Shown piece by piece: positions 1 to 32,823 of a stretch of DNA of 32,823 bases. How positions within the stretch are numbered: position 1 is the first letter of the stretch; every line of letters starts with the position of its first letter. The notes beneath the pieces were generated by a model. The model saw only the letters and a list, made by a program, of their open reading frames with translations. It was not told where the DNA came from and ran no database searches. Position numbers and translations under genes: made by a program. The DNA is taken from the NCBI GenBank assembly GCA_012274205.1, contig JAAOZY010000130.1, positions 1 to 32,823 of the forward strand. Direction: 5' to 3'. Source of the stretch: Betaproteobacteria bacterium (GTDB lineage: Bacteria > Pseudomonadota > Gammaproteobacteria > Burkholderiales > SG8-39).

Positions 1-294
1 GAGCGAGCCCACGCTGCCGAGCAGGATGGTGTAGCCGTCCGGCGCCGCGTGCGCGACCGCGTCGGTCGCGATGTTGCCGCCCGCGCCCGCCTTGTTCTCC
101 ACCACCACCTGCTGCCCCAGCCTTTCGCTGAGGCTCTTGGCGAGAATGCGCGCCACCGCATCGGTGCCCCCGCCCGGCGCAAATCCCACCACCATGGTAA
201 TGGTCCGGTTCGGGTAGGCGCTTTGCGCCTGCACGCTGCCGGCGGCACCCAAGGCCGCACACCAGGCGATCGCCGCGATTAATAGGGTTTTCAT
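1..294 (-). CDS. Bug/TctC family tripartite tricarboxylate transporter substrate-binding protein (N-terminal part; runs off window start)
   Basis: Not in the ORF track. Manual translation from ATG at 294 gives MKTLLIAAIAWCAALGAAGSVQAQSAYPNRTITMVVGFAPGGGTDAVARILAKSLSERLGQQVVVENKAGAGGNIA...APDGYTIL: signal peptide plus the GGGTD, VENKAGAGG and PDGYT motifs. GGAG lies upstream. Confidence 0.93.
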   Translation of the reverse strand, partial: MKTLLIAAIAWCAALGAAGSVQAQSAYPNRTITMVVGFAPGGGTDAVARILAKSLSERLGQQVVVENKAGAGGNIATDAVAHAAPDGYTILLGSVGSL

Positions 295-437
295 GCTGTC
301 TCCGCATTTCGGGCATTCCACGGAACGCGAGAAATTCGACGTCCCGGGGCAGCGCCGCACTCGCAATTGCGCAATCTACCTGATGCGACCAATACGGGCA
401 ATGCCGCGCCGGCTGCCGCCTCGAGTGCGCGCCGGGC

Positions 438-466
438 TTGACTATCGCCGCGGCGGCGTCTATGAA
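438..466 (+). promoter_or_regulatory. Putative sigma70 promoter for the candidate sRNA
   Basis: TTGACT (438-443), 17 nt spacer, TATGAA (461-466), in an AT-rich patch. The -10 box is imperfect. Confidence 0.5.
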
Positions 467-469
467 TAA

Positions 470-617
470 AGTGTGGCCACAGAAGGAGACGAATCGACTG
501 GATAGTCATTCTTGATTCCACCACAACGGGGCGTAAGCCCTTACCCCGCCGTAACTACGGCAGCGGCACTTCCAAAATGGGTGCCCACAAGCCCCGCGAG
601 AAGCGGGGCTTTCTTTT
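470..617 (+). ncRNA. Candidate structured small RNA (family not recognised)
   Basis: A promoter-like sequence upstream and a + strand intrinsic terminator downstream, with both flanking genes on the minus strand. Consecutive hairpins at 491-518, 527-548, 548-561 and 565-585. Confidence 0.55.
589..617 (+). terminator. Rho-independent terminator
   Basis: AAGCCCCGC-GAGAA-GCGGGGCTT stem-loop followed by TCTTTT. Confidence 0.85.
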
Positions 618-715
618 GGGTCCCCGCGAGAAGCGGGGCTTTCTTTCTAGGTCCACGCGAGAAACGGGGTTTTCTCTTTAGGTCCGCGCGCATGCGGGGC
701 TTGCGCTTGGGTCCC
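589..715 (+). repeat. Tandem array of four ~30 bp terminator-derived units, degenerating rightwards
   Basis: Units at 589-618, 619-649, 650-680 and 681-709, consensus GGTCCCCGCGAGAAGCGGGGCTTTCTTT, then a residual GGTCCC. Confidence 0.9.
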
Positions 716-749
716 GGCGCGTGCTGGGCCCTCTCCTCCCGGCGCCGGC

Positions 750-2402
750 TCAGGCGGGCGCAACGGCGTGTTCGCGCGTCTCGTGGAACACGAGCTTGGG
801 CCAGCGTTCCTGCGTAAGCTGGAGATTGACGCGGTTGGGGGCGAGGTAGGCGAGATTGCCGGCGGCATCGCGCGCGACATTGTGCCCGAGCGTTTTCTCG
901 AAATCGGCGAGCATGCGCCGGTCCTCGCCGGTGACCCAGCGCGCGCAGGTGATCGCGGTGCCCTCGAATACCGCGTCTACGCCGTATTCGCTCTGCAGCC
1001 GGCTCGCCACCACTTCGAACTGCAGCACGCCCACCGCGCCCAGGATCAGGTCCCCGCCCAGCGCGGGCTTATACACCTGCACCGCGCCTTCCTCGCCGAG
1101 CTGTTGCAGGCCCTTGTGCAGCTGCTTTACCTTGATCGGATTGCGGATGCGCACCGAGCGGAAAAAATCCGGGGCGAAATACGGAATGCCGGTGAACGAC
1201 AGCGCCTCACCCTCGGAAAAACTGTCGCCGATCTGCATTTGACCGTGGTTGGGCAGTCCGATGATGTCGCCGGCATAGGCCTCCTCGACCTGTTCGCGAT
1301 TCGAGGCCATGAACGTGACCACGTTGTTCACCTTGATGTCGCGCCCGATGCGCAAGTGCCTGATCTTCATGCCGCGCTCGAAGCGCCCCGAGCACACGCG
1401 CAGAAACGCAATGCGGTCGCGGTGCGCCGGATCCATATTGGCCTGAATCTTGAACACGAAGCCGGAAAAACGCGGTTCGTCCGGAGCGACCACACGCGTC
1501 GTGGCATCGCGTCCGCGCGGCCCCGGCGCCCAGTCGATCAGCGCGCTGAGGATCTCGCGTACGCCGAAATTGTTCACGGCGGAACCGAAAAACACCGGCG
1601 TCTGCCTGCCATCGAGGAATGCGACCGGATCGAACGGATGCAGCGCGCTGCGCACCAGCGCGACTTCGCTCTTGAGCTGTTCGATCTCGCGCGGAAACAT
1701 TTCTGCCAGGCGCGGGTTGTCGATGCCGGCGACGGTCTCGAATTCCTGGTCGGCGCGCTCCTCGCCGGCGGTGAACAGCAGGATCTCATCGCGCAGCAGG
1801 TGGTAGACCCCGCGAAAGGACTTGCCCATGCCGATCGGCCATGTCACCGGGGCGCACTGGATCTTCAGCACCGCCTCCACCTCTTCCACCAGCGCCACCG
1901 GATCCCGGGTTTCGCGATCCATCTTGTTCATGAAGGTCAGGATGGGGGTGCTGCGCATGCGGCACACGTTGAGCAGCTTGATCGTCTGTTCTTCCACGCC
2001 TTTGGCCGCGTCGATCACCATCAGCGCGGAATCGACCGCCGTGAGCACGCGGTAAGTGTCCTCGGAGAAATCCTGGTGTCCCGGGGTATCGAGCAGGTTG
2101 ACCACGCAGTCGCGGTATTCGAACTGCATCACCGAGCTCGCCACCGAAATCCCGCGCTGCTTCTCGATTTCCATCCAGTCCGAGGTTGCGTGCCGGCGGC
2201 TCTTGCGCGCCTTCACCGTGCCCGCAAGGTGGATGGCGCCGGAAAATAGCAGCAACTTTTCGGTCAGGGTGGTCTTGCCCGCGTCGGGGTGCGCGATGAT
2301 GCCGAAGGTGCGGCGGCGCGCCATTTCGCGTGCGATCCGCTCCGCCGGCGCGCGACCGGCGTCGGCGCCCTGGGGCGATGCATGCTCGGTCACGGCGGCC
2401 AT
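750..2402 (-). CDS. prfC: Peptide chain release factor 3
   Basis: [56 protein letters not shown]-terminal F-x-ETREH. Start trimmed to ATG 2402. Confidence 0.97.
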
Positions 2403-2559
2403 GGACACAGATGTGCGAAAAGGGCGGCAGTCTACCGGCTCCGCGCGCAGAAGTCCATCGCCATCATCGCGCGCGACGCGGCCTCGACGCTGTCCCGTTG
2501 CCGCCTTTGGCCCGCGCGCCGGCGCCAGATCCGGACGGATTTCCGCTATGCTTCCGCGC

Positions 2560-3906
2560 ATGCCACGCCTGCTGCGCAACACACTGCTCTCGCTGCGCGA
2601 TCTGGTCGCGACGGCCGGGCCGTTCGTGTTGATCGCCCTGCTGTTGCTTGCCGCTGCCTATTACCTGCTCGATCCGGCTCCGCCCAAGCGCGTAGTGCTC
2701 GCAACCGGGCCTGAGCAAAGCGATTACGCCGAGTTCGGCAAGCGCTACGCGGACGAACTCAGGAGCTACGGCATCGAGGTCGTGCTCCGGCCCACGCAGG
2801 GTTCCGCGGAGAACAGGCGCCTGCTGCGCGATGCCACACAGGAGGTGGAGCTGGGTTTCGTGCGCGGCGGTTCCAGCGATGCCACGCGCGCCGCGGACGA
2901 AGACACGCGCGGCGTGCAGCTCGTGTCCCTGGGCAGCCTCTACCTCGAACCCGTGTGGCTGTTCTACCGCAGCGAAGCGGCGCAGAAGCTGAATCGCCAG
3001 GCGACGCTGACGCAGCTGGAGGACCTGCGCGGCTGGCGCGTCGACGTGGGCGCGCGCGGCAGCGGCGTGACCGGCCTGTTCGGCAAGCTGCTGCACGCCA
3101 ACGGCATCGAGCGCAGCAGCTTCACCGAGAGCCGCATGGAGCAGACGCCCGCGGTAGTGGCCCTGCTCGCCGGCGAGCTCGACGCGATGGTGCTCGCCGC
3201 GGCGCCCGAATCGCTGATGGTGCAGATGCTGCTGCAGACGCCCGGCGTGAAACCATTCGAGTTCGCGCAGGCGGAGGCGTATGCGCGCCGCCTTCCCTAC
3301 CTGCGCGCGGTGACGCTGCCACGCGGCGTGGTAAGCCTCGCGCGCGACCTGCCGGCGCACGACCTGCCGCTCATCGCCACGACCACCGCGCTGGTGGCGC
3401 GCGCGGACACCCATCCAGCGCTGCTGCAGCTGTTCGTGCAGGCGGCGCACAAGATCCACAGCGGCACCGGCTGGCTCGTGCACGCCGGTGAATTCCCCTC
3501 GCCGCAGAATACCGAGCTGCCGCTGGCCAGGGAAGCCGAGCGCTACTACCGCAACGGCGCGCCGCTGCTGCAGCGCTACCTGCCCTTCTGGCTGGCCAAC
3601 CTGATCGAGCGCATGTGGGTGGTGCTGGTGTCCATTATTGCGGTGCTGATCCCGCTCGCGCGCGTGGTGCCGCCGCTGTACGAATTCCGCATCCGCTCGC
3701 GCATCTTCCGCTGGTACCGCCAGCTGCGCGAGATCGAGGATGCGCTGCGCGAGAGTTCGGCGTCCAAAGCGGCGCTGCGCGACGCGCTCGACAAGCTCGA
3801 GGCCAAGGCGCAGAACGTGACGGTGCCCCTGTCCTACGCCGACCAGCTGTACTCCCTGCGCAGCCACATCCAGCTGGTGCGCGAGCGCCTGTCGTCCCCG
3901 GACTAA
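2560..3906 (+). CDS. TAXI-like solute-binding domain protein with N-terminal anchor and C-terminal TM helix plus cytoplasmic tail
   Basis: ATG-x4-Y start of the TAXI fold, [15 protein letters not shown]; hydrophobic segments at both ends; tail with WYRQL and LYSLRSHI. Start trimmed to ATG 2560. Confidence 0.8.
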
Positions 3907-3910
3907 CGCG

Positions 3911-5212
3911 TCAACCCATGCGCCCCGGCAGGTAGAGCGCGATCATGGGGAAGCTGATCAGGATCGCAAGCCGAATCAGGTCGGTGACCACGAACGGAAG
4001 CACACCGAGGAAGATGGTGGTGAAACTCACGTCCTTCACCACGCTCTTGATGACGAACACGTTCATGCCCACCGGCGGATGGATCAGCCCGAGTTCGACC
4101 GTCATGACGATGATGACGCCGAACCAGATGGGGTCGAAGCCAAGAGCCATGATCACCGGGAAAATGATCGGCACGGTCAGAATGATCATGGCCATCGCAT
4201 CCATCAGGCAGCCGAGCACCAGATACATCAGCATGATCAGCACCAGCACGCCGTAGCGCCCGAGCCCGAGACCGGTCAGAAACATGGTTACTTTCTGCGG
4301 CGTCTGCGTGACCGTGAGGAAATAGCCGAACAGGATCGCGCCGATCAGCACCGTGAACACCGCGGCGGAGGTGCGCGTGGCATCGAGCAGGGACTTGCGA
4401 ATCAGCGCGCGCGTCAAGCGCCGGCGCAGCACGCCGAGGACGAAGGCGCCCCCCGCACCCACGCCGCCCGCCTCGGTCGGGGTGAACAGGCCGCCGTACA
4501 GGCCGCCGATGACGAACGCGAACAACACCAGGGGCGCCCAGACGTCGCTCAGCCCCTTGAAACGCTGGGTCCAGGTGCTGGGCGTGCCGGCCGGAAGGAA
4601 CTTCGGCCGCACCAGGCCGATCAGCGCGACCGTGATCACGTACATCGACATAGCGAGCATGCCCGGCAGAATGCCGGCCGCAAACAGTTTCCCGATATCC
4701 TGCTGGGTGATGATGCCGTAGACGGCCAGCACGGTCGAAGGCGGCAGCATCGCGCCCAGCGTTCCGCCGGCCGCGATGACGCCCGTCGAAAACGTCTGCG
4801 GATAGCCATAGCGGCGCATTTCCGGATAGGCCACATTTGCGAACGTGGCCGCGGTCGCGACCGACGAGCCGCAGATCGCGGCAAAGCCGCCGCAGGCGAC
4901 AACGGTGGCGATGCCCAGGCCGCCCTTCAAATGCCCGACGAGCGTATTCGCTGCCCGGAACAGCTCGCGGCTGACGCCGGAATTCGACACGAACGCCCCC
5001 ATCAGTATGAACATCGGGATCACGCCGAAGGTGTAATCGGTCACCGTACGCATCGAGGTTTGCCCGACCAGCTTCAGCGCCGGGCCGGCACCGACCAGGT
5101 AGCTGTATCCGGTTACGCCGACCAGGCCCATCGCCATTCCCACCGGGACGCGCAACAGCATCAGCGCGAACAGGACGATGAAGCCGGTGATGGCGACTCC
5201 GTCCGTGCCCAT
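3911..5212 (-). CDS. TRAP transporter large permease (DctM family)
   Basis: GSSVATAA, AAGGTLGAMLPPS, FTPTEA, DPIWFG, HPPVGMNVF. Start ATG 5212 with GAGG upstream (alternative start 5230). Confidence 0.95.
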   Translation of the reverse strand: MGTDGVAITGFIVLFALMLLRVPVGMAMGLVGVTGYSYLVGAGPALKLVGQTSMRTVTDYTFGVIPMFILMGAFVSNSGVSRELFRAANTLVGHLKGGLGIATVVACGGFAAICGSSVATAATFANVAYPEMRRYGYPQTFSTGVIAAGGTLGAMLPPSTVLAVYGIITQQDIGKLFAAGILPGMLAMSMYVITVALIGLVRPKFLPAGTPSTWTQRFKGLSDVWAPLVLFAFVIGGLYGGLFTPTEAGGVGAGGAFVLGVLRRRLTRALIRKSLLDATRTSAAVFTVLIGAILFGYFLTVTQTPQKVTMFLTGLGLGRYGVLVLIMLMYLVLGCLMDAMAMIILTVPIIFPVIMALGFDPIWFGVIIVMTVELGLIHPPVGMNVFVIKSVVKDVSFTTIFLGVLPFVVTDLIRLAILISFPMIALYLPGRMG

Positions 5213-5222
5213 CACGAAGGCC

Positions 5223-5747
5223 TCACTCATCGGCTTCTGCCTGGTGCCTGGGCGCAACCAGGTCCGGATGAAATATCAGGCGATAAGTGCGTATCGCAAT
5301 CAGGACTACGGCGGACACGTCGCCGGCCCAGGCGACCGCGAAGAACGGCCAGGTCGGCAGGCCGAGATCGTAGGTCAGCACGTGGTCCGCGAACGTGCCG
5401 CGGACTTTGTCGAACAACATGACCGTCTGCACCGTCACCACGAACAGCAGCACCAGGGTTGCGAAAATGTCGATCAGGCGCTTGTACCTGGGGCCGACCG
5501 CCCCCCACACCAAATCGACCGTGATGTGCGTGCCGCGGTAACTCGTCGCCGCGATACCCCAGAATATGAGAATGCCGAGCAGCAGTCGTCCGAAATCATA
5601 GCCATCAGGAATGGACACGCTGAAAAAATAGCGCAGCAGGACCGAGATGAATATGTCGGCGGCGACGATTCCGACGAACACCGCCGCCAGCAGCTCGATC
5701 GAGTCGATCACCCGGTCCATGAAGTTGCGCTTCACGTGTCGCGGCAT
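5223..5747 (-). CDS. TRAP transporter small permease (DctQ family)
   Basis: Four TM segments, VLLRYFF and HITVD motifs, located between dctP-like and dctM-like genes. Confidence 0.92.
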   Translation of the reverse strand: MPRHVKRNFMDRVIDSIELLAAVFVGIVAADIFISVLLRYFFSVSIPDGYDFGRLLLGILIFWGIAATSYRGTHITVDLVWGAVGPRYKRLIDIFATLVLLFVVTVQTVMLFDKVRGTFADHVLTYDLGLPTWPFFAVAWAGDVSAVVLIAIRTYRLIFHPDLVAPRHQAEADE

Positions 5748-5793
5748 CGGTACTGACCGGCTGTCAGGTGAGGAGGGGTGGCTTCAAACACGA

Positions 5794-5829
5794 GCGGGCC
5801 CGGCCGACATCATGCTCGGCCGGGCCCGC
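5794..5829. terminator. Intercistronic 14-bp perfect stem-loop after the DctP gene (mRNA stabiliser or partial terminator)
   Basis: GCGGGCCCGGCCGA-8 nt-TCGGCCGGGCCCGC. Confidence 0.7.
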
Positions 5830-5849
5830 CTGAAAGCGGAAAATGCGGC

Positions 5850-6872
5850 TCAGAAGCCCGCTTTATATTTGGTCAGGGTTTGCTTCAGGCCGTCGAGCAC
5901 GGACTTCGGATCGTAGCCTTCCTTGCGCACGTCGTTTGCCCACTGAGCCTCGACCGGGGCGACCGCCTTGTGCCAGGCCGCCAGCTGCTCCGGCGTCAGC
6001 TTGTAGACCTCGTGGCCCGGCTCGGCGGCGAGCTTGGCGCGGCCGGCGAATTCGAAGTCGGCCCAGGGCGCGCCCACCTTCTGCGCCCACTCGGTGTTGC
6101 AGTGGGCGTCGATGACCTTTTTCTGCGCCGCGGACATGGCGTCGTACTTCGCCTTGTTCATGACCCAGACGAAAGGCGTCGTGTACAGCGGCACATCCAT
6201 GTGGAACTTAACCACCTTGTCGATGCCGAACAGCACCAGCGAGCCCCAGGGGAAGGTAATCGCGTCGGCGACGCGGCGTTCGAGCACATCGCGCGCCTCG
6301 GGCGCCGATGACTGCACGTTGGTGCCGCCGAGCAAGGTCACCATCTGGCCGATGGTACTCGTTGCCGGCCGTATCTTCATGCCGCGTATCTCGTCGGGCG
6401 AGACGATTTTCTTATGCGAATGCAAGGCACCCGGATCGTGCACGAAGGCGAAGCAGAAATGCACGTCTTTCATTTCCTTGGCCGCGTACTGGCGGTACCA
6501 GGCGTCGATGGCAGCGCTGCCGCTCTTGCCGTTGGAGAACAGGAAAGGCAGCGAAGCGCCGGCGATCACCGGGAAACGTCCGGGCTGGTAGCCCGGGTTG
6601 ACGTAGGCAAAATCGGCGATCCCGTCGCGCGCCATGTCATAGTGATCGAATGCCTTGCCCAGCTGCTCGGAGGGAAACAGGGCATAGCCGAGGGATCCGC
6701 CCGATGCTTTCTTGATGTCCTCGGCCCACACCTGCAATGCGGGGTTGAGCGGATGCTGCGGCGGGAGCCAGGTCGCAAGCTTCAGGTCGATGTGCTTGTC
6801 CTGCGCGACTGCATTTCCCATGCACAAGCCCAATGCGAGCGTGCACAGCCCTAACCAGCGTGCGCCTTTCAT
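5850..6872 (-). CDS. TRAP transporter substrate-binding protein (DctP family; possibly the aromatic/monocarboxylate-binding type)
   Basis: Signal peptide from ATG 6872 with a GAGGAGGAG RBS; FPSEQLG, GMKIRP, PGRFP motifs. Confidence 0.93.
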   Translation of the reverse strand: MKGARWLGLCTLALGLCMGNAVAQDKHIDLKLATWLPPQHPLNPALQVWAEDIKKASGGSLGYALFPSEQLGKAFDHYDMARDGIADFAYVNPGYQPGRFPVIAGASLPFLFSNGKSGSAAIDAWYRQYAAKEMKDVHFCFAFVHDPGALHSHKKIVSPDEIRGMKIRPATSTIGQMVTLLGGTNVQSSAPEARDVLERRVADAITFPWGSLVLFGIDKVVKFHMDVPLYTTPFVWVMNKAKYDAMSAAQKKVIDAHCNTEWAQKVGAPWADFEFAGRAKLAAEPGHEVYKLTPEQLAAWHKAVAPVEAQWANDVRKEGYDPKSVLDGLKQTLTKYKAGF

Positions 6873-7030
6873 AGTCTCCTCCTCAGGATATTCGAATGGA
6901 CATGAAGCCTCGCCGGGCTTCGCCGTCCCGTCGGATTGTATGTGAGCAAGGCATAGGATGCAATCTGGCGCAGCGCGGGGCCGCGCTGCGAACGCCGCAT
7001 CCATCCGCGATCTCCGTCGTGCCCTTACCT

Positions 7031-7036
7031 TATAAT
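7031..7036 (+). promoter_or_regulatory. -10 box directly before the FeoB-like start
   Basis: Perfect TATAAT in GC-rich DNA, 5 nt before ATG 7042. No clear -35 or SD sequence. Confidence 0.5.
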
Positions 7037-7041
7037 GATTC

Positions 7042-9120
7042 ATGCCCAAAACGGCGAATATCCGCGGCGAACGCCAGGCGCAACACGCCACCGTCCCCTT
7101 GCGTATGCCCTTGTTCCGCGGCGAACGGCGCCTGCGCATCGCCCTGGTCGGCATGCCCAACGCCGGCAAGAGCACGCTGTTCAATGCCGTGTCCAGCACC
7201 GCGCCTCACAGCGGCAGGCTTGCCGGCACGCAGCGCGCCTACGAAGAATGCACGGTGCAGATCGGCCTCGACGAAGCGAGCGTGATCGAGCTGCCGAGCA
7301 TCGCCTCGCTGCACCACCTGACTGCGGAGGACCTGCCGGCCTTGAAGTTTCTCCTGTGGGGAGACGAACGCCCGCCGATATCGGCGCATGAGCCCGGCGG
7401 CCCGCCGGCGCCATTCGCGCCGCCCGACCTGATCGTGCAGGTAGTCGATGCGACGCGCCTGGAGAGCCATCTGGAGTTGACGCTGGAGCTCGCGCAGCTG
7501 GGCCGGCCCATGCTCATGGCGCTGAACATGATGGACGAAGCCTGGAACAAGGGCCTGCATATCAACGTCAAGGCTCTGTCCAGGCTGCTGGGCATGCCGG
7601 TGGTGCCTACCGTGGCGCTGATGGGCCATGGCATCGCGGAACTGTTCACTACCGCTGTGGCCGCGGTGCGCGCCGCCAGCTGCCCGCTGCCGCAGCCGGC
7701 GAGCGCGCATATCCGAGAAAGCCTCCAGCCCCTGAGCCGCGCGCTGCAGCGCGAAGACCTGCACGCGGCGTTTCGCGTGCCGCATGCGCTGCTGCTGACG
7801 CAGGTGGCGGCGGGCGACCCCTACTTCCACGACGAGCTGTGCCAGCATTTCCCGCAGCTGCTGCCGCAGCTGCAACAGTTGCGCCAACAGGCTGCACTGC
7901 GCCTGCCGCGGCCGCTGGAGGACGAGCTGCATGCCGACCGCCACCACCGCGCCGCCACCCTGTTCGAGGCGAGCTCGCGCATGGGCGCGCCGCACGAGGG
8001 CCGCGGCTGGCGCTACTGGCTCGACGAACTGTTCCTGCATCCGCGATGGGGGCTGATCGGCAGCCTGGCGGTATTTGCCGCCGTGCTGTTCATGGTATTC
8101 GAAGTCAGCGCCTGGCTCGATTCCGTGACCTCGGCGCGCCTGGTCAACGCGCTCACCGGCTGGCAGCCCACCAGCACCGGCGGCGTGATCGGTCGCGCCG
8201 TGGCCGACGGGCTGGCCGGCCTGGTCGGCATCGTCATACCCTACATGCTGCCGCTGGTGCTGCTGCTGGTGGCGCTGGAAGAGGCGGGGGTAATGCAGCG
8301 CATCGCTTTCGTCGTCGACCGCGGCTTCCACCACATCGGCCTGCACGGCGGCGTCGCCGTGCCCTTTCTCACCGGCCTGGGCTGCAATGTCCCGGCCATT
8401 TCGGCCGCGGCAAAAGTCACCAGCGGCCGCGAGCGCGTGATCGCCTCCGTGCTGATCACCTTCCTGCCGTGCTCGGCGCGCTCGGCCATCATCCTCGCGC
8501 TGGCCGGAAAATACCTCGGCGCCACCGGCGTGTTCGCCCTGTTCGCACTGACCATCGCAGTGGTCGCGCTGATGGGACGTCTGCTCGCGCGCGACCGCCA
8601 CGATTTCGGTCCCGGGCAGGTGCAGGAAATCCCGCCGTATGCGCTGCCGCGCTGGCGCTCCGTGCTGACCGAGACCTGGGCGCGCACCGAGGACATACTC
8701 ACCATCGTCACCCCTCTGCTGATCGGAGGCAGCGTGGTGCTCGCCCTGCTGCACCACGTCGGCGCCGACGCTGCGATCAACGCGCTGTTCACGCCGGTTA
8801 CCGCATGGTGGCTGGGCCTGCCGGCGGTGCTGGGCGTCCCCATCCTGTTCGGCATCCTGCGCAAAGAACTGTCGCTGCTGATGATCTACCAGGCGCTCGG
8901 CACGTTCGAAGTCGACAGCCGCCTCGACTGGGTACAGATCACGACCTTTCTGCTGTTCCTGACGTTTTACATTCCCTGCATTTCCACGTTCGCCGTGATG
9001 CTGAAAACCATAGGCCGCAGGCAAGCGCTGATCTCGGTTTCGATGTCGGTGGGCGTGGCGCTGCTGGTCAGCGGCGCAATACGCCTGCTGCTGGAGGGCG
9101 CGCGCCTGCTTCCCCTGTAA
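7042..9120 (+). CDS. feoB: FeoB-like ferrous iron transporter with an atypical GTPase domain
   Basis: G1 GMPNAGKS and G4 NMMD present; membrane motifs LEEAGVM, GLGCNVPA, LPCSAR, FYIPCIST. G2 and G3 are divergent. Confidence 0.88.
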   Translation: MPKTANIRGERQAQHATVPLRMPLFRGERRLRIALVGMPNAGKSTLFNAVSSTAPHSGRLAGTQRAYEECTVQIGLDEASVIELPSIASLHHLTAEDLPALKFLLWGDERPPISAHEPGGPPAPFAPPDLIVQVVDATRLESHLELTLELAQLGRPMLMALNMMDEAWNKGLHINVKALSRLLGMPVVPTVALMGHGIAELFTTAVAAVRAASCPLPQPASAHIRESLQPLSRALQREDLHAAFRVPHALLLTQVAAGDPYFHDELCQHFPQLLPQLQQLRQQAALRLPRPLEDELHADRHHRAATLFEASSRMGAPHEGRGWRYWLDELFLHPRWGLIGSLAVFAAVLFMVFEVSAWLDSVTSARLVNALTGWQPTSTGGVIGRAVADGLAGLVGIVIPYMLPLVLLLVALEEAGVMQRIAFVVDRGFHHIGLHGGVAVPFLTGLGCNVPAISAAAKVTSGRERVIASVLITFLPCSARSAIILALAGKYLGATGVFALFALTIAVVALMGRLLARDRHDFGPGQVQEIPPYALPRWRSVLTETWARTEDILTIVTPLLIGGSVVLALLHHVGADAAINALFTPVTAWWLGLPAVLGVPILFGILRKELSLLMIYQALGTFEVDSRLDWVQITTFLLFLTFYIPCISTFAVMLKTIGRRQALISVSMSVGVALLVSGAIRLLLEGARLLPL

Positions 9121-9241
9121 CCGGCCCCTGGCGCCGCCCGGGACCGAGCGTGCATTTCGGCTGCTCGCCGATCGGCGCTTGCGTTTATACTCCGGCAGGA
9201 TCGCCGAAGCACGCCCATCCGCATCGAATAAGCAAACGTTC

Positions 9242-9961
9242 ATGAGTTCCCCTGATTCGAATCCGACCTTTTCGCTGGTCGGGCAGATGCTGCGCACGCC
9301 CGAGGAAATCGCGCGCGTCCTCAACTCGCTGGTGATGCGCGGCGAACCGATCGTTTCCGCCCTCAGCGGGGGCAAGCTGCTGTTCCGCTCGCGGCTGCGC
9401 TTCGTCGATCCGGGGAAGGCCTATGTCATCGTCGAGCTCGGTCCGGATGAGGCAGCCAACCGGGCGCTGCTGTCGCGGCCGCGTGCGACCTTTCACGCCG
9501 AACCCGGCGGCTGGCGCGTGGAGTTCGCCGCAGCCAATCCCAGGCCGACCGGCGCGCATGAGGGCGCCGCGGGAATCAGGCTGCGCTTTCCCGAAATCGT
9601 CGCCGGCCACCGACGGCGGGAAAACGAGCGCGCCGCGATTCCACCGCAGCATGAGCTGCGCTGCATCGTGGACGAAGCCGGCGTCATGCCCTTCGACGGC
9701 ACCATGGCCAACGTGAGCAAGGGCGGGATCGGCTTTTTGCAGTACGATCCGGAAATCAGCCTCGAGCCCGGCACGGTGCTCAAGGGCTGCCGCATCGAGA
9801 GCCCGGGCAAGGCTTCGATGGTGGTCGACATGGAAGTGCGCTACTCGCAGCTGCTGACCCTCGCCGACGGCAGGCAGGTGCAAAGCTCGGGCTGCCGCTT
9901 CCTCAATCTCTCGCCGGAAGAGACGGCGCGCATCGAAGAGCTGTGCGGACTGAAGACCTGA
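9242..9961 (+). CDS. YcgR-like flagellar brake / PilZ-domain c-di-GMP receptor
   Basis: N-terminal EIARVL-type YcgR-N domain; RRENER (RxxxR) and NVSKGG ((D/N)xSxxG); C-terminal GCRF. Confidence 0.85.
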   Translation: MSSPDSNPTFSLVGQMLRTPEEIARVLNSLVMRGEPIVSALSGGKLLFRSRLRFVDPGKAYVIVELGPDEAANRALLSRPRATFHAEPGGWRVEFAAANPRPTGAHEGAAGIRLRFPEIVAGHRRRENERAAIPPQHELRCIVDEAGVMPFDGTMANVSKGGIGFLQYDPEISLEPGTVLKGCRIESPGKASMVVDMEVRYSQLLTLADGRQVQSSGCRFLNLSPEETARIEELCGLKT

Positions 9962-10002
9962 GCCGCGGCCGCGTACTTCCGCGCTGCCGCGCATCGCGCC
10001 GA

Positions 10003-10112
10003 GAACCCGTTGCAAAAATGAAATTTTGCAACGCCCAATATAGGGGAGTATGAGGGGAGGTCCCCCAGGGGGACTTCCTTTGGGGCGTATCCCCTCATTT
10101 TGCAACGGACTC
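10003..10112 (+). mobile_element. ~110 bp MITE-like repeat, copy 1
   Basis: Imperfect terminal inverted repeats GAACCCGTTGCAAAA ... TTTTGCAACGGACTC; near-identical to 12443-12551. Confidence 0.8.
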
Positions 10113-10127
10113 CAAGGAGACTGAAAC

Positions 10128-10886
10128 ATGAGTTCACACAACAGAGTTGCCATCGTCACCGGCGCCGGCACCGGCATCGGCAAGAGCGCCGCGCTGGCGC
10201 TGCTTAAGGACGGCTATCGTGTCGGGCTGGTCGGCCGGCGCCGGGAATTGCTCGAACGCACGGCGCAGGACGCCGGACCGGCGTCGCCAAATACGCTGGT
10301 GCTGCCGGCCGACATCGGCAAACCCGAGTCCGTCAAGGCACTGTTCGCGCAGGTGCGCGAAACCTGGGGCCGGCTGGACCTGCTGTTCAACAATGCGGGC
10401 ATGGGCGCGCCGGCGATCCCGATGGAGGAGCTCAGCTTCGAGCAGTGGAAGGCGGTGGTCGACGTCAACCTCAGCGGCATGTTCCTGTGCTCGCAGGAGG
10501 CGATAAAGATCATGAAGAGCCAGGATCCGCGCGGCGGGCGCATCATCAACAACGGTTCGATATCGGCGCATGCGCCGCGGCCGAATTCGGCGCCCTACAC
10601 CGCCACCAAGCACGCCGTCACCGGCCTCACCAAATGCATCTCGCTCGATTGCCGCAAGTATGACATCGCCTGCGGCCAGATCGACATCGGCAATGCCGCC
10701 ACCGAGATGACCGAGCGCATGAAGAACGGCGTGGCCCAGGCCAACGGCACGACCGCGGTCGAACCGCGCATGGATGTGGCGCATGTCGGCAGCGCCGTGC
10801 TCTACATGGCCAATCTGCCGCTGGATGCCAATGTGCAGTTCATGACCATCATGGCGACAAAGATGCCCTTCGTGGGGCGCGGTTGA
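10128..10886 (+). CDS. Short-chain dehydrogenase/reductase (SDR)
   Basis: [12 protein letters not shown], catalytic YTATK; AAGGAG RBS. Confidence 0.95.
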
Positions 10887-11341
10887 TGCCGGCGCCGCGA
10901 ATCGGCATGCCGACGCGCCGGGGCATCCTCGCGGCGCTGCTCGCCGCCGCATTCCCGGCCTGCGGCCTTGCGGCGGACCTGTCGCCGGGCCTGTGGGAAA
11001 TCACGCTGGAGACGCGCGTCGCGGACCAGCCCGGGTTCACACCTGAACCGTTTCGCCTGAAACAATGCCTCACCGCGGCCGACGCGAAAGACCCGAGCGC
11101 GCTCCTGGGCGGGCTCGGCAATCCGGGCGCCAGCGGCTGCAGCTATTCGGACAAGTCGTATTCGGGCAACACCTTCCGCTTCACGATGCAGTGCACGGGC
11201 AGCTTCGGCATACGCTCGCACGGTGAAGTGACGTTTTCGGCCGATACGATGAACGGCACCGTCTCCGCAAGCGCCAATGTCGGCGGCGAAAAAACCGAGC
11301 TGAGCAACCGCATCTCCGGGCGCCGCCTCGGCGGCTGCTGA
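10886..11341 (+). CDS. Exported DUF3617-like protein
   Basis: Signal peptide, PGLWEIT, QCLT, several Cys, C-terminal GRRLGGC. Confidence 0.8.
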   Translation: MPAPRIGMPTRRGILAALLAAAFPACGLAADLSPGLWEITLETRVADQPGFTPEPFRLKQCLTAADAKDPSALLGGLGNPGASGCSYSDKSYSGNTFRFTMQCTGSFGIRSHGEVTFSADTMNGTVSASANVGGEKTELSNRISGRRLGGC

Positions 11342-11527
11342 GCGCCTGGAACAGCTGGCGGAAATATCCCCGCCGGCTTCGGGCGGCGCTGCGGCGGGCG
11401 TGGACTGATGCCGGTTATTCTCGTATATTCCCGCGCGGCGCCAGCTGCGCCATGTCGCGCGAACGCCGCATGTTAGCATCGACGGGCGAGTCGACTGCAG
11501 CAAAAAAACGCTCGGCCATTGGGAAAA

Positions 11528-12442
11528 ATGTCACGCCAATCAGCAACGCTCGCGATACTGTTCGCCGACATCAGCGGCAGCACCAGGTTGTATGAAGCCC
11601 TGGGGAACAGCCGCGCGCGCCACATGGTGGTGCGCTGCCTTGCGCTGATGACCGACACCCTCAATGCGCACCGGGGCACGCTGATCAAGACCATAGGCGA
11701 CGAGATCATGTGCACCTTTCCCAGCGCGGATGCCGCATTGCGCGCCGCCTGCAATATGCAGGAAGCGGTGGAACGCGGGCGGCCCGGCGGCGAGACGCCG
11801 ACGTATGTGCGCGTCGGATTCAGCTACGGCGAGGTGCTGCGCGAAGGCAAGGACGTGCACGGCGACGTGGTCAACGTGGCGGCGCGGATTACCGAAGTTG
11901 CGCGCGCGCGCCAGATTCTCGCGACGCACTCCGCGGTCGACGCGCTGTCGGCGCAGCTGCGCGACCGGGCGCAGCATGTCCGCAGGGCGAGCATCAAGGG
12001 CAGGCAGGCGCAGCTCGATCTGTTCCAGATTGCATGGCGTGCGGAAGCCGGTTCGGACACGCGCATCGGCAACCCGGCCGACCGCAAGCCCGAGGGCCTG
12101 GAGGAGCAGCTCGTCCTGCGCCATGGCGATCATCAGGTCACGCTGAGCGAGCGCAATACCACGGCGACCCTCGGCTCCGGCGCAGGCTGCTCCATCGTGG
12201 TGCGGGACGACCTGGCCTCCGCCCTGCATGCAACGGTGGAATATCAGCTGGGGAAATTCTTCGTCTCGGACCACAGCGCCAATGGAACCTACGTGCATTT
12301 CAGCGGCGGCGAGGGCGTGCGCCTGGTCGGCAACGAAACCCTGCTGCGCGGTTCGGGCGCAATCGTGCTGGGACGGCCCTTGTCCGGCGGTTCCGCAAAA
12401 ATCATCGGCTTCGCGGTACACCTGACCCCGACCGCCGGCTAG
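11528..12442 (+). CDS. Class III adenylate/guanylate cyclase with C-terminal FHA-like domain
   Basis: ILFADISGST, IKTIGDEIM, GDVVNVAARI, IKG; FHA-like SALH ... SANGTYV. Confidence 0.9.
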   Translation: MSRQSATLAILFADISGSTRLYEALGNSRARHMVVRCLALMTDTLNAHRGTLIKTIGDEIMCTFPSADAALRAACNMQEAVERGRPGGETPTYVRVGFSYGEVLREGKDVHGDVVNVAARITEVARARQILATHSAVDALSAQLRDRAQHVRRASIKGRQAQLDLFQIAWRAEAGSDTRIGNPADRKPEGLEEQLVLRHGDHQVTLSERNTTATLGSGAGCSIVVRDDLASALHATVEYQLGKFFVSDHSANGTYVHFSGGEGVRLVGNETLLRGSGAIVLGRPLSGGSAKIIGFAVHLTPTAG

Positions 12443-12551
12443 GAATCCGTTGCGAAATGAAATTTTGCAACGGCTGATATAGGGGAGTATGAGGGGAGGT
12501 CCCCCAAGGGGACTTCCTTCGGGGCGTATCCCCTCATGATGCAACAGACTC
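12443..12551 (+). mobile_element. ~110 bp MITE-like repeat, copy 2
   Basis: GAATCCGTTGCGAAA ... GATGCAACAGACTC; abuts the TAG stop at 12440-12442; lies between convergent genes. Confidence 0.8.
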
Positions 12552-12570
12552 TGACGCGCACAGGCACGCC

Positions 12571-14235
<1,665 letters not shown>

Positions 14236-14321
14236 GAGTGCTTTCGCTGCGGGACTGAGATGGACTGCTTCGAGTCCGGTATTCTACGTGCTTCGTTCCA
14301 ACGCGTGCGAGGCGATCCGCC

Positions 14322-14765
14322 ATGAATCGATATGCCCTCGCCGGGCGCTTGCTGGTCGCTGCGCAGTTTGCGCTGATCGGCTGGCTGATCTGGCCGTTCA
14401 CGCCGCAGGCGTGGTCGCTGCCGGCGCTCGCGCTGCTCGGCTGCGCGGTGGTTCTCGGCCTGTGGACGCTCCTCCACAACCGTCCCGGCAATTTCAATAT
14501 CCGCCCCGAACCGAAGGCTTCTGCACAACTGGTCACCGGCGGTCCGTACCGGTATATGCGCAACCCCATGTATTCCGCCGTGCTGCTGTTCGCGGCCGCC
14601 GAGGTGCTGGCCTATCGCGACCTGTGGAAAATCGCCTGCTGGGTCGCGCTCGCGTTGGTGCTGCTCGCCAAGGCGCTGCTGGAAGAGCGCGGCTTGCGCG
14701 CGCTGTTTCCCGGCTACGCCGCCTACGCCAGGCGCGTGCGCCGATTCATCCCCGGCGTGTTCTGA
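14322..14765 (+). CDS. Isoprenylcysteine carboxylmethyltransferase/PEMT family membrane protein
   Basis: LVTGGPYRYMRNPMY, EE..L...F..Y..Y...V.RFIP. Confidence 0.9.
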   Translation: MNRYALAGRLLVAAQFALIGWLIWPFTPQAWSLPALALLGCAVVLGLWTLLHNRPGNFNIRPEPKASAQLVTGGPYRYMRNPMYSAVLLFAAAEVLAYRDLWKIACWVALALVLLAKALLEERGLRALFPGYAAYARRVRRFIPGVF

Positions 14766-14868
14766 GCGAACGCCGCTGAACGCATCCGCAGCGTCCGGCG
14801 TCTTCACCCTCGCCCACCGGCCCATCCTGTCGCGGCCGCGTGCGCACGGCAGGCCTGGTTGAGGCCGC

Positions 14869-16233
14869 TCAGTAGTCGTACTGCAGGCTGAGATAATACC
14901 GGTCTGCGGAAGGTGCCGGCATCTGGCCGAACGCCGCCCGGGGCCCGGTGGGACGTACCGACGCAGGTTCTGAGCGAAACTGACCGAACACCGCCGCAAT
15001 CGACATGGATTCGTTGATGCGATAAGCGAGCGCGAAATCCCACTCGGTACCCAGCGCGGCCCCGCCAAAATCCGCTTTGAACCGGTGATGCTTCAGCTTC
15101 AGGTCCAGCCGGCCGAACACGGCTCCAAGCGACGCATTGAGGTCGCGCACGCCCACGGCGGGAGTGGTGAAGAAGCTGTAGGCCCATCCCTGAAAATTGT
15201 TGTACGACAGCGGCGTCTGGAACCCATAGAGGCCCTGGTTGCTGCCCAGGCGCTCGTAATTGAGCTGCGTGCTGTAGCCGCGCCAGCTCGGCCCCAGGGC
15301 CAGGCGTTGATAGGAGGCGCGAATACGCTGATCTCCGCCGGCATAGGGACGCTGCTGCGCGGCCTCCGCCGTGTAGTACCAGCTCAATCCGTTCGCCGCT
15401 GGCGTGTTTCCTTCCAGGCGCGCGCCCAGGATGCGATTCGAGTTGTCCGCGAGTCCGGTGCCGTTGTTGATTTGCGGCTGGTCCTGGAAATATCCATACA
15501 CCCCGGCGCTCAACCCGAACCCGCTCAAAACACGGGCATTGAGCAAAGTCGTGCGCGTCTGAAACCGGTTCCCGAAATACGTTCGCACGTGCCACGCCTG
15601 CACCGCGTTGATCTCGGTGTCGGGAATGCCGGTGTAGCGCGCCGAAATGGCGTCGAATACCTGCGGCATCTGGCGCACGTCCGCGCTGCCGACAAAGCGC
15701 TCGTTGTCGAGCTTGATCATCTGCCGGCCCAGTCGAATCCGCAGATCCCCTACGCCGAGATAGTCGGCGTAAAGCAGATTGACATCGGACTTGTCGGGGT
15801 CGCCAACCAGCGGATACTCGGAGAGAAAATCTCCCGGCGTGTTCGAGGCCCGCTTCGGCTCCAGCCAGCTGACGTCGACCAGTTGAGCGGCGAATGCGAA
15901 GTCGCCGATCGGCGCAGTCTGGTACCCGAGCAGCATGCGCATGTTCACGGCCCGCGCCGGTTCCGCTTTGCTGGATTGATCGACATAGGAATAGCGCGGA
16001 CGCAGCTGAAGGAGCGCGCGTCCCGGCAAGCCTGCGCCGCCGTCGGTCCGGGGCTGCATCCCCGCCGGCTGGTCCTGCTCCGCCAACGCGCCGATTTGTG
16101 CTGCGGGCGCAACGACAGTTGATTCGCCGCCCGTCTGGCACAGACCGACACCGGGACCGGAGCCGATCACGACGCCGGCCAAGGCCGCCACCAGTCTGCG
16201 TTGTGTCGCCGCCGGGCGGGTCGAATGCTTCAT
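14869..16233 (-). CDS. Outer-membrane beta-barrel, alginate export (AlgE-like) family
   Basis: Signal peptide; LRPRY, GRQMIKLDNERFVG, FQTPL...FQGWA; amphipathic beta strands; C-terminal aromatic LQYDY. Start trimmed to ATG 16233. Confidence 0.8.
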   Translation of the reverse strand: MKHSTRPAATQRRLVAALAGVVIGSGPGVGLCQTGGESTVVAPAAQIGALAEQDQPAGMQPRTDGGAGLPGRALLQLRPRYSYVDQSSKAEPARAVNMRMLLGYQTAPIGDFAFAAQLVDVSWLEPKRASNTPGDFLSEYPLVGDPDKSDVNLLYADYLGVGDLRIRLGRQMIKLDNERFVGSADVRQMPQVFDAISARYTGIPDTEINAVQAWHVRTYFGNRFQTRTTLLNARVLSGFGLSAGVYGYFQDQPQINNGTGLADNSNRILGARLEGNTPAANGLSWYYTAEAAQQRPYAGGDQRIRASYQRLALGPSWRGYSTQLNYERLGSNQGLYGFQTPLSYNNFQGWAYSFFTTPAVGVRDLNASLGAVFGRLDLKLKHHRFKADFGGAALGTEWDFALAYRINESMSIAAVFGQFRSEPASVRPTGPRAAFGQMPAPSADRYYLSLQYDY

Positions 16234-16240
16234 GGGTAAT

Positions 16241-16942
16241 CTAGGTTCCCGCCGCAGTGCAGATTTGCGCATCCCCGGGCCACTCCTGTCCCTTGAACAG
16301 CGAATAACGCATGGGATCCAGCGGCGGCGCCTTCGGCTGCGTCCTGATCGCCACCGGCAGGCGGTGATCGATGGTCCTGGATTCATTGGCGCCAAGTGCG
16401 ACGCTTTGCAGCGGCATCGGCTCGCGCATGCCCGGATACCACACCATCAATTCATGTGTCCCGGCGGCAAGCGAGGACAGGTGCACGACACCGTCCGTTC
16501 CGCTCTTCCCGAAAACCGGCGTTTCAGTCACCAGGATATACGCCAGCATCCAATCGTGAACATTGCATCCCAGCGCGACCACCCCGGCCTTGTCGAACAC
16601 GATCGGCGCGGCCGGCGTGCCTTTGTATAGTTTGATCTCGAAGCGCTTGGCCGGCGAGAACGAGTAGACGTGATGCAGCATCGGGTCCTCGTTCGGAAAG
16701 GAAATCGCCGCGCCCTTTTCCACGACGGTGACGAACGGATCGAAGAGCCGGTTGCGCTGGACGATGGTTTCGCGCTTCCTGGGGGCAGCGGAGCCCCTGG
16801 CGGCCGTCGCCCCGGGATCGAATACCACCGCGTCAGCAAGCGCCGCCCCGGCCGCGTTGCTCAGGCGGATAGTCAGCTCGGCGGCACAAAGATTCGCGCA
16901 CAGGCCGAGCAGTATTGCGGCCAAGCCGCTGTTGCGCCACAT
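16241..16942 (-). CDS. Periplasmic cupredoxin-like protein (often annotated 'methylamine utilization protein')
   Basis: Signal peptide, FPNEDPMLHHVYSFS, GCNVHDWM (H...CxxHxxM). Confidence 0.85.
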   Translation of the reverse strand: MWRNSGLAAILLGLCANLCAAELTIRLSNAAGAALADAVVFDPGATAARGSAAPRKRETIVQRNRLFDPFVTVVEKGAAISFPNEDPMLHHVYSFSPAKRFEIKLYKGTPAAPIVFDKAGVVALGCNVHDWMLAYILVTETPVFGKSGTDGVVHLSSLAAGTHELMVWYPGMREPMPLQSVALGANESRTIDHRLPVAIRTQPKAPPLDPMRYSLFKGQEWPGDAQICTAAGT

Positions 16943-17073
16943 TTGGCAGCTACTCCTGACGCCCCCGCTGCATGGCGGTAAGCGCCGATCAAAAACACAC
17001 GCCCATATTGTAGCCGATTGATCGGCGTTGCCCCGCGCAAGCGACGCGAGAGGGAGATCCGTCCCGCGGCGTT

Positions 17074-18819
17074 CTAGCCGGAGTGGAACTCGCTTTCCGC
17101 AGCCGGCTCCTCGCCGGCACTTGCGGATTCAGCCTCGACGATCGCGTGCAGCATGACCTGCTCCTGCCTCCCGCGAATCTCGACCAGGCCGAGGGATCGC
17201 GTGTTGAAGCTGCGCTTGGCGGTGCGCACGGTTGCGTCCGTCGCGATAATTCGTGCGTGATATTCCTTGCGCTTGGTCAGGCCTTCGATCCGCGCCGCCA
17301 GATTGACCCCGTCGCCAATGACCGTGTAGTTGTAGCGGCTCGGGCTGCCCATGTTGCCCGCCACCATTACCCCGGTGTTGATGCCTATGCCGATATCGAG
17401 CCGGGGAAGCCCCTGCTCGGCAAACACATCATTGAGCTGCTCCAGGGCAGCTCTCATATCCAGCGCCGCCTGCAGCGCGTTCCCGGCGTCATCCTCGCTT
17501 GCCGCCGGTGCGCCGAAGATCGCCATCACCCCGTCGCCGAGAAACTTGTCGACCATCCCGTGGTTCGCTTCGATCACCTCGCTCATTCGCGTGAAGTAGG
17601 TGTTGAGCAGCGAAACAACCTCCTGCGGCGATCGGCGCTCGGAAAAGGAGGTAAAGTTGCGCAGGTCGGAAAACAACACGGTGACCTGGCGATCCTCGCC
17701 TCCCAGGACCGCGCTCCCGGCGATCGCCTGCTCGGCCACAGCCCGCGGAACAAACCTGCCGAACAAATCGCGAACTTTGTCGCGCTCGGCCAGACCCTTG
17801 AGCATGCGATTGAACGCTGCAGCCAGTTCCCCGATCTCGTCCTGCTGGCGAACCTGCACCGCGTGGGTGTAATCGCCCCGCTCCACGCCCCGCGCGGCGT
17901 CGACCAGTGCGTGCACCGGCCGCGTCACGGTTCGCGCAACGAAAAACGCCCCGATCAGCGAAAGAACGAGCCCGCCGATAGACAGCCACAGGACGATATT
18001 TCGGACCTCCTGGAACGGTTTCAATTCCTCATCGACCGAGCGCTGCAGCAACACGTACACGCTGTCCCCGCCCTGCGAACCGATGCGCGTCGCAAAATTG
18101 AGCACCTCGCTGCCGTCGATATCACTTGCCACCACGCGCTCCTTCTCAATGGTTGCGGGGAGGAATTGCGCCAGCCTGGTCCGCGCCTCGGGCGGGAGCG
18201 ACGACGCAACCAGCGCGGGTCCGTGCGATCCGACATCGTAGAACGACACATCGAGCTTCAGAAGCTGTTGCATCGACTGCGCGAGCCGGTCGTCCAGCAC
18301 GAATCCCGCAACCAGCCACGCGATCGGATCGGGACCGAGCACTGGAGAAACGATCAACTGGTGCGGTCTGCCATCGAGTATGACCACTGCGGAGGCCTGG
18401 TGGTGCTGCTCGGCCTCTCGCACCAGTTGTCCCAGGCCCGCGGGATAGGCGCCGCGCATCGGATGCGTATCGACCAACACGCTGCGGTCCAGTGAAACCA
18501 GGATCATGATGTCCGCGCCAACGCGGCCACCCTGGTTTGCGAGCGCAGAACGAACGGTTACCTCGTCTCCCGTCGCAAACGCGGTCTTGAAGGCGAAATC
18601 AGACGAAAGGATGCGCACCGACTCGAGCAATTGAACGGTGCGCAGGTCCATCATGCGGCGGAAATTGCCGGCGCCCGCGGCCAGCGCCTGCTCGATCTGC
18701 GCCCGCGCATGACGCGTATTGATTGCGTCCACGGAGAAAAATACCAGGCCCTGCACCAGCAATATCAGGCCGACGAAGAAGAAGGCAATGCGGCTCTGGA
18801 AACTATGGAATTGAATCAT
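17074..18819 (-). CDS. Membrane class III adenylate cyclase (TM - periplasmic Cache-like - TM - HAMP - cyclase)
   Basis: Two TM helices; HAMP DEIGELAAAFNRM; VLFSDLRNFT, DKFLGDGVMA, YTVIGDGVNLAARIEG. Confidence 0.92.
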   Translation of the reverse strand: MIQFHSFQSRIAFFFVGLILLVQGLVFFSVDAINTRHARAQIEQALAAGAGNFRRMMDLRTVQLLESVRILSSDFAFKTAFATGDEVTVRSALANQGGRVGADIMILVSLDRSVLVDTHPMRGAYPAGLGQLVREAEQHHQASAVVILDGRPHQLIVSPVLGPDPIAWLVAGFVLDDRLAQSMQQLLKLDVSFYDVGSHGPALVASSLPPEARTRLAQFLPATIEKERVVASDIDGSEVLNFATRIGSQGGDSVYVLLQRSVDEELKPFQEVRNIVLWLSIGGLVLSLIGAFFVARTVTRPVHALVDAARGVERGDYTHAVQVRQQDEIGELAAAFNRMLKGLAERDKVRDLFGRFVPRAVAEQAIAGSAVLGGEDRQVTVLFSDLRNFTSFSERRSPQEVVSLLNTYFTRMSEVIEANHGMVDKFLGDGVMAIFGAPAASEDDAGNALQAALDMRAALEQLNDVFAEQGLPRLDIGIGINTGVMVAGNMGSPSRYNYTVIGDGVNLAARIEGLTKRKEYHARIIATDATVRTAKRSFNTRSLGLVEIRGRQEQVMLHAIVEAESASAGEEPAAESEFHSG

Positions 18820-18843
18820 TGCGCGGGGCCCGCCGGCGTTTGC

Positions 18844-19626
18844 CTAAACGAACTGGACCGAAATCGAACCCAGCGGCCCGAAATCGGCGCGCAGGGTGTC
18901 GCCTTTCGCCGCCCACACCGGCCGCGTGAACGATCCGGCGAGCACCACATGGCCCGGCTCCAGCGTGGTGCCGAAACTGCCCACTTTGTTGGCGAGCCAG
19001 GCTATGCCCATGGCCGGATGGCCGAGCACGCCCGCGGCCACCCCGGTTTCCTCGATTTCCGAATTCCGCGACAACAGCCCGCCGACCCAGCGCAGGTCCA
19101 CGTCCATCGGCCCCACGGGACGCCCGCCCATGACGATGCCGGCGGCGGCGCCGTTGTCGGAGACGGTGTCGAAGATCTTGCGCGGATTCTGCACGCGCGC
19201 GTCGATGATTTCGATCGCGGGCACCACGTATTCGGTCGCGCGCAGCACGTCCACCAGTCCCACGCCCGGCCCCTTTAACGGCTTGCCCAGCACGAAGGCG
19301 AGCTCGATTTCGACGCGCGGCACGATGAAACGCTCGAACGGAATTTTCGCGCCGTCGGCAATGAACATGTAGTCCATCAGGTGGCCGTAGTCCGGCTCGT
19401 CGATCTGCGAGGACTGCTGCATCGCCTTGGACGTGAGTCCGACTTTGTGCCCGCGAACCCTGTGTCCGGCGGCGACTTTGAGTCTGGTCACCTCGCTTTG
19501 AATCGCGTAGGCATCCTCGATGGTGATGCCGGGAAAGGTTTTGGACAGCTGCAGCGCGGGCTTGCGCTGCTGTTCCGCGTCGAGCAGGATTCGCGCTGCC
19601 TTGCTGCGGTCGGCCTTGGATAACAT
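18844..19626 (-). CDS. hpaH: 2-oxo-hept-4-ene-1,7-dioate hydratase-like (HpaH/HpcG, FAH family)
   Basis: [62 protein letters not shown]. Confidence 0.85.
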
Positions 19627-19839
19627 GATTTTCGCTTCCTCAGGTTGAATGTGTGATCGCGGACTGCTTCGAGCGCAATTCTATCCGGATTGGACGCCGG
19701 CGAAGCGGAACGGGCAGCCCGCGCGCCGGCCCGCTCAATGGCTGGTATCATGCGTGGCAGCTCGGAACATCCCCGGTATTTTTCGCAGGATCAGCGCATC
19801 TGCCACGCCAGAATTCCATCGCCCGCACCCAGGTACCCC

Positions 19840-20157
19840 ATGATCTTCGATCTGCGCATCTACACCTTCAAGCCCGGCATGCAGAACGCATGGCTCGCGA
19901 TGTACGAGCAACACGCCTATCCGCTGCAGCGGCGCTACCTGGGAAAGCCGGTGGTGTTCACCACCACCGAGGTCGGCCCGCTGAACCAGGTGGTGCACCT
20001 CTGGGCCTACGCCGACCAGGCCGAGCGCGAAACCAAGCGCGACGCGCTGCAGCAGGACCCGCAATGGCAGGCCTATCTCAAGTTGAACGCCGAATCAGGC
20101 TACATGCTGCACATGGAAAACCGCATCCTGCGCTCGACTTCGTTCTCGCCGCTGTAG
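19840..20157 (+). CDS. NIPSNAP family protein
   Basis: DLRIYTFKPG, EVGPLNQVVHLWAY, C-terminal SFSPL. Start trimmed to ATG 19840. Confidence 0.88.
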   Translation: MIFDLRIYTFKPGMQNAWLAMYEQHAYPLQRRYLGKPVVFTTTEVGPLNQVVHLWAYADQAERETKRDALQQDPQWQAYLKLNAESGYMLHMENRILRSTSFSPL

Positions 20158-20221
20158 CGCGGGCGCGAACCAGCGCCGCGGCTTCCCTTTTTGACCTTCG
20201 ATTTTCGACCGGAGAAATTGC

Positions 20222-20896
20222 ATGCCCAATATCGGCTTTCGCATCCTGCCCATGCCGGCGCGTCCGTCCAAGAAACTCATCAAGGCGCTCCGGGAGATGG
20301 TCACCGCGCATCTGTCGGACAACATGAACCGCCTGGTCGCGGGCGGCTCCGTGCTGCAGCCCATGCACCGCGGCGGCAAGCTCTGCGGCCCGGCGCTGAC
20401 GGTGAAGGTCGCGCCCGGCGACAACCTCATGGTGCACAAGGCGATCGACATCGCCGCGCCGGGTGACGTCATTGTCGTCGATGCCGGCGGCGTCGTGACG
20501 CAGGCCATCATCGGCGACATCATGTCCAGCCTCGCCGAGAAGCGCGGCGTCGCCGGCTTCGTCATCTACGGCGCGATCCGCGATTCGGCCGAGATCGGCG
20601 CCAGGCGCTTTCCGGTCTATGCCTGCGGCGTCACCCACCGCGGGCCATACAAGAACGGGCCGGGCGAGATCAACGCGCCGATCGCGATCGACGGCATGGT
20701 GGTGCATCCGGGCGACATTGTCGTCGGCGACGAGGACGGCGTGGTCGCCGTGCCGCAGGAGCATGCCGCGGAAGTCCTGGCGCTGGCAAAGGCGCAGCTG
20801 GCCAAGGAAAGCGCCACCCTCAAAGCCATCGCCGCCGGCAAGGCCGACCGCCGCTGGGTGGACGAACTGCTGCGGCGCAACGGCTGCGAATTCTGA
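20222..20896 (+). CDS. RraA-like / HMG aldolase family protein
   Basis: LSDNM, GPALTV, PGDNLMVHKAI, GDVIVVD, GAIRD, PGDIVVGDEDGVV. Confidence 0.9.
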   Translation: MPNIGFRILPMPARPSKKLIKALREMVTAHLSDNMNRLVAGGSVLQPMHRGGKLCGPALTVKVAPGDNLMVHKAIDIAAPGDVIVVDAGGVVTQAIIGDIMSSLAEKRGVAGFVIYGAIRDSAEIGARRFPVYACGVTHRGPYKNGPGEINAPIAIDGMVVHPGDIVVGDEDGVVAVPQEHAAEVLALAKAQLAKESATLKAIAAGKADRRWVDELLRRNGCEF

Positions 20897-20932
20897 ACCA
20901 ATCTGCCTGAAACCGTCACCCCCGGAGAGCGC

Positions 20933-21697
20933 ATGGAACTGCCAGTCAATCAATTCAAGCGCGGCATGAAAGCAGGCAAGCCGCAGATCGGGCTGTGGTC
21001 CAGCCTGTCATCGCATTACAGCGTGGAAGTCATCGCCGGTTCCGGATTCGACTGGCTGCTGCTCGACACCGAGCATTCGCCCAACGACCTGGAAAACGTG
21101 GTGACCCAGCTGCAGGCGGCATCGGCCTACCCGACCACCACCATCGTGCGCCCGGCGTGGAACGACATGGTGCTGATCAAGCGCTTTCTCGACGCGGGCG
21201 TGCAGACGCTGCTGATCCCCTATGTGCAGACGCCGGAGGAGGCCGCCGCCGCCGTGGCCTATACGCGCTATCCGCCGCGCGGCGTGCGCGGCGTGGCCGG
21301 CACCACGCGCGCAACGCGCTTCGGACGGGTCAAGGATTACTTCAAGCGCGCGGACGAGGAGTTGTGCGTGCTGCTGCAGGTGGAAACCCGCCTCGGCCTG
21401 GACAATCTGGAGGCGATCGCCGCAACGGAGGGCGTGGACGGCGTGTTCATCGGCCCCGCCGACTTGTCCGCCGGCCTCGGCCATCTGGGCAATATCCCCC
21501 ACCCCGAAGTGCAGGCGGCGATCGACGACGCGATCAAACGCATCCGCAAGGCGGGCAAGGCGCCGGGCATACTCGCGCCGGTGGAAGCCGATGCGCGCCG
21601 CTACCTCGAGCTGGGCTGCCTGTTCGTCGCCGTCGGCGCCGACGTCGGCCTGCTCGCGCGCGAATCCGAAAAGCTCTGCGCCAAGTTCAAGTCATGA
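20933..21697 (+). CDS. HpcH/HpaI class II pyruvate aldolase
   Basis: [38 protein letters not shown]. Confidence 0.92.
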
Positions 21698-22635
21698 AAC
21701 AAGTCGAAATTCTATCCGTTGGCCCGATATATCCTGCGTCCCTGGAAGCAATGCAGCGCGAATTTACGGTCCATGTGTTGTGGCAGGCGGAGGACAAACA
21801 GGCGCTGCTCGGCCAGGTTTGCGAGCGCATCCGCGGCATCCAGAGCTTCGGCCCCTACGGCGCGGACGCCAGGCTGATGGACACGCTGCCCAAGCTCGAG
21901 ATCATCGCCAACGTCGGTGTTGGCGTCGATGCGATCGACCTGAACGCGGCCAGGCAACGTGGCCTGATCGTCACCAATACGCCCGATGTACTCAACGAAT
22001 GCGTCTCCGACCTCGCCATGGGCCTGACCGTCGCAAGCCTGCGGCGCATCAGTCTGGGCGATCGTTTCGTTCGCGCCGGCGCCTGGCGCAATGGCGCGTT
22101 TGCGCTCGGGCACAAGGTGGGCGGCAAGACCATGGGCATACTCGGCTACGGCAGGATAGGCAAGGCCATCGCCAGGCGCGCCGAAGCCTTCGGCATGCAC
22201 ATCGTGTACCACGGGCGCAAAGCGCAGGCCGACGCCGGCTACAAGTACTACCCTGAACTGGTCGACATGGCGCGCGACTGCGATGTACTCATGGTAATTT
22301 GCCCCGGCGGACCCGCGACGCACCACATAGTCAATGCAGAAGTGCTGGCTGCGCTCGGCCCCGAGGGCACGCTGATCAATGTCGCCCGCGGCTCGGTGGT
22401 GGACCAAGCGGCGCTGGTCAAGGCGCTTGCCGACGGCAGCCTCGGCGCCGCAGGACTGGATGTATTTGAAGGCGAACCCCGCGTACCCGAGGAACTGTTC
22501 GCGATGGACCAGGTGCTGCTGCAGCCGCACGTCGGCAGTTCCACGCACGAGACGCGCAAGGCCATGGGCGATCTTGCCATCGACAACCTGCGCGCGCATT
22601 TCGCCGGCAGGCCGGCGCTGACGCCGGTAATCTGA
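21694..22635 (+). CDS. D-isomer-specific 2-hydroxyacid dehydrogenase
   Basis: ATGA overlap with the upstream gene; [33 protein letters not shown]. Confidence 0.93.
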
Positions 22636-22745
22636 ACCGCCGCGGGAGGGAATAATCAAGGTCCAGACACGCGTGTCGTAGTATCATTTTCCGTCAGCCG
22701 GCACCAGACCGGCATCAATTTAAGTTTCTTAACAAGGAGCAGAGC

Positions 22746-23705
22746 ATGCAATCAACATCAATCCTGAAATCCGCCGTTCCGGCAATGGCGCTTGCCGCGG
22801 CGTTGCTCACCCCTGTCGCGGCATCCGCGCAGCAAGTGACCCTGATGACCGGCCCCCAGGGCGGGGTATGGGTGCCGCTGGGCGGCTCCCTCAAAGGCAT
22901 GTGGGAGAAGGCGATTCCCGGCCTGCAGGTGCAGATGCAGCCCGGCGCCGGCATCGCCAACGTGCGCGGCGTGGATGAGGGCAAGGCGCAGATCGGCTTC
23001 GGCAACACCATCACGACGGTAGACGGGTTGGCCGGGCGGCCGCCGTACCCGAAGAAGGTAACCAAGGTCTGCCAGGTGGCGAACCTGTACCCGCAGTATT
23101 ACCAAATGGTGGTGCCGGCCGATGCGGGCATCAACAGCGTCGCCGACATGAAAAGCAAGGTGATGGTGACCCAGCCGAAGGGCAATTCTTCGGAGATCAT
23201 CAACGAGCACATATTGCAGGTCAACGGCATGAGCTACAAGTCGCTGGCGAAAGTAAACTTCCTCGCTTCCTACACCGATGCCGTTTCGCTGGTGAAGGAC
23301 GGCCACGCCCAGATCTTCACGCTGGGCACGACGGTACCCGCTTCATCGGTTATGGACCTGGCCAGCGCGCGTGACATCAAACTGATCGGCATCGACGCCA
23401 AGACCCTGGCTGAGATGAAGAAGATCAACCCGGGGTACTCCAAGCTCACGATCAAGGCCGGCACCTATCCGAAGCAGGACAAGGACGTCGATGTGATCGG
23501 CTACGCCACGCACATCATCGCCGCCTGCGATCTGCCCGAGGATATGGTCTACAAGATGGTGAAGGCGATGGCCGCCAACGTGGCCGACATGTCGGCCTCG
23601 AACAAGGCGATTGCGGGACTGACGCCGAAAATCATGGCCGAGGACGTCGGCGTGCCTTTGCACAAGGGCGCGGCCAAGTTCTACAAGGAAGTGGGAGCTA
23701 TCTGA
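22746..23705 (+). CDS. TAXI family TRAP solute-binding protein
   Basis: Signal peptide, TGPQGGVW, NLYPQ, AGTYP, PLHKGAAKFYKE; AAGGAG RBS. Confidence 0.93.
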   Translation: MQSTSILKSAVPAMALAAALLTPVAASAQQVTLMTGPQGGVWVPLGGSLKGMWEKAIPGLQVQMQPGAGIANVRGVDEGKAQIGFGNTITTVDGLAGRPPYPKKVTKVCQVANLYPQYYQMVVPADAGINSVADMKSKVMVTQPKGNSSEIINEHILQVNGMSYKSLAKVNFLASYTDAVSLVKDGHAQIFTLGTTVPASSVMDLASARDIKLIGIDAKTLAEMKKINPGYSKLTIKAGTYPKQDKDVDVIGYATHIIAACDLPEDMVYKMVKAMAANVADMSASNKAIAGLTPKIMAEDVGVPLHKGAAKFYKEVGAI

Positions 23706-23736
23706 ACTCGCGCGCATTGCATCCCGCAGCATAGTG

Positions 23737-23764
23737 GCGGGGCGGCGGAGGCCGCCCCGCTTTT
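23737..23764 (+). terminator. Intercistronic terminator-like stem-loop after the TAXI gene
   Basis: GCGGGGCGGC-GGAG-GCCGCCCCGC followed by TTTT. Confidence 0.7.
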
Positions 23765-23800
23765 GCGTCCGAAGTCGGTAGCGCATCGAGGAGCCCTCAC

Positions 23801-25696
23801 ATGTCCGAAGTACTGCCTGTCATCTCCGACGAGGTCCCCGCAACCGCGCCCGAAACCAGGTGGCTCAAGTGGGCCGTGTCGACGATCGCCGTGGCGATGT
23901 CGCTGTACCACATGTACGTCGCCGCCTTCGGCCCGCCGGAAGAGTTGATCTTCCGCGGCACCCATTTGCTGTTCGCGCTGACGCTGGTGTTCCTGCTGTA
24001 TCCGCTCAAGCCCCGCGGCGGCTCGGGCTGGCGCGCGCTCGACGCGGTCCTGCTGATCGGCTCGTGGGCGTTCATCCTGCACATCTTCCTCAACTACGAC
24101 TACATCATCAATCGCATCATCTATATCGACGATCTGACCGTCATCGACAAGATCGACGCGGTGATCGCCGTGCTGATCATCCTCGAGGCGACGCGGCGCG
24201 TGCTCGGCTGGGCGCTGCCGATCACCGCATTTGCATTCCTCGCCTACGCGGCGCTGCTCACCCAGGTGAAGCTGCCGGTGCTGATGGAGCAACTGTATCT
24301 CTCCACCGAGGGTATTTTCGGCTCGACGCTGGGCGTATCGGCCTCCTATGTGATGCTGTTCGTGCTGTTCGGCGCGTTCATGGAAAAAAGCGGCACCGGC
24401 AAGCTGTTCATGGACTTCGCCCTCGCCATCACCGGCCACACCGCCGGCGGACCGGGCAAGGTCTCGGTGATCAGTTCCAGCCTGTTCGGCACCGTATCGG
24501 GCAGCGCGGTGGCGAACGTGATGGTGGACGGGCCGATGACCATCCCGCTGATGAAACGCACCGGCTTCCGGCCCCCCTTCGCTGCGGCGGTCGAGGCGGT
24601 CGCCTCCACCGGCGGGCAGATCATGCCGCCGGTGATGGGCGCCGCCGCGTTCGTGATGGCCGAGTTCCAGGGGGTAAGCTACTTCCAGGTCACGCTATGG
24701 GCGGCGATCCCGGCGTTCCTGTACTACGTCGCGGTGTTCTTCGCCGTGCATTTCGAAGCCAAGCGCGTCGGCCTGCTGGGCGTGCCCAAGTCCGAACTGC
24801 CGCGCCTGGGGGCAGTGATGCGCGCGCGCGGCCATCTGTTCGTGCCGATATTCATCGTTTTCGTCGGCCTGATCGAGGGCTACAGCGCACCGCTGTGCGC
24901 GCTCGTCGGCACTCTCGCCTGCCTGCCGATGGCCTTGATGCGCAAACTCACGCGCGAGGCGATCACCTGGAAATCCGTGCTCGAAGCGCTCGAGGAGGGG
25001 GCGCGCAACACGCTGTCTGTGGCGATGGCCTGCGCCTGCGCCGGCATCGTGATCGGCTGCGTCACCATCACCGGCATGGGCATCAGCTTCACCCAGCTGG
25101 TGCTGGCGCTGGCGCAGAACATGCTGCTGCTGGCACTGGTGCTCACCGCAATTGCGGGCATCGTGCTCGGCATGGGCATGCCGACCACCCCCGCCTACAT
25201 CGTCATGGTCGCGCTGCTGGTGCCGGCGCTGGTGAAGCTCGGCGCGATCGCCCCGGCCGCGCACATGTTCGCGTTCTACTTCGCCATCCTTTCGGCGATC
25301 ACGCCGCCAGTGGCGCTTGCGGTGTTCGCAGCGGCCAGCCTGGCCAAGACCGATCTGTGGAAGGCGGGCCTGGAGGCGGTGCGCATCGGCTCCGCCGGCT
25401 TCATCGTGCCGTTCATGTTCATCTACGAGCCTTCGCTGCTGATGATCGGCGACTGGCAGACCATCGTCTCCTCGTTCGTCACCGCCACCATCGGCACTAT
25501 CCTGCTCGCCGCCGGCCTGTTCGGCTATTTGCTGCGCGCGACGCTGTGGTGGGAGCGGGTGCTGCTCGTGGCCGCGGCATTCCTGCTGATCAAGCCGGGC
25601 TGGATCACCGATCTCATCGGTCTCGCGCTGCTGGCGCTGGTGCTTGCCAGCCAGGTGTTCATCAAACCGGGCTTTGTAAAGAATGAGCCGGCCTGA
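23801..25696 (+). CDS. TRAP transporter fused permease (4TM/12TM, TAXI-associated)
   Basis: LEATRR, EGIFG, SGSAVAN, EAVASTGGQIMPPVMGAAAF, GMGMPTTPAY, ITPPVAL. Confidence 0.95.
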   Translation: MSEVLPVISDEVPATAPETRWLKWAVSTIAVAMSLYHMYVAAFGPPEELIFRGTHLLFALTLVFLLYPLKPRGGSGWRALDAVLLIGSWAFILHIFLNYDYIINRIIYIDDLTVIDKIDAVIAVLIILEATRRVLGWALPITAFAFLAYAALLTQVKLPVLMEQLYLSTEGIFGSTLGVSASYVMLFVLFGAFMEKSGTGKLFMDFALAITGHTAGGPGKVSVISSSLFGTVSGSAVANVMVDGPMTIPLMKRTGFRPPFAAAVEAVASTGGQIMPPVMGAAAFVMAEFQGVSYFQVTLWAAIPAFLYYVAVFFAVHFEAKRVGLLGVPKSELPRLGAVMRARGHLFVPIFIVFVGLIEGYSAPLCALVGTLACLPMALMRKLTREAITWKSVLEALEEGARNTLSVAMACACAGIVIGCVTITGMGISFTQLVLALAQNMLLLALVLTAIAGIVLGMGMPTTPAYIVMVALLVPALVKLGAIAPAAHMFAFYFAILSAITPPVALAVFAAASLAKTDLWKAGLEAVRIGSAGFIVPFMFIYEPSLLMIGDWQTIVSSFVTATIGTILLAAGLFGYLLRATLWWERVLLVAAAFLLIKPGWITDLIGLALLALVLASQVFIKPGFVKNEPA

Positions 25697-26543
25697 AATC
25701 CTGGTGATCGGCTCCGGCGTCATGGGCCGCGGCATTGCCAGGAGCTTTGCCGCCGCCGGCATTTCCAGCGCCATATACTCGCGCAACGCGTCCAAGGTCA
25801 CCGGCGTCGACGCGCGTGTCGCGCTAGTCGACCGGCTGCCGCCGCAGGCGCCGACCTTGATCATCGAATCGGTGCCCGAGGAACTGGCGCCGAAATTCGC
25901 GTGCTACGCAGCGATCGAGTCCGCCTACGCCGGTGCGCCGGTGCTCGCGTCCAACACCTCGGGCATCGACCTGGAGGCACTGGCGCAGCCGCTCAAGTAC
26001 CCCGGGCGCTTTATCGGCATGCATTACTTCATGCCGGCGGACGTCAACACCATGGTCGAGGTCGCCCCGATCCGGGCAAGCGATCCCGCGGCGGTGGACA
26101 CGGCCGTGCGCCTGCTCGAGGCGGCCGGCCGAAACTACGTGCGGCTGAAGCGCGCGCTGCCCGGCCTGCTGATCAACCGGCTGCAGCACGCCATCCTGCA
26201 CGAGGCCTACTACCTGATCGACGCAGGCGTGGCCAGCGCCGAGGAAATCGACCGCTGCGCGCGCGACATGCTGGCGCCGCGCATGTGCATCACCGGGCTG
26301 ATCGAACAGAAGGATATCAGCGGTCTCGACACCCACGCCCTGGCGCAGCGCGCACTGGTGCCGGTGCTGCACCACGGCGACCAGCCGCGGCGCGCGCTGC
26401 AGGACCTGTACGAGGCCGGACACCTCGGCATCAAGACCGGCAAGGGCTTCTACGACTGGAGCGGCAAGGATCCCGAGCGGGTCAAGGCCGAGGCCGGGCG
26501 CAAACTTTCCGAATTGCTCGCCTATCTGAAGCAGCAGCGCTAG
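25683..26543 (+). CDS. 3-hydroxyacyl-CoA dehydrogenase family protein
   Basis: IGSGVMGRGIA, IIESVPEE, ASNTS, GMHYFMP, NRLQ, LGIKTGKGFYDW. Confidence 0.88.
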   Translation: MSRPEILVIGSGVMGRGIARSFAAAGISSAIYSRNASKVTGVDARVALVDRLPPQAPTLIIESVPEELAPKFACYAAIESAYAGAPVLASNTSGIDLEALAQPLKYPGRFIGMHYFMPADVNTMVEVAPIRASDPAAVDTAVRLLEAAGRNYVRLKRALPGLLINRLQHAILHEAYYLIDAGVASAEEIDRCARDMLAPRMCITGLIEQKDISGLDTHALAQRALVPVLHHGDQPRRALQDLYEAGHLGIKTGKGFYDWSGKDPERVKAEAGRKLSELLAYLKQQR

Positions 26544-26582
26544 CTGGCCGGGTGCAGGGCGAAGATCGCAGCCCTGCGCCCG

Positions 26583-26969
26583 TCAATACCCCTGCCGGAA
26601 CAAGTACGCCAGCAGCGCGGCACCGAAACCCGCTACCGTGAGGTTCATGAACACCGACATGTTCACCCAGTAGCCCGCGGGGATTTCAATCGGCTTCAGC
26701 GTTTTGAGGACGGTCCTGAACTGCAGCGCGGCAGCCACCGACAGCGATGCGCCGAGCAATATGAATATCAGGCCGATCCAGAACGACATCCCCGTTTCCG
26801 GAATGGGCTTGCCGCTGGGGGTGATCCCGCCTGGGGCGATCATATGCAGAAACAGGCCGAAGCGCTCCACGGCGAAACCGAAAGCCATCAGCGTCAGGCA
26901 GGTACGGTTCCAGGCGAGCAGCGTGCGCTCGGCCGCAAAGAACACCCGCGGATCGTTCAAATCTGACAT
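26583..26969 (-). CDS. DUF202/YidH family membrane protein
   Basis: DPRVFFAAERTLLAWNRT plus three TM helices. Confidence 0.9.
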   Translation of the reverse strand: MSDLNDPRVFFAAERTLLAWNRTCLTLMAFGFAVERFGLFLHMIAPGGITPSGKPIPETGMSFWIGLIFILLGASLSVAAALQFRTVLKTLKPIEIPAGYWVNMSVFMNLTVAGFGAALLAYLFRQGY

Positions 26970-26993
26970 GGTCCGTTTCCTGTTTTGTAGTTG

Positions 26994-27101
26994 GAGTTCA
27001 TTTCAAAACGAGGGAATATCCCATGTGGGGACTTCCTTCGGGGCGCATCCCCTCATTCTCCCCTAGATCAGAGGCCATTTCAGTAATTCTGAAATGGCAT
27101 C
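26994..27101 (-). mobile_element. ~110 bp MITE-like repeat, copy 3 (divergent; flanks reversed, internal cassette not reversed)
   Basis: Reverse complement reads GATGCCATTTCAG...CTGATCTAGGGGAGAATGAGGGGA...TTTTGAAATGAACTC. TTG lies on both sides (possible 3-bp target duplication). Confidence 0.75.
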
Positions 27102-27112
27102 TTGGATAAGGC

Positions 27113-28663
27113 TCAGGCCTTCACCGGCGCGGCGGCATCCGCGGCTTTCGGCGCGCGCAGCTTGCCCAGCCCGCTGCGGATGGCGGCTTCCACCGTCTCG
27201 ACGCTGTTGTTGAGCGCGAGGCTCTTCGCGTACACCTTCTTCTCCTCGACGTTGGCGAGGCGGCTGATGAGCACGCGCTGCGCCTGCGGCGAGCCGGCGC
27301 CGTGCATGGACTCGGTGAGATAAGCTACCGCCCCGCGCCCCATGGTGAGGTTCTCGATCAGGCGCAGCAGGCGCATGCGCTCGTAAGTACTCATGCCGGC
27401 CGCGCCGGCGAGGTATTTCTTCAATATCCCCGCGGTCTGCGGATTGAGCCAGTCCTTCGCCGAGGGCAGCGTCACCATCAGGCCGCCGGCAATGTCCTGC
27501 AGGATGCGCGCGATCTCATAGGGCAGGCGCGTCACGTTCTGCTTGCACACGTTGGCGAGCAGCGCGTCGACGAAGAAATTGCCAGCTGGCAGCTTCCTGC
27601 CATTGGCCGAGCAGGCGATGCCGCAGGCAAACAGCGTTTCGTTGAGATGGTTCATCTCGACGATTTTATCCTTGATGTGCGATGCCCTGGCCACGCCGTT
27701 GTATTCGGCGATGGACGCGGCAGCGCCTATGGCCACGTCGCCGTTGCCGACTTTGCAGCCGCCGTAGCTCTGGCGGTGGTAACTCGCGAAAACGTCCACC
27801 AGCGGCGCGGCAAACTCGGTCTCGCCGTTCATGAAGATCATGGCGTCGGGCACGAACACGTCGTCGAAGATCATCAGCGCTTCCTGGCCGCCGTAGGTCG
27901 GGCTGCCGGCATCGATGTCGGAGGCTTCGCCGCCGCCGAGCTTGCGCTCGTCGCAGGACTGGCGCCCGTAGATGTAGGTGATGCCTTCGGAGTCCGACGG
28001 CAGTGCACAGGTGATGGCGTAGTCCTTCTCGTCCGGCTTCAGCGACACGGTCGGCATCACCAGCACCATGTGCGAATTCACCGAACCGGTCTGGTGCGCC
28101 TTGGCGCCGCGGATGAGGACGCCGCCCGGGCGCCGCTCGACCACGCGCAGGTACATATCCTTGTCCTGCTGCTCCGCCGGGCGCTTCGCGCGATCGCCTT
28201 TGACGTCGGTCATGGCACCGTCGACGATCCAGTCGTTCTGCTCCATGGCAAGGGCGAACTGCCTGAAGCGGGCGTGGTATTGCGTGCCGAGTTTGCGGTC
28301 CATGTCGAAGGTGGTGGCGAACACGGCGTTCAGCGCATCCAGGCCGACGCAGCGCTGGAAGCAGGTGCCGCAGCGCTGCCCGAGCAGGCGCTGCATGCGC
28401 ACCTTGTTGATCAGATCCTCAGTGCTCTGGTGCAGATGGCAGAAACGGTTGACGGTCGCACCGGTCAGCGCGGATTTCGCCGTCATCAGCTGACGGTGCT
28501 CGGGGTCATGCGCCAGTTCGTAGGTCAGGGCCACGGTATTCATCGAGGTCCGGATATACGGATGCTCAAGCGGATTGGCGAGCAGCTTGCCGTCCAGATA
28601 GACCTTGAGCGGCTTGCGCCGCGCGAGGCTGTCGCGGTACTGTTGTGCGTTCATCATGGCCAT
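27113..28663 (-). CDS. abfD: 4-hydroxybutyryl-CoA dehydratase / vinylacetyl-CoA isomerase (AbfD type; FAD, [4Fe-4S])
   Basis: NRFCHLHQS, TCFQRCVGLD, GAMTDVKGDR, GAKAHQTG, YHRQSYGGCKVG, HLNETLFACG, TESMHGAGSPQAQR; GGAGG RBS before ATG 28663. Confidence 0.88.
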   Translation of the reverse strand: MAMMNAQQYRDSLARRKPLKVYLDGKLLANPLEHPYIRTSMNTVALTYELAHDPEHRQLMTAKSALTGATVNRFCHLHQSTEDLINKVRMQRLLGQRCGTCFQRCVGLDALNAVFATTFDMDRKLGTQYHARFRQFALAMEQNDWIVDGAMTDVKGDRAKRPAEQQDKDMYLRVVERRPGGVLIRGAKAHQTGSVNSHMVLVMPTVSLKPDEKDYAITCALPSDSEGITYIYGRQSCDERKLGGGEASDIDAGSPTYGGQEALMIFDDVFVPDAMIFMNGETEFAAPLVDVFASYHRQSYGGCKVGNGDVAIGAAASIAEYNGVARASHIKDKIVEMNHLNETLFACGIACSANGRKLPAGNFFVDALLANVCKQNVTRLPYEIARILQDIAGGLMVTLPSAKDWLNPQTAGILKKYLAGAAGMSTYERMRLLRLIENLTMGRGAVAYLTESMHGAGSPQAQRVLISRLANVEEKKVYAKSLALNNSVETVEAAIRSGLGKLRAPKAADAAAPVKA

Positions 28664-28731
28664 GGCGATCCCTCCGGTTGGCTGCGCCAGCGTACTGGGC
28701 GCAGCCGGGCCGCGGCTGCGCTGCTGCAGGC

Positions 28732-28773
28732 AGTCTAAGCCCGGGCTAAAGCAGGCTATTTGACCTAAGACAA
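28732..28773 (-). promoter_or_regulatory. FNR/CRP-family class II promoter for abfD
   Basis: TTGAC-CTAA-GACAA at 28760-28773 and a minus-strand TAGACT -10 at 28737-28732. The box centre falls at -41.5 if the -10 occupies -12 to -7. Confidence 0.65.
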
Positions 28774-28883
28774 TATGCGGCGCCTTGAGCCCGGCGCGGC
28801 GGCGGTGTGTATCATTGGTACTGTGGGCGGGTGCCAACCCGGGACGCAACGCCGTTGGTGACGCGGGTATTCGGAACAAAGCG

Positions 28884-31800
28884 ATGAAGCGCAGGCCGCA
28901 GGAAACGGGGCAGAAACCGGCGTACAAGGCCGATGCGCATGGCGCGGGTGCGCCGCCCGCCGGCGCGGCAGCGCCCGTCTACACGGGCGACTCCGGCCTG
29001 CGCAGCGTATTCGAACAATCGCCCGACCCGGCCTGGATCATCGACGGCCATCATTTCGTCGAAGCCAATGCGGCTGCCCGGGCCGCCATCGGCTATACCG
29101 ACAAGGCCGAATTCCTGCGCCTGCACCCGTCCCAAATTTCGCCCGAACTGCAGCCCGACGGCGAGTCCTCCTACCTCAAGGCCGAGCGCCACATGCGCAC
29201 CGCGGAGGGGCAGGGGGTGCACCGCTTCGAATGGGTGCACCGCCGCAGCGACGGGACGCCGTTTCCGGTCGAGGTGACCCTGGCGGCAATCGACCTGCAC
29301 GGCCGCCAGGCGCTGTATTGCATCTGGCGCGACATCACCGAACGCAAGCGCGCGGACCAGCTGTTGCGCCTGGAGCATGCGGTCGCGCGCCAGCTTGCCG
29401 ATGCCGACAGCGCAAGCGCCGGCCTGAAGGCGGTGATCCGCACCGTGTGCGAAACGCAGGACTGGGCGCGCGGCACCTACTGGCGCGTCGACACGGCCGC
29501 GGACGTACTGCGCTTCAGCGAGTTCTGGAACGTTCCCGGTACCGAATTCGAGCGCTACACCGAGCGTTCGCGCGACATGGTGTTCAAGCGCGGCGCCGGA
29601 TTGGTGGGCCGGGCATGGCAGTCGGCCGAACCGCTGTGGGCCGCGGATCTGGTCAATGATCCGCGCGTGCTGGTAAAGGCGCTGGCGCAGGAGACCAGCG
29701 TGCGCGGCATGTTCGTTTTTCCCGTGCTCTCGGATGGAACGGTGATCGGCGTGCTGGTCTTCGCCAGCCGCGAAGTGCGCCAGCCCGACACGCGCCTGCT
29801 GGCGGCGGCGCAGGTCATCGGCAGCCAGGTCGGACAGTTCCTGCAGCGCAAGCAGGCGGAAGAGGCGCTGCGCACCAGCGAAGCGCGCTATCGCGCGCTC
29901 ACCGAGCTATCGTCCGACTGGTATTGGGAACAGGACGAAAACCTGCGTTTCACGCGCATATCGCGGCAAACCCTGGGGCACGAGGATATCGGGGGGAGCA
30001 TCTTCCTCGGACACACGCGCCGCAGTGCGCCGGGCGTGCGCTGGGACGAGATGGAACTGGCGGCGCTGGAGGTGATCACGGCGTCGAGGCGGCCGTTCCG
30101 CGATTTCGAGATCGGCCGCAGCTACCTCGGCGGCCCGAAATATTACGTGCAGATGAACGGCGAACCCGTGTTCGACCAAAGCGGGCGCTTCGCCGGTTAT
30201 CGCGGCATCGGCAAGGACGTTACCGAGCGCAAGCGCCGCGACGAGGGGCTGCGCATTTTCCGCGCGGCGATGAACGCCACCGCAGACGGCATTTATCTGG
30301 TCGACCGCTCGAGCATGCGCTTCATCGATGTCAACGAAGCGGCATGCCGCATGCAGGGGCGCACGCGCGAGGAAGTGCTCGCCCTCGGCCCGCACGAGGT
30401 GCTGTCGCTATCGCGCGAGGAATTAGAGCGCAGTTACGACGAGTTCATCGCCAGCGGCAGCGGCACCCAGCGCTTTGAGCTGCTGCGTCCGCGCAAAAAC
30501 GGCGCGCACGCCTGGGTCGAGCTGGAGCGCAGCGCCCAGCGCTGGGGCGACAGCTGGATGATCGTCACCGTGGTGCGCGACATCAGCGCGCACAAACGCG
30601 CGGAGCAGACCATACGGCATCGCAGCGCGCAGCAAAGCCTGATTGCGAGCTTCGGCCAGCAGGCGCTGGCCAGCGCTCACCTCGACGACCTGCTGGCGCG
30701 CGCGGTCGCAGTCGTCACCGAAGGTGTGGACGCAGGCTGGTGCAGGATCCTGCTGCTCACGCCCGACCGGCGCACGCTGGTGCTCAAGGCCGGCAGCGGC
30801 TGGGAGCCGGGCTGGATCGAGCGGACGTTCGAGGCGGTCGATGCAAACACCCAGGACCGCTACGTACTCGACGCCGGCGAGCCGGTGGTGGTCGAGGATT
30901 TCGCGCGCGAATCCCGTTTCGCCGCGTCGGCGATGCTCGCCGCGCACGCCCTCGGCAGCGGCATCGATGTCCCGATCGGCGCTGCCGACGGGCGGATCGG
31001 GATCCTGGGGGCGTATGCGCGCGAACCGCGCCGCTTCAGCAGTGACAGCATCGACTTTCTGCGCAGCGTTGCCAACATCATTCAGACCGCGGTCGAGCGC
31101 AAGGCGGTCGAGGACAAACTCGCCTATCTGGCGCAGTTCGACAGCGTCACCGGACTGCCGAACCGCAGCCTGTTTCTCGATCGCCTTTCCCAGATGCTGA
31201 CGCAGGCGCAGCGCAACGGCTGGCTCGCGGGCGTCGTTTTCGTCGACCTTGATCGCTTCAAGGCGGTCAACGACACCTACGGCCACAGCGTCGGCGACAG
31301 CCTGCTGCGCCTGGTCGCGCAGCGGCTGACCGAGAGCGTGCGCGCCGGGGACAGCGTCGGCCGCCTGGGCGGGGACGAATTCGCCATTGCGCTGTCGTCG
31401 CTGGGCAAGGCCGACGACGCCAGCCTGGTGGCGCAAAAGGTGGTCGAAGCGCTGGCGCGCCCGTTCGATCTGGCCGAGCACGCGATCTACGCCACCGCGA
31501 GCCTGGGGGTCGCGATCTATCCGGGCGACGGCACCGATGCCGATACACTGCTGAAAAACGCCGACATCGCCATGTATCGCGCCAAGGAACACGGCCGCAA
31601 CGCCTACCAGTTCTACCTGCCGCAAATGAACGAGCGCGCGGAAAAGCGCATGCGCCTGGAAGCACAGCTGCGCGGCGCGCTCGAGCGCGGGGAGTTCCTG
31701 CTGCACTACCAGGCCAAGGCGGACCTTCGCAGCGGAGCGATCAGCGGCTTCGAGGCGCTGCTGCGCTGGCGCCATCCCGAACGCGGGTTGGTGCAGCCGC

Positions 31801-32453
31801 TCGAATTCATCTCCATTCTCGAAGACACCGGGCTGATCGTGCCGGTCGGCAAATGGGTGGTGCGAACGGCATGCGAGCAGCTCGCCAGCTGGCGCGCCGC
31901 AGGCGTTGCGCCGCGCCCGATCGCAATCAACCTGTCGGCGCGCCAGTTCCAGCAGAAGGATCTCGACAGCTCGATCGGCGACATCCTCAGGGACACCGGC
32001 GCCGATCCTTCCCTGCTGGAGTTCGAGCTTACCGAATCGCTGCTGATGAACGATGCCGAGGACGCGGTGCGCACCCTGAAGCGGATGAAAGCCTACGGCC
32101 TGCGCCTGTCGGTGGACGACTTCGGCACCGGCTACTCCAGTCTTGCCTATCTCAAACGCTTCCCCCTGGACGCGCTCAAGATCGACCGCGCCTTCGTGCG
32201 CGATGTCACCAGCGATCCCGACGATGCGACCATCGTGCTCACCATCATCAACCTGGCGCACAGCCTCAGGCTCAAGGTCGTGGGCGAGGGCGTCGAGTCG
32301 GCGGAGCAGCTGCGTTTTCTCGGCGCGCACGGCTGCGACGAAATTCAGGGCTACCACTTCGCCCGGCCGCTGCCGGCTGCGGACTGCACCCGCATGCTGA
32401 TCGAGGACCGCCGCCTGCCGCGCGCGCCGCGTGCAAGCGGAGAATCGTTCTGA
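28884..32453 (+). CDS. PAS-GAF-PAS-PAS-GAF-GGDEF-EAL diguanylate cyclase/phosphodiesterase
   Basis: PAS ends RDITERK, KDVTERK, RDISAHK; two GAF-like segments; RLGGDEF with RAGD I-site; FEALLRW, FELTES, DDFGTGYSSL. Start ATG 28884 is my choice. Confidence 0.95.
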   Translation: MKRRPQETGQKPAYKADAHGAGAPPAGAAAPVYTGDSGLRSVFEQSPDPAWIIDGHHFVEANAAARAAIGYTDKAEFLRLHPSQISPELQPDGESSYLKAERHMRTAEGQGVHRFEWVHRRSDGTPFPVEVTLAAIDLHGRQALYCIWRDITERKRADQLLRLEHAVARQLADADSASAGLKAVIRTVCETQDWARGTYWRVDTAADVLRFSEFWNVPGTEFERYTERSRDMVFKRGAGLVGRAWQSAEPLWAADLVNDPRVLVKALAQETSVRGMFVFPVLSDGTVIGVLVFASREVRQPDTRLLAAAQVIGSQVGQFLQRKQAEEALRTSEARYRALTELSSDWYWEQDENLRFTRISRQTLGHEDIGGSIFLGHTRRSAPGVRWDEMELAALEVITASRRPFRDFEIGRSYLGGPKYYVQMNGEPVFDQSGRFAGYRGIGKDVTERKRRDEGLRIFRAAMNATADGIYLVDRSSMRFIDVNEAACRMQGRTREEVLALGPHEVLSLSREELERSYDEFIASGSGTQRFELLRPRKNGAHAWVELERSAQRWGDSWMIVTVVRDISAHKRAEQTIRHRSAQQSLIASFGQQALASAHLDDLLARAVAVVTEGVDAGWCRILLLTPDRRTLVLKAGSGWEPGWIERTFEAVDANTQDRYVLDAGEPVVVEDFARESRFAASAMLAAHALGSGIDVPIGAADGRIGILGAYAREPRRFSSDSIDFLRSVANIIQTAVERKAVEDKLAYLAQFDSVTGLPNRSLFLDRLSQMLTQAQRNGWLAGVVFVDLDRFKAVNDTYGHSVGDSLLRLVAQRLTESVRAGDSVGRLGGDEFAIALSSLGKADDASLVAQKVVEALARPFDLAEHAIYATASLGVAIYPGDGTDADTLLKNADIAMYRAKEHGRNAYQFYLPQMNERAEKRMRLEAQLRGALERGEFLLHYQAKADLRSGAISGFEALLRWRHPERGLVQPLEFISILEDTGLIVPVGKWVVRTACEQLASWRAAGVAPRPIAINLSARQFQQKDLDSSIGDILRDTGADPSLLEFELTESLLMNDAEDAVRTLKRMKAYGLRLSVDDFGTGYSSLAYLKRFPLDALKIDRAFVRDVTSDPDDATIVLTIINLAHSLRLKVVGEGVESAEQLRFLGAHGCDEIQGYHFARPLPAADCTRMLIEDRRLPRAPRASGESF

Positions 32454-32823
32454 TACGAACGCAATGGCCAGCAGTCTGGGCTGCCATCGCCACGGGCATC
32501 GTTGCAGCTGCCTGCGTCGGCAAGCTGCCCCCGGCGATCCCCCTGCTGCGCCAGGAGTTCGGCCTGTCGCTGGTCGCGGCAGGCTGGGTCAACTCGACCT
32601 TCAATACGCTGGCGGTGAGCACTGCGGTGTTTTTCGGCGCGCTCGCAAGCCGCTACGGTGCACTGCGCTGCTGCGCCGCAGGACTTGCCGCCCTGATGCT
32701 GGGAGGAGCGCTCGGCGCGGCCGCGACCGGCGCCGGCATGCTGTTCGCCTCGCGCATTGTCGAAGGCGCGGGTTTCATTTCGATCGCGGTGTCGGCGCCT
32801 GCGCTGGTCACCGTGGCCAGCGC
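32450..32823 (+). CDS. MFS transporter (CynX/NimT-like), partial at window end
   Basis: Manual translation gives RTQWPAVWAAIATGIVAAACVGKLPPAIPLLRQEFGLSLVAAGW...SRIVEGAGF. Start is uncertain (CTG 32450). Confidence 0.8.
   Translation, partial: MIRTQWPAVWAAIATGIVAAACVGKLPPAIPLLRQEFGLSLVAAGWVNSTFNTLAVSTAVFFGALASRYGALRCCAAGLAALMLGGALGAAATGAGMLFASRIVEGAGFISIAVSAPALVTVAS

Follow-up and report, generated by a model that had tools for sequence, protein, structure and literature searches.

The window, that is, the whole stretch of 32,823 nucleotides that was analysed, contains three copies of a repeat, hereafter called the host: copy 1 upstream of an SDR gene (10128-10886), copy 2 between a cyclase/FHA gene ending at 12442 and an ABC-F gene (12571-14235, minus strand), and copy 3 neighboured by a DUF202 gene (26583-26969) and an HpaB-like gene (27113-28927), both on the minus strand (Table 1). 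On the plus strand, copies 1 and 2 read ATGAGGGGA-GGT-[CCCCCARGGGGACTTCCTTYGGGGC]-GTA-TCCCCTCAT. The flanks of copy 3 are the reverse complement of these and read CTGATCTAGGGGAGAATGAGGGGA...TTCCCTCGT on the minus strand, but its 25-nt core, CCCATGTGGGGACTTCCTTCGGGGC (27020-27044), lies on the plus strand although the host lies on the minus strand. This discordance, noticed in the first-pass annotation, is borne out by the left-flank motif of the host, found at 10042 (+), 12481 (+) and 27064 (-), and by the 18-mer GGGGACTTCCTTYGGGGC, all three matches of which in the window are on the plus strand against none expected (100 shuffles); the same annotation was right that 31 nt separate the 9-nt arms in copies 1, 2 and 3. 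The core is an imperfect palindrome whose two orientations agree at about 15 of 25 positions (counted from the sequence), and the copy 3 core agrees with its same-strand counterpart at 21 of 25 positions including the exact 18-mer, which makes it a clear same-strand match.

Table 1. Host repeats, inserted 27-nt units (E27) and flanking pentanucleotides in the window.
Feature	Position	Strand	Remarks
Host repeat, copy 1	10001..10117 (ends approximate)	+	subtype T1, family D3; 5′ hairpin GTTGCAAAAAT-GAA-ATTTTGCAAC
E27 unit of copy 1	10061..10087	+	class A27, host direction; variant CCCCCAGGGGG...CCTTTGGGGC
Host repeat, copy 2	12441..12556 (ends approximate)	+	subtype T1
E27 unit of copy 2	12500..12526	+	host direction; consensus form TCCCCCAAGGGGACTTCCTTCGGGGCG
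TTGGA flank of host copy 3	26991..26995 and again 27102-27106		
Host repeat, copy 3	26996..27100	-	subtype T3, MITE-like; 5′ hairpin GCCATTTCAG..CTGAAATGGC
E27 unit of copy 3	27019..27045	+	TCCCATGTGGGGACTTCCTTCGGGGCG; host on -, so flipped relative to host; listed as C239 27064 -, class B~27

Initially the inserted unit had been taken as the core plus one GT. The boundaries seen in a Burkholderia insertion sequence and in purL, described below, are better accounted for by T, the 25-nt core and G, i.e., T-CCCCCAAGGGGACTTCCTTCGGGGC-G, and this 27-nt unit is designated here as E27. It forms an imperfect palindrome, CCCCCAAGG / GGACTT / CCTTCGGGG, whose 9-nt arms carry a C.C mismatch that appears as G.G in flipped copies; in copy 3 the first hairpin departs from the consensus CCCCCAA at four of seven bases. 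None of the six reading frames of E27 contains a stop codon, and the peptide APKEVPLG, earlier read from one strand, is present among them.

The host is a MITE-like repeat of about 85 nt, separate from E27. Across three subtypes its 5′ arm covaries with the 3′ tail, to which it is complementary, and it shows the features of a MITE, namely terminal inverted repeats, empty orthologous sites and, at one locus, a target duplication. The latter is the TTGGA pair around copy 3, likely a 5-bp duplication produced by the host, as read from the sequence of this one locus; at the corresponding place in the genome G022 the empty site reads GTTGAAC. The whole host is absent at the copy 3 site from orthologous loci of G022, G018 and G010, and a relative's contig in run X4 skips 125 bases there. 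Among congener loci having both anchors, the host is found in none of 19 at the copy 1 site and in none of three at the copy 2 site (L138, L145 and L160). Since at the sites of copies 1 and 3 there are relatives without the entire host, a filled host could have arrived there whole; no orthologous pair of hosts with and without E27 was found among the relatives at the three sites.

Throughout the genome, 217 matches to the host left flank were collected, 124 of which represent empty hosts with a 6-nt loop, as had been predicted. No form is commoner in the genome than the empty hairpin ATGAGGGGA-GGTA-TCCCCTCAT: of the hosts whose loop has at most 8 nt, 24 show the loop AGGTAT. Filled hosts carry an insert in the host direction (about 23 with a 27-nt unit, 19 with 48 nt and 6 with 69 nt) or in the flipped one (17 by script classes and three more by eye), so that the tally of orientations proposed earlier finds both directions to be common. 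Loop lengths are quantised at 6, 33 (=6+27), 54 (=6+27+21) and 75 (=6+27+21+21) nt, with tandem forms of 59 and 108 nt, and in the 6-nt loop E27 directly follows base 3 and directly precedes base 4 (AGG^TAT). The additional 21 nt correspond to another hairpin unit, E21 (TCCCGTCRAGCGGGAYCGAGR), located in the loop of the long hairpin of E27, and a further E21-like copy occupies the loop of E21 itself, giving four nested layers. In total, 38 matches to E21 were obtained: 24 in E27, 10 in E21 inside E27, one in an E21 variant and three chance-like, and beyond these three no E21 was found in the genome outside E27 or E21.

The genome holds 81 well-formed E27 units, including six adjacent direct pairs, arranged in host loops, solo or in tandem, and in several unrelated settings the core occurs outside the host, as the first-pass annotation had anticipated. 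Five comparisons of filled and empty sites differ by exactly 27 nt, or by 48 nt. Within this genome, hairpins of the CATTCCGA..GAGGAATC type have inner lengths of 7, 8 or 11 nt versus 34 and 59 nt, and those of the GGGGG..CCCCCTTG-TA-AATCCCCC family measure 2 versus 29 nt. An IS605-family element of Burkholderia has a left-end hairpin whose empty form CCCGCCAT-TG-ATGGCGGG is matched by the filled form CAT-T[T..G]G-ATG, in which the boundaries of E27 are unambiguous. In purL of Paraburkholderia, E27 lies in frame at the site TTCA^TCGGC and constitutes a 9-aa insertion relative to orthologues, in agreement with the expectation that such segments would be met within coding sequences; its copy number is zero in 29 of 31 genomes, one in one genome and two in another, and because of this absence from 29 of 31 its presence is the derived state in purL.

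A scan of other genomes detected the exact 25-mer in at least 123 loci. Record labels among the 123 loci listed assign 94 of them to Betaproteobacteria and 17 to Lysobacterales, and the carriers include many soil and water bacteria. Six plasmid records, four of them conjugative, contain the 25-mer, which in the two plasmid contexts examined (H1 and H3) is located in unannotated spacers near IS genes; phage records gave no match to it. The 120 sites of other genomes comprise 105 with a single unit and 15 with a tandem array. Genome-specific variants are observed in which TGCG or TACG replaces TTCG, and the genomes G041-G044 have merely three to eight exact-match copies each. The unit is amplified within genomes, and since it is also met in further hairpins and inside genes of many bacteria, E27 behaves as a very small mobile element.

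The base following the core is G in all 123 loci listed from other genomes, the preceding base is a pyrimidine in 120 and position -2 is G in 88. Identical dinucleotides are found on both sides in 70 of the 123 against 44.4 expected, with GT..GT at 49 loci, GC..GC at 21 and mixed pairs at 16 (Fisher p = 3.5e-8); exceptions with less identity are AT..GT (13 of the 123) and TT..GG at the Burkholderia IS site. A simple model of dinucleotide duplication fails in 53 of the 123 loci and at this Burkholderia site. The matched G-Y dinucleotide is absent both from the latter and from flipped host copies; E27 itself ends in CCCC/GGGG. The first impression that nearly all sites outside this genome are hairpin loops is contradicted by the stem and folding counts over 120 sites: perfect flanking stems of at least 7 bp accompany 14 of them (1.1% with permuted flank partners), the folding energy of 11 is below the 5th percentile of controls, and at least eight crossing pairs occur at 36% of sites versus 27% of controls. 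The preference for hairpin loops outside this genome is thus much weaker. As to the direction of replication, GC skew changes sign near 760-800 kb on contig C11 of the genome G302, and 11 of 16 E27 copies read in the leading-strand direction, a bias that is not significant for these 16 copies of one contig (about p = 0.2, two-sided binomial estimate).

The search for a mover of E27 yielded no candidate, and Y1/RAYT transposases, proposed at the outset as a mobiliser, showed no link to it. The sole Y1_Tnp match of the genome (87% complete), a 250-aa ORF on contig C115, is flanked by inverted repeats of the GGGGACAGACCAC type and not by E27; such matches are present in 10 of 14 E27-positive genomes against 130 of 200 overall in an order-wide sample, and four genomes (G029, G133, G193 and G221) have E27-like copies but no Y1_Tnp match. 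The flanks on C115 and the absent co-occurrence give no support to RAYT/Y1 as the mover, and such a link was rejected. Rfam returned no match at gathering score for the window and 18 related loci, and for copies 1 and 3 at E-values up to 1 only far-below-threshold matches were obtained, with scores of 17.6 bits for RAGATH-25 (cut-off 49) and 24.4 for IhtA (cut-off 76). A literature search, to which subscription journals and about 1.7 million unindexed PMC items were external, found the 18-mer, its complement and six 8-9-aa peptides nowhere, and within the same bounds a search by concept led to nothing beyond PMC3733652 and organellar analogues, with no bacterial counterpart of the latter.

Judging from these sequence comparisons, we consider it probable that the flipped cassette is a discrete, non-coding and non-autonomous mobile insertion of the REP/RPE kind, E27, which is separate from its host. 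The nested mini-element suggested in the first-pass annotation is thereby supported, the evidence being empty hosts, copies outside the host, the purL insertion and both orientations. E27 would enter DNA whole, in either direction and without long target duplication, and would very often land at the tip of a hairpin; in copy 3 it would have been inserted opposite to copies 1 and 2, with no local inversion involved.

That copy 3 is a chimera assembled from reads of both orientations is hardly conceivable, even though the genome is a fragmented draft (490 contigs, 7% contamination, 87% complete) and repeats assemble poorly: Logan contigs of runs X1 and X2 (2913 and 1189 nt long), two runs of one sample that is probably the source of this genome, span the locus with no differences, and because these independent contigs match, the arrangement is not assembler-specific. 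This support holds at contig level, where minor orientation variants are invisible. There are, besides, 16 other flipped copies in the genome, and the flipped junction class (GAGGGGATA-TCCCCC) is present in many congeners. The other option raised from the beginning, an in-situ micro-inversion that turned the loop of copy 3 round by recombination, or by a template switch, between the two 9-bp arms of the host hairpin, is prompted by the inverted repeats bounding the loop and by the 31-nt length common to three copies; small inversions in hairpin loops of plastid DNA do arise by such flipping between stem arms. Flipping of AGG-E27-TAT would produce ATA-rcE27-CCT, but all 17 flipped copies retain the loop polarity of empty hosts (A-N-N on the 5′ side and T[AT]T on the 3′ side, NCT in none), and therefore E27 alone has been reversed. 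The listed empty loops likewise include none of inverted polarity (T at position 2 and C at position 5). A flip between the arms of E27 would have retained C.C, but the unit arms of flipped copies are full reverse complements, and solo, intragenic and tandem copies would be left unexplained, so we regard the inversion as very improbable. The junction pattern gives no orientation when taken alone because the stem is symmetric, and both classes of triplets beside the stem (ATA versus AGG) occur among congeners. Nor is it at all probable, if somewhat less remote, that E27 belonged to the host ancestrally and that hosts with a 6-nt loop are precise deletions produced by tip slippage or a nuclease. 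Paralogues alone cannot give the direction of change and palindrome tips are deletion hot spots, but empty hosts outnumber filled ones by about two to one and are present in every subtype, the same 27 nt are present or absent in four unrelated settings, with presence derived in purL, and the self-nested a-a-b-b order of the 69-nt form is a product of insertion, not of deletion or tandem duplication.

A real possibility, if short of an even one, is that just two founder insertions took place, one per direction, followed by transposition of filled hosts and by gene conversion via their identical stems, so that the majority of filled hosts, perhaps copy 3 among them, never underwent an insertion of E27 of their own. 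Mobility of the host is indicated by the sites in G022, G018, G010 and run X4 that lack the whole element; flipped copies share junctions (AGA-CG recurs seven times), and a CGA variant of the first hairpin occurs in flipped and solo copies and is absent from same-direction ones. Short conversion tracts would be permitted by the near identity of the host stems and of the AGGGGAG motif from one subtype to another. Yet subtypes T1, T2 and T3 each include empty, same-direction and flipped hosts, and on a tree of 160 host arms, where the subtype label requires 6 changes versus 69 with shuffled labels, the loop state requires 49 versus 50.1, i.e., filled hosts are not clustered as copying predicts, although conversion does not predict clustering, and the pattern may stem from no more than the weak signal that about 93 nt provide within a subtype. 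Seven different 5′ triplets are found among the 17 flipped copies, and true insertion is still required for the founders and for every non-host copy. A contribution of composite spread or gene conversion to the distribution of E27 among hosts may accompany insertion. We hold it unlikely that no dedicated enzyme participates and that replication copies the unit into stalled hairpin tips by template switching, guided at either junction by G-Y microhomology of 1-2 nt. The excess of G-Y direct repeats with matched Y, the lesser identity of the AT..GT and TT..GG exceptions, the existence of tandem arrays, the enrichment of strong flanking stems and the failure to find a mover are all consistent with it; what it leaves unexplained is why the donor is always one 27-mer, even in the genomes G041-G044 with their few exact copies, and why the exact sequence is kept across classes. 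We know of no established route for ectopic long-distance template switching with 1-2 nt of identity.

Returning to E27 as a mobile insertion, we infer that it would be copied from existing copies by a trans-acting activity reading the structure of the unit, and that joining would rely on one or two bases (G-Y) that the target has in common with the joined ends of the unit (...GGGGCG^TCCCCC...); such joining could be the work of a dinucleotide-crossover recombinase or of a microhomology-guided template switch at stalled hairpins. Within the host family part of the spread may come from transposition of filled hosts or from gene conversion through identical stems. In its boldest form, which we put forward as a tentative and rather doubtful proposal, E27 would be a 27-nt micro-transposon whose palindrome is recognised by a trans-acting activity conserved across Beta- and Gammaproteobacteria and which is pasted, with exposed hairpin tips as preferred targets, via a G-Y crossover of 1-2 nt at its joined ends (CG^TC), the 21-nt unit following the same route into the loop of E27; this would make a new loop-invading class distinct from RAYT-REP. 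To our knowledge, 27 nt would be the smallest bacterial mobile DNA unit.

The closest known kind to E27 is that of REP/RPE-like palindromic repeats. With REP and REPIN sequences (RAYT) it shares a short length (20-40 nt), GC-richness, palindromic structure, tens of copies and a mostly intergenic, sometimes intragenic location. There are descriptions of REPs that lie within larger palindromes and of variants whose REP loop contains self-complementary inner segments, and some REP families are species-specific and some shared (PMC3733652). In contrast to REPs, the same 25-mer of E27 is common to different classes, and the unit has no GTAG tag and ends T...CG, GTAG being met only where E27 abuts a separate GTAG-REP (Lysobacterales loci). 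Unlike REPINs it forms no inverted doublets (none within 300 bp among the 81 units of the genome), and it differs from the REP/RAYT system in that it neither flanks the Y1 gene of the genome nor co-occurs with Y1_Tnp. CGTC-tagged REPs (CGTC-1 to 4, including Rickettsia RPE-4/6 and Neisseria dRS3) are described as elements occurring within genes and having no dedicated transposase, in which a stem of 8-9 bp starts with A-T pairs, the loop measures 4-5 nt and the tail is CCA (PMC3733652). E27 resembles them in its joined ends and tandem junctions, which read CG^TC, in the lack of a dedicated transposase and in its intragenic copies, but it falls outside their definition by the mismatched CCCCCAAGG/CCTTCGGGG stem, the 6-nt loop, the lack of a CCA tail and the occurrence of CGTC only across joined ends.

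Rickettsia palindromic elements (RPEs) are about 100-150 nt long and confined to Rickettsia. Like E27 in purL, they are palindromic and lie in frame in protein genes without breaking them, whereas E27 has 27 nt and six open frames and occurs in Beta- and Gammaproteobacteria. BIME, RIME, NIME and BOX elements are modular mosaics of small palindromic units and other modules. The E27 system differs from mosaic repeats, those of Neisseria also being mentioned in PMC3733652, by loop-in-loop nesting with quantised lengths and an empty form for each layer in place of a side-by-side arrangement. Tiny hairpin units in organelles are thought to be mobile (PMC4478555, PMC2800124). Such organellar units differ from E27 in being AT-context specific and in sharing no sequence with it. 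Mitochondrial GC clusters, double-hairpin elements and repetitive hairpin-forming elements, which are meant here, are tiny GC-rich hairpins inserting into spacers and genes. In IS607-family serine transposases and other dinucleotide-crossover recombinases, a 2-nt crossover leaves a matched dinucleotide on both sides; the GT..GT and GC..GC flanks of E27 are similar, but no such gene is tied to E27, 53 of the 123 loci listed are unmatched, and 27 nt is far below known ends. PATE, mini elements derived from IS200/IS605, make no target duplication and are inserted 3′ of a fixed tetra- or pentanucleotide, whereas the bases to the left of E27 vary (AGG, ATA, CATT, TTCA, GCG, CCA) with no fixed 4-mer.

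If E27 moves, it would define the lower bound on the size of bacterial mobile units and would hint at a hairpin-tip-acting activity in many soil and water proteobacteria. Loop-in-loop growth would offer a concrete route to modular structured repeats and would add 9-residue in-frame segments to essential proteins, PurL for example. In genome practice, E27 interrupts assemblies, imitates inversions and is open to confusion with a regulatory RNA motif. Its mobility is directly testable in cultured carriers, among them Pseudoxanthomonas yeongjuensis DSM 18204 with 44 copies (at most two mismatches) and Sulfurisoma sediminicola BSN1 with 21.

In copies 1 and 2 of the larger MITE-like repeat (the host), which share a common 97-nt repeat of 92% identity (family D3), the layout is ATGAGGGGA-GGT-core-GTA-TCCCCTCAT; in copy 3 the host flanks are the reverse complement, yet the core is read on the + strand. 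The flipped core of copy 3 noticed in the first-pass annotation is real, as the 18-mer GGGGACTTCCTTYGGGGC (no match expected by chance) has three matches in the window, all on the + strand, while the motif of the host left flank lies on the + strand at 10042 and 12481 and on the - strand at 27064. Copy 3 is spanned with 0 differences by contigs of the Logan runs X1 and X2, which are one sample and probably the source of the genome. All three copies are intergenic (3/3), and host orientation coincides in each with the direction of transcription of the upstream gene (3/3).

Coordinates of host copies, of units outside the host and of further features
Feature	Location	Strand	Remark
Host copy 1	10001-10117	+	repeat family, genome-wide
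Host copy 2	12441-12556	+	repeat family, genome-wide
Host copy 3	26996-27100	-	repeat family, genome-wide
Non-host setting	C257		two REP-like hairpins
Non-host setting	C90		terminator-like hairpin
Non-host setting	C89, C203/C431, C348 (two copies), C405
Non-host setting	C66, C293, C387, C43		GGGGG..CCCCC family
Y1 (HUH) transposase-like gene	G000 (source genome) C115:12470-12805 (L001 1114-1866)	- (L001)	250 aa
Head-to-tail arrays	G121:C73:3514-3646, C118:19-124; L089 (Burkholderia sp. LMG 32019)		four to six 27-nt units, some degenerate
Terminator-like hairpin CCCCGCGAGAAGCGGGGCTTTCTTT	592-677 (window)		three tandem copies 30-31 nt apart (family D13)

Across the draft genome (3.86 Mb, 490 contigs, 87% complete; the window is its contig C239) the left flank AGGGGAGYRYGAGGGG, with a tolerance of 2 mismatches, was matched 217 times, and a stricter parse also requiring the right stem gave 198 hosts. 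Their loops measured 6 nt (n = 116), 33, 54 or 75 nt, and in a few cases 59 or 108 nt. The neat empty hairpin predicted at first pass is thus found, its commonest 6-nt loops being AGGTAT (24), AGTTAT (13) and AGATAT (8). Script classes assigned to the 217 matches comprise 124 empty loops, same-direction inserts of 27 nt (21 and 2 degenerate), 48 nt (19) and 69 nt (6), 17 flipped inserts (27 nt, 15; 48 nt, 1; 69 nt, 1) and 26 others, mostly chance matches, of which three (C16, C198:12982 and C426) are by eye also flipped. Three host subtypes are told apart by the 5′ hairpin (GTTGCAAAAT.., GTAACAAAAG.. or GCCATTTCAG..), with which the 3′ tail and a stem pair (AT/AT vs CG/CG) covary, and each includes empty, same-direction and flipped members. 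As a MITE-like family the host counts about 190 copies in the 3.9-Mb draft, and in each of its three subfamilies the terminal arm, internal 5′ hairpin, 3′ tail and one stem pair (ATGAGGGG..CCCCTCAT vs ACGAGGGG..CCCCTCGT) change jointly; CTAAG/TTAG-like words bracket most copies.

The 27-nt insert (E27) is defined by five comparisons of filled and empty sites. In the host loop the insertion point is AGG^TAT. The second site is the left-end hairpin of a Burkholderia IS element with a putative TnpB-like ORF starting MILVYRYRVKS, reading CCCGCCAT-TG-ATGGCGGG when empty (L168-L170) and CCCGCCAT-T[TCCCCC...GGGGCG]G-ATGGCGGG when filled (L161-L165 and L188; slightly diverged in L166 and L167); since a single placement fits, the unit is T+25+G, without duplication. 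Filled elements occupy several different loci, therefore the IS remained mobile while carrying the unit in its hairpin, and a 27-nt addition at the tip seems not to stop its transposition. This putative TnpB-type IS with E27 in its 2-nt loop occurs at many loci in several species (L161-L167, L188 vs L168-L170). In Paraburkholderia purL, the core is found as a 9-aa in-frame insertion (PQGDFLRGV), of the kind envisaged in the first-pass annotation, just ahead of the GATase_5 domain. It occurs twice in an open frame of 1404 aa and once in one of 1379 aa (labelled P. tuberum and P. fungorum in their records), both with all five FGAR-amidotransferase domains; among the 31 genomes compared, 29 lack it, their empty site having the sequence TTCATCGGC or TACGTCGGC. 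Five CATTCCGA..GAGGAATC hairpins of this genome enclose 7, 8 or 11 nt, and two filled ones enclose 34 (7+27) and 59 (11+48) nt; in the GGGGG..CCCCCTTG-TA-AATCCCCC family, six copies enclose 1-3 nt and a single one encloses 29 nt.

For copy 3 the first-pass annotation had offered two readings, a nested mini-element or an inversion between the host stems. Inversion of the whole loop by the stems is expected to convert AGG-unit-TAT into ATA-unit'-CCT. The flipped copies carry TAT (13) or TTT (4) as the 3′ triplet in 17/17 cases, therefore the host's own polarity is kept; their 5′ triplets are AGA (7), AGG (3), ATG (3), AGT, ATA, ACG and AAA. E27 folds either into two small hairpins or into one imperfect palindrome, CCCCCAAGG-GGACTT-CCTTCGGGG, and a flip between its arms would preserve the C.C mismatch; flipped units read CCCCGAAGG...CCTTGGGGG with CG on the 5′ side, meaning that the whole 27-nt sequence is reverse-complemented. 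With loop polarity kept in 17/17 and the entire unit reversed, inversion was rejected for copy 3; the nested-unit reading is judged right and the inversion reading wrong. Both junction classes, separated by ATA vs AGG next to the stem, occur in congeners, each pattern in 21/22 as presence only, since the symmetric stem lets the pattern give no per-genome counts.

Site comparisons show that the host element is itself an insertion. The copy 3 site holds a few bases in three compared genomes (G022, G018 and G010) vs about 116-129 in the window, TTGGA stands on both sides of this copy, and a relative's contig from run X4 skips 125 bases there; at the copy 1 site the host is present in 0/19 congener loci having both anchors. 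A host-arm tree was built from 160 of the 217 matches, leaving out those of unclear subtype, of class 'other', near contig ends or lacking an identified right stem. Subtype labels require 6 changes vs 69.3 when shuffled; loop state requires 49 vs 50.1 when shuffled within subtype (104/300 shuffles as good or better), which would reflect either many gains and losses, or conversion via shared stems, or too weak a signal.

This genome has 81 well-formed units (27 nt, 47; 48 nt, 23; 69 nt, 9; odd, 2), including 6 adjacent direct pairs and no inverted pairs within 300 bp. The suggested search for the core outside the host element succeeded, with about a dozen units here in at least 6 settings. Scanning one genome per species for the exact 25-mer gave at least 123 loci with flanks unrelated from locus to locus: at least 94 in Betaproteobacteria (by record label), 17 in Lysobacterales, 4 in Desulfobulbales, 3 in Enterobacterales, 2 in Haliangiales, 1 in Hyphomicrobiales and 2 unplaced, the last groups being MAGs that may be mis-binned. 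In an even order-wide sample (200 genomes, each at least 90% complete; up to 2 mismatches) E27 occurs in 14/200, and the reversed-pattern control in 0. Some genomes have variants of their own, TGCG or TACG replacing TTCG, a pattern fitting amplification within genomes. Six plasmid records of Burkholderia and Paraburkholderia, 4 of them conjugative, carry E27; phage records gave no match.

E27 is regarded as a probable mobile unit. The base 3′ of the core is G in all 123 listed loci and the 5′ base is a pyrimidine in 120 of them. Identical dinucleotides flank the core in 70 of the 123 listed loci vs 44.4 expected from margins (GT..GT 49, GC..GC 21, mixed 16; Fisher p = 3.5e-8). This suggests that the target and the joined ends of the unit (CG^TC) share 1-2 nt, a match that could result either from a dinucleotide crossover or from microhomology-guided copying. 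The match is not a rule, being absent in 53/123 listed loci, at the Burkholderia IS site and in flipped host copies. Hairpin tips are favoured as E27 sites in this genome; in other genomes perfect stems of at least 7 bp occur at 14/120 sites vs 1.1% with permuted partners, and folding energies are barely apart from controls. Replication-strand bias on one contig (11/16) is not significant. The RAYT/Y1 mobiliser suggested at first pass finds no backing, as the sole Y1 gene of this genome is flanked by other, GGGGACAGACCAC-type repeats and Y1_Tnp occurs in 10/14 E27-positive genomes vs 130/200 of the whole sample (both tallies including the unpublished genome G093). This gene, unrelated to E27, lies between inverted GGGGACAGACCACAGTTTCCCC-type repeats, and its repeats agree with GGGGWSAS, the motif described for the 'TIRYT' class in PMC3733652.

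A further layer lies inside E27. The 48-nt form is E27 plus TCCCGTCRAGCGGGATCGAGA (E21), placed uniquely between GGGGACTT and CCTTCGGGGC, at the 3′ margin of the loop in the long hairpin of E27; in the 69-nt form the first copy is split by a second, TCCCGTCGAGCGGGACCGAGG, between its TCCCGTC and GAGCGGGA, an a-a-b-b layout that loop insertion produces and tandem duplication would not. The 21-mer has 38 matches in this genome, 24 at the loop-edge site of E27, 10 nested in E21 inside E27, one in a variant E21 (C74) and three in unrelated sequence with three mismatches; solo E21 was not seen among them. Elsewhere E21 variants have the stem changed on both sides (TCCCC..GGGGA; L027, L103).

The nearest described elements are REPs and RPE-like repeats. 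PMC3733652 describes REPs located in genes and, in three species, REPs inserted in palindromes; it also reports complex loops and REPs with a CGTC tag but no transposase. E27 has the hallmarks of neither GTAG-REPs/REPINs nor CGTC families 1-4, and it differs further in exact conservation across classes, tandem arrays and loop-in-loop layering in which each layer has empty forms. No paper with its sequence or peptides was found in the searched literature. Head-to-tail arrays indicate that the unit also behaves as a minisatellite. In seven Lysobacterales loci (L002, L004, L039, L041, L095, L106 and L110) E27 directly abuts, at G^TAG, the tag of a distinct REP hairpin of the GTAG type, GTAG being a motif thought to be read by RAYT systems. 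Three Betaproteobacteria MAG loci (L023, L024 and L111) have E27 at one shared position within an IS91-like zinc-finger region (..LVAFSC^..RRGFCPSCGARRM), where by hand translation the downstream frame is one base off the motif, so either the gene is disrupted or there is a one-base difference in the site. In L038 and L052 (Burkholderia / Paraburkholderia) E27 is read by eye in another frame (PPGGLPSGR) within an apparent large repeat-rich adhesin-like gene, in the context ..GTLTIAPGN^..ASALNNASGTI...
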